From: Escherichia coli | GTDB taxonomy: Bacteria; Pseudomonadota; Gammaproteobacteria; Enterobacterales; Enterobacteriaceae | Assembly: GCF_003790525.1 (NCBI RefSeq) | Contig: NZ_CP033635.1 | Length of the DNA: 64,000 nucleotides | Reading direction: 5' to 3' (one strand) | Part shown: positions 1-64,000 of the stretch, in pieces | Numbering within the stretch: the first letter of the stretch is position 1 | Layout: every line of letters starts with the position of its first letter | The notes under the pieces: generated by a model | What the model was told of the DNA's origin: nothing | What the model saw: the letters and a program-made list of their open reading frames with translations, nothing else | Databases searched by the model: none | Made by a program: the position numbers and the translations under genes

Positions 1-28
1 TATGACGACAGGGAGTGTTTGTAGAAAC

Positions 29-58
29 GCAAAAAGGCCCAGTCTTCCGACTGGGCCT
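29..58 (-). terminator. rho-independent terminator downstream of 5S rRNA
   Basis: Inverted repeat ggcccagtc / gactgggcc (36-57) with 4-nt loop, followed on the minus strand by a T-run; 14 nt past the 5S 3' end. Confidence 0.75.
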
Positions 59-71
59 TCTGCTTAATTTG

Positions 72-191
72 ATGCCTGGCAGTTCCCTACTCTCGCATGG
101 GGAGACCCCACACTACCATCGGCGCTACGGCGTTTCACTTCTGAGTTCGGCATGGGGTCAGGTGGGACCACCGCGCTAAGGCCGCCAGGCA
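72..191 (-). rRNA. rrfB: 5S ribosomal RNA
   Basis: 120 nt whose reverse complement matches E. coli 5S rRNA (tgcctggcggc...gggaactgccaggcat); operon assigned as rrnB because murI lies immediately upstream. Confidence 0.93.
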
Positions 192-283
192 AATTCTGTT
201 TCATCAGACCGCTTCTGCGTTCTGATTTAATCTGTATCAGGCTGAAAATCTTCTCTCTTCCGCCAAAACATCTTCGGCGTTGT

Positions 284-3187
<2,904 letters not shown>

Positions 3188-3380
3188 TCACAACCCGAAG
3201 ATGTTTCTTTCGATTCGTCATCGTGTTGCGAAAATTTGAGAGACTCACGAACAACTTTCGTTGTTCAGTGTTTCAATTTTCAGCTTGATCCAGATTTTTA
3301 AAGAGCAAATATCTCAAACGTCACCCGAAGATGAGTTTTGAGATATTAAGGCAGGTGACTTTCACTCACAAACCAGCAAG

Positions 3381-3456
3381 TGGCGTCCCCTAGGGGATTC
3401 GAACCCCTGTTACCGCCGTGAAAGGGCGGTGTCCTGGGCCTCTAGACGAAGGGGAC
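3381..3456 (-). tRNA. gltT: tRNA-Glu in the 16S-23S spacer
   Basis: 76 nt; reverse complement is gtccccttcgtctagaggcccaggacaccgccctttcacggcggtaacaggggttcgaatcccctaggggacgcca, with CCA end. Confidence 0.93.
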
Positions 3457-3541
3457 GTATCAGTCTGCTTCGCAAGACGCCTTGCTTTTCACTTTCTATC
3501 AGACAATCTGTGTGAGCACTTCAAAGAACGCTTCTTTAAGG

Positions 3542-5083
<1,542 letters not shown>

Positions 5084-5254
5084 AAAAGTTTGATGCTCAA
5101 AGAATTAAACTTCGTAATGAATTACGTGTTCACTCTTGAGACTTGGTATTCATTTTTCGTCTTGCGACGTTAAGAATCCGTATCTTCGAGTGCCCACACA
5201 GATTGTCTGATAAATTGTTAAAGAGCAGTGCCGCTTCGCTTTTTCTCAGCGGCG

Positions 5255-5295
5255 CGGGGTGTGCATAATACGCTTTCCCGCTACAGAGTCAAGCA
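5255..5295 (-). promoter_or_regulatory. rrnB P2 promoter
   Basis: On the minus strand, -35 ttgact (5287-5292) and -10 tattatgc (5263-5270); matches the recalled rrnB P2 sequence. Confidence 0.75.
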
Positions 5296-5369
5296 TTTTT
5301 TTGCTTTTCTCTGTTGAGATTCTCAGGAGAACCCCGCTGACCCGGCGGCGTGTTTGCCGTTGTTCCGTG

Positions 5370-5435
5370 TCAGTGGTGGCGCATTATAGGGAGTTATTCC
5401 GGCCTGACAAGAGGAAATTTAAAATAATTTTCTGA
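5370..5435 (-). promoter_or_regulatory. rrnB P1 promoter with AT-rich UP element
   Basis: On the minus strand, -35 ttgtca (5405-5410), -10 tataat (5383-5388), GC-rich discriminator, and UP element agaaaattattttaaatttcct (5412-5433). FIS sites would lie further upstream, overlapping the murI 3' end. Confidence 0.85.
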
Positions 5436-5455
5436 CCGCGCAACATTCAACCAAA

Positions 5456-6313
5456 TCAGCCTAAAACTGCCAGTTTTTCGAGCGTTTCGAAGCCGTAACG
5501 CTGTAAAACGGGCAATAATTGTTCAGCTTCTGGCGTCATTGCCATACAAAAGGCAATATTCGCATCGGCAGATTTTGCATCCGGGGCTTCATGTTCTAAC
5601 AGCCAGGCCGTTCGGCGAGCAATCGCTGCGCCAGAATCCACCAGCCGGGTTCCCTCTGGCAGCACCTGTAACAGTTCTTCTTGTAGTAGAGGGAAATGGG
5701 TACACCCCAGTACAACGGTATCTGGCGGCTCTTTCATTCTTAACCACGGACGCAAGATACGTTTTAGCGCATCCAGAGAAACATCTTCGCCATGCAGCTT
5801 CGCTTCAGCCAACTCAACCATCTCTGCCGAACCCAGCATTTCTATCTGGCATTCATTAGCGAAACGCGCGATCAGCTCATGAGTATAAGAACGTTTAACT
5901 GTTCCGCGGGTTGCCAGTAATCCGACAATGCCATTTGCCGTCAGACGTGCAGCAGGTTTAATCGCCGGCACGACACCAACAACCGGGAAGTCGAACTTTT
6001 CGCGTAATGCAGGAAGTGAAACGGTACTGGCAGTGTTGCAAGCGACCACAGCCAGCGCAAGGGGATAACGTTTTTGCACTGCGGTGACAATTGCCACCAC
6101 TCGCTCAACAATAAACGCTTCGCTTTTTTCGCCATACGGGAAAGCGACGTTATCGAAAGCATAAATGTAATGGAGATCCGGTAAGAGATGCCGGATCTCG
6201 TCATAGACCGACAACCCACCGACGCCGGAGTCAAACACCAGCACGGTGGGACGTGGTTCAGAAGGTGTAGCTGCCAGACAAGGTGTATTCCCGTCCTGCA
6301 GTTTGGTAGCCAT
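5456..6313 (-). CDS. murI: glutamate racemase
   Basis: ORF 5456..6325; product [33 protein letters not shown]... recognised as MurI; start placed at the K-12 methionine (285 aa). Confidence 0.93.
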
Positions 6314-8102
6314 AGACTGTCTCATAATCTTTGTCGAACAGGTTGGCTATTTTACCACGAACTGTCAGATGAGAGGTGACCGGATACGCAACCGCAAGAT
6401 CCCACAAGCTCACACCGCCCATTTTAACGGTTTGATAAGGATAAGATGAGTAATCCTTATCATAGCGAGTGCCTAAATACTGATAAGTAATACCCCAGTC
6501 GAAGTCATACAATTGCCAGTCGAGCTGGTATTTCACCTGCTGTTTAGCACGGCGTAACAACGGCACGTCGGTAATCGCATTACGCGCATCGACATAATCA
6601 TAACTCACAGTATGCGTCAGTGGTCCGGTATCAAAATTGGCGGTCGCCTCGACCCCCTTAATCCGCGCTTTCCCTTCGTTGTAATATTTCAGGGTGTGAT
6701 CATCATAATCGATCAAATCACTGACATCGTTACGATATCCGGAAATACGCCAGTTCACCCCAGCGGTTAAGCCTTCAAACGCGCCTTCCCACTGTTTGCT
6801 TTTCTCAGGATTCAGATTCGGATTTCCGTAGAAACCATACAGTTGCCCAAGATTAGGTGCCTTGTACGACGTGCCATAAGAAGCGATAAAACGATAGCCT
6901 TCGATGAATTCCCAACCGGCACTCGTTTGCCAGGTTCCATGACGACCAAACTGTGAGTTATCGTCGCTGCGGGCTGCGCCTTCAAATGTAAAATCGCCGA
7001 CTTGTTGCAATCCGGTCAGATAGATACCAGTGTTACGTTGATCATACCCATCCTCAACATAACCAGTACCCGGCGTCGTAGTCTGTTTCTGCCAGTCAAC
7101 GCCCGCACCAATATTACCGTGGCCAACGGTAACGTTATTTGCCCACTGGACGGTGTACTGCTTCATCTCATCCAGCGTCGCGGACGAATCATAACGACCA
7201 TAATGGGGATCGTAGTTGTAATCTTTGCTATGGCTATAGCTGGTAATGAGTTGTGATTTAATCAGTTCACCGTTATAGCGCAGCCCGGCGTCCCAACTTT
7301 GGCTATAGAGTTTACGGGTATCGAGCAACGGTGAGCCGGGAGAATAATACGCGTCATAATTGGTACGGTTATCATAGCCATAGCCGCGCACAAAGCCGCT
7401 CCAGGCATCAGTAAAGTTATGCTCCAGCGCGCCATAAAGCGTTTTACTTAAAAAACCATCGTTATCTGTCTGCGCTTGCGTTCCGGTATTACCATAGGCA
7501 ACAACATCATAACCATGAGTATGGGCATAATCGCCCAACAGCGTTACCCGTGTCTTATCCCCCAGTTGTTGCTGCGTGGAGACATCATAGTTCTGATAAC
7601 TATTGCTTCCCCACCCTGCTGAAATTTCCGTTCCGGGTTCATCGCGCGTCGTGATGATATTCACCACCCCGCCTATTGCATCGGAACCATAAACAGCGGA
7701 GCGCGGTCCACGGATATATTCAATACGCTGGACAAGCGCAATAGGGAACTGGCTAAGGTCGGCAGAACCACTCACTCCCGCCAGATTCAGGCGGACGCCA
7801 TCAATTAACACCAGCACATGACTGGCATTTGTACCGCGAATAAAAATAGATGAGAGCTGACCTGAACCGCCGTTTTGGGTGATATCGACGCCCGGAAGAC
7901 GGCGCAGCACATCATTGACCGAGGTCGACTGCCAGCGGTCGATATCCTGACGGGTCACAACGGTGGTTGGTGCAAGCACAGTGCTGCGCGGCTGTTCAAA
8001 ACGGTTAGCAGTAACGACGAGAGTATCCGGGCTGGTATCCTGTGCCCAAGCAGAAAAGGCTGTGACAGAACACGCCGTCAGCAGCGAAGCTTTTTTAATC
8101 AT
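6258..8102 (-). CDS. btuB: TonB-dependent vitamin B12 outer-membrane transporter
   Basis: ORF 6258..8147; product from [38 protein letters not shown] (614 aa), C-terminal F typical of a beta-barrel. The 3' end overlaps murI by 56 nt. Confidence 0.95.
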
Positions 8103-8342
8103 TGTAAAGCATCCACAATAGAAGAAGGATGCCGCAGGTTTCATCAATATTACGCGATGATGAGAACCAGATGCGACGTTAGCCGGCAGGTCTTCGGGCT
8201 TGGAGGGGTATCTAAGATACTAAGAGATGATGACTTCCCACCGGATGGCAGTGTCCGCATAACGCAATCATCGCACCTTTCCTTACCGCTGCGCGTCAGC
8301 TCCAGATTCGCACTGGATTCCCTATTAACTCACAGGACCGGC
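8103..8342 (-). promoter_or_regulatory. btuB 5' leader containing the cobalamin (B12) riboswitch
   Basis: Minus-strand leader gccggtcctgtgagttaatagggaatccagtgcgaatctggagctgacgcgcagcggtaagg... matches the recalled btuB leader upstream of the btuB start. Confidence 0.8.
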
Positions 8343-8470
8343 AAGTGGATGCTACAGGTTGTAACAAGTTACTGTCCAGACGTAGCTCACAAATAGGAAT
8401 TCATCAAGATCTGGACATCTGATGAGCAATCCCTACAATCGCCGCGTACTTTAATTTTTCAGGATACATC

Positions 8471-9571
8471 ATGACCCCCGAACACCTTCCAACAGAACAG
8501 TATGAAGCGCAGTTAGCCGAAAAAGTGGTACGTTTGCAAAGTATGATGGCACCGTTTTCTGACCTGGTTCCGGAAGTGTTTCGCTCGCCGGTCAGTCATT
8601 ACCGGATGCGTGCGGAGTTCCGCATCTGGCACGATGGCGATGACCTGTATCACATCATTTTCGATCAACAAACCAAAAGCCGCATCCGCGTGGATAGCTT
8701 CCCCGCCGCCAGTGAACTTATCAACCAGTTGATGACGGCGATGATTGCGGGTGTGCGTAATAATCCCGTTCTGCGCCACAAGTTGTTCCAGATTGATTAC
8801 CTCACCACGCTGAGTAATCAGGCGGTGGTTTCCCTGCTGTACCATAAGAAGCTGGATGATGAGTGGCGTCAGGAAGCGGAAGCCCTGCGCGACGCACTGC
8901 GAGCGCAGAATCTGAATGTGCATCTGATTGGTCGGGCAACGAAAACCAAAATCGAGCTGGATCAAGATTACATCGATGAACGTCTGCCGGTCGCAGGGAA
9001 AGAGATGATCTACCGTCAGGTAGAAAACAGCTTTACCCAGCCGAACGCGGCGATGAATATTCAGATGCTGGAATGGGCGCTGGACGTAACCAAAGGCTCA
9101 AAAGGCGATTTACTGGAGCTGTACTGCGGCAACGGTAACTTTTCATTAGCACTGGCGCGCAATTTTGATCGGGTATTAGCCACCGAAATCGCTAAGCCGT
9201 CGGTCGCTGCCGCGCAATACAACATTGCCGCTAACCATATTGATAACGTACAAATTATTCGTATGGCGGCAGAAGAATTTACTCAGGCGATGAATGGCGT
9301 ACGCGAGTTTAACCGCCTGCAAGGGATCGATTTAAAGAGTTATCAGTGCGAAACCATTTTTGTCGACCCACCACGCAGCGGTCTGGACGGTGAAACCGAG
9401 AAAATGGTGCAGGCGTATCCACGTATTCTGTATATCTCCTGCAATCCGGAAACGTTATGCAAGAATCTGGAAACATTAAGTCAGACGCACAAGGTCGAAC
9501 GTCTGGCTCTGTTTGATCAGTTCCCCTACACGCACCATATGGAGTGCGGCGTATTACTGACCGCGAAGTAA
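8471..9571 (+). CDS. trmA: tRNA (uracil54-C5)-methyltransferase
   Basis: 366-aa ORF; product [19 protein letters not shown]... recognised as TrmA. Confidence 0.95.
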
Positions 9572-9578
9572 AACCCAT

Positions 9579-9600
9579 GCCGGATGCATCAGCATCCGGC
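9579..9600. terminator. REP-like hairpin between convergent trmA and yijD
   Basis: Inverted repeat gccggatgc / gcatccggc; lacks a clear T-run, so it may be a REP element rather than an intrinsic terminator. Confidence 0.5.
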
Positions 9601-9610
9601 ATGATACCGA

Positions 9611-9970
9611 TTACTCAGCAACTTCCTGCTTACGGTTACGCATCTTCGCGCCAATCCAGAACACCATAATGACGGACAGTACTGCCGGGAAGAAGTTAGA
9701 GCCGATATCCGGATACTCCGCACGAACTACCGTGCTGTACAGCAGTACGCCGAGAATAAAACAGGCAGCTGCCAGACCCGGCAAGCCTACCGGCATAGTG
9801 CGATTAAGATAACGTTGATGCAGGCAGTAAACCGTCAGCACCAGGGAAATAATCGGGAATACAGAAAATGGCACAATGGAGCTAAACAGCGCTGCGAAAG
9901 TACCATTAATCGATAAGCCAGCAACTAACGCCAGCAGCAGCGTACCTCTATCTTGATTTGCTTGTTTCAT
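9611..9970 (-). CDS. yijD: inner-membrane protein YijD (DUF1422)
   Basis: 119-aa hydrophobic ORF directly downstream of fabR; the start codon overlaps the fabR stop (atga at 9970). Confidence 0.88.
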
Positions 9971-10617
9971 TACTCGTCCTTCACATTTCCCGGAATAATT
10001 GCGGTTTTCTCTTGTTCACGGCGATACCAGTAATAAGCCCCTTTCGAAATCATTCGCAGTTGCAGTACCAGTCGCTCTTCTAATTGCCGACGTTGTTCAA
10101 CGCCGACGTCCAACGCCTCGGCACCCGCACTGAAGACAATCGTCACCATGGCTTCGGCTTGCGCTTCAGTAAACGCACGCGGCATATGGTTTTCGAGTTC
10201 CAGATAGTCCGCAAGTTCCGCAATGAAGTGCTGAATTTCACGCGCAACGGCGGCACGAAACGCAGCGGAGGTACCGGAGCGTTCCCGCAATAATAACCGG
10301 AAGGCGTTAGGATTATTACCGATGAACTCCATAAATGTGGAGACCGAGGTGCGGATCACACTCCCGCCTTTGGCGATACGCTGACGCGCCTGGCGCATGA
10401 GTTGGCGTAGCATTAAACCGCTCTCATCAACCATGGTCAGACCCAGTTCGTCTACGTCGCGGAAATGCCGATAAAAAGAGGTGGGAGCAATGCCCGCTTC
10501 ACGCGCCACTTCACGCAAACTCAGGCTGGCGAAGCTGCGTTCAGCACTTAATTGGCTAAATGCGGCTTCCACCAGCGAACGGCGGGTTTTTTCTTTTTGT
10601 TGCGCTCTTACGCCCAT
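9970..10617 (-). CDS. fabR: TetR-family repressor of unsaturated fatty acid synthesis
   Basis: ORF 9970..10713; product [29 protein letters not shown]... recognised as FabR. Start is uncertain: in-frame upstream ATGs would give 234 or 247 aa. Confidence 0.85.
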
Positions 10618-10951
10618 CACGATGTCTGAATCCTTGCCAAAAGTACTGCTGGCACTATACCAGAGAATGAACATACTGGATTGCTCCAGTGTTGTGAATG
10701 AACGGTAACGCAATAAAACATATTTACTGCAATTCTTTGGCCGGTTCTTTTACGTACAACGGAAACCTGCCGCTTAAACGGAGAGTATCGTCGATAAAAA
10801 TCCAATAAAACGTTCAGGTCAAAAGTAAGAAACAGACAAAGCAAAGGCCGCTCACGATATAGCCAGATAAATGACGGGGATCAATTGGCTTACCCGCGAT
10901 AAAATGTTACCATTCTGTTGCTTTTATGTATAAGAACAGGTAAGCCCTACC

Positions 10952-12352
10952 ATGCCACATTCCTACGATTACGATGCCATAGTAATAGGTTCCGGCCCCG
11001 GCGGCGAAGGCGCTGCAATGGGCCTGGTTAAGCAAGGTGCGCGCGTCGCAGTTATCGAGCGTTATCAAAATGTTGGCGGCGGTTGCACCCACTGGGGCAC
11101 CATCCCGTCGAAAGCTCTCCGTCACGCCGTCAGCCGCATTATAGAATTTAATCAAAACCCACTTTACAGCGACCATTCGCGACTGCTCCGCTCTTCTTTT
11201 GCCGATATCCTTAACCATGCCGATAACGTGATTAATCAACAAACGCGCATGCGTCAGGGATTTTACGAACGTAATCACTGTGAAATATTGCAGGGAAACG
11301 CTCGCTTTGTTGACGAGCACACGCTGGCGCTGGATTGCCCGGACGGCAGCGTTGAAACACTAACCGCTGAAAAATTTGTTATTGCCTGCGGCTCTCGTCC
11401 ATATCATCCAACAGATGTTGATTTCACCCATCCACGCATTTACGACAGCGACTCAATTCTTAGCATGCACCACGAACCGCGCCATGTACTTATCTATGGT
11501 GCTGGAGTGATCGGCTGTGAATATGCGTCGATCTTCCGCGGTATGGATGTAAAAGTGGATCTGATCAACACCCGCGATCGGCTGTTGGCGTTTCTCGATC
11601 AAGAGATGTCAGATTCTCTCTCCTATCACTTCTGGAACAGTGGCGTAGTGATTCGTCACAACGAAGAGTACGAGAAGATCGAAGGCTGTGACGACGGTGT
11701 GATCATGCATCTGAAGTCGGGTAAAAAACTGAAAGCTGACTGCCTGCTCTATGCCAACGGTCGCACCGGTAATACTGATTCGCTGGCGTTACAGAACATT
11801 GGGCTGGAAACTGACAGTCGCGGACAGCTGAAGGTCAACAGCATGTATCAGACCGCACAGCCGCACGTTTACGCGGTGGGCGACGTGATTGGTTATCCGA
11901 GCCTGGCGTCGGCAGCCTATGACCAGGGGCGCATTGCCGCGCAGGCGCTGGTGAAAGGTGAAGCCAACGCACATCTGATTGAAGATATCCCTACCGGCAT
12001 TTACACCATCCCGGAAATCAGCTCTGTGGGCAAAACCGAACAGCAGCTAACCGCGATGAAAGTGCCATATGAAGTGGGCCGCGCCCAGTTTAAACATCTG
12101 GCACGTGCACAAATCGTCGGCATGAACGTGGGCACGCTGAAAATTTTGTTCCATCGGGAAACAAAAGAGATTCTGGGTATTCACTGCTTTGGCGAGCGCG
12201 CTGCCGAAATTATTCATATCGGTCAGGCGATTATGGAACAGAAAGGTGGCGGCAACACTATTGAGTACTTCGTCAACACCACCTTTAACTACCCGACGAT
12301 GGCGGAAGCCTATCGGGTAGCTGCGCTAAATGGCTTAAACCGCCTGTTTTAA
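10952..12352 (+). CDS. sthA: soluble pyridine nucleotide transhydrogenase
   Basis: 466-aa ORF; [25 protein letters not shown]... with an FAD/NAD dinucleotide-binding GxGxxG motif. Confidence 0.95.
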
Positions 12353-13252
12353 CACTTTATCGAAATGGCCATCCATTCTTGCGCGGATGGCCTCTGCCAG
12401 CTGCTCATAGCGGCTGCGCAGTGGTGAGCCAGGACGATAAACCAGGCCAATAGTGCGGCGTGGTTCCGGCTTAATGCACGGCAGATAAACAACCCCATCG
12501 CGTTTGCGTTCCGGCGGCACAGCCAGCGCAGGCAGTAAAGTGATTCCGCTACCTGCCGCCACCATGTTGCGCAGCGTCTCCAGGCTGGTCGCGCGGAAGT
12601 GTGTATCTTCATCCGCCCCGGCTTCAAAACAGAACCCCATTGCCTGATCGCGCAAACAGTGACCATCTTCCAGCATCAGCAGTTTTTCTCCTGCCAGATC
12701 GGCCATCGGTACGCATTCGCGGTTCGCCCACGGGTGATCTTCATAGATAGCCAGCAACATTGGCTCATCAAACAACGGCACTTCAATGAATGCTTCGCTC
12801 TCTTTCACCAGCGCGAGGATCACGCAATCGAGCTTGCCGCTGTCCAGTTGCGCCAGTAACTGGTGGGTCTGTGCTTCATGCAGATACATTTCCAGCTTTG
12901 GAAAGGTCTGGTGCAGCATCGGGATAATATGCGGTAGCAGATACGGTCCAACCGTGGGAATCAAACCAATATGCAGCGGCCCGGACATCGTCTCGCCCTG
13001 CTGGCTTGCCATCTCTTTAAGGACTTTCACCTCACGCAGCACGGTACGCGCCTGATCCACCAGCAGCATTCCCGCCTGGGTGAACAATACTTTACGGCTG
13101 GTCCGCTCCAGCAACATCACGCCCAGCTCATCTTCCAGCTTACGAATTTGCCCGCTAAGCGTCGGCTGGCTAACGTGGCAGGAATCTGCCGCACGCCGAA
13201 AATGGCGGTGTTCAGCCAATGCCACCAGGTACTCAAGATCACGAATATTCAT
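12335..13252 (-). CDS. oxyR: LysR-family oxidative-stress regulator
   Basis: ORF 12335..13297; product from [44 protein letters not shown] (305 aa). The 3' end overlaps convergent sthA by 18 nt. Confidence 0.95.
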
Positions 13253-13347
13253 TATCCATCCTCCATTGCCACGATAGTTCGCGGCGATAGGTAGCATAGC
13301 AACGAACGATTATCCCTATCAAGCATTCTGACTGATAATTGCTCACA
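13253..13347. promoter_or_regulatory. oxyR-oxyS divergent promoter/OxyR operator region
   Basis: Intergenic segment between the oxyR start and the oxyS 5' end; the OxyR site is known to lie here in K-12, but the exact footprint was not mapped. Confidence 0.6.
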
Positions 13348-13462
13348 GAAACGGAGCGGCACCTCTTTTAACCCTTGAAGTCACTGCCCGTTTCGAGAGT
13401 TTCTCAACTCGAATAACTAAAGCCAACGTGAACTTTTGCGGATCTCCAGGATCCGCTTTTTT
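13348..13462 (+). ncRNA. oxyS: OxyS small regulatory RNA
   Basis: gaaacggagcggcacctcttttaacccttgaagtcactgcccgtttcgagagtttctcaactcgaataactaaagccaacgtgaacttttgcggatctccaggatccgcttttttttt matches recalled OxyS and ends in an intrinsic terminator; 3' end approximate. Confidence 0.88.
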
Positions 13463-13518
13463 TTTGCCATAAAAAGCCCAGCGATAAGCCAGGCTCAAAT
13501 TAATACATATAAATGTTC

Positions 13519-14892
13519 TTACCCCAACCGAGCCTGCGCAAAAGCAATCGCCTGCGCCACCTGCTGCGGTGAGACGCCGCCTTTTGCCGCACGCTTGTCG
13601 AGGCACGATTGTAGCGACAGAATCGGATAGACATCTTCGCCAATCACCTGACTGAATTTCTGCAACTCACTGAGCGGTAGTTCTTCCAGCGGTTTGCCCT
13701 GACGAATGGCTTCCACCACCGCTTCACCCACAATATGATGCGCCTCGCGGAACGGTACGCCTTTCGCCACCAGGTAATCCGCCAGTTCAGTGGCGTTCGC
13801 ATACCCCTGCTGCGCCGCTTCCTGGCAACGCGGACGTTTCACCTGAATGCCGTCCAGCACCAGCGCCGCCATATGCAGGCAGTCCAGCCAGGTATCGAGC
13901 GCGTCGAACAGACCTTCTTTGTCTTCCTGCATATCTTTGTTGTAAGCCAGCGGCAAACCTTTCAGCGTCATCATCATGCCGGTTAACGCACCCTGCACCC
14001 GGCCGCATTTACCGCGAATCAGCTCCAGCGCATCCGGGTTTTTCTTCTGCGGCATTAATGATGAACCGGAAGTCACGCGGTCCGAAAGCTCGACAAACCC
14101 CGCTTCGCCGGTGTTAAAGAAAATCAGATCTTCAGCAAAACGCGACAGATGCACCATGCCGATAGCGGCAGCAGAAAGCAGTTCCAACACATGGTCACGG
14201 TCAGAAACGCTGTCGAGACTGTTACGGGTCGCCGAAGCAAAGCCCAGCCAGCCTGCTAACTGTTCTCGGTCGATTTCATAGGCCGTTCCTGCCAGTGCGC
14301 CACAGCCTAGCGGGCTGACATCCAGACGCTTAAGCGCGTCCTGCAAACGGCTTTCATCACGCGCCAGCATCTCAACGTAGGCCAGGCACCAGTGCGCGAA
14401 CGTCACCGGTTGAGCACGTTGCAGGTGAGTGTAACCCGGCATCACCGCGTCCTGATTGTTCTGCGCGGTCTCGACCAGAGCGGATTGTAACTGCCGGTTA
14501 GCCGTCAGCAACTCGCTAACGGTATCTTTGCACCACAGTTTCAGGTCAGTTGCTACCTGATCATTACGGCTACGCCCGGTATGCAGTTTTTTGCCTAACT
14601 GACCCACTTTGTCGATCAGTTTACCTTCCACCCAGCTATGGATATCTTCGGCGTCGCTTTCAAGGATTTGTTGTGGCCTGGCGCGAACATCTTCCAGCAG
14701 CACGTTCAGCGCCTCTTCCAGTTGCGCCTGCTCTTCTGCGGTTAACACGCCGACCGTTACCAGGGCTTTGGACCAGGCCACAGAGCCAACAATATCCTGC
14801 TCCGCCAGACGGTAATCAAAGCGCAGTGAGTCGTTGAATTGTTTGAACCGTTGATCTGCTGCCTGGGTAAAACGCCCGCCCCAAAGTGCCAT
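13519..14892 (-). CDS. argH: argininosuccinate lyase
   Basis: 457-aa ORF; [37 protein letters not shown]... Confidence 0.95.
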
Positions 14893-14952
14893 AACTCTGT
14901 TTCCTTATTTTGAAATTCAATGCCGGAAAGCTGCGCCTCCGGCCAACAAAAC

Positions 14953-15729
14953 TTAAGCTAAAATCCGCGTACCCATCGGCATACCGTTAAACAGTGCCGG
15001 AAGCTGTTCCGCATGACGCCAGGAGGCGATATCCACCGGGCGGCCCAGCGTGCGCGCAGCATCCAGCGCCGCGTTCACTTTCACTATCATGCCGTCAGTA
15101 ATAATGCCCTGCTCAATCAGTTGTTCTGCTTTCGCGGCGGTCATTTCGGCAATACGTTGCCCTTTGCCGTCGAGAATGCCGCTGACGTCGGAGAGCAAAA
15201 TCAGATCCGCGCCCAGCGTTGCCGCCAGCGCCGTTGCCGCCTGATCGGCATTGACGTTCATCAGTTGCCCTTCGTCTGTTACGCCAATGGAGCTGACCAC
15301 CGGCAGATAACCGTTCTCCAGCAAGGAGTTGATAAGCTTAGGCGAACCTGGCTGCGCCAGTCCAACATGGCCTAACTCTTCATCAAGCTGGGTCACTTTG
15401 ACGCTGTCGCCGTCACCGAGAAACAAACCTACGGCCGCAATCTGATGTTTCTTCGCCCATGCCAGCAGGGTTTTATTTGCCGTTCCCGCCAGTGCTCCGG
15501 TGATAATGTCAATCTGATCAGCAGGCGTCACCCGCAGGCCGTTTTTCTTTTTCACCGGCAGATTCAGCCCTTTCATCAGCTCATCCACCACGCAACCGCC
15601 GCCGTGCACAATCACCAGCGGACGCTGATGTGACACACGATAATTCACCAGTGCACTAAACAGACGTTCCAGCGCCTCTTCACTATCCAGCAGTACGCCG
15701 CCCAGTTTGATAATTAATGGATTCATCAT
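14953..15729 (-). CDS. argB: acetylglutamate kinase
   Basis: ORF 14953..15762; product from [24 protein letters not shown] (258 aa). Confidence 0.93.
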
Positions 15730-15736
15730 TGCACCC

Positions 15737-16741
15737 TTAAATAAGAGACTGCGTTTCCGCATAGCCGAAACGAATATTGGCGCACTGTACCGCTTGTGCC
15801 GCCGCGCCTTTCAGTAAGTTGTCTTCGGTCGTCACAATAATCAGATGCTCGCCCTGAACGGCAAACCCGATATCGCAAAATGGCAGCCCAACGACATTTT
15901 TCAGCGCCGGAACGCCTTTGTCATACAGCCGCACCAGCGGTTTATGGGCATACGCCTGCTGTAACACTTGCGCGACTTGCGCCTGGGTCACACCCGATTT
16001 CAGGCGGCAGGTAATGGTTTCGAGAATGCCGCGCGGGAAATTGCCCAGATGCGGGGTGAAGATAACGTCAGCACCGAGATGTGTGGCGATCTCTGGTTGA
16101 TGGCGATGGGTAAAGACGCCATACGGTTGCAGGCTAACTTCACAAAAACTATTTGAAATCGCTGCCTTACGTCCTGCACCGCTCACGCCGCTGGTAGCGT
16201 TGATCACCGGCCACTGAATGAGGTCAAGAAGATCGGCATCAATCAACGGTTTCAGCGCCAGCTGTGCTGCCGTCGGATAACAGCCTGGCACCGCAATCAA
16301 GTTTGCTTCTTTTAATTTATTACCGCACCACTCCGCCAGACCGTAGGCTGCCTGTTCCAGCAGTTCCGGGTATTGATGGGTAAAGCCGTAATATTTTTCA
16401 TAGAAGGCGGCGTCGTTAACACGAAACGCGCCGGAAAGGTCGAACACCACGCAGCCGGCTTCAAGAAATTGCGGCGCTAAATCGTGGCTAACTTCATGGG
16501 CGGTGGCGAGAAACACCACGTCCACCCCTGGGCTAAACTCGCTGATATCCGACATCGGCTGCAACGGCAGATCAACGATGCCTTTTAGCTGCGGATGCAA
16601 ATCGGAGATTAACTTTCCCGCATCATTGCTTTGCGCTGAAACAGTCAAAGCGGTTATGTTCATATGCGGATGGCGATTTACATAGGTCACTAGCTCTGCG
16701 CCAGCGTAGCCGCTGGCACCCACAATCAGCGTATTCAACAT
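15737..16741 (-). CDS. argC: N-acetyl-gamma-glutamyl-phosphate reductase
   Basis: 334-aa ORF; [35 protein letters not shown]... Confidence 0.95.
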
Positions 16742-16894
16742 CGGGGCTATTCACCTTCTTATGTCTGGTTGCCAGGTTAAACGTAAAACATTCACCTTAC
16801 GGCTGGTGGGTTTTATTACGCTCAACGTTAGTGTATTTTTATTCATAAATACTGCATGAATATTGATACTATCATGACCAGAGGTGTGTCAACA
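16742..16894. promoter_or_regulatory. argE / argCBH divergent control region with ArgR operator
   Basis: Intergenic region between divergent argC and argE; AT-rich palindromic segment attcataaatactgcatgaatattgatact (about 16841-16870) resembles ARG boxes. Exact boxes not resolved. Confidence 0.6.
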
Positions 16895-18046
16895 ATGAAA
16901 AACAAATTACCGCCATTTATCGAGATTTACCGTGCTCTGATTGCCACACCTTCAATAAGCGCCACGGAAGAGGCACTCGATCAAAGCAATGCAGATTTAA
17001 TCACTCTGCTGGCGGACTGGTTTAAAGATTTAGGCTTCAATGTGGAAGTGCAGCCTGTGCCAGGAACTCGCAACAAATTTAATATGCTGGCAAGTACCGG
17101 ACAGGGGGCTGGCGGTTTGTTGCTGGCGGGGCATACCGATACGGTGCCATTTGATGACGGACGCTGGACGCGCGATCCGTTTACACTGACGGAGCATGAC
17201 GGCAAGCTTTACGGCTTAGGCACCGCCGACATGAAAGGCTTTTTTGCGTTTATCCTTGATGCGCTACGCGATGTCGACGTCACGAAGCTTGCAAAACCGC
17301 TCTACATTCTGGCGACTGCCGATGAAGAAACCAGTATGGCCGGAGCGCGTTATTTTGCCGAAACTACCGCCCTGCGCCCGGATTGCGCCATCATTGGCGA
17401 GCCAACGTCGCTGCAACCGGTACGCGCCCATAAAGGTCATATCTCTAACGCCATCCGTATTCAGGGCCAGTCGGGCCACTCCAGCGATCCAGCACGCGGA
17501 GTTAACGCTATCGAACTGATGCACGACGCCATCGGGCATATTTTGCAATTGCGCGATAAGCTGAAAGAACGTTATCACTATGAAGCGTTTACCGTGCCAT
17601 ACCCCACGCTCAACCTCGGGCATATTCACGGTGGCGACGCTTCTAACCGTATTTGTGCTTGCTGTGAGTTGCATATGGATATTCGTCCGCTGCCGGGCAT
17701 GACACTCAATGAACTTAATGGCCTACTCAACGATGCGCTGGCTCCGGTGAGCGAACGCTGGCCGGGTCGTCTGACGGTCGACGAGCTGCATCCGCCGATC
17801 CCTGGCTATGAATGCCCGCCAAATCATCAACTGGTTGAAGTAGTTGAGAAATTGCTCGGAGCAAAGACCGAAGTGGTGAATTACTGTACCGAAGCGCCGT
17901 TTATTCAAACGTTATGCCCGACGCTGGTTCTGGGTCCTGGCTCAATTAATCAGGCTCATCAACCTGATGAATATCTGGAAACACGGTTTATCAAGCCCAC
18001 CCGCGAACTGATCACCCAGGTGATTCACCATTTTTGCTGGCATTAA
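16895..18046 (+). CDS. argE: acetylornithine deacetylase
   Basis: ORF 16856..18046; product from [48 protein letters not shown] (383 aa). Confidence 0.95.
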
Positions 18047-18049
18047 AAC

Positions 18050-18099
18050 GTAGGCCAAACAATGTCGGATGCGATGCTTGCGCATCTTATCCGACCTAC
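18050..18099. repeat. REP element downstream of argE
   Basis: Imperfect palindrome gtaggccaaacaatgtcggatgcg ... gcgcatcttatccgacctac typical of REP sequences. Confidence 0.6.
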
Positions 18100-18347
18100 A
18101 CCTTTGGTGTTACTCGAGGCGATTTTTTAACATTCCCATAAGTTACGCTTATTTAAAGCGTCGTGAATTTAATGGCGTAAATTCCTGCTATTTATTCGTT
18201 TGCTGAAGCGATTTCGCAGCATTTGACGTCACCGCTTTTACGTGGCTTTATAAAAGACGACGAAAAGCAAAGCCCGAGCATATTCGCGCCAATGCGACGT
18301 GAAGGATACAGGGCTATCAAACGATAAGATGGGGTGTCTGGGGTAAT

Positions 18348-20999
18348 ATGAACGAACAATATTCCGCATTGCGTAGTAATGTCAGTATGCTCGGCAAAGT
18401 GCTGGGAGAAACCATCAAGGATGCGTTAGGAGAACACATTCTTGAACGCGTAGAAACTATCCGTAAGTTGTCCAAATCTTCACGCGCTGGCAATGATGCT
18501 AACCGCCAGGAGTTGCTCACCACCTTACAAAATTTGTCGAACGACGAGCTGCTGCCCGTTGCGCGTGCGTTTAGTCAGTTTCTGAACCTGGCCAACACCG
18601 CCGAGCAATACCACAGCATTTCGCCGAAAGGCGAAGCTGCCAGCAACCCGGAAGTGATCGCCCGCACCCTGCGCAAACTGAAAAACCAGCCGGAACTGAG
18701 CGAAGACACCATAAAAAAAGCAGTGGAATCGCTGTCGCTGGAACTGGTCCTCACGGCTCACCCAACCGAAATTACCCGTCGTACACTGATCCACAAAATG
18801 GTGGAAGTGAACGCCTGCTTAAAACAGCTCGATAACAAAGATATCGCTGACTACGAACACAACCAGCTGATGCGCCGCCTGCGCCAGTTGATCGCCCAGT
18901 CATGGCATACCGATGAAATCCGTAAGCTGCGTCCAAGCCCGGTAGATGAAGCCAAATGGGGCTTTGCCGTAGTAGAAAACAGCCTGTGGCAAGGCGTACC
19001 GAATTACCTGCGCGAACTGAACGAACAACTGGAAGAGAATCTCGGCTACAAACTGCCCGTCGAATTTGTTCCGGTCCGTTTTACCTCGTGGATGGGCGGT
19101 GACCGCGACGGCAACCCGAACGTCACTGCCGATATCACCCGCCACGTCCTGCTGCTCAGTCGCTGGAAAGCCACCGATCTGTTCCTGAAAGATATTCAGG
19201 TGCTGGTTTCTGAACTGTCGATGGTTGAAGCGACCCCTGAACTGCTGGCGCTGGTTGGCGAAGAAGGTGCCGCAGAACCGTATCGCTATCTGATGAAAAA
19301 CCTGCGTTCTCGCCTGATGGCGACACAGGCATGGCTGGAAGCGCGCCTGAAAGGCGAAGAACTGCCAAAACCAGAAGGCCTGCTGACACAAAACGAAGAA
19401 CTGTGGGAACCGCTCTACGCTTGCTACCAGTCACTTCAGGCGTGTGGCATGGGTATTATCGCCAACGGCGATCTGCTCGACACCCTGCGCCGCGTGAAAT
19501 GTTTCGGCGTACCGCTGGTCCGTATTGATATCCGTCAGGAGAGCACCCGCCATACCGAAGCGCTGGGCGAGCTGACCCGCTACCTCGGTATCGGCGACTA
19601 CGAAAGCTGGTCAGAGGCCGACAAACAGGCGTTCCTGATCCGCGAACTGAACTCCAAACGTCCGCTTCTGCCGCGCAACTGGCAACCAAGCGCCGAAACG
19701 CGCGAAGTGCTCGATACCTGCCAGGTGATTGCCGAAGCACCGCAAGGTTCCATTGCCGCCTACGTGATCTCGATGGCAAAAACGCCGTCCGACGTACTGG
19801 CTGTCCACCTGCTGCTGAAAGAAGCGGGTATCGGGTTTGCAATGCCGGTTGCTCCGCTGTTTGAAACCCTCGATGACCTGAACAACGCCAACGATGTCAT
19901 GACCCAGCTGCTCAATATCGACTGGTATCGCGGCCTGATTCAGGGCAAACAGATGGTGATGATTGGCTATTCCGACTCAGCAAAAGATGCGGGCGTGATG
20001 GCAGCTTCCTGGGCGCAATATCAGGCACAGGATGCATTAATCAAAACCTGCGAAAAAGCGGGTATTGAGCTGACGTTGTTCCACGGTCGCGGCGGTTCCA
20101 TTGGTCGTGGCGGCGCACCTGCTCATGCGGCGCTGCTGTCACAACCGCCAGGTAGCCTGAAAGGTGGCCTGCGCGTGACTGAACAGGGCGAGATGATCCG
20201 CTTTAAATATGGTCTGCCAGAAATCACCGTCAGCAGCCTGTCGCTGTACACCGGGGCGATTCTGGAAGCCAACCTGCTGCCACCGCCTGAGCCGAAAGAG
20301 AGCTGGCGTCGCATTATGGATGAACTGTCAGTCATCTCCTGCGATCTCTACCGTGGCTACGTACGTGAAAACAAAGATTTTGTGCCTTACTTCCGCTCCG
20401 CTACGCCGGAACAAGAATTGGGCAAACTGCCGTTGGGTTCACGTCCGGCGAAACGTCGCCCAACCGGCGGCGTCGAGTCGCTGCGCGCCATTCCGTGGAT
20501 TTTTGCCTGGACGCAAAACCGCCTGATGCTCCCCGCCTGGCTGGGTGCAGGTACGGCGCTGCAAAAAGTGGTCGAAGATGGCAAGCAGAGCGAACTGGAA
20601 GCCATGTGCCGCGATTGGCCATTCTTCTCGACGCGTCTCGGCATGCTGGAGATGGTCTTCGCCAAAGCAGACCTGTGGCTGGCGGAATACTATGATCAAC
20701 GTCTGGTAGACAAAGCACTGTGGCCGTTAGGTAAAGAGTTACGCAATCTGCAAGAAGAAGACATCAAAGTGGTGCTGGCGATTGCCAACGATTCCCATCT
20801 GATGGCCGATCTGCCGTGGATTGCAGAGTCTATTCAGCTACGGAATATTTACACCGACCCGCTGAACGTATTGCAGGCCGAGTTGCTGCACCGCTCCCGC
20901 CAGGCAGAAAAAGAAGGCCATGAGCCGGATCCTCGCGTCGAGCAGGCGTTAATGGTCACTATTGCCGGGATTGCGGCAGGTATGCGTAATACCGGCTAA
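18348..20999 (+). CDS. ppc: phosphoenolpyruvate carboxylase
   Basis: 883-aa ORF; [41 protein letters not shown]... and C-terminal ...MRNTG. Confidence 0.96.
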
Positions 21000-21013
21000 T
21001 CTTCCTCTCCTGC

Positions 21014-21046
21014 AAACCCTCGTGCTTTTGCGCGAGGGTTTTCTGA
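21014..21046 (+). terminator. ppc intrinsic terminator
   Basis: Hairpin aaaccctcg...cgagggtttt followed by T residues, 15 nt after the ppc stop. Confidence 0.7.
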
Positions 21047-21181
21047 AATACTTCTGTTCTAACACCTTCGTTTTCAATATATTTCTGTCTGCATTTTATT
21101 CAAATTCTGAATACACCTTCAGATATCCTTAAGGAATTGTCGTTACATTCGGCGATATTTTTTTCAAGACAGGTTCTTACT

Positions 21182-22915
21182 ATGCATTCCACAGAAGTCC
21201 AGGCTAAACCCCTTTTTAGCTGGAAAGCCCTGGGTTGGGCACTGCTCTACTTTTGGTTTTTCTCTACTCTGCTACAGGCCATTATTTACATCAGTGGTTA
21301 TAGTGGCACTAACGGCATTCGCGACTCGCTGTTATTCAGTTCGCTGTGGTTGATCCCGGTATTCCTCTTTCCGAAGCGGATCAAAATTATTGCCGCAGTG
21401 ATCGGCGTGGTGCTATGGGCGGCCTCTCTGGCGGCGCTGTGCTACTACGTCATCTACGGTCAGGAGTTCTCGCAGAGCGTTCTGTTTGTGATGTTCGAAA
21501 CCAACACCAACGAAGCTAGCGAGTATTTAAGCCAGTATTTCAGCCTGAAAATTGTGCTTATCGCGCTGGCCTATACGGCGGTGGCAGTTCTGCTGTGGAC
21601 ACGCCTGCGCCCGGTCTATATTCCAAAGCCGTGGCGTTATGTTGTCTCTTTTGCCCTGCTTTATGGCTTGATTCTGCATCCGATCGCCATGAACACCATC
21701 ATCAAAGGCAAACCGATTGAAAAAACGCTGGATAGTCTGGCATCGCGAATGGAACCCGCAGCACCATGGCAATTTATTTCCGGCTACTACCAGTACCGCC
21801 AGCAACTTAACTCGCTGACCAAATTACTCAACGAAAACAATGCGCTGCCGCCGCTGGCTAATTTCAAAGATGAATCGGGTAACGAACCGCGCACCTTAGT
21901 GCTGGTGATTGGCGAGTCGACCCAGCGTGGACGCATGAGTCTGTACGGTTATCCGCGTGAAACCACGCCGGAGCTGGATGCGCTGCATAAAACCGATCCG
22001 AATCTGACCGTGTTTAATAACGTGGTGACGTCTCGTCCGTACACCATTGAAATCCTGCAACAGGCGCTGACCTTTGCCAATGAAAAGAACCCGGATCTGT
22101 ATCTGACGCAGCCGTCGCTGATGAACATGATGAAACAGGCGGGTTATAAAACCTTCTGGATCACCAACCAGCAGACGATGACCGCCCGCAATACCATGCT
22201 GACGGTATTTTCGCGCCAGACCGACAAGCAGTACTACATGAACCAGCAACGTACACAGAGTGCGCGTGAATACGACACTAACGTGCTGAAGCCGTTCCAG
22301 GAAGTGCTGAAGGACCCTGCGCCGAAGAAACTGATCATCGTTCATCTGCTGGGTACGCATATCAAATACAAATACCGCTACCCGGAAAATCAGGGCAAGT
22401 TTGATGGCAATACCGATCATGTCCCGCCGGGGTTAAACGCGGAAGAGCTGGAGTCATATAACGATTATGACAACGCTAACCTGTATAACGATCATGTGGT
22501 TGCCAGCCTGATTAAAGACTTTAAAGCGGCAGACCCGAACGGATTCCTGGTTTACTTCTCTGACCACGGTGAAGAGGTTTACGACACGCCGCCGCATAAA
22601 ACCCAGGGGCGTAATGAGGACAACCCGACGCGCCACATGTACACCATTCCGTTCCTGCTGTGGACGTCGGAAAAATGGCAAGCGACTCATCCGCGTGATT
22701 TCTCACAGGATGTTGATCGTAAATACAGCCTGGCGGAATTGATCCACACCTGGTCAGATTTAGCGGGCTTATCTTACGACGGTTACGACCCAACCCGTTC
22801 AGTGGTGAATCCGCAGTTCAAAGAAACTACCCGCTGGATTGGTAACCCGTACAAGAAAAACGCGCTGATCGATTACGACACGCTGCCGTATGGCGACCAG
22901 GTAGGTAATCAGTAA
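21182..22915 (+). CDS. eptC: phosphoethanolamine transferase (LPS core modification)
   Basis: ORF 21137..22915; product from MHSTEVQAKPLFSWKALGWALLYFWFF... (577 aa): N-terminal TM helices plus sulfatase-like domain. Confidence 0.92.
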   Translation: MHSTEVQAKPLFSWKALGWALLYFWFFSTLLQAIIYISGYSGTNGIRDSLLFSSLWLIPVFLFPKRIKIIAAVIGVVLWAASLAALCYYVIYGQEFSQSVLFVMFETNTNEASEYLSQYFSLKIVLIALAYTAVAVLLWTRLRPVYIPKPWRYVVSFALLYGLILHPIAMNTIIKGKPIEKTLDSLASRMEPAAPWQFISGYYQYRQQLNSLTKLLNENNALPPLANFKDESGNEPRTLVLVIGESTQRGRMSLYGYPRETTPELDALHKTDPNLTVFNNVVTSRPYTIEILQQALTFANEKNPDLYLTQPSLMNMMKQAGYKTFWITNQQTMTARNTMLTVFSRQTDKQYYMNQQRTQSAREYDTNVLKPFQEVLKDPAPKKLIIVHLLGTHIKYKYRYPENQGKFDGNTDHVPPGLNAEELESYNDYDNANLYNDHVVASLIKDFKAADPNGFLVYFSDHGEEVYDTPPHKTQGRNEDNPTRHMYTIPFLLWTSEKWQATHPRDFSQDVDRKYSLAELIHTWSDLAGLSYDGYDPTRSVVNPQFKETTRWIGNPYKKNALIDYDTLPYGDQVGNQ

Positions 22916-22987
22916 ATGACCTTTGTATCGCGTCTGGCGCTATTTGCCGGATGCGATACTGTCGCAATGTTTACATCGAACTCCCCT

Positions 22988-23017
22988 CAGGCCACACTTT
23001 TCAGGTGGCCTTTTTTC
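22988..23017 (+). terminator. eptC intrinsic terminator
   Basis: Hairpin ggccac...gtggcc followed by tttttt. Confidence 0.7.
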
Positions 23018-23063
23018 ATAATGCCAGTTACTGTTTTCCCGTCTACATACCTAAGGGAATAAC

Positions 23064-23915
23064 ATGTATCACGACGTCAGCTATCTGCTCTCCCGCCTGA
23101 TCAACGGCCCGCTGTCCCTGCGCCAGATTTACTTTGCCAGCAGTAACGGCCCGGTGCCCGATCTTGCGTATCAGGTCGATTTTCCACGACTGGAAATTGT
23201 GCTGGAAGGTGAGTTTGTTGATACCGGCGCTGGAGCAACGTTAGTTCCCGGCGATGTGCTGTACGTTCCCGCTGGTGGCTGGAATTTTCCACAATGGCAA
23301 GCCCCCGCCACTACCTTTAGCGTGCTGTTTGGCAAACAGCAACTCGGCTTCAGCGTCGTGCAATGGGATGGCAAACAATATCAAAATCTGGCGAAGCAAC
23401 ACGTCGCCCGACGCGGCCCGCGCATTGGTTCTTTTCTGCTACAAACGCTCAATGAAATGCAAATGCAGCCGCAGGAGCAGCAAACGGCAAGGCTTATCGT
23501 CGCCAGCCTGCTTAGCCACTGCCGCGATTTGCTCGGCAGCCAAATCCAGACCGCCTCACGTAGCCAGGCTCTATTCGAAGCTATTCGCGATTATATCGAC
23601 GAACGCTATGCCTCCGCGCTTACCCGCGAATCTGTCGCACAGGCATTCTATATTTCGCCAAATTACCTCTCGCACCTGTTTCAAAAAACGGGGGCCATTG
23701 GTTTTAACGAATACCTGAATCACACGCGACTGGAGCACGCTAAGACGTTATTGAAAGGCTATGACCTGAAGGTAAAAGAAGTGGCGCACGCCTGCGGCTT
23801 TGTCGACAGCAACTACTTCTGCCGTCTGTTTCGTAAAAATACCGAACGCTCACCGTCGGAATATCGTCGGCAGTACCACAGCCAACTGACAGAAAAACCG
23901 ACTACTCCAGAATAA
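23064..23915 (+). CDS. yijO: AraC-family transcriptional regulator
   Basis: 283-aa ORF with C-terminal AraC-type HTH region (…YISPNYLSHLFQKTGAIGFNEYLNHTRLEHAKTLL…); position between eptC and frwD as in K-12. Confidence 0.88.
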   Translation: MYHDVSYLLSRLINGPLSLRQIYFASSNGPVPDLAYQVDFPRLEIVLEGEFVDTGAGATLVPGDVLYVPAGGWNFPQWQAPATTFSVLFGKQQLGFSVVQWDGKQYQNLAKQHVARRGPRIGSFLLQTLNEMQMQPQEQQTARLIVASLLSHCRDLLGSQIQTASRSQALFEAIRDYIDERYASALTRESVAQAFYISPNYLSHLFQKTGAIGFNEYLNHTRLEHAKTLLKGYDLKVKEVAHACGFVDSNYFCRLFRKNTERSPSEYRRQYHSQLTEKPTTPE

Positions 23916-24243
23916 GATGGGTTTGCTGCGGCGCAGAAAGCACTTTGCGTACTGCGCTCATCACCCGCTGCGGCTCACGCAGGAAAGCGTAGATGCTGCA
24001 TTGCACGTAGCGGCAATGTTCAAATCGCTCGGCACCGGCAAGCTCGATATCCGTAATCAACAGAGCAACATCCGCCCGACGGATATCCTCGTCCGCTAAA
24101 CGATTCTCCGTTCCCAGCGCGCCCTGAGTTTCAATGCTGACGCCCCACTTCTCTAACAGGCACAACTTTTCCAGCCGTTCCGCCGCCATATAAGTATGCG
24201 CCACGCCGCTGACGCAGGCGGTTACTGCCACCAGGTATGCCAT
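23902..24243 (-). CDS. frwD: PTS fructose-like enzyme IIB component
   Basis: ORF 23902..24306; product from MAYLVAVTACVSGVAHTYMAAERLEKL (113 aa) with the EIIB active-site Cys motif. Convergently overlaps the yijO 3' end. Confidence 0.9.
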   Translation of the reverse strand: MAYLVAVTACVSGVAHTYMAAERLEKLCLLEKWGVSIETQGALGTENRLADEDIRRADVALLITDIELAGAERFEHCRYVQCSIYAFLREPQRVMSAVRKVLSAPQQTHLILE

Positions 24244-24244
24244 T

Positions 24245-25123
24245 TTAACCTCCCACGGTAACCTGAAATCCGGCCCGCTCTGCCATTTCACGCATCGTTG
24301 CCACATCGGCTGACGACGGCGCAGACACCTCTTTCATCGACCATGTTTTCCCCAGCAGGCGGTATTTCGGTTCGCCGTACTGATGAAACGGTAACAGATG
24401 GATCTGCCTGATATTCAGCGGGATCAGCACGTCCAGCGCCTGCTGCATATTCTCCCGGCTGAGCGTGAAACCAGGGATCAGCGGTAAACGCGGGATCACG
24501 TTGACGCCCTCACTCACCAGCAAACGCAGATTCTCCAGCACGCGTGGCAGGTTCATCTTCACCACATCCCGCGCCTGAGTCGCGTCCATAATTTTTAAAT
24601 CGAACAACACTTCATCGCACAATTTCGCCAGCGGTAACAGCTTGCTGGCTGGCGCGTCTCCGGCAGTTTCGATGGCGCATGACACACCCCACAACCGCAG
24701 CCGCTGTAAAAAAAGAGTAGCAAACTCCGCCTGCATTAACACTTCGCCGCCAGAAAGCGTGACGCCGCCGCCGGACGTGCGAAAGAAAATGTCATCTTTC
24801 ATCACTTCCCGTTCCAGAGCGTCAAGGCTGATATCGCGACCAATCCGTTCAAACGCACCGGAGGGGCATTCATCCGCATCACGCAAACATTTCGCACAGT
24901 GCAGACATTTCGCCTCTCTGCGTACAGTCTGGATTTTGCCGGAGATCGACTCCGGATTAGCACACCACGGGCAAAGATGTGGACAGCCTTTAAAAAAGAC
25001 CACCGTACGAATGCCCTCGCCGTCATTCAGTGAATAACGCTGAATGTTGAAAATGCGCGCCACATCATTGCGGCGCGTTTCCACAACGTTACAGCTGATG
25101 CGCTGTCCGGCGGATGATGTCAT
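24245..25123 (-). CDS. pflC: glycyl-radical enzyme activating protein (radical SAM)
   Basis: ORF 24245..25192; product from MTSSAGQRISCNVVETRRNDVARIFNIQRYSLNDGEGIRTVVFFKGCPHLCPWCANPE (292 aa), CxxxCxxC radical-SAM cluster motif. Confidence 0.92.
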   Translation of the reverse strand: MTSSAGQRISCNVVETRRNDVARIFNIQRYSLNDGEGIRTVVFFKGCPHLCPWCANPESISGKIQTVRREAKCLHCAKCLRDADECPSGAFERIGRDISLDALEREVMKDDIFFRTSGGGVTLSGGEVLMQAEFATLFLQRLRLWGVSCAIETAGDAPASKLLPLAKLCDEVLFDLKIMDATQARDVVKMNLPRVLENLRLLVSEGVNVIPRLPLIPGFTLSRENMQQALDVLIPLNIRQIHLLPFHQYGEPKYRLLGKTWSMKEVSAPSSADVATMREMAERAGFQVTVGG

Positions 25124-27386
25124 CCTGGATCTCCTTCGACAATTCGACAAAGAAGGCGCTGTATCCGGCAACGCGCACCACCAGCCCGGCATAATCTTGT
25201 GGGCGCTGTTGCGCTTCCCGCAACGTGTCGGCGTTCACCACGTTAAACTGAATATGCTGCAACTTAAGCTGGGTAAACGCCCGTAAGAAGTCGGCCAGTT
25301 TGCGTAATCCCGCTTCACCTTCCAGGGTCGCCGGAGTGAATTTCACGTTCAGCAACGTACCGTTAGACAGCAGCGTATTATCGAGCTTACTGACTGACTT
25401 CAGTACCGCCGTTGGCCCTTGTGCGTCCTGGCCCAGCATGGGTGACAAGCCGCCGTCTGCCAGCTGTTCTCCGGCAAAACGACCGTCTGGCGTCGCGCCA
25501 ACCACCGATCCCAACGGGACGTGAGCAGAAACGGTATACGATCCCGGCGTGAAGTAGCCGCCGCGCGGGTTCTGGTATTTTTCCACTTCTTTGCAGTAGT
25601 GGCGTAACAGTTCGGCGCTGATGTTATCCACCTCGTCGATATCGTTACCGTATTTCTCGAAGCGGTTAATTAAGCGAGCACGGACTTTTTCGCCTTCTGG
25701 CGTTGCGAAGTTGGCTTTTAATACCGACAGCAATTCGTCAAAACTTAAACGCTGTTGCTCAAAAACCATACCTTTCAACGCATGGAGAGAATCGCTCAGG
25801 TTGGCGATACCGATCCCCTGTACGCCGGAGAAGTTATAACGCGCACCGCCATCGGTAATATCGCGGCCTTTTTCCAGACAATCGCTGATAAACGATGAGA
25901 GCAGCGGTACAGGTGCCCAGTCACGGTGACCGATATCGCAAATATTGCTGCCCTCAACCATCAGGGTGATGTAGTGGCTGATCTTGGCGCGGATCTGCTC
26001 CAGTAAACCTTCATAAGTCAGCGCAGCATTGCCTTCATTTTCATGCAGGCAGATTTCCATCACTTTCAGCAGATTAAACATCGCGATGTCATGCAAGCCG
26101 TAGGTTCTGCCGGGAATAGATAATTCCACACAGCCCACTACGGAATAGTCGCGTGCATCTTCCAGCGAAACGCCACGGTTGAGGAACGCTGGCACCACTA
26201 CTTCATCGTTAAAGATTTGCGGAATACCGGTGCCGAGGCGAATGGTTTCGGCGGTTTTCATCAGGAACGGCGTGTCGATCAAGGCGTTAGTGCGCACCCC
26301 CAGGTTCGGTTGCGGTAATTGCACGCTTTGATAGGCGTCAAGGCAAAGGAACGAAAGCACGTTCACCGCGCTACGTCCGTTCTCGGTTAACCCGCCGAGC
26401 AGTGCGGTATAGCCGGTCGGGAAACCGGCGAAATAACGCGCGCTACTGGTGGAGCGCAACAGCACGATGTCGTTGCATTTCACCCATAAAGATTCGAGCA
26501 GTTCTTTCAGGAACGCCGGATCTTCGCCCTGGGTTAATGATGCCTGATAGAACGGCAACATATACTGGTCGAAGCGCCCTAAAGACAGCGAACTGGCGTT
26601 GGATTCGTATTGCAGAATGATGTTCATGTACCAGAATAACTGGCACGCCTGCCAGAACGTCTGCGGCTTATGTTCGGCGTTATGGCGGGAGATCTCCGCA
26701 ATAGTCAGCAGTTCTTCGCGACGCTGGCCATCAGTGCAGCTTGCCGCCATCGTTTCCGCCAGTTCGGCGTAACGCAAAATATGTTTCTGCGAGGCTTCCA
26801 GCAGTAACAGCGCTGCCTGATAAAAGTGATTCTCCGGCTGTTGCTGACAATGTTGCTGCATCTGTGCCACCAGCTCCCCCAGCCCGTGATTCAGCAGGCG
26901 CGGGTAATCAATAATAATGTGCCCCTGGCCTTTATCCGTCTGGTTGATGCTGAAAATCTGCGTGCTGGTCGCGGCTTTTACTTCATCCGTCATCTGCCCG
27001 TTAATGAAATCTTTCATCGAACGTTTTTCCCAGTACGGGAACAACTCTTCGCGGTAGATACGTTTATCTTCTTCGCTGATAGCAAAGCGGTCCTGCGGAC
27101 GCGTCGGGAATTGATCCAGCTCTTTCAGCAGCCAGTAAGGGTCCATTTCCGGCGACATAATCCCGGCGCGTGGTTTTACGGTGCGGTTACCGGCAATCAG
27201 TTCTTCATCACGAATCGAAATTTCAACGTGTTCAAGGATATACGCTGTTGCTTTCGCCCGGCGCAATATCACCGGTTCGCCTTCGGTTTGCCGATGGCTG
27301 GCGGTATAAAGCAGCGCCCGCTCCAGCGAGATTTCACGGGTATTGGCAAACAGTGCAGTTTTGAGGCGAGAGATACGATTCGTCAT
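25089..27386 (-). CDS. pflD: formate acetyltransferase 2 (glycyl radical enzyme)
   Basis: 765-aa ORF; C-terminal glycyl-radical motif ...VRVAGYSAFFVEL...; overlaps the pflC start by 35 nt. Confidence 0.94.
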   Translation of the reverse strand: MTNRISRLKTALFANTREISLERALLYTASHRQTEGEPVILRRAKATAYILEHVEISIRDEELIAGNRTVKPRAGIMSPEMDPYWLLKELDQFPTRPQDRFAISEEDKRIYREELFPYWEKRSMKDFINGQMTDEVKAATSTQIFSINQTDKGQGHIIIDYPRLLNHGLGELVAQMQQHCQQQPENHFYQAALLLLEASQKHILRYAELAETMAASCTDGQRREELLTIAEISRHNAEHKPQTFWQACQLFWYMNIILQYESNASSLSLGRFDQYMLPFYQASLTQGEDPAFLKELLESLWVKCNDIVLLRSTSSARYFAGFPTGYTALLGGLTENGRSAVNVLSFLCLDAYQSVQLPQPNLGVRTNALIDTPFLMKTAETIRLGTGIPQIFNDEVVVPAFLNRGVSLEDARDYSVVGCVELSIPGRTYGLHDIAMFNLLKVMEICLHENEGNAALTYEGLLEQIRAKISHYITLMVEGSNICDIGHRDWAPVPLLSSFISDCLEKGRDITDGGARYNFSGVQGIGIANLSDSLHALKGMVFEQQRLSFDELLSVLKANFATPEGEKVRARLINRFEKYGNDIDEVDNISAELLRHYCKEVEKYQNPRGGYFTPGSYTVSAHVPLGSVVGATPDGRFAGEQLADGGLSPMLGQDAQGPTAVLKSVSKLDNTLLSNGTLLNVKFTPATLEGEAGLRKLADFLRAFTQLKLQHIQFNVVNADTLREAQQRPQDYAGLVVRVAGYSAFFVELSKEIQDDIIRRTAHQL

Positions 27387-27436
27387 GAGGAACTCCTGTG
27401 GGAAAGCGAACCCGCCCTTACGGGCGGGATAAGAAC

Positions 27437-27757
27437 TTAAGCGGTTTGTGCCAGGTGAGCTTCAATTTTGCTCATAATGGCATCAGCGCGTTTTACCGCG
27501 TCGCTGATGTTGACGCGCACGATGGTCTTGCCAGCAAAACGCTCTTCAAACTTGATGCCGATATCTTTGGTCAGAATCACCATATCGGCGCTCGCCACGT
27601 CTTCCGCAGTCAGTTCATTTTCCAGACCAATCGAGCCCTGGGTTTCTACTTTCACTTCCCAGCCTTTCGCTTTCGCGGCACTTTCCAGCGCCTCTGCCGC
27701 CATATAGGTATGGGCAACACCAGATGGACACGCGGTTACTGCAATAATTTTCGTCAT
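27437..27757 (-). CDS. frwB: PTS fructose-like enzyme IIB component
   Basis: 106-aa ORF; MTKIIAVTACPSGVAHTYMAAEALE..., paralogous to frwD. Confidence 0.92.
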   Translation of the reverse strand: MTKIIAVTACPSGVAHTYMAAEALESAAKAKGWEVKVETQGSIGLENELTAEDVASADMVILTKDIGIKFEERFAGKTIVRVNISDAVKRADAIMSKIEAHLAQTA

Positions 27758-27771
27758 GGCTCGTTCCTCAA

Positions 27772-28851
27772 TTAATTAATTTCAAAATCCAAATCCAGGT
27801 CGTCTTCTTTTTCATCAGTCGAAGACCCATTTTTACGCGCCAGACTTTTCAGCACGTTCACACAAACAGCCGTCACCACTGCTCCGACAGCCACTGCTGC
27901 GATATAACCCAGCTTGCCTTCAACCACCGGCAGCACAATCAGACCACCCCAGCCTGCATAGCACTGCGCACCGACCAGCGCCGCAGTTACTGCACCACAA
28001 ACTGAACCGATCATGATGGAAGGAATAACACGCAGCGGATCGGCAGCGGCGAAAGGAATCGCCCCTTCAGTAACCCCAACACAGCCCATCACCAGTGCCG
28101 CCTTGCCGGTTTCGCGCTCTTCTGCGGAGAAATTTTTACGACCAATCAGCGTCGCCAGCCCCATCCCCAGCGGTGGAACACAAATCCCAACAGCGGCAAT
28201 AGCCACCACGGTATAAACACCCTGAGCAACGCAAATCAGCATGAAGGCATAGGCCACTTTGTTAACCGGGCCGCCCATATCGAACGCCAGCATCAGACCC
28301 ATGATCACCGCCAGCATAACAATGCTGCCCTGCTGCATCCCCTGAAGCCACTGAGTCAGGCTGTTGGTCAACGCCCCTACAGGCTCGCCCAGCCCCCACA
28401 TCATGACGCCAGCGGTAATCAGTGTGCCGACGATAGGAATGATGAAGATTGGCATCACCGAGCGCAGAACTTTATGCACCGGAATTTTCTTCAGGTAATG
28501 CACCACGATGCCGCCGATAATCCCGGCGATCAGTGCACCAAAGAAGCCCGCACCAAAGCTGTTACCAACCCAGGCACCGATAGCGCACGGAGCCAGCGCA
28601 GAGCGTTCTGCAATGGAATAACCGATGTAAGCGGCGAGGAAAGGCACCATCAGCGTCAAACCTGCAACGCCGATATCAAACAGTTTTTTCAGATTCGGAT
28701 CGGCGACGGCATCCGGCACTGCGCCTTTGCCATACAACATGACGGAAACCGCCAGCAAAATACCGCCCGATACCACGAAGGGAATCATGTGTGAAACGCC
28801 CGTCATTAAATGCTGACGAGTATTTTTCAGGATCTGCACCAACTCATTCAT
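27772..28851 (-). CDS. frwC: PTS fructose-like enzyme IIC permease
   Basis: 359-aa polytopic membrane ORF upstream of frwB. Confidence 0.92.
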   Translation of the reverse strand: MNELVQILKNTRQHLMTGVSHMIPFVVSGGILLAVSVMLYGKGAVPDAVADPNLKKLFDIGVAGLTLMVPFLAAYIGYSIAERSALAPCAIGAWVGNSFGAGFFGALIAGIIGGIVVHYLKKIPVHKVLRSVMPIFIIPIVGTLITAGVMMWGLGEPVGALTNSLTQWLQGMQQGSIVMLAVIMGLMLAFDMGGPVNKVAYAFMLICVAQGVYTVVAIAAVGICVPPLGMGLATLIGRKNFSAEERETGKAALVMGCVGVTEGAIPFAAADPLRVIPSIMIGSVCGAVTAALVGAQCYAGWGGLIVLPVVEGKLGYIAAVAVGAVVTAVCVNVLKSLARKNGSSTDEKEDDLDLDFEIN

Positions 28852-29159
28852 AAGCTGCTCCCGGGCTTGCGAAAGCCCATGTCCATATTTTTGATGGAAG
28901 AAACAATAGGCAATCGCAGGCGGAGCAAACAGTGGATAAAAAGGCCATTTACTGGACTTTTGTAATATCAGTACAAAAATGCGATCCGCCTCATAACTTG
29001 CGATAACCCGGAAGCATGCCGCAAAACGGCGTCTTGTGAGACGCGTCGCAAATTGGCGGTTACATTACATTTGTCCAGCTTTTGGCAGATTTGTCACATG
29101 GCAGGCCGTTGCCGTGCGCTCTTATCCTGTAAACAGAAAACCGTACCGGGAGAGAGGCA

Positions 29160-31661
29160 ATGGCCCTGATTGTGGAATTTATTTGTGAGCTACCTAACGG
29201 CGTACATGCGCGTCCGGCAAGCCACGTTGAAACGCTGTGTAATACTTTTTCATCACAAATTGAGTGGCATAACCTGCGCACTGACCGCAAGGGCAACGCC
29301 AAAAGCGCCCTTGCGCTGATTGGCACCGATACGCTGGTGGGCGATAACTGCCAGTTACTGATTTCCGGGGCCGACGAACAGGAAGCGCACCAGCGTTTAA
29401 GCCAATGGCTGCGCGATGAATTCCCCCACTGCGACGCACCGCTGGCGGAAGTAAAATCTGACGAACTGGAACCACTGCCGGTTTCACTGACCAATCTGAA
29501 TCCGCAAATTATCCGTGCCCGCACCGTGTGCAGCGGTAGCGCAGGCGGCATTCTGACGCCGATCTCTTCTTTAGATCTCAATGCGCTGGGTAATCTTCCC
29601 GCAGCCAAAGGCGTTGACGCCGAACAATCCGCACTGGAAAACGGTCTGACGCTGGTACTGAAAAACATAGAGTTTCGTCTGCTGGATAGCGACGGTGCTA
29701 CCAGCGCGATTCTGGAAGCGCACCGATCCCTGGCTGGCGATACTTCCCTGCGCGAACATTTACTGGCAGGTGTCAGCGCCGGATTAAGCTGCGCCGAAGC
29801 GATTGTTGCCAGTGCGAATCACTTTTGCGAAGAGTTCGCCCGTTCCAGCAGCAGCTACCTGCAAGAACGTGCCCTGGACGTACGCGACGTCTGCTTCCAG
29901 TTACTCCAGCAAATCTACGGTGAGCAACGCTTCCCGGCACCGGGCAAACTGACGCAGCCCGCCATTTGTATGGCTGATGAACTGACCCCCAGCCAGTTCC
30001 TCGAACTGGATAAAAATCACCTCAAAGGATTGTTGCTCAAAAGCGGCGGCACCACCTCACATACGGTGATCCTTGCCCGTTCGTTCAACATTCCGACGCT
30101 GGTTGGTGTGGATATTGATGCCCTCACTCCGTGGCAGCATCAAACGATTTATATCGACGGCAACGCTGGGGCGATTGTGGTTGAGCCAGGGGAATCCGTG
30201 GCCCGTTATTATCAGCAAGAAGCCCGCGTACAGGACGCTCTGCGTGAGCAACAGCGTGTCTGGCTGACCCAACAAGCCCGTACCGCTGACGGTATCCGCA
30301 TTGAAATTGCTGCTAACATCGCTCACTCCGTGGAAGCGCAGGCCGCATTCGGCAATGGTGCGGAAGGCGTTGGTTTATTCCGCACTGAAATGCTCTATAT
30401 GGATCGCACCAGCGCACCGGGCGAAAGCGAGCTGTACAACATTTTTTGTCAGGCGCTGGAGTCCGCCAACGGACGCAGCATTATTGTGCGCACTATGGAT
30501 ATTGGCGGTGACAAACCCGTTGATTATCTGAACATTCCCGCAGAGGCAAACCCGTTCCTCGGTTATCGCGCCGTGCGTATTTATGAAGAGTACGCGTCGT
30601 TATTTACCACACAACTACGGTCGATTCTCCGTGCCTCCGCTCACGGCAGCCTGAAAATCATGATCCCGATGATCTCCTCAATGGAAGAGATCTTATGGGT
30701 AAAAGAAAAACTGGCAGAAGCCAAACAGCAACTACGTAACGAACACATTCCGTTTGATGAGAAGATCCAGCTCGGCATTATGCTGGAAGTGCCGTCGGTG
30801 ATGTTCATCATCGATCAATGCTGCGAAGAGATTGATTTCTTTAGTATCGGTAGTAATGACCTGACGCAATATCTGCTGGCAGTGGATCGCGATAACGCTA
30901 AGGTTACTCGTCACTATAACAGCCTGAATCCGGCCTTCTTGCGGGCGCTCGATTACGCCGTGCAGGCGGTGCATCGCCAGGGCAAATGGATTGGTCTGTG
31001 CGGTGAACTGGGAGCGAAAGGTTCCGTGCTGCCTTTGCTGGTCGGTTTAGGGCTGGATGAACTCAGCATGAGCGCACCATCAATTCCGGCGGCGAAAGCG
31101 CGGATGGCGCAACTTGATAGCCGTGAGTGCCGCCAGTTGCTCAACCAGGCAATGGCCTGCCGTACGTCGCTGGAAGTGGAACACCTGCTGGCGCAATTCC
31201 GCATGACCCAACAAGACGCACCGCTGGTCACCGCCGAGTGCATCACACTGGAAAGCGACTGGCGCAGCAAAGAAGAAGTGCTCAAAGGCATGACCGATAA
31301 CCTGCTGCTGGCGGGCCGCTGCCGCTATCCGCGTAAACTGGAAGCCGACTTGTGGGCGCGCGAGGCCGTTTTCTCTACCGGTCTGGGCTTTAGTTTCGCC
31401 ATTCCCCACAGCAAATCAGAACACATTGAGCAATCCACCATCAGCGTGGCGCGTCTGGCAGCGCCGGTGCGCTGGGGCGATGATGAAGCGCAATTCATCA
31501 TTATGTTAACCCTGAACAAACATGCTGCGGGCGATCAGCACATGCGCATTTTCTCGCGCCTCGCTCGTCGCATCATGCACGAAGAATTCCGTAACGCGCT
31601 GGTTAACGCCGCCTCTGCCGACGCTATCGCCAGCCTGCTGCAACATGAACTGGAACTGTAA
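29160..31661 (+). CDS. ptsA: PTS multiphosphoryl transfer protein (HPr-like, enzyme I and EIIA domains)
   Basis: 833-aa ORF divergent from frwC; N-terminal HPr-like [23 protein letters not shown], central PEP-utilising enzyme I region. Confidence 0.92.
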
Positions 31662-31672
31662 AAGGAAACATC

Positions 31673-32335
31673 ATGGAACTGTATCTGGACACCGCTAACG
31701 TCGCAGAAGTCGAACGTCTGGCACGCATATTCCCGATTGCCGGGGTGACAACTAACCCGAGCATTATCGCTGCCAGCAAGGAGTCCATCTGGGAAGTGCT
31801 GCCGCGTCTGCAAAAAGCGATTGGTGATGAGGGTATTTTGTTTGCTCAGACCATGAGTCGTGACGCGCAGGGTATGGTGGAAGAAGCGAAGCGCCTGCGC
31901 GACGCCATTCCGGGCATTGTGGTGAAAATCCCGGTAACTTCCGAAGGTCTTGCCGCCATAAAAATGCTGAAAAAAGAGGGTATTACTACACTTGGCACCG
32001 CTGTATATAGCGCCGCACAAGGGTTATTAGCCGCGCTGGCAGGGGCAAAATATGTTGCTCCGTATGTTAACCGCGTCGACGCCCAGGGCGGTGACGGCAT
32101 TCGTACGGTTCAGGAGCTGCAAGCGCTGTTGGAAATGCACGCGCCAGAAAGCATGGTGCTGGCAGCCAGCTTTAAAACGCCGCGTCAGGCGCTGGACTGT
32201 TTACTGGCAGGATGTGAATCCATCACCCTGCCCTTAGATGTAGCGCAACAAATGCTCAACACCCCTGCGGTAGAGTCAGCTATAGAGAAGTTCGAACACG
32301 ACTGGAATGCCGCATTTGGCACTACTCATCTCTAA
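31673..32335 (+). CDS. fsaB: fructose-6-phosphate aldolase 2
   Basis: 220-aa ORF; [33 protein letters not shown]..., transaldolase-like fold. Confidence 0.94.
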
Positions 32336-32345
32336 AGGAGCAATT

Positions 32346-33449
32346 ATGGACCGCATTATTCAATCACCGGGTAAATACATCCAGGGCGCTGATGTGATTA
32401 ATCGTCTGGGCGAATACCTGAAGCCACTGGCGGAACGCTGGTTAGTGGTGGGTGACAAATTTGTTTTAGGTTTTGCTCAATCCACTGTCGAGAAAAGCTT
32501 TAAAGATGCTGGACTGGTAGTAGAAATTGCGCCGTTTGGCGGTGAATGTTCGCAAAATGAGATCGACCGTCTGCGTGGCATCGCGGAGACTGCGCAGTGT
32601 GGCGCAATTCTCGGTATCGGTGGCGGAAAAACCCTCGATACTGCCAAAGCACTGGCACATTTCATGGGTGTTCCGGTAGCGATCGCACCGACTATCGCCT
32701 CTACCGACGCACCGTGCAGTGCGTTGTCTGTTATCTACACCGATGAGGGTGAGTTTGACCGCTATCTGATGTTGCCAAATAACCCGAATATGGTCATTGT
32801 CGACACCAAAATCGTCGCTGGCGCACCTGCACGTCTGTTAGCGGCGGGTATCGGCGATGCGCTGGCAACCTGGTTTGAAGCACGCGCCTGTTCCCGTAGC
32901 GGCGCTACCACCATGGCGGGCGGCAAGTGCACTCAGGCGGCGCTGGCACTGGCAGAACTGTGCTACAACACTCTGCTGGAAGAAGGCGAAAAAGCGATGC
33001 TTGCCGCCGAACAGCATGTAGTGACTCCGGCGCTGGAACGCGTGATTGAAGCGAACACCTATTTGAGCGGTGTTGGTTTTGAAAGCGGCGGGCTGGCGGC
33101 GGCACACGCGGTACATAACGGCCTGACCGCTATCCCGGACGCGCATCACTATTATCATGGTGAAAAAGTGGCATTTGGTACGCTGACGCAGCTGGTACTG
33201 GAAAATGCGCCGGTGGAGGAAATCGAAACCGTAGCTGCCCTTAGCCATGCGGTAGGTTTGCCAATAACGCTCGCTCAACTGGATATTAAAGAAGATGTCC
33301 CGGCGAAAATGCGAATTGTGGCAGAAGCGGCATGTGCAGAAGGTGAAACCATCCACAACATGCCTGGCGGCGCAACGCCAGATCAGGTTTACGCCGCACT
33401 GCTGGTAGCTGACCAGTATGGACAACGTTTCCTGCAAGAGTGGGAATAA
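32346..33449 (+). CDS. gldA: glycerol dehydrogenase
   Basis: ORF 32307..33449; product from [25 protein letters not shown] (367 aa). The upstream in-frame ATG at 32307 would overlap the fsaB end. Confidence 0.94.
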
Positions 33450-33459
33450 CCTACTCCAA

Positions 33460-33484
33460 ACTCCCGGCTTGTCCGGGAGTTTGA
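33460..33484 (+). terminator. gldA intrinsic terminator
   Basis: Hairpin ctcccggcttgtccgggag followed by ttt. Confidence 0.65.
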
Positions 33485-33495
33485 ACGCAAAATTG

Positions 33496-33596
33496 CCTGA
33501 TGCGCTACGCTTATCAGGCCTACGCAATCTCTGCAATATATTGAATTTGCGTGCTTTTGTAGGCCGGATAAGGCGTTCACGCCGCATCCGGCACTC
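33496..33596. repeat. REP/BIME element
   Basis: Paired REP-type palindromes gcctgatgcgctacgcttatcaggcctac and gtaggccggataaggcgttcacgccgcatccggca. Confidence 0.8.
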
Positions 33597-33723
33597 TGTG
33601 CCAGTAATCTGAAACTCCCACGTTGTTCAGGAATTTTTTATCCGCTTCTGGACATTTTCTCTACAGAACAATCGTTAGCCCGGAAGGTCGAATCTGTGAC
33701 TCTTATTTTCACGGACGAACCAG

Positions 33724-34341
33724 ATGAAAGCTTCACTGGTGCTGGTCAGCCTGCTAACGGCAATTACCAGCCACTCCTTAAAATCTCCCGCCGTTCCACC
33801 AACCGTGGTACAGATCCAGGCCAACACCAACCTTGCCATCGCAGACGGTGCCAGACAGCAAATCGGCAGCACGCTATTTTACGATCCGGCGTATGTGCAG
33901 CTTACCTATCCTGGCGGTGATGTCCCGCAAGAACGCGGCGTATGTTCCGATGTGGTGATCCGTGCATTGCGCAGCCAGAAGGTCGATTTGCAGAAACTGG
34001 TGCACGAAGATATGGCGAAGAATTTTGCTGCGTACCCGCAAAAATGGCAGTTAAAGCGCCCGGACAGCAACATCGATCACCGTCGGGTGCCTAATCTGGA
34101 AACCTGGTTTACCCGCCACGATAAAACACGCCCCACCAGCAAGAACCCCAGTGACTATCAAGCGGGCGATATTGTCTCCTGGCGATTAGATAACGGGCTG
34201 GCACATATTGGGGTGGTGTCAGATGGCTTTGCCCGCGACGGTACGCCGCTGGTGATACATAACATTGGCGCAGGCACGCAGGAAGAAGATGTACTGTTTA
34301 GCTGGCGGATGGTGGGGCACTATCGGTATTTTGCTAAATGA
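33724..34341 (+). CDS. yijF: DUF1287-family protein YijF (secreted)
   Basis: 205-aa ORF with N-terminal signal peptide (MKASLVLVSLLTAITSHS); position between gldA and yijE as in K-12. Confidence 0.88.
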   Translation: MKASLVLVSLLTAITSHSLKSPAVPPTVVQIQANTNLAIADGARQQIGSTLFYDPAYVQLTYPGGDVPQERGVCSDVVIRALRSQKVDLQKLVHEDMAKNFAAYPQKWQLKRPDSNIDHRRVPNLETWFTRHDKTRPTSKNPSDYQAGDIVSWRLDNGLAHIGVVSDGFARDGTPLVIHNIGAGTQEEDVLFSWRMVGHYRYFAK

Positions 34342-34365
34342 GCGCTCGCCCCACATGTAAAAAAT

Positions 34366-35271
34366 TCAGATCCTTTTTACGCTGACGGCTTCTTTTTTCT
34401 TACGGCTCACCAGCGCCAGTGCCAGCACAATCAGCACAATGCCGCTACCTTCAACGGCCCCCGGATTTTCACCGAGCAGCCACCAGGAAAAGAGTACGCC
34501 GCAAACGGGAACGGCCAGTGTGCTTAAGCTGGCAATACTGGCAGGCAAGTTTTTCAATACAAACAACCATAAGCTCCACGCCAGCGCTGTCGCCAGAATC
34601 GCACTGTAGGCCAGCGCCCAGAACACGGTGGGTTGCCAGTCAATTTCACGTTGCGGCACCAGTAAAGCGACCACGCTCATCACCAGCGCCGCATACAGCA
34701 TCTGCCAGGATGTTAGCGACAATAAATCCACGCGCGGATGGCGGGCATACAGACGTTTAGCAACAATCGCGCTCGCCCCCCAACTCACACCGGAGAGGAT
34801 TGCCAGCATGGCGCTTTTCATCGAAGAGAAATCGAGTTGCCACGGCTGCAACACCAAAAATAAGCCGAAAGCGGCAATCAGAATCGCGAAATATTGTCCG
34901 CGTCGCAGGCGTTCACCGAGAAACAACGCGGCGAAAATTACCACCCAGAACGGCATGGTATAGCTCAGGATTGCCACCTTCCCCGCTCCTCCGCTGACCA
35001 GCGCCCACTGCGCCAGGCCGACCATCCCGCAGGTTTGTAACAGGGCAATGGCTAAGGTGTATTTAAACGGCGTCGGGCGCATGCCGCGACCGCGTAATAA
35101 AAGGACGATGAATAAAACGAGAGCGCCGAAAATGCAGCGTAAGGCGGTAAAGTCGAAGGCACCGATGTAGCTGGTGACTTGCTTCATGAAAATCCAGCTA
35201 TAACTCCAGATAAGTGTGAGCACAACCAGGCCACTGATTGCCAGTGGGTTGCTCTTTCCTGCGGCAGACAT
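34366..35271 (-). CDS. yijE: EamA/DMT-family inner-membrane exporter
   Basis: ORF 34366..35304; polytopic membrane protein; start placed at the second in-frame ATG (301 aa) by analogy with K-12. Confidence 0.85.
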
Positions 35272-35322
35272 GAGAGATCCAGTGTGTAGTTTTCCTGTGG
35301 ACACTATACGCCGGTAAAGAAA

Positions 35323-35355
35323 CTTCAGCGACTGCCTGAAAGGCAGTCGCTGAAG
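35323..35355 (-). terminator. katG intrinsic terminator
   Basis: Perfect inverted repeat cttcagcgactgcct / aggcagtcgctgaag just downstream of the katG stop. Confidence 0.7.
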
Positions 35356-35364
35356 AAGGTCAGA

Positions 35365-37599
<2,235 letters not shown>

Positions 37600-37873
37600 T
37601 TATAATTGAATTAATCCACGGATGCGATAGTTGAGATCTTACATATTGTTGGTTAAAGAGATGTAGATCAAATTGATCGTAATTAAGCTTTTTTGATTAT
37701 GTCCGAATTCGGACAAATGCTTTATAAAAAAGGATTTTAGCTTCATATCCTTCAAGTAATGAGGGAGAAAACAAGGCTGACAACCTTATTTTCCCGCCCT
37801 CATTTCGAGGCAGCATTTTGTGCTCTGTTTAAAATTTGTGATCACTGTGTGATTTTCACAAAAGCCACACTAT

Positions 37874-38767
<894 letters not shown>

Positions 38768-38804
38768 TTACCTCATCAATCGCTTGTAGTTATATGTTGT
38801 GTTG

Positions 38805-38838
38805 TGAACATCTATCCATTTAGACGTCCAGATGTAAA
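38805..38838. promoter_or_regulatory. MetJ operator (tandem met boxes) upstream of metF
   Basis: Consecutive 8-bp repeats resembling AGACGTCT (tagacgtc cagatgta ...) 40-75 nt upstream of the metF start. Confidence 0.7.
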
Positions 38839-39145
38839 GATGAAGGAAAAGCCGAGGGGCGTCAACCGAAAAATGACCAATGATGGTGAGGAAAAATCAG
38901 GGAAGTTGAAAAAAACTCATCTTAATTAGAGGCGATAAAAGATTTCTCTATAGCGCAATCCACCTCGCACGTTTTGACTGATATTCTGACAACACAGCGA
39001 CACCTGGGCTTATTCGAAAAACAACGTCCTGCCACCGGATGGTGATGCTAAGGCATCTGATTCGGCCTGCGCCCTCGCGTAGGCCGAATACTGGATCTGC
39101 AAAATCAACTGGTAACAAACAGATGAATCAACTCAATACGTACTT

Positions 39146-40705
39146 TTACTTGATATCTTTCACGCGCATACCGTTGATCTGTTCATCCGTGATGGTGTTA
39201 CCCGCTTTGAAGTAATCAACCACGGCGTGATAAACGTAATAACCGCCCGTTGTGTTACGCGCTTTCCCTTCGGTAAAGGCGGTAAAACCATCTCCACCAT
39301 CAGCAAGGAAACTCTGAGTAGCAATGTGGTAAATCGTCGCATCTTCAATGGGTTTGCCATTCAGAGTCAGCGTGATTACCCGCTGACCAACCGGCTTACT
39401 GCTGTCGTACTTCATTTCCAGGCCTTTCGATACCTGTAAAACGCCATTACTCAAACTTGCGCCGTGTTCCATCAAACTGCGTAATTGTTTACCCGTGAGA
39501 TCCATCGTCACCAGTTCGTTGGGGAACGGGAAGGTACTGATGACGCCACCCATCGTAATTGCACCCGCCGGGATCTCATTGCGAATCCCGCCAGAGTTGG
39601 TTAACGCCAACTGGGTATTTTTACCCGCCGCTGCCAGCAAAGCGTCTGCCGCCAGGTTCCCGAGAGAAGCTGATTCACCATAGGCACGTTTTAGTTCAAC
39701 CGGCGATTGCGCCACCGTTTGTTGCACGACTTCATCCAGCTTTTTGTTCCAACTATCAATCACCTGTTTCGTTTGCGGATCGGGCTTCCACTCATCGGCG
39801 TAAAGGGTTTTAAGCTCGAAGTTTTTCACCGTAAAAGTGTGCGGCTTCTCTTTGTAGTCGAGAACCAGTTTACCGACATCAATCCCGCCGCTGTCAGTGG
39901 AGAGGATTAACGTATTGCCGACTTTAATCGGTTCCGGCGTACCCACATGTGCATGCCCGGTGATCAAAATATCCAACCCTTTCACCTGACTTGCCGTCTG
40001 AATATCTTTATCCAGTGCGCGACGCACATCCGTGCCTCCCATACTGGACTGGCGGGCCGGAACACCTTCGTGGATCAGGGCGACGGTTAGATCAACCTTG
40101 CCTTTGAGTTCATCGATATAACGTTGTAGCCATTTAATTTCATCACGCGCCTCAATACCCACTCGCGTTGCCGCAGATACCGTATCATTAAAGGCAAATA
40201 CACCGTGCAAACCAATCACGCCAATTTTCACGCCGTCTTTTTCAATGATGGTATAGGGCTTATCCCAGAATGATTTACTGCTGTTCTGATAAAAAACATT
40301 ACCCTGCACAATCGGGAATTTTGCCTGACTCAACTGTAATAACGTATTGTCCCAGCCGTGATCAAATTCATGATTACCTATAGTGACCGCATCGAATGGC
40401 ATGGTATTCATAATATCGATAATCGCCTTGCCTTTAGTCAGGCTGCTGATATACGGTCCGGTAAAATAGTCACCCGCATCAAAAAACCAGGTCGCTTTGT
40501 TTTTAGCTTTTTCTTGTTTAACAAGCGTAGTGATATTTGCCCAGCCGCCAATATCCCGTTTACCGTCAGCAATCCACGGCACTTTATAAGGCTCTACATG
40601 TGCATGGAGGTCGTTGGTATAAATGATGGTGACATCTTTGGCGCAAGCCCAAAACGGCAGTGTTAATGCGATACCCGCAGCAAGCATTTTAATTTTCATA
40701 AACAA
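39146..40705 (-). CDS. secreted bifunctional metallophosphatase / 5'-nucleotidase (UshA/CpdB family), paralogue 1
   Basis: 519-aa ORF with N-terminal signal peptide, calcineurin-like motifs ([23 protein letters not shown]) and a C-terminal 5'-nucleotidase-type domain. Absent from this position in K-12 as I recall it. Confidence 0.85.
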
Positions 40706-40831
40706 TCCCTTCCAGTGAGATAAAGGATTGCTACATTACGTTCTGAAAGGCTTTTTTATGTGAGAATACTCACATCCAGAGGCGATAACTGTAGGACAAA
40801 ATCAACGACCTTATGAAATCGTTGGTGATAT

Positions 40832-41959
40832 ATGTCAAATCTGTTTGCGATTAATGTCTGTAAAACGTTCGGTTGTCGAAATTTGGGATTGGCCTCATCG
40901 GAAGATTACAGTTGGCCAGACTATAAACTGGGTTTTCCGGCACTGCACTGCCAGGCATGCGGAAGTTACCCCCCTTTGTTTGATGAACAACAATTTCGTG
41001 ACTGGTTGTCAGTTCACATGACTGCGTGTGCCATAGAAACAGGGCATTTTTGTCCATCATGCTATTGTAAAGAAAAGATTTTTTATGGCCACAACCCGCA
41101 GGGAACACAACGCGTTCAATGCCGTTCATGCAAAAAAGTCTGGACTCCGAAACAGCAGCCAGCAAGAGAAATTACGTATCCCCAGTCCATTGAAACCGTT
41201 CAACTGTTCATGCCCTTTCAAGGAGCCAGCGCAGTACAAAAGCTCTATGTTTTAGTCAGTCTTGACGCCACTCGTGGCAACATCCTTCATCTCTCCACGA
41301 ATTATACGCAACATCAGACAGGAGACAGTCTGCGGTACAGTTACAGAGGCAATACAGAACCAACTGAGCACCATAGCGATATTGTGCAGAGGGTAGATAT
41401 GCGTGAAGCGCAATTCTTGCGCCGGAGCCAGTTCGATGAAATTCAGTATGGCAGTGCTGTGCTCAAGCGCAACGGCAAGGGAGCCATACTACGCCCGGTT
41501 ATCACGGCACACGGGCATTTCAGAATACTGAAAATCCGCTTTCCACATGTCAAAACGCATATCATTTCACACGAATGTTTTCTGAGAGGCGCAATTATTA
41601 CAGCCTGGGCAGATCAGTTCCGCCAACAACAAGGCGAACTTTGGTTCGTAGAAGAAGAAATCAGCGACCGTAACGCTGATATTCCCTGGCATTTTCAGGG
41701 AACGACATACCATGGTTGGTGGCAAAATCAGTGGCAACGCTGGGGGCAGGGGAATAACAGCAAGATGGTCTGCCTGCTCACAGGAGTCTCCTTAGAAAGG
41801 GGCGCAAATGTTTCTCTGGCAACCAGTCGTTGCTTTATCACATGGCTGACAGACCAACACGACTTTACCCAAAGCGCGTTATTATCCGCAGGTCGCGTAA
41901 CGAAAATGCTGACCTCACTGGCGTTAAAATACAATGAATCGCTCACTCCATCTTGTTAG
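40832..41959 (+). CDS. hypothetical Cys-rich protein with N-terminal zinc-ribbon-like motifs
   Basis: 375-aa ORF divergent from paralogue 1; first 100 residues contain C-x4-C, C-x2-C, CPSC-x-C and C-x2-C spacings; remainder unassignable by eye. Confidence 0.55.
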   Translation: MSNLFAINVCKTFGCRNLGLASSEDYSWPDYKLGFPALHCQACGSYPPLFDEQQFRDWLSVHMTACAIETGHFCPSCYCKEKIFYGHNPQGTQRVQCRSCKKVWTPKQQPAREITYPQSIETVQLFMPFQGASAVQKLYVLVSLDATRGNILHLSTNYTQHQTGDSLRYSYRGNTEPTEHHSDIVQRVDMREAQFLRRSQFDEIQYGSAVLKRNGKGAILRPVITAHGHFRILKIRFPHVKTHIISHECFLRGAIITAWADQFRQQQGELWFVEEEISDRNADIPWHFQGTTYHGWWQNQWQRWGQGNNSKMVCLLTGVSLERGANVSLATSRCFITWLTDQHDFTQSALLSAGRVTKMLTSLALKYNESLTPSC

Positions 41960-42188
41960 TCAATACACTCGACAAACGACCATAAATTAATGGGATCACT
42001 ATTTCTCATTTAATTAAATATATGAATATATGACTGAAAAATATAATCACAGTCAATGTTTAATTAATAACATTATTTGTTACCAAGATCACATAATACT
42101 TTCCTGACCTATGCTTACATAAAAATAAGACACGGTGTTCCTTTTATTTAAATAATTCAACCAATGTAACAACCCCTATCAAGGAGGG

Positions 42189-43741
42189 ATGATGAGAACT
42201 GTATTTACGACTTTATCAGTCATATTCAGCGTGATGTTTTCTCACAGTATACTAGCTCAGGACGTTACTATTTATTATACGAATGATATTCACGCACATG
42301 TCAATCCGGCAAAAATTCCCGCTGTTGATAAGAACAGACTTGTAGGTGGTATGGCTAATATTGCAGGCATCGTTAATGAAGCGAAGAAAAAAAACAAAGA
42401 TGTCTTTTTCTTTGATGCAGGCGACTATTTTACCGGTCCGTATATCAGTACCCTGACCAAAGGTGAAGCTATTATTGATATCATGAACACCATGCCCTTT
42501 GATGCGGTGTCCGTTGGTAATCACGAGTTCGATCACGGCGTGCCCAATATGGTATCTCAGTTATCAAAAGCAAAATTCCCCATTCTGCTGGGAAATATTT
42601 ACTACACCGATACAAATAAACCAGTTTGGGATCATCCGTGGACCATTATCGAAAAAGATGGTTTAAAGATTGGTGTGATTGGATTGCATGGTGCATTCGC
42701 TTTCTATGATACAGTCGCGGCAAAAGCACGTGAAGGCGTAGAAGCCAGAGACGAAATTAAATATTTAAATAAAGCACTTGCAGAATTAAAAGGTAAAGTC
42801 GACATTACCGTTTTGCTAATTCACGAAGGTGTTCCGGCGCGTCAATCAAGCTTTGGTAGTAAAGATGTGGAGCGGCTACTACAGGCAGATATTGAGACAG
42901 CTAAAAAAGTGAATGGTGTTGATGTCTTAATTACCGGTCACGCACATGTCGGAACACCGCAACCAATAAAAGTTAATAACACATTAATTGTATCTACCGA
43001 TGCATACGGCACCGACATCGGAAAACTTGTGCTTGATTACAATCCGAAAACAAAGAAAATTGATAGTTATAATGGTGAGTTAATCACCATCTTTGCAGAT
43101 CAATTTAAACCTGACACCATCGTTAAAATACTATCGATAAATGGAGCGTAAAGCTTAACAAAATAACACAGGAAGTTGTCGGCCATTCTCCCGTAGTTTT
43201 AACACGTGAGTATGGCAGTTCTTCTTCTACCGGTAATCTTATTCTGGATGCAATGATGGAAAAAACACCTGATGCCATTGCCGGATTTCAAAATAGCGGT
43301 GGGATGCGAGCTGATTTTCCTAAAGGTGATATCACACTGGGAGATGTTATTAGCACATTCCCCTTTAATAATGACCTCATCGAGATGGATTTGACGGGCC
43401 GCGATCTCAAATCGTTGATGACGCATGCAACCAATCTAACTAACGGTGTGTTACAGGTTTCAAAAAGCGTTGCGGTTGTCTATGACAGCAAAAAACCACT
43501 CAACCAACGGTTAATCTCTTTCACCATTAACGGCAAACCCGTGGAAGATAATCAAACATATCGTATTGCCACGCACTCCTTTTGTGCCAGTGGTGGTGAC
43601 GGTTTTGAAGCATTTTTGAATGGAAAAAATGTGAAGACGATACCGGGAACAACCTCGGCGGAATCTATCATCGATTATTTCAAAAATCATAAACCTGTCA
43701 CCCCAGACTTAACTAAACGAGTCATGGACGTCGCCAAATAA
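42189..43741 (+). pseudogene. frameshifted UshA-family 5'-nucleotidase, paralogue 2
   Basis: ORF 42189..43151 (320 aa; signal peptide and metallophosphatase motifs) stops at taa 43149-43151; homology to paralogues 1 and 3 continues in the +2 frame from about 43127 through ORF 43253..43741. The frame break lies near 43128-43140. Confidence 0.75.
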
Positions 43742-43775
43742 AATATCATTTATCAGTCTATATATTTAACAAGGA

Positions 43776-45401
43776 ATGCGAATGAAAACAGTGCAGCGTA
43801 CTTTACTTGCCGCAACATTGCTGACTATTTTTTCGGTCTCAGTCATGGCGCAGGATGTCACGATTATTTATACAAATGATCTTCACGCTCATGTGGATTC
43901 TTATAAAGTGCCGTATATCGCAGACGGAAAACGCGACATTGGCGGCTTTGCCAATATATCTACTTTAGTAAAACAGGAGAAAGCGAAAAATAAAGCCACC
44001 TTTTATTTTGATGCTGGAGACTATTTCACCGGCCCTTATATCAGCAGTCTGACAAAGGGCGAAGCAATAATTGACATTATGAATACCATGCCTTTTGACG
44101 CAGTATCAATCGGTAATCATGAGTTTGACCATGGCTGGGATAATGCCCTGCGACAATTAAGCAAAGCGAATTTTCCTGTTTTATTGGGCAATGTTTATCA
44201 TAAAGAGAGTGAGAACCCCTTCTGGAACAAGCCCTACACCATCCTGGAAAAAGATGGCATCAAGATTGGTATTATTGGGCTACACGGCGTATTTGCATTT
44301 AATGATACGGTCTCGGAGCTCTCTCTCCAGGGACTCGATAATGACAATAATAACCGCTTTGATAAATCTTCCGAGACCCTTAAGAATCAGGGGATTGAAG
44401 CACGTGATGAAGTGAAGTATTTGCAGCATTATATCGACGAGTTACGTGATAAGGTTGACCTCACTGTGGCGCTGGTTCATGAAGGCGTTCCGGCGCGTCA
44501 GTCCAGCATTGGCAATACAGATGTTAGACGCGCTCTTGATAAAGATATTCAAACCGCTAGCAAGGTGAAAGGATTGGATATTCTGATTACCGGGCATGCC
44601 CACGTCGGAACGCCAGAACCAATCAAAGTCGGCAACACCTTAATCCTTTCAACTGATAGTGGAGGTATCGATATTGGTAAATTAGTCCTTGATGTCAACC
44701 CTACAGCTCGTACCCATAAAATGAAGAGCTTTGAGCTGAAAACAGTTTATGCCGATGAATGGATACCCGATCCAACGACACAAAAAGTTATCAATGGCTG
44801 GAATAAAAAACTGGCGGATATTGTACGCCAACCAGTGGGTGAATCATCGATTGCATTAACTCGCGCCTATGGTGAGTCATCGCAACTAGGCAACCTGTTT
44901 ACCGATGCAATGCTTGTCGCTGCTCCGACTGCACAGATTGCATTGATAAACTCCGGCAGCTTACGTGCGGATATAAATGCAGGCACGATTACCTTTGGCG
45001 ACATTACCAGTACATTCCCCTTCAAGAATGAACTTACTGAAATGGATCTCAGCGGTAAGGATCTGCGTAACCTACTGGAACACGGGGCATCGCTTACCAA
45101 TGGCATCCTGCAAATGTCAAAAGGCGCAGAAATGCGCTATACCCCGCAGAAACCAGTAGGTCAGCGCATAGTATCTTTTAAAATTAATGGTGAAGAGATC
45201 GTTGATACGAATATTTACCATGTTGCAACAACGACTTTCCTTGCACTGGGGGGCGATGGTTTTCTGGCATTCAAAGAAGGGAAAAATGTTCAGGTCCGCG
45301 CCGGAAATAACATGTCCGATGTCGTGATCGATTATTTGAAGAAAGGCCACAAGATTACGCCTGCACAGGTAAATGAAATGCGGGTGGACGTTAGCAAATA
45401 A
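43776..45401 (+). CDS. secreted bifunctional metallophosphatase / 5'-nucleotidase (UshA/CpdB family), paralogue 3
   Basis: 541-aa ORF; signal peptide (…SVMAQD), NDLHAH / GDYFTG / GNHEFDHG motifs; closely similar to paralogue 1 apart from a ~20-aa insertion. Confidence 0.85.
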   Translation: MRMKTVQRTLLAATLLTIFSVSVMAQDVTIIYTNDLHAHVDSYKVPYIADGKRDIGGFANISTLVKQEKAKNKATFYFDAGDYFTGPYISSLTKGEAIIDIMNTMPFDAVSIGNHEFDHGWDNALRQLSKANFPVLLGNVYHKESENPFWNKPYTILEKDGIKIGIIGLHGVFAFNDTVSELSLQGLDNDNNNRFDKSSETLKNQGIEARDEVKYLQHYIDELRDKVDLTVALVHEGVPARQSSIGNTDVRRALDKDIQTASKVKGLDILITGHAHVGTPEPIKVGNTLILSTDSGGIDIGKLVLDVNPTARTHKMKSFELKTVYADEWIPDPTTQKVINGWNKKLADIVRQPVGESSIALTRAYGESSQLGNLFTDAMLVAAPTAQIALINSGSLRADINAGTITFGDITSTFPFKNELTEMDLSGKDLRNLLEHGASLTNGILQMSKGAEMRYTPQKPVGQRIVSFKINGEEIVDTNIYHVATTTFLALGGDGFLAFKEGKNVQVRAGNNMSDVVIDYLKKGHKITPAQVNEMRVDVSK

Positions 45402-45413
45402 TAAAAAAATTAT

Positions 45414-45447
45414 AATGCCATTCATTCACTGAATGGCATTATTTTCT
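45414..45447 (+). terminator. intrinsic terminator after paralogue 3
   Basis: Hairpin aatgccattca ... tgaatggcatt followed by attttc. Confidence 0.65.
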
Positions 45448-45478
45448 CTAAATCAACAATAGATAATGAGATATATTT

Positions 45479-46339
45479 ATGTGTATAAAAAAGCACGGGA
45501 TAGCTTTATCGATTCTATTAATACCTTGCATTGGAAACGCTCAGGAAATTAAAAGTGAGGAAGGCTGGTTACATCAAAGCTTGAATGTCATTGGTCGCAC
45601 AGACTCTCGCTTTGGCCCAAGGCTGACTAACGACCTCTACCCTGAATATACTGTAGCAGGAAGAAAAGACTGGTTTGATTTTTATGGTTATGTTGATCTA
45701 CCAAAATTCTTTGGCGTCGGCAGTCACTATGATGTTGGGATCTGGGATGAGGGCTCACCACTATTTACGGAAATAGAACCTCGGTTTTCCATTGACAAAT
45801 TGACCGGATTAAATCTTGCGTTCGGCCCTTTTAAAGAATGGTTCATTGCAAACAACTATGTCTATGATATGGGTGACAACCAGTCATCCCGGCAAAGTAC
45901 ATGGTATATGGGGCTTGGTACAGATATCGACACGGGTCTACCAATTAAGCTTTCTGCCAATATATACGCCAAGTATCAGTGGCAAAACTATGGTGCCGCT
46001 AATGAAAATGAATGGGACGGATATCGATTCAAAATAAAATATAGCATTCCTCTTACCCATTTATTCGGAGGGCGATTGGTATACAATAGTTTTACTAACT
46101 TTGATTTTGGCTCCGATCTTGCGGACAAATCACACAATAATAAACGAACCAGTAATGCTATTGCTTCAAGCCATATCCTTTCCCTGCTATATGAACACTG
46201 GAAATTTGCATTTACACTACGTTATTTTCACAACGGTGGACAATGGAATGCTGGGGAGAAAGTTAACTTCGGAGATGGTCCATTTGAATTAAAAAACACA
46301 GGATGGGGAACCTATACTACTATTGGTTATCAATTTTAA
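45479..46339 (+). CDS. Tsx-family nucleoside-specific outer-membrane channel
   Basis: 286-aa ORF with signal peptide; strong similarity to E. coli Tsx ([69 protein letters not shown]-terminal ...GYQF). Confidence 0.88.
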
Positions 46340-46518
46340 ATCAGGTGATGTTTTAGATATTTTTACTTAATGCCATTTTGTAATTGTCATAAATAACTTC
46401 ACCATTCACACTGTGAATTCATCGCTCAACACAAAAGCCCCCTTATTACCGGGGCACTGACCAAAGGCAAAATGACAATCAATCACCACCTCCGCAGGAG
46501 GTGGTTTAGAGGTGACAA

Positions 46519-46548
46519 CAAAAGCTGGCAACTGCCAGCTTTTGTTCA
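46519..46548. terminator. bidirectional intrinsic terminator between the Tsx-like gene and metL
   Basis: Inverted repeat caaaagctggca / tgccagcttttg flanked by A/T runs on both strands. Confidence 0.7.
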
Positions 46549-46555
46549 ATAATCA

Positions 46556-48988
46556 CTACAACAACTGCGCCAGACGGTTAATATCCGACTGAATCGCCCC
46601 GGCGGTGACATCGCGCCCTGCACCTGGCCCGCGGATCACCAGCGGGTTGTCGCGATACCAGCGGCTTTCGATGGCAAAGACGTTATCGCACGGTAGTAGT
46701 GATGCCAGCGGATGGTCTTCTCGCACCGCTTCCACGCCTACTCGCGCTTTGCCGTTGGCATCGAAACGCGCCACGTAGCGCAACACCAGCCCCATTTCAC
46801 GGGCCGCTTCCAACCGTTGTACCATCTGCTCATTAAGTTCATCGCCATTTTCAAAGAAATGGTCGATGCTTCCACCTTCGCAATGGGTTGGCACCAGTGA
46901 TTCAACACGCACCTGGTCCGGTTCAATGTTGTAACCCGCTTCACGCGCCAGAATCACCAGCTTGCGCATCACGTCTTTGCCGGAAAGGTCATCACGCGGA
47001 TCAGGCTCGGTTAAGCCCTGCTGCCACGCCTGATCCACCAGCTCGGTAAACGGCACGCTACCGTCGAATTGCAGGAACAGCCAGGAGAGCGTGCCAGAGA
47101 AGATCCCACTGATCGACAAAATGGTATCGCCGCTGTCGATCAGATCGCGCACGGTATGGTTGATCGGCAAACCCGCACCGACAGTGGCATTGTACAGCCA
47201 GTGACGCCCGGTTTTTTCGAAGGCGTCGTGGATCTGGCGATATTTATTGCTGTCGCTGGCTCCCGCCAGTTTGTTGGCGCTGATGACGTGGAAACCGTGG
47301 CTGGCAAAATCGAGATACTGATCAGCAAGCTGCTGGCTGGCGGTAACGTCCAGCACCACTAAATCATCATACGGATGGGCGCGCATCCACAGGAACAGCG
47401 ACTCTTCATCCTGCTCGACCGCTTCATCGTTGAAGAAGGCTAACGCGCGGCTGGCGTCCAGCCCGTCATAGCTCAACAGGCTGCGGCGGCTGTCCACCAC
47501 GCCTGCCAGCACAAATTCAAAGCCGGTACGCGCCGAAAGCGTGCTCTGCTCACGGGCGAACAGTTCCAGCCAGCGGGAACCGATATTGCCCTTGCCGAAC
47601 AATACCAGGCCGATGCGTTTTTCCGCGCGAAAGACGGACTGATGCAGACCCTGAATCAGGCTTTCGGTCGGCCCGGTGCGCAGTACTGCCACCAGGCTGA
47701 TGCCGTCATCGGACTGCCAGGTAAATTCGACCGGCTGGCCTTTCAGTTGCTGCCAGAAGCGGTGGCAATGCAGCGGGTTACGGGTTACGCCCGCCCCAAC
47801 CATCGCCACCAGCGCCAGCCCCTGACGCAGGCGCAGTTCGCCAGGTAATCCCGCTTCGTCGAGAATTTTCAGCGCACTGTCAGCGACTTCTGAGGTGTAG
47901 CAAAATTGCAGCAACTGGCGATCGTTATGTACGCCAACCGCCAGTGGGCGCACCTGAGCACGTTTCAGGATCTGGTCGATCTCTTTATGCGCCAGTTTGA
48001 AATCCTGACTGGCGGGCACCTGAAACTCAATCAAACAGACATCATCGTGGCTGGTGACAATACGCGCGCCAGTACCTGAGGCCAGCACGCGTTCAATGCG
48101 CGTGGAACCTTGATCCGGCGTGTAGCTACAGCGCAGTTGCAGGTCGATTTCACTACCGGATACTGGCTGTAAAGTACGGGCGTGAAGAACGGGGGCCGCC
48201 AGACGCGCCAGTTCACTGGCTTCATCAAGACGCAGCAATGGCAGCAGACAGGCATCTTTCACTTTACGCGGGTCGGCGCTGTATACCCCGGCGACGTCGC
48301 TCCAGATGGTTACGCGAGAAACACCCGCCAGCGCACCGATTTGTGTCGCGGAATAGTCGGAACCGTTACGCCCCAGCAGCACCGTTTCACCGGCGTTGTT
48401 ACGGCTGATAAACCCGGTCACCACCAGACGTTTGCCCGGATGTTGTACCAGTAGCTGTTGCAGCAACGGGTAAGAAAGCCCTTCATCAACCTGCGGCTGC
48501 GCGGCGCGTTCAGCGCGTAAAAACTCGCGGGCATCAAGCCAGGCCGCTGGCAGCCCTTGTTGATTAAGTACCGCAGACATCAGGCGCGCCGACCACACTT
48601 CACCGTGGCCCACCACTTCTGCATACACCGCATCGTTAATACCGCTGTCGAGCAGCGCCGCCAGGCGTTCCAGATCGCTGACAAAAGCGCTAATGAGGCT
48701 ATCGGCTTCTTCAGCGGGTAGCAGGCCGCTAATCAGATCGCACTGATAACGACGTAGCGTTTGTTGAACCTGATGCGCAGAGAGACGATCGGTCTGGCTT
48801 AGTTTCAACCAGTTAATCAACTGGTTAGTGGTGCTACCGGCGGCGGAAACCACCATCATATCGTCAGGCTGAGAGTACTCCGCCATAATGCCCGCGACAC
48901 GCAAATAACACTTCACATCAGCCAGACTACTGCCACCAAATTTATGCAGTTGACGACCTTTCGCCCCTGCCTGCGCAATCACACTCAT
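46556..48988 (-). CDS. metL: bifunctional aspartokinase II / homoserine dehydrogenase II
   Basis: 810-aa ORF directly downstream of metB. Confidence 0.95.
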   Translation of the reverse strand: MSVIAQAGAKGRQLHKFGGSSLADVKCYLRVAGIMAEYSQPDDMMVVSAAGSTTNQLINWLKLSQTDRLSAHQVQQTLRRYQCDLISGLLPAEEADSLISAFVSDLERLAALLDSGINDAVYAEVVGHGEVWSARLMSAVLNQQGLPAAWLDAREFLRAERAAQPQVDEGLSYPLLQQLLVQHPGKRLVVTGFISRNNAGETVLLGRNGSDYSATQIGALAGVSRVTIWSDVAGVYSADPRKVKDACLLPLLRLDEASELARLAAPVLHARTLQPVSGSEIDLQLRCSYTPDQGSTRIERVLASGTGARIVTSHDDVCLIEFQVPASQDFKLAHKEIDQILKRAQVRPLAVGVHNDRQLLQFCYTSEVADSALKILDEAGLPGELRLRQGLALVAMVGAGVTRNPLHCHRFWQQLKGQPVEFTWQSDDGISLVAVLRTGPTESLIQGLHQSVFRAEKRIGLVLFGKGNIGSRWLELFAREQSTLSARTGFEFVLAGVVDSRRSLLSYDGLDASRALAFFNDEAVEQDEESLFLWMRAHPYDDLVVLDVTASQQLADQYLDFASHGFHVISANKLAGASDSNKYRQIHDAFEKTGRHWLYNATVGAGLPINHTVRDLIDSGDTILSISGIFSGTLSWLFLQFDGSVPFTELVDQAWQQGLTEPDPRDDLSGKDVMRKLVILAREAGYNIEPDQVRVESLVPTHCEGGSIDHFFENGDELNEQMVQRLEAAREMGLVLRYVARFDANGKARVGVEAVREDHPLASLLPCDNVFAIESRWYRDNPLVIRGPGAGRDVTAGAIQSDINRLAQLL

Positions 48989-48990
48989 TT

Positions 48991-50151
48991 TTACCCCTTG
49001 TTTGCAGCCCGGAAGCCATTTTCCAGGTCGGCAATTAAATCTTCGCCATCTTCAATACCGGTGGAGATACGCAGCAGCGTCTCGGAGATCCCGGCGGCAG
49101 CACGCGCTTCTGGTGCCATGCCTGCATGTGTCATGGTTGCGGCGTGAGAGATTAAACTTTCCACTCCCCCTAATGATTCCGCCAGCGTAAACAACGACAG
49201 CCCACCCAGGAAACGACGCAGCGTCTGCTCATCGCCATCCAGTTCAAAACTCAACATTGCGCCAAAGCCTTTTTGCTGGCGCGCGGCAATTTCATGCCCC
49301 TGATTTTCCGGCAGCGACGGGTGATACAGTTTTTTCACCAACGGCTGGGTTTGTAGATATTTCACAATCGCCTGCGCGTTGCGCTGGGCCAGCTCCATAC
49401 GCGGCACCAGCGTTCGCAAACCACGTAGCAGCAGATAGCTGTCAAACGCGCCGCCCGTCACGCCAATATTGTTTGCCCACCAAGCAAGTTCAGTGACAAC
49501 GTCCGGGTCTTTAGCAATCACCACGCCAGCCACCACGTCTGAGTGACCGTTCAGATATTTCGTGCATGAATGCAACACCAGATCGGCACCTAATGCCAGC
49601 GGATTTTGTAATGCCGGGCTTAAGAAGGTGTTATCCACCACGCTCACCGCCCCGGCTTCCCTTGCCAGATGGCAGATTTTCGCAATATCCACGACGCGTA
49701 ACAATGGATTACTTGGGCTTTCTACCAGTACCAGTTTGGGGTTTTCTGCCAGCGCTGCCCGTAATGCCTGTTCATCGCCTTGATCAACAAACAACACGCG
49801 ATAGCAACCGCGTTTTGCCAGACTGTCGAACAGGCGATAGCTACCGCCGTAGCAGTCGTGCGGCGCAACCAGCAGATCGCCAGGTTTCAAAAAGACGGTC
49901 GTTACCAGGTGAATCGCGGACATGCCGGTATTAGTAAGTACGGCACCGGCACCGCCTTCCAGTTCTGCCAGCGCACGCTGAACCACATCGCGCGTTGGGT
50001 TGCCACGACGCGAGTAATCATGCGCGCGCGGTTCATTAAATCCGGTAAAGTTATAGGTGCTGGAAAGATGGATGGGAGGGACAACGCAACCATACTGTTC
50101 GTCGTCATTTAACCCGCTACGCACTGCGATGGTGGCCTGTTTACGCGTCAT
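48991..50151 (-). CDS. metB: cystathionine gamma-synthase
   Basis: ORF 48991..50328; product from MTRKQATIAVRSGLNDDEQYGCVVPPIHLSSTYNF (386 aa); the 59-codon upstream extension would run through the met operator and is rejected. Confidence 0.95.
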   Translation of the reverse strand: MTRKQATIAVRSGLNDDEQYGCVVPPIHLSSTYNFTGFNEPRAHDYSRRGNPTRDVVQRALAELEGGAGAVLTNTGMSAIHLVTTVFLKPGDLLVAPHDCYGGSYRLFDSLAKRGCYRVLFVDQGDEQALRAALAENPKLVLVESPSNPLLRVVDIAKICHLAREAGAVSVVDNTFLSPALQNPLALGADLVLHSCTKYLNGHSDVVAGVVIAKDPDVVTELAWWANNIGVTGGAFDSYLLLRGLRTLVPRMELAQRNAQAIVKYLQTQPLVKKLYHPSLPENQGHEIAARQQKGFGAMLSFELDGDEQTLRRFLGGLSLFTLAESLGGVESLISHAATMTHAGMAPEARAAAGISETLLRISTGIEDGEDLIADLENGFRAANKG

Positions 50152-50213
50152 GTGATGAAGTTCCCTGGGCTTGGTCGGTGAAATGTCAGGCACCAGAGTA
50201 AACATTGTGTTAA

Positions 50214-50245
50214 TGGACGTCAATACATCTGGACATCTAAACTTC
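50214..50245. promoter_or_regulatory. MetJ operator (four tandem met boxes) in the metB-metJ divergent region
   Basis: tggacgtc aatacatc tggacatc taaacttc: four contiguous 8-bp repeats resembling AGACGTCT. Confidence 0.8.
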
Positions 50246-50427
50246 TTTGCGTATAGATTGAGCAAATCCCAAATAGCCGTTAAAATTATATGCATTATCA
50301 CGCCGACAGGTGCATTACACGATGTCACGGTAGCGCCTGTACGGTAAACTATGCGGGTTTACGGTCAGTACCCACATTAACTATGTGGTCTGGTCTCAAT
50401 TTATTGACGAAGAGGATTAAGTATCTC

Positions 50428-50745
50428 ATGGCTGAATGGAGCGGCGAATATATCAGCCCATACGCTGAGCACGGCAAGAAGAGTGAACAAGTCAAAAAGA
50501 TTACGGTTTCCATTCCTCTTAAGGTGTTAAAAATCCTCACCGATGAACGCACGCGTCGTCAGGTGAACAACCTGCGTCACGCGACCAACAGCGAGCTGCT
50601 GTGCGAAGCGTTTCTGCATGCCTTTACCGGGCAACCTTTGCCGGATGATGCCGACCTGCGTAAAGAGCGCAGCGACGAAATCCCGGAAGCGGCAAAAGAG
50701 ATCATGCGTGAGATGGGGATTAACCCGGAGACGTGGGAATACTAA
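50428..50745 (+). CDS. metJ: methionine repressor
   Basis: ORF 50290..50745; product from [66 protein letters not shown] (105 aa). Confidence 0.95.
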
Positions 50746-50804
50746 AGCGGAAAAGAGCGGCGCGGAGTTAACCAGCCGCTTTTTTCATACATGGACGTTT
50801 AACG

Positions 50805-51413
50805 ATGAAAATCAGGCTACTGATCCTCAGCCTGCTGGTTTCTGTGCCTGCCTTTGCCTGGCAGCCGCAAACTGGCGACATCATCTTTCAAATCTCTCGC
50901 TCATCGCAAAGTAAAGCGATCCAACTGGCGACCCATTCCGATTACAGCCACACCGGTATGCTGGTGATGCGTAACAAAAAGCCCTACGTTTTTGAAGCGG
51001 TCGGCCCGGTGAAATACACCCCGCTCAAGCAGTGGATCGCCCACGGTGAAGATGGCAAATACATTGTTCGCCGCGTTGAAGGTGGGCTGAATACCGAACA
51101 ACAGCAAAAACTGGCGCAAACGGCAAAACGTTATCTCGGCAAACCGTATGACTTTAGTTTCTCGTGGAGCGACGATCGCCAGTACTGCTCGGAAGTCGTT
51201 TGGAAGGTTTATCAGAACGCGCTGGGAATGCGCGTGGGCGAGCAGCAGAAGTTGAAAGAGTTCGATCTCAGCAACCCGCTGGTCCAGGCAAAGCTCAAAG
51301 AACGTTACGGCAAGAATATTCCGCTTGAGGAAACGGTAGTTTCACCACAAGCCGTTTTCGATGCGCCACAACTCACTACGGTCGCCAAAGAATGGCCGCT
51401 GTTTTCGTGGTAA
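50805..51413 (+). CDS. yiiX: YiiX-family putative lipid-binding hydrolase (secreted)
   Basis: 202-aa ORF with signal peptide (MKIRLLILSLLVSVPAFA); position between metJ and rpmE as in K-12. Confidence 0.88.
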   Translation: MKIRLLILSLLVSVPAFAWQPQTGDIIFQISRSSQSKAIQLATHSDYSHTGMLVMRNKKPYVFEAVGPVKYTPLKQWIAHGEDGKYIVRRVEGGLNTEQQQKLAQTAKRYLGKPYDFSFSWSDDRQYCSEVVWKVYQNALGMRVGEQQKLKEFDLSNPLVQAKLKERYGKNIPLEETVVSPQAVFDAPQLTTVAKEWPLFSW

Positions 51414-51432
51414 TACGACCAAAATTCAGGCA

Positions 51433-51461
51433 CAAAAAAAGCGCCGTGCGGCGCTTTTTTC
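51433..51461. terminator. bidirectional intrinsic terminator between yiiX and rpmE
   Basis: aaaaaaagcgccgtgcggcgctttttt: GC hairpin flanked by A-run and T-run. Confidence 0.8.
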
Positions 51462-51473
51462 GGAAATCCGGTC

Positions 51474-51725
<252 letters not shown>

Positions 51726-51729
51726 CTAA

Positions 51730-54087
<2,358 letters not shown>

Positions 54088-54242
54088 ACCGCTCACGATG
54101 CGAGGCGGATCGAAAAATTCAATATTCATCACACTTTTCATGAAAATTCTGTAACCGTTTTCACGCGCTATCTGCTAAAAATGTTGCCGATGTGAAGTAA
54201 ACATGGATGTAGTACGCCTGACGTGCCAGGCGAGGAGTGAGT

Positions 54243-64000: not shown

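Follow-up and report, generated by a model that had tools for sequence, protein, structure and literature searches.

The stretch of Escherichia coli DNA analysed here (the window, 64,000 nucleotides at its full length) begins at the end of a ribosomal RNA operon. The minus strand of positions 1-5083 carries a complete rRNA operon, recognised with Rfam and ARAGORN, which comprises the 16S gene (3542-5083, Rfam), a tRNA-Glu gene (3381-3456, ARAGORN), the 23S gene (284-3187, Rfam) and, as its last member, a 5S rRNA gene (72..191). The presence of trmA-btuB-murI upstream and of murB downstream (the latter seen in the genome of strain SMS-3-5) places the operon at the rrnB locus; the 5S gene is rrfB and the remainder of the rrnB transcription unit covers 284..5083 of the same strand. 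The rrfB assignment is based on an Rfam RF00001 match at 74-189 (93 bits) and on the rrf gene at the same place in SMS-3-5; its ends were set at the boundaries of the 120-nt rrfB of K-12 (TGCCTGGCGGC...CAGGCAT), which makes position 72 the mature 5S 3' end (...CAGGCAT) on the minus strand. Between the tRNA-Glu and 23S genes there is also an Rfam match to StyR-44 (120 bits; 3195-3303, minus strand), an element usual in enterobacterial rrn operons. Over its whole length the window matches SMS-3-5, as well as many other complete genomes, with 100% identity; the context beyond the window edge was taken from SMS-3-5, and the rrfB-murB region of K-12 served as the comparison.

Read along the rrn strand, the 5S gene is followed by a 3' trailer, CAAATTAAGCAGAA (58..71, minus strand). 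This is a generic rrn trailer: the same sequence precedes T2 in K-12, and near-identical trailers follow rrfC and rrfH of K-12 and the 5S genes of rrnA and rrnE in SMS-3-5. In K-12, the 9S RNA is cut by RNase E in its AU-rich trailer, and the hairpin forms the 3' end of the 9S/5S precursor; by analogy, positions 58..71 are presumed to be where RNase E processes the 3' side of the 9S precursor. The terminator hairpin (36..57, minus strand), as defined by the sequence, its minimum free energy (MFE) fold and its stem pairing, starts 14 nt past the 5S 3' end and consists of a perfect 9-bp stem, GGCCCAGTC (57-49) with GACTGGGCC (44-36), closed by a GGAA tetraloop (48-45). Directly 3' of the stem there is a T5 (U) tract (31..35, minus strand), with the same tail as K-12 rrnB T2, which is the expected region of transcript release. 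Finally, positions 1..30 (minus strand), beginning GCGTTTCTACAAAC..., are the start of the rrnB-locus-specific intergenic DNA that, in the alignment of K-12 and SMS-3-5, continues into murB. A first-pass annotation of this DNA had put the end of the window 28 nt beyond the hairpin; the distance is actually 35 nt from the stem and 30 nt from the T5 tract.

The hairpin has the attributes of an intrinsic terminator. Seven of the nine pairs of its stem are G-C, and its MFE is -26.8 kcal/mol, versus -10.6 +/- 2.6 kcal/mol for dinucleotide shuffles (z = -6.3; 0 of 200 as stable). The TTTTT at 35-31 abuts the stem and lies inside a T-rich stretch, TTTTTGCGTTTC, that runs to about position 24. The element is in the rrn-strand orientation at the end of the transcription unit, with murB following 136 nt past the annotated 5S end in SMS-3-5 versus 300 nt in K-12. 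Across 12 homologous T1-type hairpins 99% of the stem cells are paired, and there is one compensatory pair: one stem pair is A-U in most of them, G.U in O157:H7 and G-C in E. albertii, where both sides have changed, and another varies among U.G, C-G and U-A. This covariation is consistent with selection for the helix and is suggestive only, being statistically weak in the 12 hairpins (41-75 of 500 shuffles reach the observed values).

A consensus terminator scan of window positions 1-400 called no terminator at the hairpin. Applied to K-12 (L002:230-700), the same scanner found T1 and missed the established T2 despite the flanks that T2 shares with the window, and we consequently do not accept the miss as evidence against a terminator. 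It is likely an artefact of the scanning rule, in which the U tract is drawn into a greedy stem with the A-rich left flank, so that too few T remain. Users of such tools should be aware that this scanner misses T2-type rrn terminators, as it does both K-12 T2 and the window hairpin.

The first-pass annotation had described the element as a T1/T2 hybrid, a T1-like stem-loop between T2-like flanks, and had proposed an alignment with the rrfB-T1-T2 region of K-12 and with the ends of the other rrn operons. When this alignment was done base by base, both resemblances proved to be exact or nearly so. The two flanks reproduce the context of T2 in K-12 rrnB without a mismatch, the core of 14 nt, CAGTCGGAAGACTG, is that of T1 in K-12 rrnA and rrnD and is a single loop base away from that of rrnB T1 (GGAA versus GAAA), and one 165-nt block of K-12 is absent from the SMS-3-5 form. 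The mosaic appearance is therefore genuine in K-12 terms, and imperfect recall of the reference, the annotation's own second explanation, does not account for it. What is present is a single hairpin rather than a tandem of the K-12 type, the 165-nt module being absent. Positions 1..30 match the K-12 "T2 context" because they are rrnB-locus-specific DNA leading to murB.

In K-12, the rrnA, rrnB and rrnD operons end in T1, a spacer and T2, and the last 18 nt of this spacer are a copy of the end of the 5S gene with its trailer (AACTGCCAGGCATCAAAT). The rrnG operon has a T2-type hairpin directly after its 5S gene, rrnE has its own hairpin after 5S, and rrnC and rrnH run on into tRNA genes. The T1 and T2 of K-12 rrnB are established terminators with classic descriptions, and the rrnG terminator has a classic description as well. 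The sequence after every K-12 5S gene was read, and at no K-12 operon does the window's terminator occur; it looked unfamiliar because it is absent from all of them.

The comparison with individual terminators can be made precise. With K-12 rrnB T2 the window hairpin has in common its left flank, CATCAAATTAAGCAGAAGGCC, and its right flank, GGCCTTTTTGCGTTTCTACAAAC, both without a difference, together with the outer GGCC/GGCC stem pairs, the U tract and the distance that separates it from murB. In contrast, the core of K-12 T2 is ATCC-TGAC-GGAT (8-bp stem; predicted -22.7 kcal/mol) and that of the window CAGTC-GGAA-GACTG (9-bp stem), and the window hairpin follows a real 5S gene, whereas K-12 T2 follows the 18-nt 5S-end remnant of the T1-T2 spacer. 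With T1 of K-12 rrnB, rrnA and rrnD the window hairpin shares the stem-loop core and the place directly after the 5S gene. However, T1 has a U.G pair (GGCT...) at a place where the window has C-G, and the window's stem is perfect because of this C in place of the T of K-12 T1. The T1 flanks AAATAAAACGAAA / TTTCGTTTTAT, which the window does not have, lengthen the T1 helix to 20 bp (predicted -32.7 kcal/mol), and T1, unlike the window hairpin, is followed by a spacer and T2; in predicted stability the window hairpin ranks between the two K-12 terminators. The single 5S-proximal terminators of K-12 rrnG, of SMS-3-5 rrnA and rrnE and of O104:H4 rrnE, as well as those of the murB-locus rrn operons of Citrobacter, Kosakonia, Enterobacter and Klebsiella, resemble the window in their entire layout (5S, a trailer of ~14 nt, one GC-rich hairpin and TTTTTGC); they differ from it in that most have an ATCC-NNNN-GGAT core and in a downstream flank that is specific to each locus.

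One of these cases is particularly informative. In the O104:H4 strain 2009EL-2050, the rrnE operon (which adjoins yjaB) ends in the identical 47 nt of trailer, hairpin and TTTTTGCG; counted from inside the 5S gene, its sequence equals that of the window up to and including TTTTTGCG and is unrelated immediately beyond, and the rrnB operon of the same strain has the long form. The same trailer and hairpin are thus found at different rrn operons with divergence only past the terminator, as concerted evolution would have it. The first-pass annotation had conceded that its hybrid would be refuted if the element were the standard terminator of another rrn operon with nothing missing, and the rrnE of O104:H4 effectively supplies that operon. 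About 815 genomes carry the hairpin only at another operon of the rrnE kind. In SMS-3-5, both rrnA and rrnE have single terminators directly after 5S, with T2-type cores.

These other operon ends have peculiarities of their own. The SMS-3-5 operon at the rrnA position (L097:12577-17587, hemG..mobB) has a tRNA-Glu spacer, whereas the K-12 rrnA spacer is of the Ile/Ala type, and its single T2-type terminator lies 102 nt before mobB versus 269 nt in K-12; these features suggest an exchange of whole operons or of large tracts between rrn loci. Downstream of rrnE in SMS-3-5 (L095:12789-14493), an IS3-family transposase splits a yjaB-like acetyltransferase gene, and yjaA, which follows rrfE in K-12, is missing there in both SMS-3-5 and O104:H4.

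The relative frequencies of the forms were estimated in 5,426 complete E. coli genomes. A query that cannot seed on K-12 T1 or T2 found the window-type hairpin with the rrnB-specific flank in 2,126 of them (about 40%), and the K-12 long form at rrnB, counted at >=80% coverage of a spacer + T2 + murB query, was found in 2,522 (about 46%). Subtraction leaves at most 778 genomes, which include those with 5S followed by a pure T2. The latter class could only be bounded in this way, since the 5S part of its 91-nt query seeded alone and, in long-form genomes, joined pieces bridged the spacer; nonetheless, single-piece 100% matches to this 5S + pure-T2 query do exist, for example in E. coli B. Of 40 evenly spread matches to the 58-nt terminator, 39 lie directly against an annotated 5S gene. 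In SMS-3-5, O157:H7 7409, S8, 23CRST044 and EcPF5, a single hairpin stands between the 5S gene and murB, with minor variants specific to the lineages. A derivative of E. coli B has 5S and a pure T2 whose flanks are 100% identical to K-12, and its difference from SMS-3-5 is confined to the core (12 versus 14 nt) within the same flanks. The short allele with the T1 core is found in lineages that we take to belong to phylogroups B2, E and F (ST131/83972, O157:H7 and SMS-3-5), and the long allele in what are presumably A/B1 strains (K-12 and O104:H4). A full-text literature search found papers that use or mention rrnB T1/T2, and none among them that describes natural variation of the rrnB terminator region.

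The same locus was then compared in other species by a scan with MurB, in which one genome stood for each GTDB species. It returned 80 murB loci, 44 of them with the true 5S end on the contig; E. fergusonii and Salmonella are absent from this set, and the close outgroups available for polarity are few. No second copy of the 5S end follows the 5S gene at 42 of the 44 informative loci, and the tandem module is present at 2; a few further murB loci are tandem as judged from the 5S-end remnant. Of the 42 cores, 37 are T2-type or other and 5 are T1-type; one of these five, in Enterobacter JUb54, has a second hairpin ~60 nt further on, without a second 5S-end copy. Three Escherichia lineages other than E. 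coli have a single terminator at the murB locus; its core is T1-type in E. whittamii and T2-type in Escherichia sp. E1V33 and in strain E69. In E. albertii, the core that adjoins the murB flank is T1-type, on a contig that begins inside the trailer, where short and long forms are indistinguishable. The exact 22-nt hairpin of the window, with TTTTTGCG, is also present at the murB locus of Citrobacter amalonaticus ku-bf3 and of Kosakonia oryzendophytica. Relatives and outgroups thus mostly have no tandem at this locus, and a short form derived by deletion is not the state that this distribution displays. In Escherichia sp. MOD1-EC7003 (L013:1-421), unrelated coding-looking sequence replaces the 5S gene and terminator immediately upstream of a conserved murB leader; the rrnB end may have been rearranged there or have received an insertion.

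Taken together, these observations make it very probable that the element is the intrinsic (Rho-independent) terminator of rrnB, in a single-terminator allele common in E. coli outside the K-12-like lineages. It is an ordinary and widespread allele of a known kind, with nothing broken or unusual about it. By homology to K-12 T1 and T2, transcripts should end at the hairpin. RNA polymerase would transcribe 16S-tRNA(Glu)-23S-5S, the nascent RNA would fold into the 9-bp GC-rich GGAA hairpin 14 nt past the 5S 3' end, and the U5 tract would then let the transcript go before murB; presumably the hairpin would also become the 3' end of the 5S precursor. The hybrid appearance can be accounted for in the same terms. 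The right-hand "T2 context" is unique murB-proximal DNA, which K-12 also has after its T2, and the left-hand one is the generic trailer that most 5S genes have behind them. The core is one of two interchangeable types, CAGTC-GRAA-GACTG or ATCC-NNNN-GGAT, that would circulate among rrn ends by gene conversion; strains, operons and genera differ in which of the two they carry within the same flanks. The rrn operon through its terminator is a dispersed repeat and the identity of rrnB and rrnE stops after TTTTTGCG, so that gene conversion is the natural mechanism; it would have moved both the cores and the T1-spacer module between operon ends.

With regard to polarity, the single-terminator layout is most likely ancestral at the rrnB locus, and the K-12 layout (T1, a spacer with the 18-nt 5S-end copy, and T2) is most likely a derived insertion that came from operon ends of the rrnA/rrnD type. 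The distribution of the alleles fits a single gain of the long form in the A/B1 lineage, with phylogroups that are presumed for these strains rather than taken from a computed tree. The short pure-T2 allele of E. coli B may be older than this gain or else the product of a secondary deletion; a deletion between the 18-nt repeats is mechanistically easy, and some short alleles, that of E. coli B for instance, may have originated in this manner. On balance, and with some reserve, we favor the general proposition that the T1-T2 tandem of K-12 is a lineage-restricted derived module that spreads by gene conversion, and that a single terminator with a cassette-swapped core is the ancestral arrangement, still widespread in E. 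coli and the Enterobacteriaceae. If this is true, natural strains would differ in how tightly the very strongly transcribed rrnB is insulated from murB-birA.

A more specific history, tentative and with somewhat less than an even chance of being correct, would have the short layout as ancestral and its T1-type core as secondary: gene conversion from another rrn operon (e.g., of the rrnE type) would have overwritten an end with a T2 core, in a tract ending in the GGCCTTTTTGCG microhomology. The confinement of the difference between E. coli B and SMS-3-5 to a 12- or 14-nt core in identical flanks argues for such a replacement, as do the 47 nt at O104:H4 rrnE that diverge exactly after TTTTTGCG and the predominance of T2-type over T1-type cores (37 versus 5) when the murB locus is compared across genera. 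However, the T1-type core is present in E. whittamii too, as well as in a murB-proximal position in E. albertii, and it may be old within Escherichia. This scenario is a refinement of the single-terminator explanation and not an alternative to it, and both its donor/recipient pair and its direction are putative.

The origin that the first-pass annotation had itself proposed, a deletion between T1 and T2 in this strain, fares much worse, and the hybrid reading survives only as a description of the resemblance and not of its cause. According to this proposal, T1 and T2 recombined in an ancestor with the K-12-like T1-spacer-T2, with the loss of 165 nt and a chimeric hairpin as the product. It is exactly the T1-to-T2 interval that is missing relative to K-12, and the product has both T1-like and T2-like parts; the T1 and T2 regions are imperfect direct repeats, both starting AACTGCCAGGCATCAAAT, and would be a plausible substrate for recombination. 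But T1 lies upstream of T2, and a single crossover predicts a T1-type left flank (CATCAAATAAAACGAAAGGCT); the left flank observed is T2-type at all five positions diagnostic of T1 and T2, so a simple crossover between T1 and T2 is disfavored. Patchy mismatch repair of the heteroduplex could in principle yield a T2/T1/T2 mosaic. Nonetheless, the clean product of deletion between the 18-nt repeats is 5S with a pure T2, which is the separate allele of E. coli B. Moreover, the window allele is carried by 2,126 genomes and is also found at rrnE, and single terminators are the usual state elsewhere: the tandem module is missing from other Escherichia lineages and from 42 of the 44 informative loci, from the rrnA and rrnE of SMS-3-5 itself, and from the murB locus of Citrobacter and Kosakonia with the identical hairpin. 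We consider the deletion improbable. An artefact, in which collapsed rrn 3' repeats gave a false short junction during assembly or sequencing, can be dismissed as having a negligible probability, even though rrn operons are repeats of the kind that typically collapse and most draft contigs break at rrn 3' ends, since the same junction is present in >2,000 complete genomes that were finished independently, in many laboratories and on many platforms, and carries lineage-specific point variants (O157:H7, S8, EcPF5).

The single-terminator allele as such has little biological weight, as it is an intrinsic terminator of the standard sort and thousands of public genomes have it. The mildly notable point concerns K-12: fewer than half of the complete E. 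coli genomes have its tandem at rrnB, and the tandem probably represents the derived state; the K-12 T1-T2 arrangement is therefore not the norm of the species, and the "missing" T1-T2 interval is not a lesion. The natural series of a T1-type core, a T2-type core and the tandem in otherwise identical flanks offers a ready set for the comparison of terminator strength and of read-through into murB-birA, and is of potential interest to those who use rrnB terminators as genetic parts. The T1-T2 spacer of K-12 (L002:405-575), common to rrnA, rrnB and rrnD, gave only a sub-threshold Rfam match, to RtT (17 bits, E = 1); a degenerate 5S and an RtT-like repeat are candidates for its origin.

Follow-up and report, generated by a model that had tools for sequence, protein, structure and literature searches.

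A one-base stop/start overlap between fabR and yijD in Escherichia coli permits, but does not imply, translational coupling

Does a stop codon that shares a base with the following start codon imply that the two genes are translationally coupled? The question is raised by the fabR/yijD junction in a 64,000-nucleotide stretch of Escherichia coli DNA (the window), where a first-pass annotation had placed the fabR stop and the yijD start on a common nucleotide, 9970 on the minus strand, and had taken this to imply coupling of a regulator with a small membrane protein. The features that make up the junction are as follows.

9970..10617, minus strand: fabR coding sequence, 215-aa form from the ATG at 10617 to the TAA stop at 9972..9970, from the open reading frame (ORF) list.
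9611..9970, minus strand: yijD coding sequence, 119 aa, ATG at 9970..9968, encoding a DUF1422 inner-membrane protein with four transmembrane helices.
9967..9972, minus strand: junction hexamer TAATGA, read directly, holding the fabR stop TAA, the yijD ATG and a second stop in the fabR frame, TGA.

The two genes were identified by family profiles and by annotation, which agree with each other and bear out the identities first proposed for them. The upstream product scored 413 bits (cutoff 151) with the FabR equivalog NF008402 (NCBIfam), in an alignment that covers residues 1-205, and carries the Pfam domains TetR_N and TetR_C_46. The family profile does not extend beyond residue 205 of the 215, so that the tail of the protein lies outside its conserved part. 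FabR is a TetR-family repressor of unsaturated fatty-acid synthesis. Its start is annotated in three ways, as the ATG at 10617 (215 aa), as a GTG at 10620 by PGAP (216 aa) and as an ATG at 10674 in the K-12 RefSeq record (234 aa). The downstream product scored 203 bits (cutoff 127) with the YijD equivalog NF008278 (NCBIfam) and 179 bits with Pfam DUF1422 (PF07226); its AF2 model consists of four helices with a pLDDT of 94. A 2025 study showed that YijD is an inner-membrane protein of four helices, that it forms clusters at the subpoles and the septum, and that it is conserved in Enterobacterales and most Vibrionales (PMC12282094).

Read directly, the minus strand at the junction is ccgggaaatgtgaaggacgagTAATGaaacaag. 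Base 9970 is the sole base common to the fabR TAA (9972..9970) and the yijD ATG (9970..9968), so that the overlap motif is TAATG with a spacing of -1, and the classical four-base ATGA overlap is ruled out. The label "atga" that the first-pass annotation had attached to the junction is therefore right as to the letters, which are present at 9970..9967, but it suggests a four-nucleotide overlap, while the actual overlap is one nucleotide long and is followed by a tandem stop. Indeed, the TGA within those letters is a second in-frame fabR stop immediately after the TAA, and it is there because the second yijD codon, AAA, is conserved.

The shared base itself stands, as the ORF list and the SMS-3-5 and K-12 RefSeq annotations all show adjacent, co-directional genes with this one-base overlap. 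The extracted SMS-3-5 locus has yijD at 20312..20671 and fabR at 20671..21321; in K-12, fabR spans 4161067..4161771 and yijD spans 4161771..4162130, and the K-12 junction sequence is identical to that of the window. A stretch of 1.7 kb around the junction matched SMS-3-5 at 100%, in reverse orientation. The window as a whole is essentially identical to SMS-3-5: its first 31 kb differ at 16 positions, 15 of which fall in the rRNA operon, and beyond them there is a single 1-nt deletion, at 43124. It is about 98% identical to K-12. A 70-nt junction segment was found at an identity of at least 99% in 4,941 of 5,424 complete E. coli genomes, making it unremarkable for the species.

The junction is also already known. 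Besides carrying the same annotation in K-12 and in PGAP genomes, it has been published as a -1 pair, Table S2 of a 2023 paper giving fabR-yijD the entry "-1, CMPLX not" (PMC10666635). According to that work, -1 ranks second in frequency among the spacings of co-directional pairs, in E. coli as in prokaryotes generally, and 24% of such pairs in E. coli (707 of 2,987) are spaced between -8 and +6 (PMC10666635); one such junction is therefore expected in a 64-kb window. fabR/yijD is thus an ordinary, already catalogued member of the -1 (TAATG/TGATG) stop/start class.

Four further overlaps had been reported for the window, and a comparison with the K-12 annotation had been proposed beforehand as the way to check them. 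All five overlaps, fabR/yijD included, are annotated identically in K-12, and the other four match the K-12 and PGAP annotations exactly.

6258..6313, minus strand: 56-nt overlap of the btuB 3' end with the murI 5' end, in the SMS-3-5 and K-12 annotations and listed as -56 in PMC10666635 Table S2.
12335..12352, both strands: 18-nt convergent 3' overlap of sthA (plus strand) and oxyR (minus strand), in the ORF list and both annotations.
23902..23915, both strands: 14-nt convergent 3' overlap of yijO (plus strand) and frwD (minus strand), in the ORF list and both annotations.
25089..25123, minus strand: 35-nt overlap of the pflD 3' end with the pflC 5' end, in both annotations.

Beyond these five, no annotated coding sequences overlap in the 64-kb window. 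The original caution that the overlaps should not be mistaken for annotation errors was borne out by both annotations for each of them, and the set can serve as a sanity check, none of its members being such an error. The convergent overlaps (sthA/oxyR and yijO/frwD) concern transcript 3' ends only, and the 56- and 35-nt overlaps should not be taken for coupling devices, given that reporters with a spacing of -25 nt showed no coupling (PMC12548453).

The two genes (b3963-b3964) form a known two-gene operon, to which the junction is internal; we infer their cotranscription from the anatomy of the locus and from one paper's statement that yijD is in an operon with fabR (PMC12282094). The gene order sthA-fabR-yijD-trmA-btuB matches the K-12 operon context in the SMS-3-5 and K-12 annotations, and the terminator scan found no terminator-like site between fabR and yijD. 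Two transcript signals outside the junction were recorded.

9566..9604, minus strand: hairpin with a 13-bp GC-rich stem followed by the T-run GGGTTTTAC, between the convergent yijD and trmA stops (terminator-like scan match at 9604..9575).
10670..10698, minus strand: promoter-like site TTCACA-17-TATGTT upstream of fabR, 9 of 12 matches in a consensus scan, a candidate only.

The hairpin is likely the terminator of the fabR-yijD transcript and possibly works in both directions. As for promoters, the consensus scan found promoter-like sites in the region no more often than in shuffled sequences (2 found against 2.4 expected). An internal yijD promoter within fabR, for which there is one 9/12 match at 10341..10312, found no support, the site count being no higher than the shuffle expectation. 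A search for a hidden RNA element at the junction gave no Rfam match at E <= 1 in 9300..11100.

Within the transcript, yijD has an initiation signal of its own.

9977..9981 (-11..-7), minus strand: yijD Shine-Dalgarno sequence AAGGA, 6 nt before the ATG and inside the fabR codons AAG GAC.

The AAGGA/anti-Shine-Dalgarno duplex has an energy of -5.4 kcal/mol, which ranks 34th among the 58 starts scored in this region, and the signal is therefore an ordinary one. The RNA around it is weakly structured. The minimum free energy (MFE) of the junction RNA is -19.8 kcal/mol against a mean of -25.7 kcal/mol for dinucleotide shuffles (z = +1.8), that is, it folds more weakly than the shuffles do. In the -99..+30 context of Huber et al., opening yijD positions -18..+10 takes 6.7 kcal/mol; this ranks 16th of 56 and makes the start more accessible than the median. 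In the MFE fold, AGUAAUGA, in the start codon region, is paired with UUAUUACU, which lies in the fabR AYYW codons; the pairing is AU-rich and weak, spans 8 bp and may have a small RNA-unfolding effect. Given this weak fold and accessible start, coupling by RNA masking and unfolding finds no support. Neither the MFE nor the opening energy points to a local RNA structure that would prevent de novo initiation at yijD, and since the start region is accessible and has its own Shine-Dalgarno sequence, de novo initiation is unblocked.

Published reporter and native-gene studies show what an overlap of this kind allows. The spacing of -1 falls inside the window of efficient coupling, about -8 to +6 (PMC10666635, PMC12548453), and coupling is most efficient at spacings of -4 to +3 (PMC12548453), while a spacing of about 20 nt almost abolished it in reporters (PMC10666635). 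Among native E. coli overlap pairs, four of five tested were coupled, in that the downstream gene needed upstream translation (Huber et al. 2019, PMC6728339). The coupled pairs had predicted structure at the start region; bioBF, without such structure, was initiated de novo (PMC6728339).

The spacing between the two genes was compared across species. The scan took one genome per species, used a seven-sequence alignment as the query and kept 80 loci, all from Enterobacteriaceae; distant lineages were sampled individually, outside this set. In each of the 80 species, fabR immediately precedes a co-directional yijD, at the following spacings.

Spacing -1: 16 species (all 6 Escherichia, some Citrobacter, Lelliottia, Superficieibacter and Kosakonia).
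Spacing -4: 4 species (Citrobacter amalonaticus and Kluyvera).
Spacing +3: 5 species.
Spacing +9/+10: 22 species (mainly Enterobacter, Phytobacter and Leclercia).
Spacing +12 to +15: 30 species (Salmonella, most Citrobacter, Klebsiella).
Longer spacing: 3 species (one with a disrupted fabR).

The overlap architecture is thus not conserved: the genes overlap (-1 or -4) in 20 of the 80 species, stand +3 to +15 apart in 57, and are farther apart in 3. What is conserved at the junction is the start codon and a purine-rich Shine-Dalgarno sequence, GAAGG in most species, with energies from -9.2 to -4.6 kcal/mol and a median of -5.4 kcal/mol (n = 80). In other words, the initiation signals stay in place, and the upstream stop wanders from -4 to +15 nt among closely related genera.

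The way in which the stop moves can be followed in the sequences. In Escherichia and some Citrobacter loci, the overlap accompanies a 1-nt frame difference, relative to Salmonella and Klebsiella, in the nonconserved FabR tail. The E. coli tail IIPGNVKDE and the Salmonella tail EQEKIAHHSE* are encoded by DNA that is alignable with a 1-nt length difference, read in another frame; in these Escherichia and Citrobacter loci, FabR therefore runs about 5 codons further, through the Shine-Dalgarno region, to a TAA that abuts the ATG. In C. amalonaticus and two Kluyvera species, CAA stands in place of the TAA, so that fabR terminates at the TGA and the overlap is a true ATGA (-4). TAATG ends at least four unrelated FabR tails. 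In the distant lineages, the spacing was +35 in Pectobacterium, -1 in a YijD cluster that contains Vibrio and +3 in Aeromonas, with -1, +7, +16 and +17 in others. Most of the distant lineages sampled, these three among them, have fabR directly before yijD, and the order sthA-fabR-yijD-trmA was also seen in the more distant loci with gene tables; Psychromonas and one other lineage have yijD without an upstream fabR.

Overall, these results indicate that the overlap permits coupling but does not imply it, because yijD has its own Shine-Dalgarno sequence, its initiation region is unmasked and the overlap is not conserved. The first-pass annotation was accordingly right on the facts and overstated on coupling, and is partly supported: the geometry allows coupling, but the implication drawn from it fails on these same three points, with the overlap occurring in only 20 of 80 species. 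The account we favor, and consider likely, is that of a -1 operon junction at which initiation is driven by the Shine-Dalgarno sequence with some reinitiation, the overlap being lineage specific and probably near neutral, not a tuned regulatory device. For the mode of initiation, we infer that yijD would be translated mainly via its own Shine-Dalgarno sequence, and that some of the ribosomes finishing fabR at the overlapping UAA may reinitiate at the yijD AUG (termination-reinitiation). Such a reinitiation share would loosely tie YijD output to FabR output; by likeness to bioBF, given the accessible start with its own Shine-Dalgarno sequence, it could be near zero.

If that share were nil, yijD initiation would be purely de novo and the overlap a neutral by-product of the frame difference in a dispensable FabR tail. 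We regard this as possible, though on the unlikely side. It accords with the accessible initiation region and the conserved Shine-Dalgarno sequence, with the restriction of the overlap to a quarter of the species, with the position of the tail beyond the end of the FabR profile and with the precedent of bioBF, whose unstructured RNA was initiated de novo despite an overlap (PMC6728339). However, four of the five native overlap pairs tested were coupled, the -1 spacing lies in the range where coupling is most efficient (-4 to +3), and 76 of the 80 species fall within -4 to +15, which suggests that proximity itself is maintained. These points keep us with the mixed account, Shine-Dalgarno-driven initiation plus some reinitiation.

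A further possibility concerns the proteins. FabR and YijD might be functional partners, with YijD sensing or reporting the membrane lipid state and modulating FabR, for example by transient tethering, and with the junction keeping their synthesis linked. We view such a partnership as doubtful. That the genes are neighbors in every one of the 80 Enterobacteriaceae species and in most of the distant lineages speaks for it but is suggestive only, and close spacing in E. coli goes with a 4.5-fold enrichment in subunits of complexes, at 30.4% of close pairs compared with 6.8% of distant ones (PMC10666635). Against it, the spacing is not conserved, and two lineages carry yijD without an upstream fabR. 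A Foldseek search of the PDB, moreover, returned no significant structural relative of YijD that would hint at a mechanism (best match EmrE, E = 0.9, TM 0.45). The published table scores the pair as "CMPLX not".

In its strict form, coupling would mean that only ribosomes coming straight from fabR synthesize YijD, giving a fixed FabR:YijD ratio for two proteins that act as a complex. The spacing of -1, the gene order kept from Enterobacterales to Vibrio and Aeromonas, and the enrichment of complex subunits among close pairs would all fit, yet we hold strict coupling to be quite improbable. De novo initiation is not blocked by RNA structure; the overlap gives way to +9 to +15 in most genera and to +35 in Pectobacterium, and reporters had nearly lost coupling at about 20 nt (PMC10666635); the pair is not scored as a complex (PMC10666635 Table S2); and in Psychromonas and one other lineage no fabR stands upstream of yijD.

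It might also be asked whether the overlap is an annotation artefact, with the real yijD start elsewhere, since the starts of small membrane proteins are often miscalled and the fabR start itself has three annotations. The yijD start is nevertheless secure. The ATG at 9970 is the first start codon in the yijD ORF, and a start at the next in-frame candidate, the GTG of codon 33, would cost the protein its first transmembrane helix, including the invariant G18. The N termini of YijD homologues align within about 3 residues, and the protein starts with ATGAAACA in each of the 80 species. The length variants of E. coli YijD in the databases (123, 130, 147 and 163 aa) share one N terminus and differ by internal duplications or C-terminal frameshifts. 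On the position of the first start, the conserved N termini and the invariant ATGAAACA, a wrong start call was rejected as very improbable.

Finally, a programmed -1 frameshift at G_GGA_AAT (9991..9985), which would fuse FabR to YijD and give a membrane-anchored repressor, was rejected as having a negligible chance of being correct: although in the fabR frame the heptamer fits X_XXY_YYZ, and yijD occupies the -1 frame, which is open from 10018 through yijD, the single heptamer in fabR compares with about 0.8 expected by chance (our estimate, 1/256 per codon over 215 codons), it occurs only in 6 Escherichia loci of the 80, it has no downstream stimulatory structure in a junction less structured than shuffles, no fused homologue appeared among 463 word-index matches or 102 representatives, and its A-site codon, AAU, is not of the type known to be efficient for frameshifting in E. 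coli.

As a small worked example, fabR/yijD illustrates that a stop/start overlap is in itself no evidence of selected coupling. YijD itself has persisted beside fabR across several orders of Gammaproteobacteria.

The closest known systems place the junction in context. Like other members of the -1 class (Huber et al. 2019, 2023; reviewed by Brown & Wade 2025), fabR and yijD run in the same direction, the stop ends on the base with which the ATG begins, and the Shine-Dalgarno sequence is inside the upstream ORF; structurally the pair is no different from that class, and its coupling is putative. The E. coli overlap pairs tested previously (PMC6728339) share with it a short overlap and an intragenic Shine-Dalgarno sequence, but they have the 4-nt ATGA overlap, with predicted masking structure in the coupled ones, whereas fabR/yijD has TAATG and is unmasked. 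In this respect, it resembles bioBF, whose initiation region is likewise free of extended double-stranded structure.

The trpB-trpA junction is, as here, a short stop/start junction inside an operon, and trpA was shown to depend on upstream translation. The overlap in that case is TGATG. The trpB and trpA products are subunits of one enzyme, whereas FabR and YijD have no known physical relationship. The trp pair is cited as a classical example of translational coupling (PMC6728339).

Among the orthologous junctions, those of Salmonella, Klebsiella and most Citrobacter (+15) and of Enterobacter (+9/+10) have the same gene order and the same ATGAAACA start, with the Shine-Dalgarno core GAAGG in most. 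The C. amalonaticus and Kluyvera junctions (-4, ATGA) also keep the order and the ATGAAACA start and differ in the placement of the fabR stop. The comparison with Salmonella is the most direct: there, FabR ends in the tail HHSE* and the Shine-Dalgarno sequence is intergenic, whereas in E. coli FabR is translated through that same sequence.

Three annotated or possible starts were considered for fabR, the TetR-family repressor gene whose stop overlaps the yijD start by a single nucleotide, and all of them lie on the minus strand of the window:

10674, minus strand: ATG start of fabR in K-12 RefSeq, giving a protein of 234 aa
10620, minus strand: GTG start of fabR used by PGAP in the near-identical strain SMS-3-5, giving 216 aa
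10617, minus strand: ATG adjoining the GTG, giving 215 aa

The short form of FabR appears more likely than the 234-aa form. The alignment of the short form to the NCBIfam FabR profile begins at residue 1, and the distant FabR orthologues are 209 to 214 aa long in six cases and 227 aa in one. Moreover, the ATG of the 234-aa form is covered by the -10 hexamer (TATGTT) of the sole promoter-like site upstream.

At the other end of the gene, the RNA fold around the yijD start was also inspected. In the minimum-free-energy structure, the yijD start region AGUAAUGA (9967..9974, minus strand) base-pairs with UUAUUACU, which represents the codons of the conserved FabR motif AYYW and lies approximately 60 nt upstream of the start region; the pairing segments span window positions 9996..10036 and 9967..9974 on the minus strand. 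The resulting helix has 8 bp, mainly A-U, and the rest of the ensemble is weakly structured. The 8-bp pairing with the AYYW codons is too weak to count as a masking helix over the yijD start.

In two distant lineages of YijD, the DUF1422 inner-membrane protein, there is no fabR upstream of the gene:

2001..2360 of a Psychromonas-type contig (L092): yijD, after a 222-nt gap that follows a divergent sthA
958..1350 of a second contig (L090): yijD, preceded by a gene of the inositol-monophosphatase family

The YijD cluster of the first lineage includes Psychromonas among its named members. As neither locus has fabR upstream, YijD is able to exist without a cis-linked fabR.

Two further loci of the genome comparison were anomalous. 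A contig titled Chryseobacterium sp. 18061 (CACSKA010000012.1) bears fabR-yijD, with a YijD 89% identical to that of E. coli and a junction sequence identical to that of "Citrobacter sp. 18056", which belongs to the same project; the Chryseobacterium-labelled assembly is probably mislabelled or contaminated. In Enterobacter sp. EA-1 (CP025776.1), the FabR alignment ends at residue 162 and is followed by an unrelated 40-residue tail, suggesting that fabR is frameshifted in this genome. The apparent fabR-yijD spacing of +77 there is an artefact of this. Within E. coli, YijD itself varies in length. In a common allele of 123 aa (P0005), found on 260 contigs, four residues of the loop joining helices 2 and 3 are repeated in tandem (PVGLPVGLPGL), and in a 130-aa variant (P0001) 11 residues of helix 2 are duplicated.

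Elsewhere in the window, further same-strand gene pairs lie very close together without overlapping, and were absent from the overlaps listed in the first-pass annotation:

24244: pflC stop and frwD start, same strand, 1-nt gap
about 48990: metB and metL, same strand, 2-nt gap
15730..15736: argC and argB, same strand, 7-nt gap

All three gaps are within or near the spacing range reported to be efficient for coupling.

The first 31 kb of the window differ from SMS-3-5 at 16 places, and all but one of these lie in the rRNA operon (23S, spacer and 16S; 975..5008), a clustering that suggests either the consensus of another rrn copy or a very close sister strain. In addition, one C present in the SMS-3-5 RefSeq record is missing from the window at 43124, which breaks a 516-aa bifunctional metallophosphatase/5'-nucleotidase gene into ORFs 42189..43151 and 43253..43741; this 1-nt difference could be a true frameshift allele or a sequencing difference.

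The metF-metL interval (approximately 39146..46340) contains a block in which three metallophosphatase/5'-nucleotidase genes are accompanied by one hypothetical gene and by a tsx-like pseudogene that is truncated; in K-12, metL and metF are presumably neighbours, without this block. Two genes for hypothetical proteins of 225 and 209 aa occupy the rraA-zapB interval (approximately 59915..61338), and this pair may be a small strain-specific insertion; we take rraA and zapB to be adjacent in K-12.

Follow-up and report, generated by a model that had tools for sequence, protein, structure and literature searches.

A putative CRP-controlled nucleotide-scavenging locus with a transposase-derived candidate regulator between metF and metL of Escherichia coli

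The periplasmic nucleotidases UshA, CpdB and AphA of Escherichia coli K-12 belong, together with Tsx, to the CRP/CytR nucleoside-catabolism regulon, and canonical Tsx is a nucleoside channel that also acts as receptor for phage T6, colicin K and albicidin. A further nucleotidase is represented by PDB 3IVD/3IVE ('Nucleotidase'), which we take to be CFT073 c4898 solved by structural genomics in complex with uridine or cytidine; a literature search found no functional paper on it. The interval between metL and metF has been catalogued as GR 31 in E. coli BEN2908, CFT073, UTI89, RS218, LF82 and NRG857c (PLoS One 2026, PMC12928451). The passages on GR 31 tabulate four enzyme/channel ORFs that match the locus described here, namely three UshA-domain ORFs that share ~27% identity with B. 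subtilis YfkN and a Tsx-like ORF at 67% identity to Tsx, and propose nucleoside processing and transport; those same passages do not mention the Cys-rich gene, the ancestry, a short form, CRP or population frequencies (PMC12928451). An earlier, sequence-only reading of this DNA knew of no described system with such a composition, a claim overturned by GR 31 and by the 3IVD/3IVE structure of the first nucleotidase, nt1. New here are the identity of the Cys-rich protein with its family neighbourhood, and a conserved CRP site. As with UshA, CpdB, AphA and Tsx in K-12, the locus combines periplasmic enzymes of the two-domain 5'-nucleotidase fold, a Tsx-type channel and an upstream CRP site. It differs in clustering three paralogues and the channel in one locus, in having a single CRP site in the nt1/Cys-rich promoter region, where no tandem CytR-type sites were found, and in adding a dedicated, apparently transposase-derived partner gene.

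The window, a 64,000-nucleotide stretch of E. coli contig NZ_CP033635.1, has metF ending at 38764 and metL at 46556. The resulting spacer measures 7,791 bp against 348 bp in K-12, which has 199 unrelated bp with a REP-like element instead of the islet. This agrees with the sequence-only reading, which had put the two genes about 7.8 kb apart here and a few hundred bp apart in K-12. All five of its ORFs were recovered (Table 1), and its picture of an AT-rich accessory segment that K-12 lacks, encoding one Tsx paralogue and three of the UshA superfamily, was upheld. GC content is 0.37-0.46 across the plus-strand genes and 0.55-0.60 in the flanks, whilst GC3 is 0.36-0.44 in islet genes and reaches 0.59-0.64 in the core genes on either side. 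With dN/dS at 0.03-0.25, purifying selection acts on all five islet genes. No tRNA and no Rfam match was found in the islet, nor were flanking direct repeats or terminal inverted repeats found around it, and it lacks the integrase, tRNA and direct-repeat boundaries of a genomic island or integrative element. The same reading had seen no integrase, transposase or tRNA; this holds for integrase, tRNA and repeat boundaries, but the transposase is absent in name only, since the Cys-rich ORF appears to be transposase-derived.

Table 1. Features of the metF-metL interval (window positions).
Feature	Position	Strand	Details
Islet-specific spacer, 3' of nt1	38915..39145		K-12 and Citrobacter homology ends at 38914/38919 (metF promoter side)
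nt1, metallophosphatase/5'-nucleotidase, most likely the ancestral core gene	39146..40699	-	Pfam Metallophos and 5_nucleotid_C
Divergent control region, nt1/Cys-rich gene	40700..40831		Several blocks invariant between genera (alignment, 23 loci)
CRP core TGTGA-N6-TCACA, perfect	40759..40774		Consensus search
Palindrome CAACGA-N10-TCGTTG	40803..40824		Directly 5' of Cys-rich gene, overlaps Shine-Dalgarno; candidate operator or 5'-UTR hairpin
Cys-rich gene (CysR, label given here)	40832..41959	+	375 aa; predicted two zinc ribbons and RNase H-like transposase/integrase-fold domain
AT-rich block before nt2	41960..42191		GC 0.28; CRP-like site 42078-42093 (one mismatch), promoter-like site 42127-42156
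nt2, second nucleotidase paralogue	42192..43741	+	ORF from 42189; in the window split into 42189..43151 and 43253..43741
nt3, third nucleotidase paralogue	43782..45401	+	539 aa; ORF from 43776, RefSeq start 43782
Hairpin, 13-bp stem, then T-rich tail	45412..45442	+	Between nt3 and tsxL; possible attenuator/terminator
tsxL, Tsx-family outer-membrane nucleoside channel paralogue	45479..46339	+	286 aa, full length
Inverted repeat, perfect, 14-bp	46517..46546		Adjoins metL stop codon

The nt1 product has 517 aa from the ATG that RefSeq uses as its start, the ORF itself reaching a TTG at 40705. Residues 21-519 are ~98-99% identical to 3IVD/3IVE, the 3IVD construct beginning at residue 21. Amino acid identity of nt1 between genera is 87-99% and its dN/dS 0.029, and its conservation matches that of MetF and MetL. 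The third paralogue is set apart from the other two by a 20-aa insert and is 82% identical in DNA to a Klebsiella sp. gene at a different locus. The second had been called a frameshifted paralogue. The frameshift is present in the window, where one C is missing at 43124/43125 relative to NC_010498.1, but it is confined to this copy: nt2 is intact (516 aa) in RefSeq SMS-3-5 (NC_010498.1), CFT073 and E166, and none of 646 complete genomes with the segment matches the deleted version (best 98.8%, equal to one gap). It should not be taken as pseudogenisation. All three products match 5_nucleotid_C (E 1e-36 to 7e-39) and Metallophos (E 1e-11 to 4e-12), and the metal-binding and catalytic motifs DxH, GD, GNHE/D, H and GHxH are present in each, as the invariant NDxHAH, DAGD, GNHEFD, HEG and GHAH, along with the C-domain motifs. 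These matches place the three in the UshA-like two-domain metallophosphatase/5'-nucleotidase superfamily, with a predicted nucleotide phosphohydrolase activity. N-terminal signal peptides could be read in the sequences of all four secreted proteins. An assignment of nt1 and nt3 as UshA orthologues was rejected, as they score 154.7-154.8 bits against the 600-bit cut-off of NF007109. In a phmmer comparison with 1USH the N-domain alone aligns, and in sequence the islet enzymes resemble Thermus 5'-nucleotidase and CD73 more than K-12 UshA.

The channel gene tsxL belongs to the Tsx family by PF03502 Channel_Tsx (E=5.6e-70) and by NF011686 (491.8 bits, cut-off 311, covering profile positions 6-289 of 289), and its product can be aligned over the full length with the structure of Tsx, 1TLW (E=1.4e-114). 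Compared with canonical Tsx, it has a five-residue deletion at Tsx 202-206 and Pro in place of N254, in loops that are presumably the phage-receptor area, reportedly going back to Schneider et al. in 1993. The residues F27, G28 and S217, together with G239 and G240, are retained, and mutation of the first three in Tsx affects albicidin or nucleoside passage (PMC8245764). Nucleoside transport by TsxL would be in keeping with the retained pore residues, whilst the differing loops may affect any phage or colicin receptor function.

A search allowing at most one mismatch returned three CRP-site matches in the whole window, two of which lie in intergenic regions of the islet. The perfect core between nt1 and the Cys-rich gene is retained exactly in CFT073, in the short form of the locus and in Citrobacter, with half-sites in nearly all genera. 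Placed from the chosen -10 hexamers, it would lie ~41-42 bp from both divergent starts. This motif constitutes a predicted cAMP-CRP site, a consensus sequence at what would be an activating distance. The downstream palindrome occurs at the same position in ~30 loci, its arms conserved and its loop variable.

The partner of nt1 has an AF2 model of high confidence (pLDDT 93.6) with an RNase H-like fold. Matches of the E. coli protein to IS1 models are weak (PF03811, E=0.043; NF033558, 20.4 bits against 100), and its wider family provides stronger ones: an InsA-type zinc ribbon is found at E<=0.001 in 8 of 54 members, four relatives pass the NF050000 cut-off, and relatives match positions 1-130 of the IS1 model and give IS1/IS1595 zinc-domain hits. 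With IS1 InsA/InsAB' and the IS1/IS1595 N-terminal zinc domain (NF050000, PF03811) CysR appears to share the CxxC...CxxC ribbon and the RNase H-like core. Unlike IS1, it has an extra N-terminal zinc ribbon, its DDE triad does not appear intact, and the enterobacterial subfamily lacks a ~45-residue segment aligned to the IS1 helix-turn-helix region, which longer relatives retain; DNA binding by CysR would therefore need the zinc ribbons. Nor does it behave as an insertion sequence, having no terminal repeats, a single copy per genome in 1,841 genomes and the same locus across genera. Within the family E248 is 100% acidic, H229 and R198 are 100% conserved, H247 is invariant or nearly so, and D202 (85% acidic) and D145 (74% acidic) follow; 14 of the 54 sequences have a non-acidic residue at 145, and no canonical second Asp can be recognised after beta-4. 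Such potentially catalytic residues make an enzymatic role possible and speak against CysR being purely a regulator.

Family members 22-42% identical to CysR adjoin nucleotidase, nucleoside-transporter or phosphorylase genes in eight of the nine contexts inspected. Four have nucleotidase neighbours (P0123, P0140, P0166 and P0193), a fifth a NupC-type transporter and nucleoside phosphorylase (P0143), and others a phosphopentomutase-type metalloenzyme, phosphorylase and NupG-type permease (P0145) or a porin, class B acid phosphatase and class II cyclic-nucleotide phosphodiesterase (P0142); one relative, which fits the scavenging model less well, has a sulfatase gene and that of the sulfatase's maturase beside it. 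Most of these distant loci are preceded by CRP-like sites. Closer to home, the gene divergently adjoins a nucleotidase in 35 of 36 species-representative loci, and genomes with two modules carry two Cys-rich genes. In two relatives it sits downstream of the nucleotidase on the same strand in a near-operonic arrangement, a position that is less regulator-like. As judged from profile matches, the model and this linkage, CysR appears to be a domesticated IS1-like transposase tied family-wide to nucleotide and nucleoside genes, and is a candidate local regulator. Quite possibly, though we offer this tentatively, the family as a whole (two zinc ribbons and an RNase H-like core, in Enterobacterales and Vibrionales) was recruited, alongside CRP, to serve specifically as the transcription factor or ligand sensor of scavenging operons, including those of periplasmic nucleotidases, of acid phosphatase with cyclic-nucleotide phosphodiesterase, of NupC/NupG-type transporters and of nucleoside phosphorylases. 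If so, it would provide a bacterial example of a transposase domesticated into a metabolic regulator, in a family so far unrecognised. Identifying what CysR binds would establish a protein family in its own right and would probably reveal a further level at which nucleoside catabolism is controlled.

Taken together, these data lead us to favour, with modest confidence, a non-mobile, CRP-controlled periplasmic nucleotide-scavenging locus with a transposase-derived local regulator; the substrates, the CRP dependence and the DNA binding or regulation by CysR are what we infer. Its core is a divergent pair, in which nt1 encodes a predicted Sec-exported periplasmic 5'-nucleotidase and CysR would be a cytoplasmic zinc-binding IS1-transposase derivative serving as locus-specific regulator or sensor. 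Both promoters are probably activated from the one cAMP-CRP site in between once the preferred carbon source is exhausted. In the long form (SMS-3-5, CFT073 and ~12% of E. coli), a second transcription unit 3' of the Cys-rich gene would add nt2, nt3 and the Tsx-type channel. Extracellular nucleotides or related phosphoesters would enter the periplasm, where the nucleotidases would strip phosphate, and nucleosides and phosphate would then be imported, the Tsx-like channel raising outer-membrane permeability to nucleosides at low concentration. Scavenging of nucleotides and nucleosides is important in the gut, in urine and in blood, and standard uropathogenic, avian and adherent-invasive strains have the long form.

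The distribution of the locus bears on how it arose. Across 5,426 complete E. coli genomes, nt1 was found in 1843 and the Cys-rich gene in 1841, in single copy each. The presence/absence check on the E. coli pangenome that the sequence-only reading called for bore out the accessory status of the segment, the full islet being present in 658 genomes and not in K-12; a short form with only nt1 and the Cys-rich gene accounts for ~1,183 more and the remainder are K-12-like. Elsewhere, the divergent pair occupies the same place between metF and metL in at least 20 species (of Citrobacter, Klebsiella, Kosakonia, Phytobacter, Pseudocitrobacter, Superficieibacter and Escherichia, and Salmonella arizonae). 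Because this position is shared by many genera, the K-12 arrangement is read as a deletion, and the core pair is most likely ancestral in enterobacteria and lost in K-12; one third of E. coli and most of the related enterobacteria still have the locus. The nt2-nt3-tsxL segment would be a later addition, since its dS is 0.08-0.16 against 0.27-0.32 in the flanks, its GC3 is lower and it is tied to one class of Cys-rich alleles (97+561 = 658 genomes, the full-islet count). The hotspot insertion first proposed is half right, a later addition being seen for this segment alone and not for the core pair, which is syntenic across genera. The low GC and GC3, the low dS of nt2-nt3-tsxL, the absence of the islet from ~66% of E. 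coli and the Klebsiella relative of nt3 could also be explained if the whole 7.6 kb were horizontally acquired in a metL-metF hotspot with K-12 as the ancestral empty site. We regard this as quite improbable given the shared position of the pair, the MetF/MetL-like conservation of nt1 and the lack of integrase, tRNA or repeat boundaries, whilst the unrelated, REP-containing DNA in the K-12 spacer resembles a scar of replacement or deletion.

Alternatives concerning function are weighed on similar grounds. It is rather unlikely, though the strongest competitor for the Cys-rich protein, that it works in the salvage pathway of its neighbours as an enzyme of the cytoplasm or a factor processing nucleic acids, for example a nuclease of the RNase H-like type or a nucleotide-binding protein. 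Its fold, the (near-)invariant R198, H229, H247 and E248, the predominance of acidic residues at 145 and 202, the two near-operonic relatives and the missing helix-turn-helix in the E. coli subfamily point that way, but the catalytic set is incomplete at position 145 and after beta-4, a divergent layout in which conserved palindromes cover the gene's start is what local regulators typically show, and the partner genes vary in chemistry whilst sharing a regulatory theme (CRP, nucleosides). That it is a dead insertion-sequence relic devoid of present function is very hard to sustain. The weak InsA-type zinc-ribbon matches, the transposase fold and the label 'IS1 family transposase' given to relatives in some databases would suit a relic, yet full-length copies of the ORF occur in ~1,840 genomes of E. 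coli and in dozens of species, and it is single-copy and syntenic without inverted repeats, has a dN/dS of 0.245 and keeps its residue set throughout a family of 22-42% identity. As for the nucleotidases, they might act mainly on signalling or host nucleotides (extracellular ATP, NAD, cyclic di-nucleotides, UDP-sugars), in which case the locus would serve extraintestinal and adherent-invasive strains in colonisation or virulence and not in nutrition. The passages on GR 31 have the long form in common to ExPEC and AIEC model strains (PMC12928451), CFT073 also carries it and there expresses the Tsx-like gene c4894 3.3 log2 higher under tosR overexpression, and the related UshA and CpdB are described as pro-virulent in passages of PMC10454023 and PMC9958556. 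We nevertheless consider a virulence role improbable, as the core pair is found equally in environmental or commensal Kosakonia, Phytobacter and Superficieibacter, CRP control suggests catabolism, and the enzymes are predicted to be periplasmic with no surface anchor.

Lastly, two minor observations concern tsxL. With dephosphorylation in the periplasm, a Tsx channel is not obviously required, a point to be set against the scavenging model, as is the presence of a single CRP site in place of CytR-type tandem sites. Moreover, the inverted repeat beyond the gene is likely a bidirectional terminator common to tsxL and metL.

The window matched Escherichia coli SMS-3-5 (NC_010498.1) in reverse orientation, with the gene order katG, metF, islet, metL, metB. 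In this window metF and metL are 7,791 bp apart, compared with 348 bp in K-12. All five open reading frames (ORFs) that the sequence-only reading had placed between them were found at the coordinates claimed, and its functional calls held. Metallophos and 5_nucleotid_C domains were found in each of the three UshA-superfamily nucleotidase paralogues (nt1, nt2 and nt3), and the last ORF, tsxL, encodes a complete channel of the Tsx family (PF03502, E=5.6e-70; NF011686, 491.8 bits with the cut-off at 311). The reported AT-richness was likewise borne out, GC being 0.37-0.46 over the plus-strand genes versus 0.55-0.60 in the flanks and 0.28 in the block ahead of nt2; the nt3-tsxL spacer has a GC of 0.22. 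No tRNA and no boundary or flanking repeats were found at the islet, and an Rfam scan of 38600-46700 (E≤1) gave no match. Elsewhere in the window, cytR, which regulates nucleoside catabolism, is about 8 kb away from the islet towards metJ (coordinates from the RefSeq table). The SMS-3-5 annotation also has two 'hypothetical protein' genes between zapB and rraA. In K-12, zapB and rraA adjoin each other, so the two genes may be another small accessory insert.

Coordinates of the islet, its flanks and other features of the window.
Feature	Position	Strand
REP-like element between yijF and gldA	~33532-33593	
metF	37874-38764	-
End of K-12 homology, metF side	38914	
nt1	39146-40705	-
First stretch with invariant non-coding blocks	40708-40750	
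CRP core	40759-40774	
Second stretch with invariant non-coding blocks	40797-40826	
Palindrome CAACGA-N10-TCGTTG	40803-40824	
Cys-rich gene (375 aa)	40832-41959	+
Very AT-rich block	41960-42191	
Half copy AACGACCAT	~41975	
Second CRP-like site	42078-42093	
nt2	42189-43741	+
Missing C	43124/43125	
nt3	43776-45401	+
tsxL	45479-46339	+
metL	46556-48988	-
cytR	~54243-55268	
Two 'hypothetical protein' genes	~59914-61337	

One claim that did not survive was that of a frameshifted nt2. Aligned with the RefSeq entry for SMS-3-5, the window lacks a single C inside nt2, and an intact gene is annotated in that entry (516 aa) and likewise in CFT073 and E166. An 81-nt probe spanning the deletion site matched 646 complete genomes, none of them at 99% identity or above; the best matches were 98.8% over 82 target bases, i.e. 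one gap. The deletion is thus private to this sequence copy and does not characterise the strain. Apart from it, 15 substitutions and one 1-nt indel separate the window from RefSeq SMS-3-5, all at 975-5831, within or beside an rRNA operon; the remainder is identical. The window therefore represents another read-out or assembly of one and the same genome, and nt2 is best regarded as functional. PGAP, in turn, flags the SMS-3-5 tsxL as a pseudogene ('missing C-terminus'). This looks unfounded because the full-length ORF encodes a product with 98% identity to the CFT073 protein, C-terminus (...GYQF) included.

The islet had also been taken for an old hotspot insertion. It is indeed an AT-rich accessory segment and no classical mobile element; insertion does not hold for nt1 and the divergent Cys-rich gene (the core pair), which occupy the same site in many genera. 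K-12 homology breaks off on the metF side and restarts at the metL stop codon. In place of the islet, K-12 carries 199 bp with a REP-like element (L003, the K-12 locus, 1716-1914) between the metF promoter and metL, and no similarity was found between this spacer and the islet. The element resembles one between yijF and gldA. Synteny was scanned in one genome per species with a 12-sequence alignment of the Cys-rich protein, a 54-sequence alignment being too diverse as a query. The scan returned 36 loci, all from Enterobacteriaceae plus Rahnella, and in 35 of them an nt1-like or nt3-like nucleotidase divergently adjoins the Cys-rich gene (the 36th ends at a contig edge). The site between metF and metL holds the core pair in Citrobacter (many species), Kosakonia, Phytobacter, Pseudocitrobacter, Superficieibacter, Klebsiella pneumoniae, K. 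oxytoca, K. spallanzanii, E. whittamii and other Escherichia, and in Salmonella arizonae, where the Cys-rich gene is truncated. Several of these taxa have an extra LysR and carboxymuconolactone-decarboxylase pair at the same site. This distribution across genera argues that the core pair is ancestral between metF and metL and that the K-12 state is a loss.

Protein identity of nt1 across genera (87-99%) is on par with that of MetF and MetL, and comparing SMS-3-5 with CFT073 gives a dN/dS of 0.029 for nt1 and 0.022 for metF. The nt2-nt3-tsxL segment fits a later addition, because its GC3 (0.36-0.44) and its dS (0.08-0.16 versus 0.27-0.32) are lower. At 0.27, the dS of metF between SMS-3-5 and CFT073 (L007) seems high for a core gene of E. 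coli; old polymorphism or recombination around the locus may be the reason. Moreover, nt1 of Pseudocitrobacter vendiensis (L016 6354-7904) shares 99% protein identity with that of E. coli, the flanking MetF, MetL and KatG sharing 89-94%, which hints at a recent nt1 exchange across genera. A second module was found at other loci (L025, L044, L049, L022, L006), where nt3-Tsx-nt2-nt1 lie on a single strand, divergent from a Cys-rich gene of their own. Its carriers are Enterobacter, Citrobacter sp. wls619, Klebsiella sp. and a few Escherichia, and its Tsx shares just 57-59% identity with the Tsx-like protein of the islet.

Among 5,426 complete E. coli genomes, at least 80% of the islet was present in 658, nt1 in 1,843 and the Cys-rich gene in 1,841, with one copy in each. 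Cys-rich alleles with at least 90% DNA identity to that of SMS-3-5 number 658 (97+561), exactly the full-islet count. The 1,183 genomes with alleles of 60-90% identity correspond to a short form, consisting of the core pair only, in which the 3′ end of the Cys-rich gene overlaps metL. The other genomes, roughly two thirds, resemble K-12. Between long and short haplotypes nt1 is 90-100% identical, compared with 70-80% DNA and ~73% amino-acid identity for the Cys-rich gene; judged from these identities, the two haplotypes are mosaic.

A Pfam search of the Cys-rich protein returned no family above threshold, and residues 74-101 gave a weak match to the InsA-type zinc ribbon. Its homologues form a small family (123 clusters at 50% identity) within Enterobacterales and Vibrionales, labelled 'cytoplasmic protein', 'InsA N-terminal zinc ribbon domain-containing protein' or, in automatic annotations, 'IS1 family transposase'. 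Matches of the family profile to C2H2 zinc fingers among PDB sequences involved the cysteine pattern only and were taken as compositional. AlphaFold required the 54-sequence alignment (pLDDT 93.6, pTM 0.93), the single-sequence model being useless (pLDDT 31). The model comprises two zinc ribbons (C10, C15, C40, C43 and C74, C77, C97, C100, all near-invariant), a beta-alpha-beta core and a helical tail; the E. coli subfamily is without a segment of ~45 residues, between ribbon 2 and the core, that longer relatives keep. In the same alignment, residue 145 is acidic in 40/54 sequences, no second Asp is evident after beta-4, E248 is acidic in every sequence, and R198 and H229 are both invariant; a DDE triad does not appear clearly intact. 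Present as a single, syntenic copy, the gene has a dN/dS of 0.245 and no inverted repeats around it, and on these grounds we read it as a domesticated transposase, not an insertion sequence.

Nine distant relatives (22-42% identity) could be placed on contigs; P0150 and P0170 fall outside this count. Four (P0123, P0140, P0166, P0193) adjoin a Metallophos/5_nucleotid_C nucleotidase, which is divergent in two cases and directly upstream on the same strand in the other two. Divergent from P0143 are a NupC-type transporter and a PNP_UDP phosphorylase; from P0145, a phosphopentomutase-type metalloenzyme, a phosphorylase and a NupG-type permease; and from P0142, a porin, a class B acid phosphatase and a class II cyclic-nucleotide phosphodiesterase. 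P0165 neighbours a sulfatase and its radical-SAM maturase. In 8 of the 9 contexts, then, the neighbours belong to nucleotide breakdown outside the cytoplasm or to the uptake and catabolism of nucleosides. Where a genome has two nucleotidase modules, it has two Cys-rich genes, one for each. This is how a regulator specific to the locus, or an obligate partner, behaves, and is not proof of DNA binding.

The 132-bp spacer between nt1 and the Cys-rich gene contains a perfect CRP core, TGTGAGAATACTCACA. Only three CRP-like sites with at most one mismatch occur in the whole 64 kb. Two of them belong to the islet, one in each of its two spacers that bear promoters, and the second is ahead of nt2. The first has an exact counterpart in CFT073, in the short form and in Citrobacter. 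A DeoR-like match in the spacer proved to be the CRP site itself; we favour CRP over DeoR because the half-sites are conserved across genera while the centre varies. With candidate -10 hexamers TAATGT (nt1) and CAAAAT (Cys-rich gene), the centre of the site would fall close to -41 and -42 relative to the two starts, which is the class II geometry established for CRP. CRP-like sites also lie upstream at most distant loci of the family. Scans of the five intergenic stretches for PhoB, PurR and CytR-octamer sites gave nothing convincing. Besides the CRP site, the spacer holds several non-coding blocks that do not vary across the range from Escherichia to Klebsiella. One is TTACGTTCTGAAAG; another is an inverted repeat, CCTT(T/C)CAG with CTGAAAGG, which overlaps the nt1 Shine-Dalgarno sequence; and a third is a palindrome overlapping that of the Cys-rich gene. 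These blocks and repeats could be operators or 5′-UTR hairpins, two readings that covariation does not separate because the repeat arms hardly vary. A half copy, AACGACCAT, lies directly past the Cys-rich stop codon. The best-supported mechanism would be a periplasmic nucleotide-scavenging locus under predicted CRP control with a transposase-derived local partner. Nucleotide scavenging is the probable role of the islet; that the Cys-rich protein is a regulator is proposed tentatively, as somewhat short of an even call.

At the protein level, nt1 is ~98-99% identical to PDB 3IVD/3IVE ('Nucleotidase'), presumably structural-genomics entries with uridine or cytidine bound, for which the literature search found no paper. 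The view that no described system matches the islet has to be dropped, given this match and because the locus is already listed as GR 31 (metL..metF) in a comparative paper on strain BEN2908 (PMC12928451). That paper scores GR 31 as totally complete in every ExPEC and AIEC model-strain column compared, and suggests nucleoside processing and transport. The only other report found on the islet genes was one RNA-seq table entry, in which tosR overexpression raised the CFT073 Tsx-like gene c4894 by 3.3 log2 (PMC5956150). Thus the locus is already catalogued and its enzymes are ordinary; what is new is an IS1-like family, apparently domesticated, with a consistent metabolic neighbourhood, both undescribed as far as we found, a literature search on the Cys-rich family having returned nothing. 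The Tsx-like protein aligns end to end with Tsx, at 67% identity according to the BEN2908 paper (PMC12928451). Residues F27, G28 and S217, mutations of which in Tsx confer albicidin resistance (PMC8245764), are kept, as are G239 and G240. The Tsx-like protein differs from Tsx by a five-residue deletion at Tsx 202-206 and by Pro in place of N254. These loops are said, from the 1993 work of Schneider and colleagues, to form the T6 and colicin K receptor area of Tsx. It is a possibility, from these residues, that the Tsx-like channel passes nucleosides yet escapes Tsx-specific phages and colicins.

Follow-up and report, generated by a model that had tools for sequence, protein, structure and literature searches.

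Three old lineages of a 5'-nucleotidase subfamily at the metF-metL locus of Escherichia coli, probably assembled by different routes

The window analysed in this study, a stretch of 64,000 nucleotides of the Escherichia coli contig NZ_CP033635.1, contains a variable segment that is bounded by the region upstream of metF on one side and by the stop codon of metL on the other. The segment carries three nucleotidase genes, here termed P1, P2 and P3, a Cys-rich open reading frame (Cys ORF) and a paralogue of the channel Tsx. The features relevant to the following are, in order of position (with a strand for genes only):

38915..46556: variable metF-metL segment, 7.6 kb, missing in K-12
39146..40705, minus strand: P1, 5'-nucleotidase family, predicted periplasmic, of the PDB 3IVD/3IVE type by its match to 3IVD
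39858-40160 with 44390-44692: second inverted arm pair, P1/P3, 303 nt, 76%
40176..40636: inverted homologous arm in P1, pairing with 43854-44314 in P3, 461 nt, 75%
40600..40750: left breakpoint, where identity to short-form E. coli alleles drops in a sliding-window comparison
40759..40774: palindrome TGTGAGAATACTCACA, a perfect match to the CRP consensus, in the middle of the control region shared by the divergent P1 and Cys ORF
40832..41959, plus strand: Cys-rich ORF, 375 aa, with a pair of zinc-ribbon cysteine clusters ahead of an RNase H-like DDE-type core
42078..42093: a further CRP-like site, TGTTACCAAGATCACA, with 1 mismatch, located in AT-rich sequence upstream of P2
42189..43741, plus strand: P2, second nucleotidase paralogue and deepest-branching lineage, broken here by a 1-bp deletion
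43776..45401, plus strand: P3, the third of the nucleotidase paralogues, 541 aa, sister to P1 in the tree
45412..45442: hairpin separating P3 from the Tsx paralogue, 13-bp stem, terminator-like on both strands
45479..46339, plus strand: Tsx paralogue, nucleoside-specific outer-membrane channel, the most AT-rich gene of its block
46485..46546: a hairpin at 46485-46505 and another at 46517-46546, separating the Tsx paralogue from the convergent metL

The most conspicuous property of this layout is the opposite orientation of P1 and P3, which are 3,070 bp apart and bracket the Cys ORF and P2, in agreement with a preliminary description of an inverted pair about 3 kb apart enclosing a Cys-rich and a frameshifted gene. 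In RefSeq, P1 starts at 40699. The BLAST homology between the window and the K-12 locus ends at 38914 and restarts at 46557, with K-12 carrying 199 unrelated bp in place of the segment. Within E. coli the metF-metL site occurs in three states, which are empty, a short form consisting of P1 and the Cys ORF, and a full form of five genes that has P2, P3 and the Tsx paralogue in addition. Neither an integrase nor an IS was found among the ORFs of the window, and a repeat finder detected no direct repeats flanking the segment and no terminal inverted repeats. With integrase or recombinase, tRNA/att target and flanking direct repeats all missing, the segment does not classify as a mobile genomic island.

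The frameshift of P2 is real in the window, where it consists of one missing C after position 43124, and it is peculiar to this sequence, as the 1-bp deletion is carried by none of the 646 complete E. coli genomes having the segment and P2 is intact (516 aa) in every other genome examined. The RefSeq record of SMS-3-5, which lacks the deletion, differs from the window over 12.5 kb by no mismatch and a single indel. P3 contains a lineage-specific low-complexity insert of about 20 aa. Judged by eye, the N-termini of all three copies resemble Sec signal peptides.

All three proteins find their best match in 3IVD, to which P1 aligns across residues 21-519 with a score of 1114 bits, followed by P3 (763 bits) and P2 (629 bits). 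The scores against other solved structures amount to 84-109 bits for UshA, 97-106 bits for NadN and 49-55 bits for fragments of CpdB, and the copies are thus far closer to each other than to UshA, NadN or CpdB, so that the outcome which would have refuted the preliminary description did not arise. Membership in the respective equivalog families was rejected in each case, with scores of 154.7, 166.4 and 154.8 bits against a cut-off of 600 for UshA (NF007109), of 134, 126.3 and 121.3 bits against 436 for NadN (TIGR01530) and of 102.5, 84.1 and 100.4 bits, confined to the N-domain, against 486 for CpdB (NF006938). The pair of Pfam domains PF00149 and PF02872 is precomputed for P3 proteins of 97-99% identity and also for P1- and P2-type matches, and NCBIfam matches span both domains of the nucleotidase copies. 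In an alignment of nine sequences, and likewise in the three copies of the window with P2 repaired, the motifs for metal binding and catalysis (D-x-H, GD, GNHE-x-D, H and GH-x-H) are invariant, and so are the substrate motifs NSGG-R, FPF and GGDGF of the C-domain; the motif residues are taken to be equivalent to those of UshA. As judged from their sequences, P1, P2 and P3 each represent an old lineage within a single nucleotidase subfamily of the 3IVD type that is far from UshA, NadN and CpdB.

The relationship between these lineages is reflected in a neighbour-joining tree of 65 proteins, based on corrected distances and 100 bootstraps rather than on maximum likelihood. In this tree, P1 and P3 are sisters (bootstrap 100), with P1 residing among met-linked orthologues that cluster by genus and P3 joining the P3-types of Citrobacter, Enterobacter and E. 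albertii (bootstrap 100), while P2 falls outside of both in a clade whose members include Serratia and Providencia proteins (bootstrap 98). The homology of P1 and P3 extends over their full length as initially described, although the label 'closely similar' appears generous for a protein identity of 66% over 529 aligned residues. The identity to P2 amounts to 65% in the N-terminal and 53% in the C-terminal part for P1, and to 58% and 46% for P3. At the nucleotide level, the copies share 67-75% identity in BLAST segments, 58-67% over codon alignments and 33-41% at third positions; pS is saturated (0.79-0.83) and dN is 0.23-0.38.

This divergence bears on a proposal that the inverted paralogues recombine, either by flipping the interval 40706-43775 or by homogenizing gene conversion, perhaps aided by the transposase-like gene. 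Inverted arms of 300-460 nt are indeed present, including a P1/P2 pair of 410 nt and 71% identity, and a protein with a DDE fold is encoded between them. However, identity within the arms amounts to no more than 71-76%, and their longest exact match of 17 nt falls short of the roughly 23-27 nt that RecA-dependent exchange needs at the least. Synonymous positions are saturated, patches of high identity are missing, and the Cys ORF, with 20 bits where the IS1 cut-off is 100, is devoid of an invariant aspartate. Moreover, in 658 of 658 genomes with a complete block the 7.9-kb region aligns at one same-strand place with at least 80% coverage, which an inversion of 40706-43775 would preclude, and none of these collinear genomes thus carries an inversion isomer. 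The locus hence offers neither substrates nor isomers of recombination and its classification as a recombinogenic inverted repeat was rejected, leaving the probability of such exchange close to nil. The suggested potential for inversion or conversion is thereby not supported and close to refuted, in keeping with the accompanying remark that nucleotide divergence would limit exchange.

A second property that distinguishes the copies concerns their base composition. P1, with a GC content of 0.478 and a GC3 of 0.513, is richer in GC than P2 (GC 0.407), P3 (GC 0.443, GC3 0.439) and the Tsx paralogue (GC 0.401, GC3 0.359), latter three of which span a GC3 range of 0.36-0.44 compared to 0.59-0.64 in the flanking genes katG, metF and metL. 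Relative to 20 core ORFs of the window, the codon usage of P1 is within the core range (z of -0.7/-0.4), and the respective values are -2.9 for P2, -2.5 for P3, -4.7 for the Tsx paralogue and -3.5 for the Cys ORF. The contrast between a GC-richer P1 with E. coli-like codons and its AT-rich neighbours, first noticed by inspection, thus persists upon proper computation. In its distribution across species, the GC3 of P1 tracks the host, with 0.51-0.53 in Escherichia and 0.59-0.64 in Citrobacter and Klebsiella, and the P2, P3 and Tsx types show values of 0.28-0.48 in hosts with a comparable multi-gene cluster. The Cys ORF is compositionally atypical in Escherichia despite its ancestral status, illustrating that atypical composition alone is no proof of recent import.

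The ancestry of the unit formed by P1 and the Cys ORF is evident from its synteny. The order metL-Cys(-)-P1(+)-metF is found in Klebsiella, Citrobacter, Kosakonia, Phytobacter, Pseudocitrobacter, Kluyvera, E. whittamii and a cryptic Escherichia lineage, and both genes are located between metL and metF in Salmonella too, so that P1 is syntenic at this site in at least 8 genera, with the Cys ORF as its constant divergent partner. Within 5,426 complete E. coli genomes, P1 is present in 1,843 and the P2-P3-Tsx block in 660 (12%). We did not find the gene order of the window at a locus in another genus, and an outside donor of the block was not identified among the genomes compared. A related cluster with all three nucleotidase types and Tsx, whose Tsx paralogue is 57-58% identical to that of the island, occupies a different site in E. 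albertii, Citrobacter and Enterobacter. The existence of this cluster and the absence of the entire segment from K-12 and about two-thirds of E. coli genomes would be compatible with an arrival of all three nucleotidase genes as one horizontally acquired island, of which P1 alone has since ameliorated. Such a joint arrival is nevertheless highly improbable in light of the synteny of P1 and the Cys ORF across genera, the arrangement of the P1 tree by genus, the abrupt drop in identity that sets P1 apart from the remainder of the segment and the missing integrase, tRNA and flanking repeats; we also know of no mechanism by which adjacent genes of the same age would ameliorate differently.

The left breakpoint separates a region extending from metF through P1, which is 92-100% identical to short-form alleles, from the region beyond about 40650, including the Cys ORF, where the identity drops to 70-80%. 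The right junction of the P2-P3-Tsx block coincides with the metL stop codon (46556). These boundaries have to be viewed in relation to the possibility that E. coli originally had all five genes and that the short form is derived from the full one by deletion, with the contrast in composition reflecting gene-specific constraints instead of residence times. In favour of this alternative, a TACAA microhomology is found at both deletion end-points (at 41931-41935 and again at the metL stop), the Cys ORF of the short form extends 37 bp into metL without a terminator in a place where the full form contains two hairpins, the full form occurs in strains of presumed B2 and F affiliation, phylogroups that branch early, and its two haplotypes differ by about 4%, indicating that the block is not recent. 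In contrast, Cys and metL adjoin as tightly as in the short form in E. whittamii, in the cryptic Escherichia lineage and in Klebsiella, Kosakonia and Phytobacter, the full arrangement was found in no other genus, and the low identity of the block-linked Cys allele next to a well-conserved P1 is a better fit to an imported or long-isolated haplotype. We regard an ancestral full form as unlikely, though more probable than the other alternatives.

Collectively, these results favour, with a probability of about 0.7, a scenario where the three genes are ancient paralogues of one subfamily of the UshA/5'-nucleotidase superfamily that have reached the locus by different routes, which would explain both the inverted layout and the unequal composition. 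The resident unit, consisting of P1 and the divergent Cys-rich gene with a conserved CRP-type palindrome between them, would have occupied the metL-metF site since before the split of the enterobacterial genera and would have been lost by K-12-type strains, and the composition of P1 would be near that of its host because of this long residence. The AT-rich accessory block P2-P3-Tsx, carried by only a minority of E. coli lineages, would have been inserted in the interval from the 3' end of the Cys-rich gene to the stop codon of metL. It is read in the same direction as the Cys-rich gene and accompanies a strongly diverged allele of that gene. Since P1 is transcribed away from its partner, anything located downstream of the partner is inverted relative to P1, and the layout would consequently be a by-product of divergent promoter architecture and not a functional inverted repeat, with copies too diverged for recombination. 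The earlier alternatives are both retained in part, as the duplication is old (with saturated pS and each copy in a clade with its own orthologues) and the GC3 of P1 follows its host, and as the copies have separate histories, although P1 was not acquired but is a syntenic resident of the metL-metF site across Enterobacteriaceae. Two sets of observations run counter to insertion: the microhomology and the hairpin terminators after metL in the full form only also fit a deletion from full to short, and the full-form Cys allele groups inside the Escherichia met-linked clade, with no donor found.

With respect to function, homology and motif conservation suggest that the proteins may be exported to the periplasm, where they would dephosphorylate nucleotides to nucleosides, and the extra Tsx channel may raise nucleoside flux over the outer membrane. 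Expression might be tied to cAMP-CRP like that of other nucleoside-catabolism genes. We considered as a CRP site a match to TGTGA-N6-TCACA that is located in a promoter region and conserved across species, and by its sequence and conservation the palindrome at 40759-40774 is a predicted cAMP-CRP binding site. It is the sole match without mismatch within the 64-kb window, and in 39 orthologous and paralogous intergenic regions its half-sites are perfect in 28, contain one mismatch in 9 and two in 2, with a variable spacer. At the second site upstream of P2, both half-sites are retained in three other full-form alleles, with one substitution in the spacer. A more speculative and rather doubtful reading would view the nucleotidase and the Cys-rich transposase-fold gene as a co-evolving functional pair, the block as an advantage in the host niche of B2/F strains and the states of the site as subject to selection. 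In that case, the Cys-rich relic might act as DNA-binding regulator or as partner of CRP at the palindrome, duplicated with each nucleotidase lineage; P2-P3-Tsx, concentrated in B2/F extraintestinal lineages, might scavenge extracellular nucleotides or produce adenosine that damps host immune signalling; and the empty, short and full states would be held by selection rather than drift.

The region as such is ordinary, and the island has already been published as GR31 (metL..metF) for ExPEC strains including APEC BEN2908. Its ORFs were described as one resembling Tsx (67% to Tsx) and three with UshA domains (1620, 1551 and 1554 bp), for which a coordinated system for nucleoside processing and transport or uptake was proposed (PMC12928451). 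The passages of that report consulted here do not set an ancestral unit with P1 apart from an accessory block, and they mention neither the fold of the Cys gene nor a CRP site. Compared to IS1-family transposases, which combine an InsA zinc ribbon with a DDE core, the Cys ORF has a CxxC zinc ribbon at its N-terminus, which matches InsA/IS1 weakly, and a similar RNase H-like fold of the catalytic core, and remote relatives in AFDB are annotated as members of this family. The resemblance is confined to fold and zinc ribbon, with a score of 20.4 bits against the family model (NF033558, cut-off 100), no terminal inverted repeats detected around the gene by the repeat finder and a single copy at one syntenic site across genera instead of multiple mobile copies. 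Membership in the family was thus rejected, and the gene resembles the domesticated relic of an IS1-like transposase rather than an active element. P1 is essentially identical to the protein of 3IVD/3IVE, which we take to be the structural-genomics target c4898 of E. coli CFT073, solved with uridine and cytidine bound; the literature searched contained no publication on the activity of a protein of this type. P2 and P3 are paralogues of this protein and share its two-domain architecture of a metallophosphatase and a 5'-nucleotidase C-terminal domain, with the insert as an addition in P3 and a solved structure for the P1 type only. With UshA, NadN and CpdB, the copies have the superfamily, the catalytic motifs and an N-terminal secretion-type leader in common, but with scores far under the cut-offs they are not orthologues of any of them. 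The island channel, finally, passes the family cut-off of Tsx (NF011686, 491.8 bits against 311, residues 2-286) and aligns with the E. coli protein (1TLW/1TLY) over its whole mature length (386 bits and E = 1.4e-114 for 1TLW), from which it differs as a second, diverged and AT-rich copy that is linked to nucleotidase genes.

The inverted layout of the nucleotidase paralogues in this region and the contrast in their composition have a simple historical explanation, with no sign of a switch or of ongoing conversion. On the chromosome segment the genes are ordered katG, metF, variable region, metL and metB, and the variable region contains the features listed below.

Features between metF and metL and their composition (codon-usage z computed against 20 core ORFs)
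39146-40705, minus strand: nucleotidase paralogue P1; GC3 0.51; codon-usage z -0.7 / -0.4
40832-41959, plus strand: Cys-rich ORF (Cys ORF), divergent partner gene of P1; GC3 0.48; codon-usage z -3.5
42189-43741, plus strand: nucleotidase paralogue P2; GC3 0.35-0.43 (two fragments); codon-usage z -2.9
43776-45401, plus strand: nucleotidase paralogue P3; GC3 0.44; codon-usage z -2.5
Tsx paralogue, last gene of the P2-P3-Tsx block; GC3 0.36; codon-usage z -4.7
katG, metF and metL, for comparison; GC3 0.59-0.64; codon-usage z +0.5 to +1.9

As noted in the preliminary description, P1 and P3 are inverted with respect to each other at a distance of 3,070 bp and bracket the Cys ORF and P2. Both proteins are homologous, with 66% identity over 529 aligned residues, which the term 'closely similar' used in that description overstates. 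The compositional difference between P1 and the group of P2, P3 and the Tsx paralogue holds in GC3 and in codon usage. These results confirm the observation and lend partial support to the interpretation that was attached to it.

All three copies combine a metallophosphatase with a 5'-nucleotidase C-terminal domain, and their catalytic and substrate-binding motifs are all intact. P1 is essentially the same protein as the PDB entry 3IVD/3IVE (1114 bits), which is also the best match of P3 and P2 (763 and 629 bits), whereas UshA (84-109 bits), NadN (97-106) and CpdB fragments (49-55) score far lower. With the curated NCBIfam models, all three copies likewise stay far under the cut-offs for UshA, NadN and CpdB. 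The copies thus resemble each other more than they resemble ushA or cpdB, and they constitute a subfamily of their own. A literature search for 'c4898' or '3IVD' found nothing relevant. Proteins of the P3 lineage contain an insert of low complexity and about 20 aa in length (LSLQGLDNDNNNRFDKSSETLKN; 44316-44390, P3 residues about 181-204), which is missing from the P1 and P2 lineages, and P3-type proteins measure 536-541 aa compared to 516-520 for the P1 and P2 types. Synonymous sites differ between the copies at a proportion of 0.79-0.83, which is beyond saturation and renders dS not estimable, and dN amounts to 0.23-0.38. In a bootstrapped neighbour-joining tree (numpy distances) of 65 proteins out of 76 loci fetched across species, the P1 clade consists of met-linked genes grouping by genus, the P3 clade, which includes proteins from Citrobacter, Enterobacter and E. 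albertii (bootstrap 100), is its sister (100), and the P2 clade, located outside of both, also contains Serratia and Providencia proteins (98). These duplication events are consequently older than the divergence of enterobacterial genera, in line with the old duplication that had been offered as one explanation. Genes that are annotated identically as 'bifunctional metallophosphatase/5'-nucleotidase' hence represent three distinct old lineages, whose substrates likely differ.

The Tsx paralogue scores 491.8 bits, above the family cut-off of 311, and its full length aligns to 1TLW, which identifies it as a true paralogue of Tsx. In the E. coli strain SMS-3-5, RefSeq labels this gene (L081 7481-8326, equivalent to 45479-46339 of the window) as an incomplete pseudogene; it encompasses a full-length ORF of 286 aa, whose alignment with Tsx 1TLW extends as far as the end of the latter, and its C-terminus GYQF is that of the ATCC 25922 gene, annotated as intact by RefSeq. 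A hairpin between P3 and the Tsx paralogue (45412-45442, 13-bp stem) is terminator-like on both strands, and the Tsx gene may thus be subject to separate transcription or attenuation.

The distinct histories of P1 and the block are reflected in the synteny obtained from marker proteins mapped onto the fetched loci. The order metL, Cys ORF (minus), P1 (plus) and metF is found in Klebsiella oxytoca, K. pneumoniae and K. spallanzanii, in eight Citrobacter genomes, in Kosakonia, Phytobacter, Pseudocitrobacter and Kluyvera, in E. whittamii and a cryptic Escherichia lineage and, with two extra genes beside metL, in Salmonella enterica. This shared order argues for the pair of P1 and Cys ORF as ancestral occupant of the interval and for the empty state of K-12 as a loss, so that P1 would be an ancestral gene since lost in K-12 and not an island gene. 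In K-12, the homology to the window ends at 38914 and restarts at 46557, the metL stop codon, with 199 unrelated bp in between, and no traces of the island genes, including remnants of P1, were found in this empty site. Among 5,426 complete E. coli genomes, P1 is present in 1,843 (34%) and the block in 660 (12%), which by subtraction leaves about 1,180 with a short form containing only P1 and the Cys ORF and about 3,580 in the empty state. The GC3 of P1 tracks its host (0.51-0.53 in Escherichia, 0.59-0.64 in Citrobacter and Klebsiella), and P2, P3 and Tsx types of a related multi-gene cluster show values of 0.28-0.48 in every host. Between P1 and metF, 1.5-5.6 kb of additional sequence is located in Klebsiella, Citrobacter, E. 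whittamii and cryptic Escherichia (L014, L018, L019, L023, L037), and thus both sides of the ancestral pair would gather cargo. The window differs by one base from the RefSeq record of SMS-3-5 over the 12.5 kb compared. The core sequence on either side of the variable region departs from that of K-12 to an unusual degree (96.9% identity in 37800-38914 and 95.4% in 46557-48857), and the comparison to other strains yields a mosaic where runs of 100% identity lie beside runs of 92-94% inside metF and P1, a pattern suggestive of recombination occurring often near this polymorphic site.

The border of the block-carrying haplotype is defined by a sliding comparison to short-form alleles, where an identity of 92-100% throughout metF and P1 drops sharply, from about 40650 at the P1/Cys intergenic region, to 70-80% over the Cys ORF. 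The Cys allele linked to the block groups with met-linked alleles of Escherichia on a long branch. We initially read the short form as a deletion scar derived from an ancestral full form, with which a TACAA microhomology, the 37-bp overlap of the Cys ORF with metL in the short form and the restriction of hairpin terminators to the full form would agree. However, the same tight Cys/metL junction is found in other Escherichia species and in other genera, which makes such a loss unlikely and renders it more parsimonious that the block was inserted, or that a diverged haplotype carrying it was imported. Flanking repeats or ends of mobile elements were not found around the block. As potential donor, we considered the related cluster, which E. 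albertii, Citrobacter, Enterobacter asburiae and non-coli Escherichia (L005-L010) carry elsewhere on the chromosome, in genomes that also contain the met-linked pair. Its gene order differs (Cys ORF on the minus strand, P1-type, one or two P2-types, Tsx-type, P3-type), its identity is limited to 57-87% and it does not occur in complete E. coli genomes, and thus it is a relative and not the donor. None of the fetched loci provided a donor with the gene order of the window. There was also no good evidence for carriage on plasmids: the 'plasmid' hit that was opened, Salmonella Infantis pCFSAN003307 (L084, 144037-159578, filed as 178-kb plasmid), contains a chromosomal met-katG segment in chromosomal order (metB, metL, an mscS-like gene, a hypothetical gene, Cys ORF, P1, metF, katG and gldA), and several more such hits are chromosome-sized records of 4.9-5.4 Mb.

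With the block located downstream of the Cys ORF and co-directional with it, and with P1 and the Cys ORF being divergent, the block is necessarily inverted relative to P1. In the related cluster, the P2-, Tsx- and P3-type genes are located on the other side and co-directional with the P1-type gene, and the inversion is thus specific to the full form at the met locus, with no functional meaning evident. The proposal that the inverted genes serve as substrates for inversion or gene conversion was not supported. As anticipated, their nucleotide sequences are substantially diverged: the inverted arms, independently detected by a repeat finder, share 71-76% identity (461 nt at 75% and 303 nt at 76% for P1/P3, 410 nt at 71% for P1/P2), and exact identity extends over at most 17 nt in P1/P3 and in P1/P2, and over at most 14 nt in P2/P3. 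Patches of high identity suggestive of gene conversion were not found between the copies. Since an inversion of 40706-43775 would limit same-strand coverage of the 7.9-kb region to about 61%, and all 658 genomes with a complete block align in one same-strand segment with a coverage of at least 80%, there is no inversion isomer among them.

P2 is disrupted by one missing C after position 43124, outside of a homopolymer run (43124-43125, context GTT-AAAA). STEC299, MRY15-131 and ATCC 25922 have the base, as does the RefSeq record of SMS-3-5, where mismatches are otherwise lacking. Among 646 complete E. coli genomes carrying the segment, none contains a perfect match to a 60-nt probe across the deletion, the best identity being 98.4%, equivalent to one gap. 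The disruption of P2 is thus confined to this sequence, either as an error or as a very recent mutation, and should not be propagated. An 11-nt match between 41922-41935 and the deletion site (repeat family D9) is within chance expectation for 8 kb.

The 126-bp divergent region between P1 and the Cys ORF harbours at its centre (40759-40774) a match to the CRP consensus (TGTGAGAATACTCACA), which is the only perfect one in the 64-kb window. Of 39 homologous intergenic regions, which derive from many genera and include those adjoining P3-type genes, 28 have perfect half-sites, nine have one mismatch and two have two mismatches, and the 6-nt spacer varies freely. Such retention of half-sites around a variable spacer appears as the footprint of protein binding, and the conservation of the palindrome across genera offers a testable regulatory hypothesis. 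A putative site with one mismatch is located upstream of P2 (42078-42093), with its half-sites kept in other alleles. Promoter-like hexamers were not enriched (12 found, 19 expected), and no promoters were thus called from them. The Cys-rich protein, annotated as 'cytoplasmic protein', has a transposase fold with two invariant zinc-ribbon cysteine clusters and scores 20 bits against the IS1 family, below the cut-off of 100. Its gene is single-copy and syntenic, and diverged versions accompany other nucleotidase lineages, adjoining P3-types and residing within a few kb of some P2-types. It looks like a domesticated transposase relic and might possibly act as regulator.

Collectively, the finding is an ordinary one and of little consequence for the question of arrangement and composition that was initially raised. 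The feature is already known, since the structure of P1 has been on deposit for years (PDB 3IVD/3IVE) and since a 2026 paper, in the part available to us, describes the island between metL and metF as GR31 in the APEC strain BEN2908 and other ExPEC strains, with three UshA-domain ORFs and one Tsx-like ORF that were proposed as a nucleoside processing and uptake system (PMC12928451). Beyond this description, our analysis separates an ancestral unit from an accessory block, shows that the paralogy is old and the frameshift private to this sequence, finds no inversion isomer, and describes a CRP-type palindrome as well as the fold of the partner gene.

What the first reader, a model, noticed from the sequence alone, without database searches (positions are those of the whole stretch)
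40832..41959. Cys-rich 375-aa ORF of unknown function divergent from nucleotidase paralogue 1
The N-terminal ~100 residues contain four pairs of cysteines (…CKTFGC…, …HCQACGS…, …CPSCYC…, …CRSCKK…) spaced as in zinc-ribbon modules; the CPSC … R-x-x-C-x-x-C-K-K-x-W arrangement resembles the zinc-ribbon seen at the N-terminus of some IS-family transposases. The remainder, including a Trp/Gln-rich stretch (WHFQGTTYHGWWQNQWQRWGQG), is not recognisable by eye. It could be a regulator of the islet or a decayed or domesticated transposase marking how the islet arrived.
Basis: partly seen in the sequence, partly recalled or inferred. Interest (0 to 1): 0.5.

Follow-up and report, generated by a model that had tools for sequence, protein, structure and literature searches.

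The report
Tamed IS1 transposase beside nucleotidase genes
This 375-residue protein is a former IS1-type "jumping gene" enzyme that has lost its cutting residues and its mobility, is kept as a single conserved host gene next to nucleotide- and nucleoside-scavenging genes in many gut and marine bacteria, and most likely controls those genes, although no experiment has yet shown this.

Summary
The ORF (40832..41959, +) is real, intact and under purifying selection (dN/dS 0.09-0.24). The four cysteine pairs form two zinc ribbons. The second is homologous to the IS1 InsA ribbon (hhalign 96.5%, E 7.5e-10 for the family profile).

It does not behave as a transposase:
- One copy per genome, in 1841 of 5426 complete E. 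coli genomes.
- Same metF-metL position in Escherichia, Salmonella, Citrobacter, Klebsiella and others.
- No terminal repeats.
- No conserved acidic residue where the first two catalytic aspartates should sit.
- This clade has also deleted the InsA-like helix-turn-helix.

In 37 of 39 enterobacterial loci it lies divergent from a 5'-nucleotidase. Ten of 11 relatives at 20-40% identity (Vibrio, Photobacterium, Salmonella, metagenomes) sit beside nucleotidase, deo, nupC/nupG-type or phosphatase genes.

Best reading: an exapted IS1-like transposase acting as a locus-specific regulator of nucleotide/nucleoside scavenging. That function is inferred only. I found no published description.

The parts
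40832..41959 (+). 375-aa ORF: exapted IS1-like transposase ('cytoplasmic protein' family)
40853..40972 (+). Zinc ribbon 1 (residues 8-47; C10, C15, C40, C43; motif N-x-C-K-x-x-G-C ... H-C-x-x-C-G). It has no match in any domain library.
41045..41146 (+). Zinc ribbon 2 (residues 72-105; C74, C77, C97, C100), homologous to the IS1 InsA N-terminal ribbon
41180..41626 (+). RNase H-like (DDE-transposase type) core, residues 117-265: b1 119-129, b2 136-145, b3 151-156, a1 184-197, b4 218-220, a2 222-236, b5 242-246. No conserved acid on b1 or after b4. E248 is conserved as E or D in all 54 sequences.
41627..41785 (+). Four-stranded beta insertion (residues 266-318). It contains the Trp/Gln-rich stretch and the conserved W296, W297 and W301.
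41786..41956 (+). C-terminal helical bundle (residues 319-375) with the near-invariant N368 ('YN' motif)
40700..40831 (.). 132-nt divergent control region between nucleotidase 1 and the ORF. Its length and several sequence blocks are conserved across more than 10 genera.
40759..40774 (.). Perfect CRP-type core site TGTGA-N6-TCACA, about 67 bp from the nucleotidase-1 start codon and about 65 bp from the ORF start codon. The TCACA half is invariant in 18 aligned loci.
40736..40749 (.). Conserved block TTACGTTCTGAAAG: candidate operator or promoter element on the nucleotidase side
40797..40826 (.). Conserved CAAAATCAACGACC-N5-AAATCGTTGGT, containing the inverted repeat CAACGA-N10-TCGTTG (40803..40824). 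The 11-mer AAATCGTTGGT (40816..40826) is invariant in 18 loci. Candidate operator or 5'-UTR element of the ORF.
39146..40699 (-). 5'-nucleotidase paralogue 1 (Metallophos + 5_nucleotid_C, signal peptide), the conserved divergent partner of the ORF
42192..43741 (+). 5'-nucleotidase paralogue 2, frameshifted in this window by a 1-nt deletion at 43125
42078..42093 (.). Second CRP-like site (1 mismatch), upstream of nucleotidase 2
43776..45401 (+). 5'-nucleotidase paralogue 3
45479..46339 (+). Tsx-type nucleoside channel gene

Best explanation
The ORF encodes a domesticated (exapted) IS1-family transposase. It keeps the InsA-type zinc ribbon and has a second zinc ribbon in front of it. It also keeps the RNase H-like core, but it has lost the first two catalytic carboxylates, the terminal repeats and all mobility. 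In this enterobacterial clade it has also lost the InsA-like helix-turn-helix.

It is now a vertically inherited, single-copy host gene that is functionally tied to periplasmic nucleotide hydrolysis and nucleoside uptake and catabolism.

Most likely mechanism (inferred, not shown):
1. The protein binds the conserved 132-bp divergent control region through its zinc ribbons. Candidate sites are AAATCGTTGGT / CAACGA-N10-TCGTTG at 40803..40826 and TTACGTTCTGAAAG at 40736..40749.
2. Together with CRP bound at 40759..40774, it sets transcription of the nucleotidase gene and of its own gene. Here it may also act on the downstream nucleotidase-nucleotidase-tsx genes.
3. The dead catalytic core and the Trp-rich beta insertion serve for oligomerisation and/or for sensing a nucleoside or nucleotide signal.

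Shown: homology, fold, loss of the canonical triad, immobility, synteny, purifying selection, gene linkage.
Inferred: DNA binding, targets, direction of regulation, effector.

The confidence of 0.55 is for the regulator mechanism. The narrower claim, an exapted and immobile IS1 derivative functionally linked to these genes, I put at about 0.9.
For: Origin:
- The family profile aligns to IS1 InsAB' residues 5-87 (Zn ribbon + HTH) with 96.5% probability, E 7.5e-10.
- NCBIfam IS1 and IS1_IS1595_Zn models hit relatives at E 1e-9 to 1e-5.
- AF2 model: pLDDT 92.8, pTM 0.92.

Not a working transposase:
- Only D145 (74% D/E), D202 (83%) and E248 (100%) are conserved acidic columns. None lies on b1 (119-129) or after b4 (220-224).
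- No TIRs and no IS1 ends.
- Exactly one copy in each of 1841 E. coli genomes.

Host gene:
- Same metF-metL position in E. coli, Citrobacter, Klebsiella, Kosakonia, Kluyvera, Salmonella and others.
- dN/dS 0.09-0.24.

Functional linkage:
- Divergent from a nucleotidase in 37 of 39 enterobacterial loci, with a ~130-160-nt spacer.
- Relatives at 20-40% identity lie beside: porin + acid phosphatase + cNMP phosphodiesterase; 5'-nucleotidase; tal-add-deoCABD and a Bmp nucleoside ABC transporter; tsx-nucleotidase; PNP; nupC-add; deoB-deoD-nupG-like genes. That is 10 of 11 lineages.

Control region:
- Conserved CRP-type site and invariant blocks.

Background knowledge: IS1 InsA itself is a DNA-binding transcriptional repressor.
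Against: - No experiment and no DNA-binding data exist.
- The window protein lacks the HTH that its relatives and InsA have. DNA binding would have to rest on the zinc ribbons.
- The conserved intergenic blocks could be ordinary promoter, RBS or CRP/CytR elements rather than sites for this protein. None recurs elsewhere in the window.
- One deep lineage (P0165) has no nucleoside gene nearby.
- Conserved H229, H247, E248 and D202 could form a non-canonical active site.
- The positions of the lost catalytic residues were inferred from secondary-structure order, not from a residue-level superposition.
Confidence: 0.55

Rival explanations
1. It is a cytoplasmic enzyme or nucleic-acid/nucleotide-binding factor of nucleoside metabolism rather than a transcription factor. 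The RNase H-like core would have been rebuilt around a new set of conserved polar residues (D202, H229, H247, E248, R252, N368).
For: - Invariant or near-invariant R198, H229, H247, E248, R252 and N368 in the core.
- The HTH has been lost in this clade.
- Some relatives lie inside catabolic operons directly after a nucleotidase or PNP gene.
Against: - The two DNA-binding-type zinc ribbons are retained throughout the family, and most of the family also keeps the InsA-like HTH.
- The commonest arrangement is the divergent one typical of regulators.
- No similarity to any enzyme family other than transposases.
Confidence: 0.15
2. It is a decaying relic of an IS element that once delivered the nucleotidase islet, with no present function.
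For: IS1-type zinc ribbon and transposase fold. Truncated copies exist in a few lineages: Kluyvera genomosp. 3, Salmonella arizonae.
Against: - Full-length and intact in about 1840 E. coli genomes and in many genera.
- dN/dS 0.09-0.24.
- Family conserved down to about 20% identity, with the same gene neighbours.
- No TIRs.
- The pair is also present where the extra islet genes are absent.
Confidence: 0.03
3. It is the active transposase of an undescribed IS1-related element.
For: Public annotation pipelines label some relatives 'IS1 family transposase'.
Against: - One copy per genome and a fixed chromosomal position.
- No inverted repeats.
- All relatives score below the NCBIfam IS1 cutoff: at most 38 bits against 100.
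- No conserved acidic residues at two of the three triad positions.
- Hits in the plasmid and phage collections are mislabelled chromosome pieces or chromids.
Confidence: 0.02
4. It has another host role that uses transposase-like DNA recognition, such as site-specific DNA rearrangement (phase variation) of the nucleotidase promoter, or a defence or stress function that happens to be linked to these loci.
For: Transposase-derived fold. High allelic divergence within E. coli: ORF dS 1.6 against 0.33 for the neighbouring nucleotidase.
Against: - No PADLOC match for the window protein.
- The intergenic region is collinear in all 18 aligned loci, with no sign of inversion.
- No conserved acidic residue at the first two triad positions.
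- The allelic divergence is explained by replacement of the ORF allele together with the nuc2-nuc3-tsx genes.
Confidence: 0.08

Closest known systems
IS1 family transposase InsAB' and its N-terminal product InsA (E. coli IS1)
   Same: - CPxC-x8-(Y/N)G-x-(T/S)-xxG-x-QR-xx-C-xx-C zinc ribbon.
- In most family members the following helix-turn-helix as well (hhalign 96.5%; NCBIfam).
- RNase H-like core whose nearest structural neighbours are IS1 transposases.
- From background knowledge, InsA is a DNA-binding repressor, so the retained module has a known regulatory precedent.
   Different: - Extra N-terminal zinc ribbon.
- About 150 aa larger core, with a Trp-rich beta insertion and a helical tail.
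- No acidic residue at the first two triad positions.
- No frameshifted two-ORF organisation.
- No terminal repeats.
- Single copy and syntenic.
- The window protein has deleted the HTH.
- Scores 20 bits against the family cutoff of 100.
Exapted transposon proteins that act as transcription factors: bacterial TnpB-derived TldR (PMC10705468) and eukaryotic FHY3/FAR1- or CENP-B-type domesticated DDE transposases (background knowledge)
   Same: A transposon-derived protein that has lost its catalytic residues and mobility, is under purifying selection, is syntenic across species, and sits next to the host genes it is proposed to control.
   Different: - TldR derives from an RNA-guided RuvC nuclease, not from a DDE transposase, and uses a guide RNA. 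No RNA family or guide-like element was found here.
- The eukaryotic cases are not bacterial.
- Regulation by the present protein is inferred, not demonstrated.
CytR/DeoR/XapR-type regulators of nucleoside catabolism and uptake in Enterobacteria
   Same: Association with tsx, deo, nup and nucleotidase genes, and with CRP-dependent promoters.
   Different: No sequence or fold relationship: it is not LacI, DeoR or LysR type. It has zinc ribbons plus a dead transposase core.
Genomic region 'GR 31 metL..metF' of ExPEC/APEC strains (PMC12928451)
   Same: The same islet: Tsx-like ORF plus three UshA-like nucleotidase ORFs between metL and metF.
   Different: The passages retrieved from that paper (table rows and discussion of GR 31) list only the Tsx-like ORF and the three UshA-like ORFs. 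The 375-aa ORF falls in the unlisted interval between ORF 331 and ORF 431. I searched the paper only for 'nucleotidase', 'metL' and 'Tsx'.

Membership tests
IS1 family transposase (NCBIfam NF033558 / ISfinder IS1) | InsA-type N-terminal zinc ribbon | tested here: met
   Window protein: Pfam PF03811 E 0.043, NF033558 E 4e-4. Family profile against InsAB': 96.5% probability. 7 of 54 relatives at E<=1e-3.
IS1 family transposase (NCBIfam NF033558 / ISfinder IS1) | Helix-turn-helix following the ribbon | tested here: not met
   The window protein has a gap across the HTH columns. Relatives have three helices there (model of P0140).
IS1 family transposase (NCBIfam NF033558 / ISfinder IS1) | Intact DDE catalytic triad on the RNase H-like core | tested here: not met
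   The fold is present. No conserved D/E on b1 or after b4; only E248 is universal. Positions were assigned from secondary-structure order, not from a superposition.
IS1 family transposase (NCBIfam NF033558 / ISfinder IS1) | Terminal inverted repeats flanking the gene | tested here: not met
   Only a 16-nt, 88% pair that overlaps the CRP site. No IS1 end sequence in 64 kb. In other E. coli lineages the ORF abuts metL directly.
IS1 family transposase (NCBIfam NF033558 / ISfinder IS1) | Multiple or variable genomic positions (mobility) | tested here: not met
   One place per genome in 1841 E. coli genomes. Fixed synteny across genera.
IS1 family transposase (NCBIfam NF033558 / ISfinder IS1) | Score above the curated family cutoff (100 bits) | tested here: not met
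   20.4 bits for the window protein; at most 38.3 bits for relatives.
IS1/IS1595 N-terminal zinc-binding domain (NF050000) | Score above the curated cutoff (28 bits) | tested here: not met
   Window protein 15.1 bits. Relatives P0142 (34.3), P0123 (31.4) and P0145 (32.3) pass.
Exapted (domesticated) transposase | Homology to a transposase, loss of ends and mobility, orthologues in the same position across species, purifying selection | tested here: met
   homology; no ends, single copy; synteny; dN/dS 0.09-0.24
Locus-specific transcription regulator | Conserved adjacency (typically divergent) to the regulated genes | tested here: met
   37 of 39 enterobacterial loci. 10 of 11 deep lineages next to nucleoside/nucleotide genes.
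Locus-specific transcription regulator | Sequence-specific binding to an operator in the target promoter | not testable with these tools
   Candidate conserved blocks were found. They could be ordinary promoter, RBS or CRP elements.
Locus-specific transcription regulator | Recognised DNA-binding domain | tested here: inconclusive
   Two zinc ribbons are present. The HTH of relatives is absent from this protein.

The most novel reading that the evidence does not exclude
A whole family of gammaproteobacterial proteins, currently annotated 'cytoplasmic protein', 'hypothetical' or wrongly 'IS1 family transposase', is a DDE (IS1) transposase exapted into a transcription factor. It would control extracellular nucleotide hydrolysis and nucleoside uptake and catabolism, with the dead catalytic core reused as a sensor or oligomerisation domain. 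I know of no other bacterial case of a DDE transposase turned into a dedicated metabolic regulator; six literature searches turned up none.
Probability: 0.45. Interest if true: 0.75.

Novelty: new variant of a known kind. Interest (0 to 1): 0.62.

Why it matters
Exaptation of DDE transposases into host regulators is well documented in eukaryotes. A 2022 review of prokaryotic MGE exaptation (PMC8987985) contains no occurrence of 'DDE' or 'IS1', and its four mentions of 'transposase' concern only CRISPR origins.

Here a single-copy, syntenic, selected IS1 derivative is linked to nucleotide and nucleoside scavenging across Enterobacterales and Vibrionales. This gives:
- a concrete, easily testable candidate regulator for an ExPEC-associated nucleotidase/Tsx islet and its widespread core;
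- a correction for systematic misannotation ('IS1 family transposase', 'lactate dehydrogenase', 'cytoplasmic protein');
- a bacterial model for how a transposase is tamed, including stepwise loss of the HTH.

Tried and rejected
- **Domain libraries.** Pfam, NCBIfam, PHROGs and PADLOC on the window protein gave only weak zinc-ribbon hits.
- **PDB by sequence.** The profile search returned only cysteine-driven matches to C2H2 zinc fingers. I treated these as compositional.
- **hhalign against IS1 InsAB'.** It aligned only the N-terminal ribbon and HTH, not the catalytic domain.
- **Terminal inverted repeats.** The long 'inverted repeats' are just the nucleotidase paralogues. The only pair flanking the ORF is 16 nt and overlaps the CRP site. 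No IS1 end was found.
- **Rfam.** Nothing across the islet at E<=1.
- **The 40803..40824 hairpin.** It scores as terminator-like on the minus strand only. As a plus-strand RNA it has only 6 bp, and the variation in its left arm does not covary convincingly. I therefore do not claim an RNA element.
- **Extra copies of the conserved blocks.** None in the window beyond chance. The AACGACC repeat after the stop codon (41975..41981) is not significant.
- **Genome-contig scans.** The two broad alignments failed for lack of a conserved stretch; the narrower enterobacterial alignment worked.
- **Plasmid and phage carriage.** The best-covering hits are mislabelled chromosomes, fragments or chromids; only one was inspected.
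- **Literature.** Seven searches found no description of the family.
Full report
**1. The observation**

The window matches the E. coli SMS-3-5 chromosome (100% identity over 40706..42188). ORF 40832..41959 (+) is RefSeq WP_000067197.1, 'hypothetical protein'.

It lies in an islet between metF (37874..38764, -) and metL (46556..48988, -). The order is nucleotidase 1 (39146..40699, -), then divergently the ORF, then nucleotidase 2, nucleotidase 3 and a tsx-like gene.

The Trp/Gln-rich stretch is residues 286-307. In a 54-sequence family alignment reaching about 20% identity, all eight cysteines are conserved in at least 83% of sequences, with C97 and C100 invariant. W296, W297 and W301 are conserved in at least 87%.

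**2. It is a real, selected gene**

Against orthologues from other E. coli lineages and other genera, dN/dS is 0.09-0.24. The neighbouring nucleotidase gives 0.02-0.06. The ORF is annotated as an intact CDS in the E. coli genomes sampled.

**3. What the protein is**

- *Library searches on the window protein alone are weak.* NCBIfam IS1 transposase gives E 4e-4 (20 bits against a cutoff of 100). IS1_IS1595_Zn gives E 0.026. Pfam Zn_ribbon_InsA gives E 0.043, residues 74-101.
- *The family is large.* An exhaustive phmmer search found 123 representative clusters. Full-length relatives are 400-520 aa at 20-35% identity.
- *Relatives hit IS1 models more strongly.* They match NF033558 positions 1-81/87 at E 1e-9 to 1e-5. 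Three pass the curated cutoff of the IS1/IS1595 zinc-binding domain. Seven of 54 hit Pfam Zn_ribbon_InsA at E<=1e-3.
- *Profile comparison.* hhalign of the family alignment against IS1 InsAB' gave 96.5% probability, E 7.5e-10. Family columns 71-151 match InsA residues 5-87, which are the zinc ribbon plus helix-turn-helix.
- *The HTH is missing here.* In that alignment the window protein has a gap across the HTH.
- *Structure of the window protein.* AlphaFold2 with the family alignment gave pLDDT 92.8, pTM 0.92. In order it shows: zinc ribbon 1, a long helix, zinc ribbon 2, a b1-b2-b3-a1-b4-a2-b5 core, a four-stranded beta insertion holding the Trp-rich stretch, and a helical tail.
- *A relative with the HTH.* A second model, of the Vibrio taketomensis relative P0140 (pLDDT 94.2), has the same architecture plus three helices (112-158) between ribbon 2 and the core. 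The E. coli/Citrobacter/Klebsiella clade has deleted this module.

**4. It is not a working transposase**

- Across the 54 sequences only three columns are mostly acidic: D145 (74%), D202 (83%) and E248 (100% E or D).
- No conserved acid lies on b1 (119-129), where the first catalytic Asp of RNase H-fold transposases sits. None follows b4 (218-220), where the sequence is R221-P222.
- This mapping rests on secondary-structure order, because no residue-level superposition was available.
- There are no terminal inverted repeats. The long 'repeats' in the region are the nucleotidase paralogues. The only pair flanking the ORF is 16 nt at 88% and overlaps the CRP site.
- No IS1 end sequence occurs anywhere in the window.
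- Exactly one copy is present in each of 1841 of 5426 complete E. coli genomes.
- The one 'plasmid' hit I inspected (Salmonella Senftenberg 'plasmid 3') carries gldA, katG, metF, metL, metB and metJ and is clearly chromosomal. Several other best-covering hits are 4.9-5.4 Mb records or Vibrio/Photobacterium chromids, and all 18 are typed non-mobilizable.

**5. Synteny**

The three E. coli allele groups (>=99%, about 91.7% and about 76% nucleotide identity) all lie at metF-metL. The about-76% group carries only the nucleotidase<->ORF pair, and there the ORF's end overlaps the end of metL.

A scan of one genome per species found 39 loci. They come from Escherichia, Citrobacter, Klebsiella, Enterobacter, Kosakonia, Phytobacter, Kluyvera, Pluralibacter, Pseudocitrobacter, Silvania, Superficieibacter, Rahnella, Atlantibacter and Salmonella.

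- In 37 of the 39 loci a nucleotidase gene lies divergently upstream, with a spacer of about 130-160 nt.
- Of the two exceptions, one has no upstream flank and the other is a fragment.
- Most loci are at metF-metL.
- A second paralogous locus type, (nuc)-tsx-nuc-nuc <-> ORF, lies elsewhere, and some genomes carry both types.

The pair is therefore old and vertically kept, and the ORF does not mark the arrival of the islet.

In the window lineage the ORF allele seems to have been replaced together with nuc2-nuc3-tsx. Between the window and the about-76% E. coli allele, ORF dS is 1.6 while the adjacent nucleotidase has dS 0.33.

**6. Gene linkage in distant relatives**

Relatives at 20-40% identity were looked up one by one.

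| Relative | Organism | Neighbouring genes |
|---|---|---|
| P0142 | Salmonella | divergent from porin, class B acid phosphatase, class II cNMP phosphodiesterase |
| P0173 | Vibrio scophthalmi | 26 nt downstream of a 5'-nucleotidase |
| P0149 | metagenome | divergent from tal-add-deoC-deoA-deoB-deoD, beside a Bmp nucleoside ABC transporter |
| P0162 | (Logan assembly) | near tsx-nucleotidase and a sulfatase/phosphodiesterase-type gene |
| P0201 | Thaumasiovibrio | just after a nucleoside phosphorylase |
| P0140 | V. taketomensis | divergent from a 5'-nucleotidase, 127-nt spacer |
| P0264 | V. brasiliensis | after nupC-add, near a PNP_UDP_1-family gene |
| P0132 | Photobacterium | divergent from a 5'-nucleotidase |
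| P0145 | (Logan assembly) | divergent from deoB-deoD and a nucleoside:H+ symporter |
| P0165 | (Logan assembly) | between matP and a radical-SAM gene; no nucleoside gene |

Counting the enterobacterial clade, 10 of 11 deep lineages are tied to nucleotide or nucleoside scavenging. This is the main functional evidence.

**7. The control region**

An alignment of 18 intergenic regions from more than 10 genera and both locus types shows four conserved elements:
- TTACGTTCTGAAAG at 40736..40749.
- A CRP-type site, which in the window is the perfect core TGTGA-N6-TCACA at 40759..40774. The TCACA half is invariant.
- CAAAATCA(N)CGACC at 40797..40810.
- An invariant 11-mer AAATCGTTGGT at 40816..40826. 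Together with the previous block it forms the inverted repeat CAACGA-N10-TCGTTG at 40803..40824.

The CRP centre (40766.5) is about 67 and 65 bp from the two start codons. By my own reading, this geometry would let one CRP dimer serve both divergent promoters as a class II site.

A second CRP-like site with one mismatch lies upstream of nucleotidase 2, at 42078..42093.

No Rfam family matches. I do not claim an RNA element, because the plus-strand stem is only 6 bp and the left-arm variation does not covary.

**8. Most likely mechanism**

The protein is an exapted IS1-like transposase that now serves as a locus-specific regulator of nucleotide and nucleoside scavenging genes. It probably binds the conserved blocks of the divergent region through its zinc ribbons and acts together with CRP. 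The dead core and the Trp-rich insertion would then be used for oligomerisation or for sensing a nucleoside or nucleotide.

- Shown: origin, fold, loss of the canonical triad positions, immobility, synteny, selection and gene linkage.
- Inferred: DNA binding, targets, sign of regulation, effector.
- Main weakness: this clade has lost the HTH.

I put about 0.9 on 'exapted, immobile IS1 derivative functionally linked to these genes', and about 0.55 on 'transcription regulator' specifically.

**9. Rivals**

- A repurposed enzyme or binding factor built around H229, H247, E248 and D202: about 0.15.
- Another DNA-directed host role, such as promoter rearrangement or defence: about 0.08.
- A decaying relic: about 0.03.
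- An active transposase: about 0.02.

**10. Comparison with what is known, and novelty**

The closest known relative is IS1 InsA/InsAB'. The protein fails the family's defining tests: HTH, DDE triad, terminal repeats, mobility and score cutoff.

Functionally it resembles exapted transposon proteins such as the TnpB-derived TldR repressors (PMC10705468) and eukaryotic DDE-derived transcription factors.

The islet is described as 'GR 31 metL..metF' in ExPEC/APEC strains (PMC12928451). The passages I retrieved from that paper list only the Tsx-like and the three UshA-like ORFs. Seven literature searches found nothing on the family.

Public annotations are 'cytoplasmic protein', 'hypothetical protein', 'IS1 family transposase' or even 'lactate dehydrogenase'.

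I rate it a new variant of a known kind (an exapted transposase), with interest 0.62.

Noticed in passing
window 43125 (nucleotidase 2, 42192..43741): Relative to SMS-3-5 RefSeq the window has a 1-nt deletion (CGTTCAAAATAC -> CGTTAAAATAC). It frameshifts nucleotidase paralogue 2 into two ORFs, 42189..43151 and 43253..43741. Up to that base the window and the RefSeq record are identical. This is either a pseudogene in this strain or a sequencing error.
   Followed up: partly
window 45479..46339: RefSeq marks the tsx-like gene of SMS-3-5 as a pseudogene 'missing C-terminus' (846 nt). The window carries an uninterrupted 861-nt ORF, the same length as the intact B2-strain gene.
   Followed up: no
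window 42078..42093: A second CRP-like site (TGTTACCAAGATCACA, 1 mismatch) lies about 100 bp upstream of nucleotidase 2. The downstream nuc2-nuc3-tsx genes may therefore also be cAMP-CRP dependent.
   Followed up: no
window 40832..41959 compared with L003 8001-9131: Within E. coli the ORF alleles differ far more (dS 1.6, 73% aa identity) than the adjacent nucleotidase 1 (dS 0.33, 98% aa identity). This points to replacement of the ORF allele together with nuc2-nuc3-tsx by recombination. In the allele group without those genes, the ORF's 3' end overlaps the 3' end of metL by about 37 nt.
   Followed up: partly
L046 (Kluyvera genomosp. 3) and L048 (Salmonella arizonae): In Kluyvera genomosp. 3 the nucleotidase (split into two tblastn pieces) and the ORF (truncated at 210 aa) both look degraded. 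In S. arizonae only residues 127-368 of the ORF remain, next to an intact nucleotidase.
   Followed up: no
L019/L045, L021/L026, L034/L049, L016/L051: Several genomes carry two paralogous copies of the nucleotidase<->ORF module at different loci: the metF-metL type and a tsx-nuc-nuc type. Vibrio sinensis also has two family members in AFDB.
   Followed up: no
L059 5820..6000: The public gene call for the Photobacterium relative P0132 is N-terminally truncated. Zinc ribbon 1 is encoded upstream, from a GTG start.
   Followed up: partly
AFDB and NCBI names of relatives: Family members are inconsistently or wrongly named in public databases: 'IS1 family transposase', 'Transposase and inactivated derivatives', 'Lactate dehydrogenase', 'cytoplasmic protein'.
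   Followed up: no
window 41960..42000: The 41 nt after the ORF stop codon are 100% identical between the window and the B2 allele, although the ORFs are only 91.7% identical. The stretch contains AACGACC (41975..41981), which also occurs in the conserved block upstream of the ORF. This is not statistically significant.
   Followed up: partly

Follow-up and report, generated by a model that had tools for sequence, protein, structure and literature searches.

What is the function of the very AT-rich, 229-bp spacer that lies upstream of a group of nucleotidase genes between metL and metF in some Escherichia coli strains? The copy analysed here occupies positions 41960–42188 of a 64,000-nt stretch of E. 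coli DNA (contig NZ_CP033635.1 of assembly GCF_003790525.1), referred to as the window. A preliminary description had proposed that the spacer is a horizontally acquired promoter region, silenced by nucleoid proteins such as H-NS and derepressed under specific conditions. We consider it somewhat probable that the spacer is an H-NS/StpA-targeted, probably CRP-dependent promoter/leader region of an acquired nucleotide-scavenging module.

Layout and composition of the islet

In the RefSeq annotation the islet sits between metF (37874–38764, minus strand) and metL (46556–48988, minus strand). Its genes and gaps were defined as follows:

39146–40705, minus strand: ntA, the third nucleotidase, with a signal peptide; divergent from hyp375
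40706–40831: ntA/hyp375 divergent intergenic region, 126 bp
40832–41959, plus strand: hyp375, a 375-aa hypothetical protein, whose stop codon opens the spacer
41960–42188, plus strand: AT-rich spacer, putative promoter/leader region of ntB-ntC-tsx and 5' edge of a nested low-GC module (from composition, junction and allele alignment)
42181–42188, plus strand: Shine-Dalgarno sequence AAGGAGGG, abutting the ATG at 42189; likely start at the second ATG, 42192
42192–43741, plus strand: ntB, a periplasmic nucleotidase (Metallophos/5_nucleotid_C), frameshifted here
43776–45401, plus strand: ntC, second nucleotidase of the module
45479–46339, plus strand: Tsx-like nucleoside channel gene (c4894 in CFT073), preceded by a hairpin with a 13-bp stem

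The Pfam domains Metallophos and 5_nucleotid_C were found in all three nucleotidases, signal-peptide-like N-termini on ntA and ntB, and Channel_Tsx (E 5e-70) in the last islet gene. PADLOC gave no defence-system match for hyp375 or the nucleotidases. The islet is the region 'GR 31 metL..metF' of ExPEC/APEC strains, for which gene content and predicted function have been reported (PMC12928451, 2026): it has one Tsx-like ORF and three ORFs with UshA-type domains, and is common to B2 model strains. That report, however, is silent on regulation, the nested structure, the spacer and the 375-aa protein.

The spacer is bordered by the stop codon of the 375-aa ORF and the ATG at 42189, and its position and extreme composition were described correctly at the outset: it is 71.6% A+T (28.4% GC), compared with 51.5% GC for the whole window. 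It is both the minimum-GC and the maximum-TpA 229-bp stretch of the window (28 TpA steps; window mean 10.1). Only 0.14% of all 229-bp windows are equally GC-poor, and each of these overlaps the spacer or positions 59863–60107. The spacer ranks second-lowest in GC of the 28 intergenic regions that exceed 60 bp, the lowest being the 77-bp gap 5' of the tsx-like gene, in the same module. AT-richness is thus not peculiar to the spacer but common to all non-coding gaps of the module (20–29% GC); the gaps 5' of related ntB genes in other genera have 25–34% GC. The gradient from the spacer through the module (40.8% GC) to the flanking core DNA (52–53% GC) is of the type associated with H-NS targets. 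The 'long A/T tracts' of the preliminary description turn out to be runs of mixed A and T, at most 16 nt long (42008–42023 and 42142–42157); homopolymers in the spacer do not exceed 5 nt, and its AA/TT dinucleotides show no helical periodicity of the kind that marks A-tract curvature. Within the window, only the stretch at 59863–60107 equals the spacer in AT content (28.4% GC). Two hypothetical genes (∼59902–61337), inserted between rraA and zapB, begin there and look like another small accessory islet.

At the junction with ntB, the good ribosome-binding site claimed for the 42189 start is present, but it abuts that ATG directly. The RefSeq start of ntB is 42192, for which the spacing to the Shine-Dalgarno sequence is more usual. 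The genes that follow are plus-strand nucleotidase genes in orientation and family, as had been stated, although the first of them is broken in this window. Comparison of positions 40800–46600 with E. coli SMS-3-5 (NC_010498.1) gave a match with a single gap, a missing C at 43125, which is the sole difference from NC_010498.1 over 17.8 kb. NC_010498.1 and all top-matching genomes have this C, and its loss splits the 516-aa ntB product into ORFs of 320 and 162 aa. A mutation, a version difference and an error are each possible.

Two observations concern the tsx-like gene. In SMS-3-5 it is called a partial pseudogene lacking the C-terminus by PGAP (positions 10681–11526 of locus L001; window 45479–46339), whilst the ORF in the window is complete, at 286 aa, and shares 97.6% identity with the intact strain 536 protein; the pseudogene call probably reflects an annotation artefact. 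Between ntC and the tsx-like gene, the 77-bp gap (22% GC) contains a perfect palindrome with a 13-bp stem, ATAATGCCATTCA...TGAATGGCATTAT, at 45412–45442. Since this palindrome is terminator-like on both strands, transcription of the tsx-like gene may be separate or attenuated.

Origin of the nested module

The metL–metF distance in K-12 is 348 bp, and the islet (38915–46556) replaces 199 bp of this sequence. Some part of the islet was found in 851 of 5426 complete E. coli genomes and the spacer in 658, always as a single, chromosomal copy. The spacer alleles form two groups. One comprises 97 genomes at least 95% identical to the window spacer; the other comprises 561 genomes, 88–90% identical, and includes 536, CFT073, UTI89, Nissle 1917, LF82, S88 and APEC O1. 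The two groups presumably correspond to phylogroups F and B2, respectively, and we take carriers of the module such as CFT073, UTI89, 536, Nissle 1917 and LF82 to be B2 or F strains. An alignment of nine spacer alleles has 30 variable positions and contains two main lineages only.

A survey of layouts, with one genome per species, distinguished two other arrangements. In a short form that occupies the same site (metL> <hyp375 ntA> metF), hyp375 runs into the 3' end of metL. In a long form elsewhere in the genome, the order is <hyp375 ntA> ntB> tsx> ntC>. Homology of the window to the short form ends at ∼41922 and restarts exactly at the metL stop codon (46556). Thus, spacer-ntB-ntC-tsx (41960–46555, 40.8% GC) is a nested module, bounded by the 3' ends of hyp375 and metL. 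Synonymous divergence changes at the same place. Between F-type and B2-type alleles, dS is 0.26 for metF, 0.33 for ntA and 0.23 for hyp375, and 0.079 for ntB, 0.16 for ntC and 0.076 for tsx; this drop across the spacer, from 0.23–0.33 to 0.08–0.16, supports a separate history for the module. The claim that the spacer is horizontally acquired is therefore well supported by its distribution (658 of 5426 genomes, with the K-12 site empty), the nested junctions and the dS contrast, together with the low GC content. Divergence between the spacer alleles themselves (10.4%) approximates the module's neutral rate, so that constraint is possible on short motifs only.

Several further features of the junctions and flanks were seen. 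A 69-nt block (41922–41990, plus strand), which takes in the last 12 codons and stop of hyp375 and 31 nt at the 5' end of the spacer, has the same sequence in the window and in strain 536, with both of its flanks differing by 9–12%. The block falls at the left junction of the nested module and may be a recent recombination tract or a functional element. The F-type versus B2-type dS values of metF and ntA (37874–40705) are unusually high for a core E. coli gene, which suggests that the metF-side flank was imported from a divergent lineage along with the islet. E. coli SCPM-O-B-8794 (loci L006 and L014) and Escherichia sp. MOD1-EC7003 (loci L011 and L015) each carry the short metL–metF form (hyp375 plus ntA) and also a second, longer nucleotidase/tsx cluster elsewhere; with two clusters per genome, the gene family has been duplicated and rearranged within Escherichia. 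When the spacer was compared with regions 5' of ntB in Citrobacter, Enterobacter and E. albertii, the only similarity was an unconvincing 17-nt AT-rich match (E = 0.005, against a tiny database).

H-NS and StpA on the islet genes

Published ChIP-seq of H-NS, StpA and RNAP in CFT073, from cultures in rich defined medium containing 0.2% glucose (Hustmyer et al., mBio 2022, PMC9765446), covers a close relative of the islet. The CFT073 genes c4894, c4895, c4896, c4897 and c4898 correspond in exact length and order to tsx-like, ntC, ntB, hyp375 and ntA, and the CFT073 spacer is the strain 536 allele, ∼90% identical to that of the window. Occupancy in Data set S1E of that study is scaled to the mean of the 20 highest genes, set at 1, and genes count as 'bound' at a cut-off of 0.07. 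The wild-type H-NS values, each an average per gene in CFT073 (PMC9765446), are:

c4894 (tsx-like), 861 nt: 0.504
c4895 (ntC), 1620 nt: 0.260
c4896 (ntB), 1551 nt: 0.425
c4897 (hyp375), 1125 nt: 0.114
c4898 (ntA), 1554 nt: 0.117

All five islet genes are listed as bound by both H-NS and StpA, and these per-gene values rise 4-fold across the spacer, from hyp375 to ntB. In the part of the bound-gene list that spans the region, entries run from c4849 to c4894–c4898 to c4920; the neighbours metL, metF and katG are absent from the list as a whole, so the bound patch coincides with the islet. The genes c4894–c4896 are still bound in the hns deletion strain, and the anti-StpA signal is kept at c4894 and c4896 in the hns stpA double deletion. 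Judged by anti-H-NS, just ∼12% of bound genes stay bound in that strain, and the authors ascribe the residual binding to highest-affinity DNA occupied by the third paralogue, Hfp (PMC9765446).

These data bear out the proposed H-NS targeting at the level of the genes. Because the table is per gene and comes from a sister allele, the binding that it records is that of the genes flanking the spacer and not promoter silencing within it. From this and the spacer's composition we infer that the spacer region itself is an H-NS target in this strain. As the most AT- and TpA-rich stretch of the module, it would be the likeliest nucleation or edge point of an H-NS filament. A search for the H-NS nucleation motif TCGATAAATT, allowing up to two mismatches, found one match in the spacer (41979–41988) and a ∼2.7-fold enrichment in the module, both too weak to be informative. 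The locus resembles the H-NS/StpA-silenced genes of CFT073 in that its orthologues are among those listed as bound and in being low in GC, TpA-rich and lineage-specific; it differs in that PMC9765446 does not discuss it, in the per-gene form of the data and in the ∼90% identity of the window allele.

A search of the literature by islet locus tags matched a single paper, on the regulator TosR (PMC5956150), and found no hns-mutant expression data for the islet genes. In that paper C_RS23130 is equated with c4894, and c4894 is increased by log2 3.3 (∼10-fold) on tosR overexpression. TosR is a PapB-family protein that its authors predict to bind AT-rich DNA and to antagonise H-NS. No other islet gene is in the top-25 list of the TosR study, which agrees with a separate or attenuated tsx-like transcription unit.

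Silencing could in principle be permanent, with the locus cryptic and being lost and any function of the spacer no longer maintained. Damage of the kind that decay produces does occur: ntB is frameshifted in this window and also in strain MS1737, ntA is frameshifted in strain MFDS1022581, one genome has an IS1 insertion in the islet, and the near-neutral divergence of the spacer fits as well. The dN/dS values for ntB, ntC and tsx are nevertheless about 0.07–0.14 and most of the 658 genomes have the genes intact, the conserved motifs of the spacer argue for a kept function, and c4894 is inducible by tosR overexpression. We therefore regard a decaying locus as very improbable.

The CRP site, promoter candidates and hyp375

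The preliminary description overlooked the most specific feature of the spacer, a conserved candidate CRP site. This site, its counterpart in the divergent region and the other elements of the spacer are:

40759–40774, unstranded: perfect CRP core TGTGAGAATACTCACA, in the divergent ntA/hyp375 intergenic region
42042–42047, plus strand: perfect TATAAT, an alternative –10, invariant; poor –35; 5' of the CRP site
42052–42083, unstranded: longest invariant spacer block, 32 nt, containing an inverted repeat
42078–42093, unstranded: CRP-type site TGTTACCAAGATCACA, 9/10 core positions, centre at 42085.5
42127–42156, plus strand: best conserved sigma-70 candidate, AAGACA-18 nt-AATAAT (hexamers 42127–42132 and 42151–42156)

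The spacer site fits the TGTGA-N6-TCACA pattern better than expected by chance; a match this good occurs in composition-matched shuffles of the spacer with P about 0.006–0.009. With its polymorphism the sequence is TGTTAC[C/T]AAGATCACA. Both half-sites are invariant in the nine alleles amid variable surroundings, and the sole polymorphism (42084, C/T) falls in the N6 spacer. A rough hand binomial calculation, taking ∼30 variable positions of 229, gave a chance of ∼0.05 for the invariance of the 22 CRP and promoter hexamer positions together. In the entire window there are three CRP matches with at most one mismatch, two of them in the two regulatory gaps of the islet. Of the 14 other enterobacterial loci, 12 have a CRP match with no more than one mismatch at the position of the sister site (40759–40774), and across genera its half-sites are kept whilst the N6 spacer varies. 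The conserved site points to catabolite control rather than to H-NS alone.

A scan of the spacer with the sigma-70 consensus showed no excess of matches (2 found, 2.7 expected), and AT-rich DNA gives many spurious –10 matches; one candidate promoter nevertheless has hexamers that are invariant in the nine alleles, with 5 of the 18 positions between them varying. Its expected start is ∼42163, giving a leader of ∼26 nt. Relative to this start the CRP centre would lie ∼77 bp upstream, which is off the usual class I helical phase (canonical centres being –61.5, –72.5 and so on), and a 1-bp indel between the two alleles shifts the distance further. At the –41.5 spacing to the CRP centre, only poor –10 hexamers (TTACAT or TACATA) are available.

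Other functions for the spacer were considered and rejected. For a cis-regulatory leader RNA or riboswitch, an Rfam scan of 41700–42500 returned no match at E ≤ 1, and the predicted fold of the spacer is no more stable than those of shuffled sequences (MFE z-score –0.70). The small ORFs of the spacer (24–27 aa) were seen by inspection to be without a Shine-Dalgarno sequence, and the 25-aa ORF is stopped early in other alleles.

A promoter in the spacer may not be needed. The main rival to our preferred explanation, which we consider unlikely, is that the spacer is a passive intercistronic gap in a hyp375-ntB-ntC-tsx operon transcribed from a CRP-dependent promoter in the divergent region (40706–40831), with its AT-richness no more than what is usual for the non-coding parts of low-GC acquired DNA and H-NS binding a by-product of this. 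Under this rival, hyp375 and ntB would be cotranscribed; they are co-oriented, and no plus-strand intrinsic terminator was detected between them (searched in 40600–42400). The equal AT-richness of all non-coding gaps of the module, the near-neutral divergence of the spacer and the lack of an excess of promoter-like sites also fit. Against it, a gap of 229 bp would be long within an operon; a conserved CRP site and a candidate promoter with invariant hexamers lie in the spacer; in all other genera hyp375 stands alone, oriented divergently to ntA; and H-NS occupancy steps up 4-fold from hyp375 to ntB.

In the explanation that we prefer, the spacer would be the 5' regulatory region (promoter plus short leader) of the acquired low-GC module, whose predicted products are two periplasmic 5'-nucleotidase-family enzymes and a Tsx-like nucleoside channel. 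During growth on glucose, H-NS and StpA would coat the module, as they do per gene in CFT073 and, by extension, may do at the spacer and in this strain. The CRP site centred at 42085.5 probably makes transcription dependent on cAMP-CRP, and so tied to carbon limitation, with CRP acting as a direct activator or as a counter-silencer. This dependence is suggested by the sequence match, its conservation and the paired site in the islet's other promoter region. Transcription would start at ∼42163, the best candidate, or at ∼42127 if the arrangement is class II. The glucose in the ChIP cultures imposes catabolite repression, under which a CRP-dependent promoter would be idle.

Most likely, the spacer is an ordinary case of the known combination of H-NS and CRP, a new instance rather than a new kind. 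The bgl operon promoter is H-NS-silenced and CRP-dependent. Like that promoter (PMC2646131), the spacer would be an AT-rich catabolic control region in which a CRP site is paired with putative H-NS binding, and like it is expected to be off in laboratory glucose media. For bgl the silencer regions, the CRP dependence and the activating mutations are experimental, whereas the control proposed for the spacer is predicted; the targets of bgl are beta-glucosides, whereas the genes behind the spacer act on nucleotides.

The functional class of the downstream genes raises the question of more specific regulation. In K-12 this nucleoside-scavenging class is controlled by CytR and DeoR, and CytR acts with CRP at tsx, deo and cdd; the CytR/CRP-controlled promoters include tsx-P2, deoP2, cdd, udp and nupG. 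The module shares with them a Tsx paralogue, nucleotide-degrading enzymes and a CRP site. However, their CRP sites are in tandem and the spacer has one, with no recognisable CytR operator: a second CRP site 52–53 bp away was not found (one spacer match with at most two mismatches), the CytR octamer GTTGCATT is matched by inspection at 4–5 of 8 positions at best, and the DeoR palindrome at 10 of 16 at best. Membership of the CytR regulon was thus rejected, the tandem CRP and CytR operator architecture being absent from the spacer.

A nucleoside- or nucleotide-responsive regulator, either hyp375 or a CytR/DeoR-type protein with CRP, could still be in main control, with H-NS as background; we find this improbable. 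The poor CytR and DeoR matches and the single CRP site weigh against it. In its favour are the class of the downstream genes, the 32-nt invariant block whose inverted repeat AATGTT-N8-AACATT (42057–42076) lies directly 5' of the CRP site, and the properties of hyp375, whose family has InsA-type zinc ribbons and adjoins nucleotide-related genes. The DNA binding of hyp375 is putative, and its homologue is sometimes downstream of a nucleotidase gene in the same operon, an arrangement that fits a functional partner as well as a regulator. Moreover, a repeat search between the spacer and the divergent region gave no convincing common motif: it returned nothing beyond brief matches in two copies, TTTTTATGTGAGAATA/TATGCTTACATAAAAA and AACGACC, which may be due to chance, and of these AACGACC is the one shared by the two regions.

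The evidence on hyp375 itself is as follows. It has no Pfam match of its own, and NCBIfam gave a sub-threshold match to IS1 transposase. An alignment was assembled from 47 diverse relatives, taken from the 140 clusters that a search of 1.84 billion representative proteins gave, and the InsA zinc ribbon (Pfam) is detected in 13 of the 47 (best E-value 4e-8). An AlphaFold model from this alignment reached a pLDDT of 92.8, compared with 42 for an earlier, unusable model from 11 close homologues. The protein is predicted to combine InsA-like zinc ribbons with a DDE-transposase/integrase-like fold; Foldseek against the PDB returned weak matches only, and no acidic residue is conserved at 90% or more in the 47-sequence alignment. 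Genomic context is more uniform. In all five distant contexts examined, relatives of hyp375 adjoin nucleotidase or nucleoside-transporter genes (a Metallophos/5_nucleotid_C gene in four; a NupC-type transporter plus a nucleoside phosphorylase in one), and in all 13 other enterobacterial loci carrying hyp375 a 5'-nucleotidase gene or a nucleoside transporter gene is adjacent. From its predicted domains and context, hyp375 is a reasonable candidate for a local regulator or partner: apparently transposase-derived, probably inactive as such and stably syntenic. A bolder proposal, doubtful in our judgement, is that it is a domesticated IS1-like transposase turned regulator of nucleotide/nucleoside scavenging, acting jointly with CRP at the spacer and the divergent region to lift H-NS silencing when extracellular nucleotides are available.

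If the preferred explanation is correct, the spacer would be the switch of an ExPEC-associated module providing three periplasmic nucleotidases and a second Tsx channel, although in itself it would represent routine xenogeneic silencing combined with catabolite control. The module would be off in glucose-rich laboratory media, a prediction that would explain why its function has escaped notice, and would be expressed when carbon is limiting or when a factor such as TosR antagonises H-NS. These predictions would supply concrete conditions and mutants for probing the role of the module in the gut or urinary tract.

The divergent region (40706–40831) also contains several blocks that are invariant or almost invariant in six genera: TTACGTTCTGAAAG, the CRP site, CAAAATCA(A/G)CGACC and AAATCGTTGGTG. 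Just 5' of the hyp375 start codon, the latter two make up an inverted repeat (CAACGA...TCGTTG), a possible operator or leader hairpin.

Follow-up and report, generated by a model that had tools for sequence, protein, structure and literature searches.

The window analysed here, a 64,000-nt stretch of the Escherichia coli contig NZ_CP033635.1 (assembly GCF_003790525.1) whose positions serve as coordinates throughout, is part of the E. coli chromosome and contains, between metF and metL, an accessory island made of three paralogous nucleotidase genes, a gene for a 375-aa hypothetical protein and a gene for a Tsx-like channel. This island corresponds to the region denoted 'GR 31 metL..metF', common to ExPEC model strains, in which the middle nucleotidase gene is ORF 331, and for which a role in the processing and transport of nucleosides was proposed without experimental evidence (PMC12928451). 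The first paralogue is intact and lies on the reverse strand (39146..40705; 519 aa as an open reading frame, 517 aa as annotated), and the third one, also intact, is found on the forward strand (43782..45401; 539 aa), each of them being 56% identical to the middle gene. Within its metallophosphatase domain, the third paralogue has about 20 inserted residues (LQGLDNDNNNRFDKSSETLKN, in the region 44300-44370) that are absent from the other two. Its start lies 40 nt past the normal stop of the middle gene, and since no terminator-like site is present between both genes, they are probably co-transcribed. A terminator-like hairpin, with a 13-bp stem and T-rich tails on both strands, follows the third paralogue (45412..45442), and then comes the Tsx-like nucleoside channel gene (45479..46339, forward strand), an intact ORF of 286 aa ending in …GYQF.

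The middle of the three metallophosphatase/5'-nucleotidase paralogues lacks one base in the window. An earlier note on this DNA had claimed that the gene is broken by a single-nucleotide indel at about 43128-43140, and that the homology to its paralogues resumes in another frame through position 43741. Alignment with intact orthologues confirmed a lesion of this kind, specifically a deletion of 1 nt, but placed it at 43124/43125 on the forward strand, 4 nt upstream of that interval. At this point the AF57 and CFT073 orthologues read GTT-CAA-AAT and the window reads GTTAAAAT, with no other change at the break. The missing C is the first base of codon Gln312 (CAA) and occupies position 934 of the gene (ΔC934); it is flanked by TT and AAAA and is outside any homopolymer run of C. 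The start annotated by PGAP is the second ATG, at 42192, with an alternative ATG at 42189. Counted from the former, the N-terminal fragment (42192..43151, forward strand) spans 319 codons, of which 311 are native and the rest specify the out-of-frame tail KILSINGA, followed by the stop at 43149-43151; the ORF 42189..43151 thus has FADQFKPDTIVKILSINGA as its C-terminal end. The second frame reads NTIDKWSVKLNKITQEVVGHSPVVLTREYGSS and is open until the stop at 43739-43741. This C-terminal remnant (43127..43741, forward strand; 204 codons plus the stop) is equivalent to residues 313-516 of the intact protein and encodes the 5_nucleotid_C domain. Its first own start codon is found at 43253, and the mechanical ORF that begins there (43253..43741, forward strand; 162 aa, or 161 aa from 43256) lacks a signal peptide and is listed by gene callers as a separate '5'-nucleotidase C-terminal domain' protein.

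The resumption of homology in a second frame was fully borne out. The intact 516-aa protein WP_001261171.1 is matched with 100% identity by residues 1-311 when the frame of 42192 is read and by residues 313-516 when that of 43127 is read, an agreement of both halves with one intact orthologue that is far beyond chance. The restored continuous ORF has a length of 516 aa from the PGAP start, and not of about 520 aa as given in the note. Small ORFs on the opposite strand under the break, such as 43123..43278 (51 aa), were discarded as chance ORFs inside a coding region.

Of 5426 complete E. coli genomes, 658 carry the middle gene, in every case as a single chromosomal copy, and its annotated examples are a single CDS of 1551 nt. 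The comparison with orthologous loci of other strains, advised in the note, likewise yielded intact single ORFs of 1551 nt in the orthologues examined. When a 201-nt probe across the break was used, all 60 best matches spanned 202 nt, and therefore carry the extra base, which was present in every row inspected (the 60 best plus 30 spread rows). In addition, a 51-mer centered on the junction, which seeds a megablast match only if the junction itself is present, matched none of the 5426 complete genomes, indicating that none of the 658 gene-carrying genomes has this junction. The same gene at the same locus in E. coli SMS-3-5, AF57 and their relatives encodes WP_001261171.1, annotated as 'bifunctional metallophosphatase/5'-nucleotidase', and every base of its 1551 nt matches the window except for the missing C, so that a product of 516 aa is truncated to 319 aa in the window allele.

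The region 30000-54000 of the window is effectively 100% identical to SMS-3-5 (NC_010498.1) and to about a dozen complete genomes, the SMS-3-5 span being one base longer than the query. Alignment of the whole 64-kb window with SMS-3-5 gave 15 mismatches and 2 single-base gaps, all of them within 975-5831 (rRNA operon, murI) except for the deletion at 43124/43125; the frameshift is, therefore, the only difference from SMS-3-5 over the other 58 kb. With regard to the remaining differences, the 23S/ITS/16S rRNA operon contains the cluster of 15 SNPs together with a 1-nt indel (at 2644), which probably stem from differences between rrn copies or from gene conversion among them, and the murI SNP at 5831 (A vs. 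G) is synonymous and is not shared by the closest complete genomes. The possibility that the window is merely SMS-3-5 minus one base was ruled out by these rRNA-operon and murI differences, which indicate that it represents a distinct natural relative of this strain.

The note had also contemplated a sequencing or assembly error, that is, that the strain truly has an intact 516-aa gene (reading GTTCAAAAT) from which base calling or consensus polishing dropped the C. Such a reading finds some ground in the absence of the junction from all the 5426 complete genomes, in the otherwise complete identity of the closest relatives of the window over 58 kb, and in other public assemblies in which this gene presents single-base indels that are possibly errors, one of them with split neighboring genes as well. 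However, an exact-protein look-up in a collection of 15 billion proteins recovered the exact 319-aa product together with the out-of-frame residues at its end. It is encoded on three contigs of Logan assemblies from separate runs, two of which are SRR25608274 (a 37.9-kb contig) and SRR25608277, and so the same deletion recurs in assemblies made independently from three read sets. Two of the Logan contigs (L005, 12,960 nt retrieved, and L006, 2,686 nt) match the window with 100% identity, also at the deletion, and the longer one differs nowhere else from the window or from SMS-3-5 over its 12,960 nt, from which it follows that the reads were accurate. The three runs have adjacent accession numbers and may come from the window's own strain or project, and the evidence consists of assembled contigs, thus attesting reproducibility across read sets, not across laboratories or platforms. 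Further points against an error are that the missing C has TT before it and AAAA after it and is not part of a C homopolymer, that the sequence around the deletion shows neither a Dam nor a Dcm motif, and that the only other indel of the window relative to SMS-3-5 sits in a multi-copy rRNA operon. Given the recurrence of the deletion in the Logan contigs, a real, lineage-private mutation is much likelier than an assembly error: we assign a probability of roughly 85% to the deletion being a real mutation of a sub-lineage, and consider an artefact unlikely. A literature search yielded no relevant paper for the CFT073 locus tags or the PDB code, and nothing for the SRR accessions.

Taken as a real mutation, the lesion combines relatives with an uninterrupted ORF, two sides that are intact in two frames, and reproduction in further assemblies, as is characteristic of a frameshift pseudogene. 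It is an ordinary, strain-private one, in a gene and an island that were already annotated and described.

The consequences of the truncation can be considered in the light of the domain composition of the intact protein, which presents a Pfam Metallophos domain (PF00149) at residues 26-253 and a 5_nucleotid_C domain (PF02872) at residues 329-475. This is the same architecture as that of the periplasmic E. coli UshA (UDP-sugar hydrolase/5'-nucleotidase), of which the middle gene is only a distant relative: the intact protein scored 165.5 bits against the NCBIfam UshA equivalog model NF007109, far from its cut-off of 600, and was below the cut-off of every other equivalog model too. On the basis of this score, the middle gene is not a UshA orthologue; from sequence comparison, its product is to be regarded as a member of the superfamily whose name of nucleotidase comes from annotation only. 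The best match among solved structures was PDB 3IVD/3IVE ('Nucleotidase', a full-length chain of 509 residues with the same two-domain architecture), with E = 2.6e-190 over residues 21-507 of the intact protein, UshA, CD73 and NadN being more distant PDB relatives. This structure, which we take to be that of CFT073 c4898 crystallised with uridine or cytidine, appears to be far closer to the first paralogue of the island than to the middle gene, and thus represents a paralogue of the broken gene, not the broken gene itself. The comparison of the SMS-3-5 and CFT073 alleles of the middle gene revealed 29 synonymous and 12 non-synonymous differences (dN/dS = 0.11), which indicates that the gene is normally functional and under purifying selection.

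The retention of the signal peptide and of the metallophosphatase motifs by the N-terminal fragment, as stated in the note, was confirmed. The N-terminus of the truncated product resembles a signal peptide (…SHSILA followed by QDV), and the truncated ORF retains the metal-binding and catalytic motifs DIHAH32, GD77, GNHE109 and GHAH249, the mature product having a computed mass of about 32.5 kDa. In contrast, in the window the 5_nucleotid_C domain is not on the same polypeptide, since it is encoded in the other frame, past the stop at 43149-43151. In the UshA/CD73 family, the C-terminal domain binds the substrate and must rotate onto the dimetal site of the N-terminal domain, as seen in the UshA structures 1USH and 1HP1. 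Without this substrate-binding domain, which has to close onto the dimetal site, the truncated product is probably inactive, so that the nucleotidase function has most probably been lost. The assembly of a split enzyme in the periplasm from both fragments is implausible, because no start codon precedes 43253 in the C-terminal remnant, which is also devoid of a signal peptide.

The proposed course of events can be outlined as follows. A recent, lineage-private loss of the C of Gln312 would have inactivated the middle periplasmic metallophosphatase/5'-nucleotidase gene, in such a way that translation from 42192 would produce 311 native residues and eight out-of-frame ones before ending at 43149-43151, and the 5'-nucleotidase C-terminal domain would be left stranded in the other frame, with neither a start codon nor a signal peptide of its own. 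The exported 32.5-kDa N-terminal domain, if stable, would be devoid of its substrate-binding partner, with the predicted loss of the nucleotidase function, a loss that may be covered by the two intact paralogues. Moreover, about 590 nt of newly untranslated mRNA may lower the expression of the third paralogue by means of Rho-dependent polarity.

Other disrupted alleles of the middle gene were found through a look-up of the 161-aa C-terminal ORF. Three of them involve single bases, namely the insertion of a T at nt 1028 (SRR32364842), the deletion of a T at nt 1032 (SRR33366302) and the deletion of an A at nt 861 (ERZ27269483), and some of these single-base lesions in other assemblies may be assembly errors. 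In addition, an IS1 end abuts nt 864 at the start of a contig of GCA_003292405.1 (positions 1-99), with 12 similar places, and an IS1 is found at the same position, about nt 864, in the complete genome EC17CM2 (NZ_CP190349.1; positions 1190-1887 of the retrieved locus), where PGAP annotates the gene as a pseudogene. The lineage with IS1 at about nt 864 belongs to the same clade as the window and comprises one complete genome and at least 13 draft contigs. The same gene has thus been inactivated in the same clade by an IS1 insertion at about nt 864 and by a 1-nt deletion at nt 934, and the former is an event independent of the deletion in the window. Altogether, at least five independent lesions are on record (ΔC934, IS1 at about 864, +T1028, ΔT1032 and ΔA861), and all of them spare the exported metallophosphatase domain. 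As a separate observation, in the Logan contig of SRR32364842 (positions 74-4647) three genes are split, namely those of the hypothetical protein (280 aa), of the middle nucleotidase (348 + 161 aa) and of the third paralogue (291 + 268 aa), which points either to an error-prone assembly or to wholesale decay of the island in that strain.

The collection of lesions bears on the possibility that the truncated gene has a retained or altered function, in which the exported, stand-alone metallophosphatase domain would be a stable and less specific phosphoesterase and the repeated breakage would reflect selection instead of neutral decay. The retention of the signal peptide and of all metal-binding and catalytic motifs is compatible with this idea, and so is the grouping of several independent breaks within nt 861-1032, a segment that comes after the one coding for the catalytic domain. 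Furthermore, the chains of PDB 3GVE (341 aa) and 3JYF (339 aa) align only with the N-terminal metallophosphatase region. The size of these chains, of about 340 residues, fits with the ability of the N-terminal domain to fold alone, and on this basis the truncated domain may still be made. However, a substrate of the UshA/CD73 type is bound by the C-terminal domain, which has to rotate onto the dimetal site, and the break in the window precedes the end of the inter-domain region and adds a foreign tail of 8 residues. The clustering of the breaks is, in turn, biased by the search with the 161-aa C-terminal ORF, which appears only when there is a break upstream of it, so that the recorded positions necessarily tend to lie upstream. 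A retained function was consequently regarded as quite unlikely. A recurrent, possibly adaptive, inactivation of the middle paralogue in the SMS-3-5-like clade was considered very unlikely; if true, it could mean that selection in some niche, and not neutral decay, has favored either the absence of the nucleotidase or an isolated phosphoesterase domain. The picture that emerges is that of a dispensable accessory gene with a paralogous back-up, and redundancy among the paralogues is suggested by the fact that the middle copy has been lost repeatedly.

Finally, we considered the synthesis of a full-length product by recoding at the GTTAAAAT junction, through either programmed -1 ribosomal frameshifting or slippage during transcription. 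In principle, the frame would be recovered (…VKNTID…) if tRNA-Lys slipped by one base (-1) on AAA. This reading was rejected as having a negligible chance of being correct, because there is no slippery heptamer at the shift site and the two-frame layout is not shared by the orthologues, the junction being absent from all 658 gene-carrying genomes and the orthologues examined being single-frame. A scan of the ORF for X_XXY_YYZ heptamers found none at 43110-43151, the existing ones being restricted to 42389-42764, far upstream, with the nearest in-frame one at 42764, and a run of four A is too short for transcriptional slippage.

Considering the deletion as a genuine mutation, the appropriate annotation for 42192..43151 plus 43253..43741 is a single frameshifted pseudogene of WP_001261171.1 in place of two proteins, and the lesion can serve as a convenient one-base marker of this sub-lineage within the SMS-3-5-like clade. 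It also represents one more loss in a putative nucleotide-scavenging accessory island, made of three UshA-like enzymes and a Tsx-like channel, and its importance beyond annotation is small.

Two other genes of the island deserve a brief comment. The first, flanked by the divergent nucleotidase genes, is a conserved member of the island and encodes the Cys-rich hypothetical protein of 375 aa (40832..41959, forward strand; WP_000067197.1). Scans with Pfam and NCBIfam identified no Pfam domain in this protein, and a sub-threshold resemblance to an IS1 InsA-type zinc ribbon was noticed at residues 74-136 (E = 4e-4 and 20 bits with NCBIfam; E = 0.04 with Pfam); this protein may correspond to a domesticated or decayed transposase-derived gene, or to a regulator. 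The second is the Tsx-like gene, which PGAP flags in SMS-3-5 and AF57 as a pseudogene with a 'missing C-terminus' (846 nt; 18241-19086 in locus L003 and 8293-9138 in locus L001), and the 286-aa version of which is annotated as intact in CFT073. The ORF in the window, at a locus identical to the flagged ones, scored 491.8 bits against a cut-off of 311 for the Tsx subfamily model, and the pseudogene flag looks like an annotation artefact.

Follow-up and report, generated by a model that had tools for sequence, protein, structure and literature searches.

The stretch of Escherichia coli DNA analysed here (64,000 nucleotides in all, hereafter the window) encodes three related enzymes, each with a Metallophos and a 5_nucleotid_C domain, and one of them, paralogue 3, carries an Asp/Asn-rich segment that the other two lack. 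This raises the question of whether paralogue 3 gained the segment or its relatives lost it, whether the extra residues are under constraint, and what they might do for the enzyme.

Three nucleotidase paralogues on an acquired island

The paralogues are encoded together with two further genes:

39146-40705, minus strand: paralogue 1, without the insert; orthologue of c4898 of strain CFT073 (PDB 3IVD and 3IVE, with uridine and cytidine bound, respectively).
40832-41959, plus strand: gene for a conserved hypothetical protein of 375 aa, a member of the cassette, divergent from paralogue 1.
42189-43741, plus strand: paralogue 2, without the insert; split in the window, intact (516 aa) in RefSeq.
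43782-45401, plus strand: paralogue 3, a predicted periplasmic 5'-nucleotidase/metallophosphatase (WP_001361700.1, 539 aa); carries the insert, with the catalytic motif residues all intact.
45479-46339, plus strand: gene for a Tsx-family nucleoside-specific outer-membrane channel, directly downstream of paralogue 3.

RefSeq starts paralogue 3 at 43782, and an alternative ATG lies upstream at 43776. In paralogue 2, a 1-bp deletion near 43125 of the window leaves two open reading frames, 42189-43151 and 43253-43741. Across the 15.6 kb compared around the island, a single base differs between the window and E. coli SMS-3-5 (NC_010498.1). The island itself measures about 7.8 kb and lies between metF and metL; its genes have a GC content of 34-48%, against 54-58% in the flanking genes. 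The nucleotidase paralogues sit on an acquired E. coli island. It is found in 658 of 5426 complete E. coli genomes (about 12%), in one copy each and on the chromosome in every case, and the carriers include the uropathogenic strain UTI89 and avian pathogenic (APEC) strains.

The same cassette occupies the same metF-metL site in Citrobacter enshiensis, and in Enterobacter chuandaensis and an E. albertii-like strain it lies elsewhere, with its genes rearranged and the nucleotidase present in three or four copies. In E. coli and at these three loci, the insert-bearing copy is always accompanied by insert-less copies, the hypothetical gene, and a Tsx-like channel. The N-termini of the paralogues look like Sec signal peptides, which would imply a periplasmic location, and the arrangement as a whole fits a nucleotide-scavenging module in which labour is divided among the enzyme copies. 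Our literature searches returned no work on the island enzymes, and nothing relevant on c4898-c4902, 3IVD, 3IVE, or the three paralogues.

Paralogue 3 matches both domain families well above their gathering cut-offs (PF00149, 44.2 bits with a cut-off of 21.5; PF02872, 127.7 bits with a cut-off of 23.6). The motifs of the dimetal site (DxH, GD, GNHE, H, and GHxH) are intact in it, and in an alignment of 102 sequences including paralogue 3 the residues D33, H35, D80, N112, H113, H233, H272, and H274 are invariant. Since all dimetal-site residues are conserved in this way, the paralogue 3 enzyme is apparently functional. It belongs to the c4898-type nucleotidase subfamily represented by 3IVD (phmmer E = 1.4e-228), and its AlphaFold model superposes on that structure with a Foldseek TM of 0.96 (target-normalised), 66% identity, and an rmsd of 2.2 Å. 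The entry titles of 3IVD and 3IVE read "putative 5'-nucleotidase (c4898) from E. coli". Paralogue 3 falls well below the NCBIfam cut-off of the UshA equivalog NF007109 (154.6 bits vs 600), and likewise below those of the NadN equivalog TIGR01530 (121.3 bits vs 436) and the CpdB equivalog NF006938 (99.7 bits vs 486); where RefSeq product names refer to a UDP-sugar hydrolase, the label is a generic one.

Polarity and constraint of the extra segment

Within paralogue 3, the segment and the motifs around it are placed as follows:

44112-44126, plus strand: metallophosphatase motif III GNHEF (residues 111-115), upstream of the insert, with N112 and H113 invariant.
44316-44390, plus strand: insert segment ELSLQGLDNDNNNRFDKSSETLKNQ (residues 179-203), 25 codons.
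44337-44363, plus strand: Asp/Asn-rich core DNDNNNRFD (residues 186-194).
44478-44486, plus strand: metallophosphatase motif IV HEG, downstream of the insert, with H233 invariant.

The segment spans 75 nt and is in frame with the 541-codon open reading frame 43776-45401. When the three window paralogues are aligned, ELSLQGLDNDNNNRFDKSSETLKNQ of paralogue 3 stands opposite AATRV in paralogue 1 and AKARE in paralogue 2, between the flanks FAFNDTVS and GIEARDE, which align cleanly; 25 residues thus replace 5, a net gain of exactly 20. The DNDNNN stretch is written GAT AAT GAC AAT AAT AAC. A sequence-only reading of the window had described an Asp/Asn-rich insertion of about 20 residues in paralogue 3, lying between conserved metallophosphatase blocks, and both the size and the placement between motifs III and IV are confirmed by the alignment, with exact coordinates.

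To this local comparison we added homologues from a database search (513 in total), 101 of which were aligned together with paralogue 3. The site is 25 residues long in 16 of these 102 sequences and 5 residues long in the other 86, with no intermediates. Sequences with the insert were contributed by E. coli, E. albertii, Citrobacter, Enterobacter, and metagenomic or read-archive assemblies. A neighbour-joining tree computed without the insert columns groups the 15 non-mosaic ones in a single clade, which branches seven nodes from the root, is surrounded by lineages lacking the insert, and has a sister group that lacks it too. The remaining sequence, P0015, combines paralogues 1 and 3 in a mosaic. 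For this protein, a natural transfer of the insert into paralogue 1 by gene conversion was considered and set aside, as its contig ends exactly at the mosaic junction and an assembly chimera is possible. The enzyme of T. thermophilus (2Z1A) and human CD73 both align through the site without the segment. Among more distant representatives (27-49% identity) from a full-library HMMER search, 62 of single-enzyme length were measured over the stretch equivalent to H168-D209, which counts 21 residues in 53 of them, 22 in seven, and 20 in two, as compared with 42 in paralogue 3 and 22 in paralogue 1, added for comparison. The insertion site is not an indel hotspot, and the insertion broke a length that is fixed across the family.

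Taken together, the 16/86 split, the single nested clade, and the short form of 2Z1A and CD73 indicate that the segment is a derived insertion, gained a single time in the ancestor of a small clade of Enterobacteriaceae, and not a remnant of a deletion in paralogue 1. For the opposite polarity to be right, an ancestral segment would have to have been lost from paralogues 1 and 2, each separately; with 86 insert-less homologues spread over many lineages, insert-bearers confined to one nested clade, and the short form in all 62 distant representatives as well as in CD73 and 2Z1A, this is scarcely credible. An alternative origin takes up the low-complexity expansion raised by the sequence-only reading: replication slippage would have generated a neutral Asp/Asn tract, and the surface loop would simply put up with it. 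Its Asp/Asn-rich composition is what such an expansion would look like, but three results speak against it and make it most improbable. Tandem Repeats Finder detected no repeat at the insert. The length does not vary among the 658 E. coli genomes or the 15 orthologue clusters from Escherichia, Citrobacter, and Enterobacter, a constancy that also answers the check on length differences between strains put forward in the sequence-only reading and, as that reading had named invariance among its refuting outcomes, refutes the expansion by its own standard. Finally, dN/dS lies at 0.01-0.12 while synonymous sites are saturated, so that purifying selection acts on the segment as strongly as on the rest of the gene.

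The measurements behind these statements are as follows. A 135-nt query comprising the insert and 30 nt on each side was searched against the 5426 complete E. coli genomes and occurs once per genome in 658 of them, at 96.3-100% identity; all 658 matches are in a single piece with at least 99% coverage, and the full query span is covered in all 55 of the matches listed. The length is identical in the 658 genomes and at four other loci, and is exactly 25 residues in all 16 insert-bearing clusters. As the same 135-nt stretch recurs in 658 genomes and the orthologues of Citrobacter, Enterobacter, and the E. albertii-like strain carry the insert as well, a sequencing or assembly artefact is ruled out. 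In codon alignments of SMS-3-5, UTI89, Citrobacter enshiensis, Enterobacter chuandaensis, and the E. albertii-like strain, pairwise dN/dS is 0.012-0.12 for the insert and 0.026-0.072 for the rest of the gene, and dS of the insert reaches about 0.7-2.9 between genera, as high as elsewhere in the gene. The insert is under purifying selection like the remainder of the gene and, since dN/dS is low where synonymous divergence is high, the constraint acts on the peptide, not on DNA or RNA.

Rfam gave no match at the insert, and its other reading frames hold only short chance ORFs. In SMS-3-5 the insert lies between the arms of an inverted repeat of 9 bp without mismatch (GGTCTCGGA / TCCGAGACC), which was considered as a mobile-element scar or an RNA hairpin. 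UTI89 has the repeat only in disrupted form and the other genera lack it, and about 0.1-0.2 such repeats are expected per 300 nt by our own estimate, which points to chance; because the repeat is not conserved and the constraint lies on the peptide, we dismissed a function for it. Searches of the insert against the whole window (tblastn and blastn-short) gave only chance matches; the window holds no donor sequence, and the origin of the insert is untraceable.

The lengthened loop, the substrate pocket, and competing roles

Where the insert lies relative to the active site can be approached through human CD73. In the HMMER alignment of paralogue 1 with CD73 (about 24% identity), the Ser of TVS corresponds to L184 and AATRV to S185-T189. 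The CD73 loop L184-N190 faces the nucleobase on enzyme closure (PMC8677862, PMC13077603): in the closed enzyme, the L184 carbonyl is 3.9 Å from adenine N6 and has been proposed to influence base preference (PMC8677862), and N186 contacts N6 substituents in the interdomain cleft (PMC13077603). Based on this alignment and the published contacts, the insert most likely lengthens that loop of the N-domain which is turned towards the nucleobase upon domain closure. The altered substrate access envisaged by the sequence-only reading is therefore plausible, and its proposal of a surface loop is at least consistent with the AlphaFold model built from the 102 sequences, in which the core has a pLDDT of 84 and residues 178-203, at pLDDT below 50, are rendered as coil with two short flanking helices.

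The insert did not come alone. At sixteen positions, the insert-bearing clade is uniform for a residue that the 86 homologues without the insert seldom or never have, and six of these 16, all in the C-terminal domain, lie within three residues of the equivalents of R354, N390, R395, F417, F500, and D506, the nucleoside- and phosphate-binding residues of CD73 (PMC8677862). The six substitutions in paralogue 3 are:

S/P368Q, equivalent to N357 of CD73.
T389I, equivalent to L389 of CD73.
G393S, equivalent to G393 of CD73; G in 85 of the 86 others.
P415K, equivalent to G418 of CD73.
N484T, equivalent to P498 of CD73.
D/P/T489L, equivalent to N503 of CD73.

About 1.3 such pocket-adjacent substitutions would be expected against the six observed (hypergeometric P = 7.6e-4 in a post hoc test); within the C-terminal domain alone, the enrichment has P = 0.022, again post hoc. 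These substitutions fit a paralogue 3 whose substrate pocket may have been remodelled as a whole.

A single ancient in-frame insertion lengthened an N-domain loop of one c4898-type paralogue, and we consider altered substrate handling in a specialised enzyme reasonably probable as its role. As the loop is the counterpart of CD73 L184-N190, the 20 extra residues would most likely reshape the rim of the substrate cleft. Together with the pocket changes, the insert could then change the range of nucleotides taken or the way in which the domains come together, and paralogue 3 would specialise beside the insert-less copies in a nucleotide-scavenging cassette equipped with a Tsx-like channel. The conservation of the insert is, for its part, compatible with roles in specificity, stability, metal binding, or partner binding, and cannot distinguish between them.

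Metal binding by the DNDNNN stretch had been suggested from the sequence, and in its explicit form this means that the insert is an EF-hand or Dx[DN]xDG-type loop for calcium or another divalent cation, built as helix, DNDNNNRFD, helix, through which the cation-rich periplasm would lend the enzyme stability or regulate it. Several features agree with such a loop. Oxygen donors occupy positions 1 (D in 16 of 16), 3 (D/N), 5 (N/S), and 9 (D/S), and all changes at these four positions retain an oxygen donor, while the non-ligand position 4 is free (N/K/E); position 8 is an invariant hydrophobic F; and short helices at about 179-182 and 198-201 surround the coil in both AlphaFold runs, at pLDDT below 50, the second run having been made with the 13 insert-bearing sequences only (mean pLDDT 32). 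There is also precedent, as the Dx[DN]xDG motif arose convergently in many folds, mostly of extracellular proteins, and in an archaeal subtilisin it lies inside a 25-residue insertion (PMC3123361). However, the published pattern, Dx[DN]xDGx[ILV][DSTN] (PMC3123361), fails in its strict form at positions 5 (N/S, not D), 6 (N/H, not G), and 8 (F), and position 12 is S/A/G instead of Glu/Asp, a Glu at position 13 occurring only in the SMS-3-5-type allele; a more distant acidic ligand may serve instead. Moreover, three insert peptides gave no Pfam calcium-binding match at E values up to 10, the insert peptide has no sequence match in the PDB, and the modelled geometry carries a pLDDT below 50. The stretch is EF-hand-like at positions 1, 3, and 9, but neither the strict pattern nor a Pfam calcium-binding family recognises it, and we regard a calcium loop as rather doubtful. 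It would be a long shot to see in this helix-loop-helix a non-canonical lid, of new origin, that binds calcium at the edge of the active-site cleft; if true, closure, and hence activity or substrate choice, would depend on periplasmic divalent-cation levels, and the insert would be a recent de novo EF-hand-like regulatory element within an otherwise length-invariant enzyme loop. One could also imagine that the insert serves for docking, be it to a partner protein such as the Tsx-like channel or another paralogue or in self-association, and is not a catalytic determinant: conservation of the loop is strong, its exposure is predicted, and the gene always adjoins the Tsx-like channel gene or is one gene away from it. 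Against this, the insert-less paralogues share the same cassette and channel, and the co-occurring substitutions cluster in the nucleoside pocket, not on a separate surface, so that we find docking quite improbable.

Significance and relation to known systems

Viewed broadly, paralogues of a known enzyme family have diverged here in an ordinary, if tidy, manner. It gives a clean, small example of how a duplicated enzyme diverges, by one 20-residue insertion in a loop of otherwise fixed length that became fixed and was preserved across genera alongside changes to the nucleoside pocket. Should the insert shift the range of substrates or act as a metal switch, this would go some way towards explaining why three or four nucleotidase copies are kept beside a nucleoside channel. 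The proposed role is open to mutagenesis, and opens no new field.

Among known systems, the Dx[DN]xDG calcium loops (PMC3123361) resemble the insert in being Asp/Asn-rich, of similar size, and inserted in an extracytoplasmic enzyme, and paralogue 3 agrees with them at positions 1 (D), 3 (D/N), and 9 (D/S) and in the hydrophobic residue at position 8; it differs in having N-N where these loops have D-G at positions 5-6, and in its non-acidic position 12. CD73 and UshA share the superfamily and the domain architecture with paralogue 3 at an identity of only about 21-24%, and the paralogue 3 model is closer to CD73 in the closed state (TM about 0.75) than in the open state (about 0.53). Both have the standard short loop with an NPG/NPE motif, which is absent here. 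The closest relation is to c4898 itself (3IVD/3IVE), the orthologue of paralogue 1 on the same island and nearly identical to it across 499 aligned residues. c4898 and paralogue 3 have the two-domain fold and the PF00149 and PF02872 domains in common, but the loop of c4898 is AATRV, five residues against the 25 of paralogue 3, and the residues adjoining the nucleoside pocket differ between the two (G393S, P415K, D489L, and others).

Insert alleles and a mosaic of paralogues 1 and 3

Within the insert of paralogue 3 (residues 179-203, window 44316-44390), one of the three predicted periplasmic 5'-nucleotidases of the metF-metL island, position 20 (window 44370-44378, in SSETL) distinguishes two E. 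coli alleles. Glu is confined to the SMS-3-5-type allele, found in 97 genomes at ≥99% identity; the UTI89-type allele (561 genomes) carries Ala, as do orthologues in other genera.

One insert-bearing homologue, P0015, is a clean mosaic.

L006 3398-5011 (contig LQVM01000178.1, GCA_001520995.1), P0015 gene, counterpart of the window paralogue 1 locus

Residues 1-105 and 240 to the end of P0015 are of paralogue 1 type and residues 106-239, which contain the insert, are of paralogue 3 type. The gene occupies the locus of paralogue 1. Each of the 564 informative DNA sites agrees with at least one parent, and the contig stops at nt 314 of paralogue 3, exactly at the mosaic junction. P0015 is either the product of a recent gene conversion or a chimera of short-read assembly.

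The segment following motif IV

AlphaFold gives low confidence to a second stretch of paralogue 3, which directly follows the metallophosphatase motif IV (HEG).

Window 44484-44516 (+), residues 235-246 of paralogue 3, VPARQSSIGNTD, pLDDT <50

This segment is nonetheless nearly unchanged among all paralogues and the 102 aligned homologues (P237, Q240, S241, S242, and G244). It could be a flexible but conserved loop of the active site that is peculiar to this subfamily.

Other genes of the island

The window is identical to RefSeq NC_010498.1 over the 15.6 kb compared, the sole difference being one base missing from paralogue 2 (42189-43741) at 43120-43130 (CGTTCAAAATA in RefSeq, CGTTAAAATA in the window). 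Because this loss shifts the frame, paralogue 2 is split into two ORFs, 42189-43151 and 43253-43741. The deletion is absent from all 658 island-bearing complete E. coli genomes. Two further genes accompany the paralogues.

Window 40832-41959 (+), Cys-rich hypothetical protein of 375 aa
Window 45479-46339 (+), Tsx-like channel gene

The hypothetical protein, encoded in every cassette copy across genera, had no Pfam match; its sole match, below threshold at 20 bits where NF033558 requires 100, was to the zinc-finger region at the N-terminus of IS1 transposase. The protein may regulate the cassette. The Tsx-like channel gene is labeled a pseudogene with a "missing C-terminus" in RefSeq SMS-3-5, yet its ORF in the window encodes 286 aa, the length of the intact UTI89 gene, ends in GYQF, and scores 491.8 bits against a Tsx subfamily cut-off of 311.

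Origin of the cassette

The GC content of the entire metF-metL island (window 38900-46500) is 34-48%, compared with 54-58% for the flanking genes, and the island is found in just 12% of the complete genomes of E. coli. The sites and gene order also vary, and together these features indicate that the cassette was acquired through horizontal transfer. In Citrobacter enshiensis, it occupies the same metF-metL site as in E. coli; Enterobacter and an E. albertii-like strain have it at other sites with a changed gene order.
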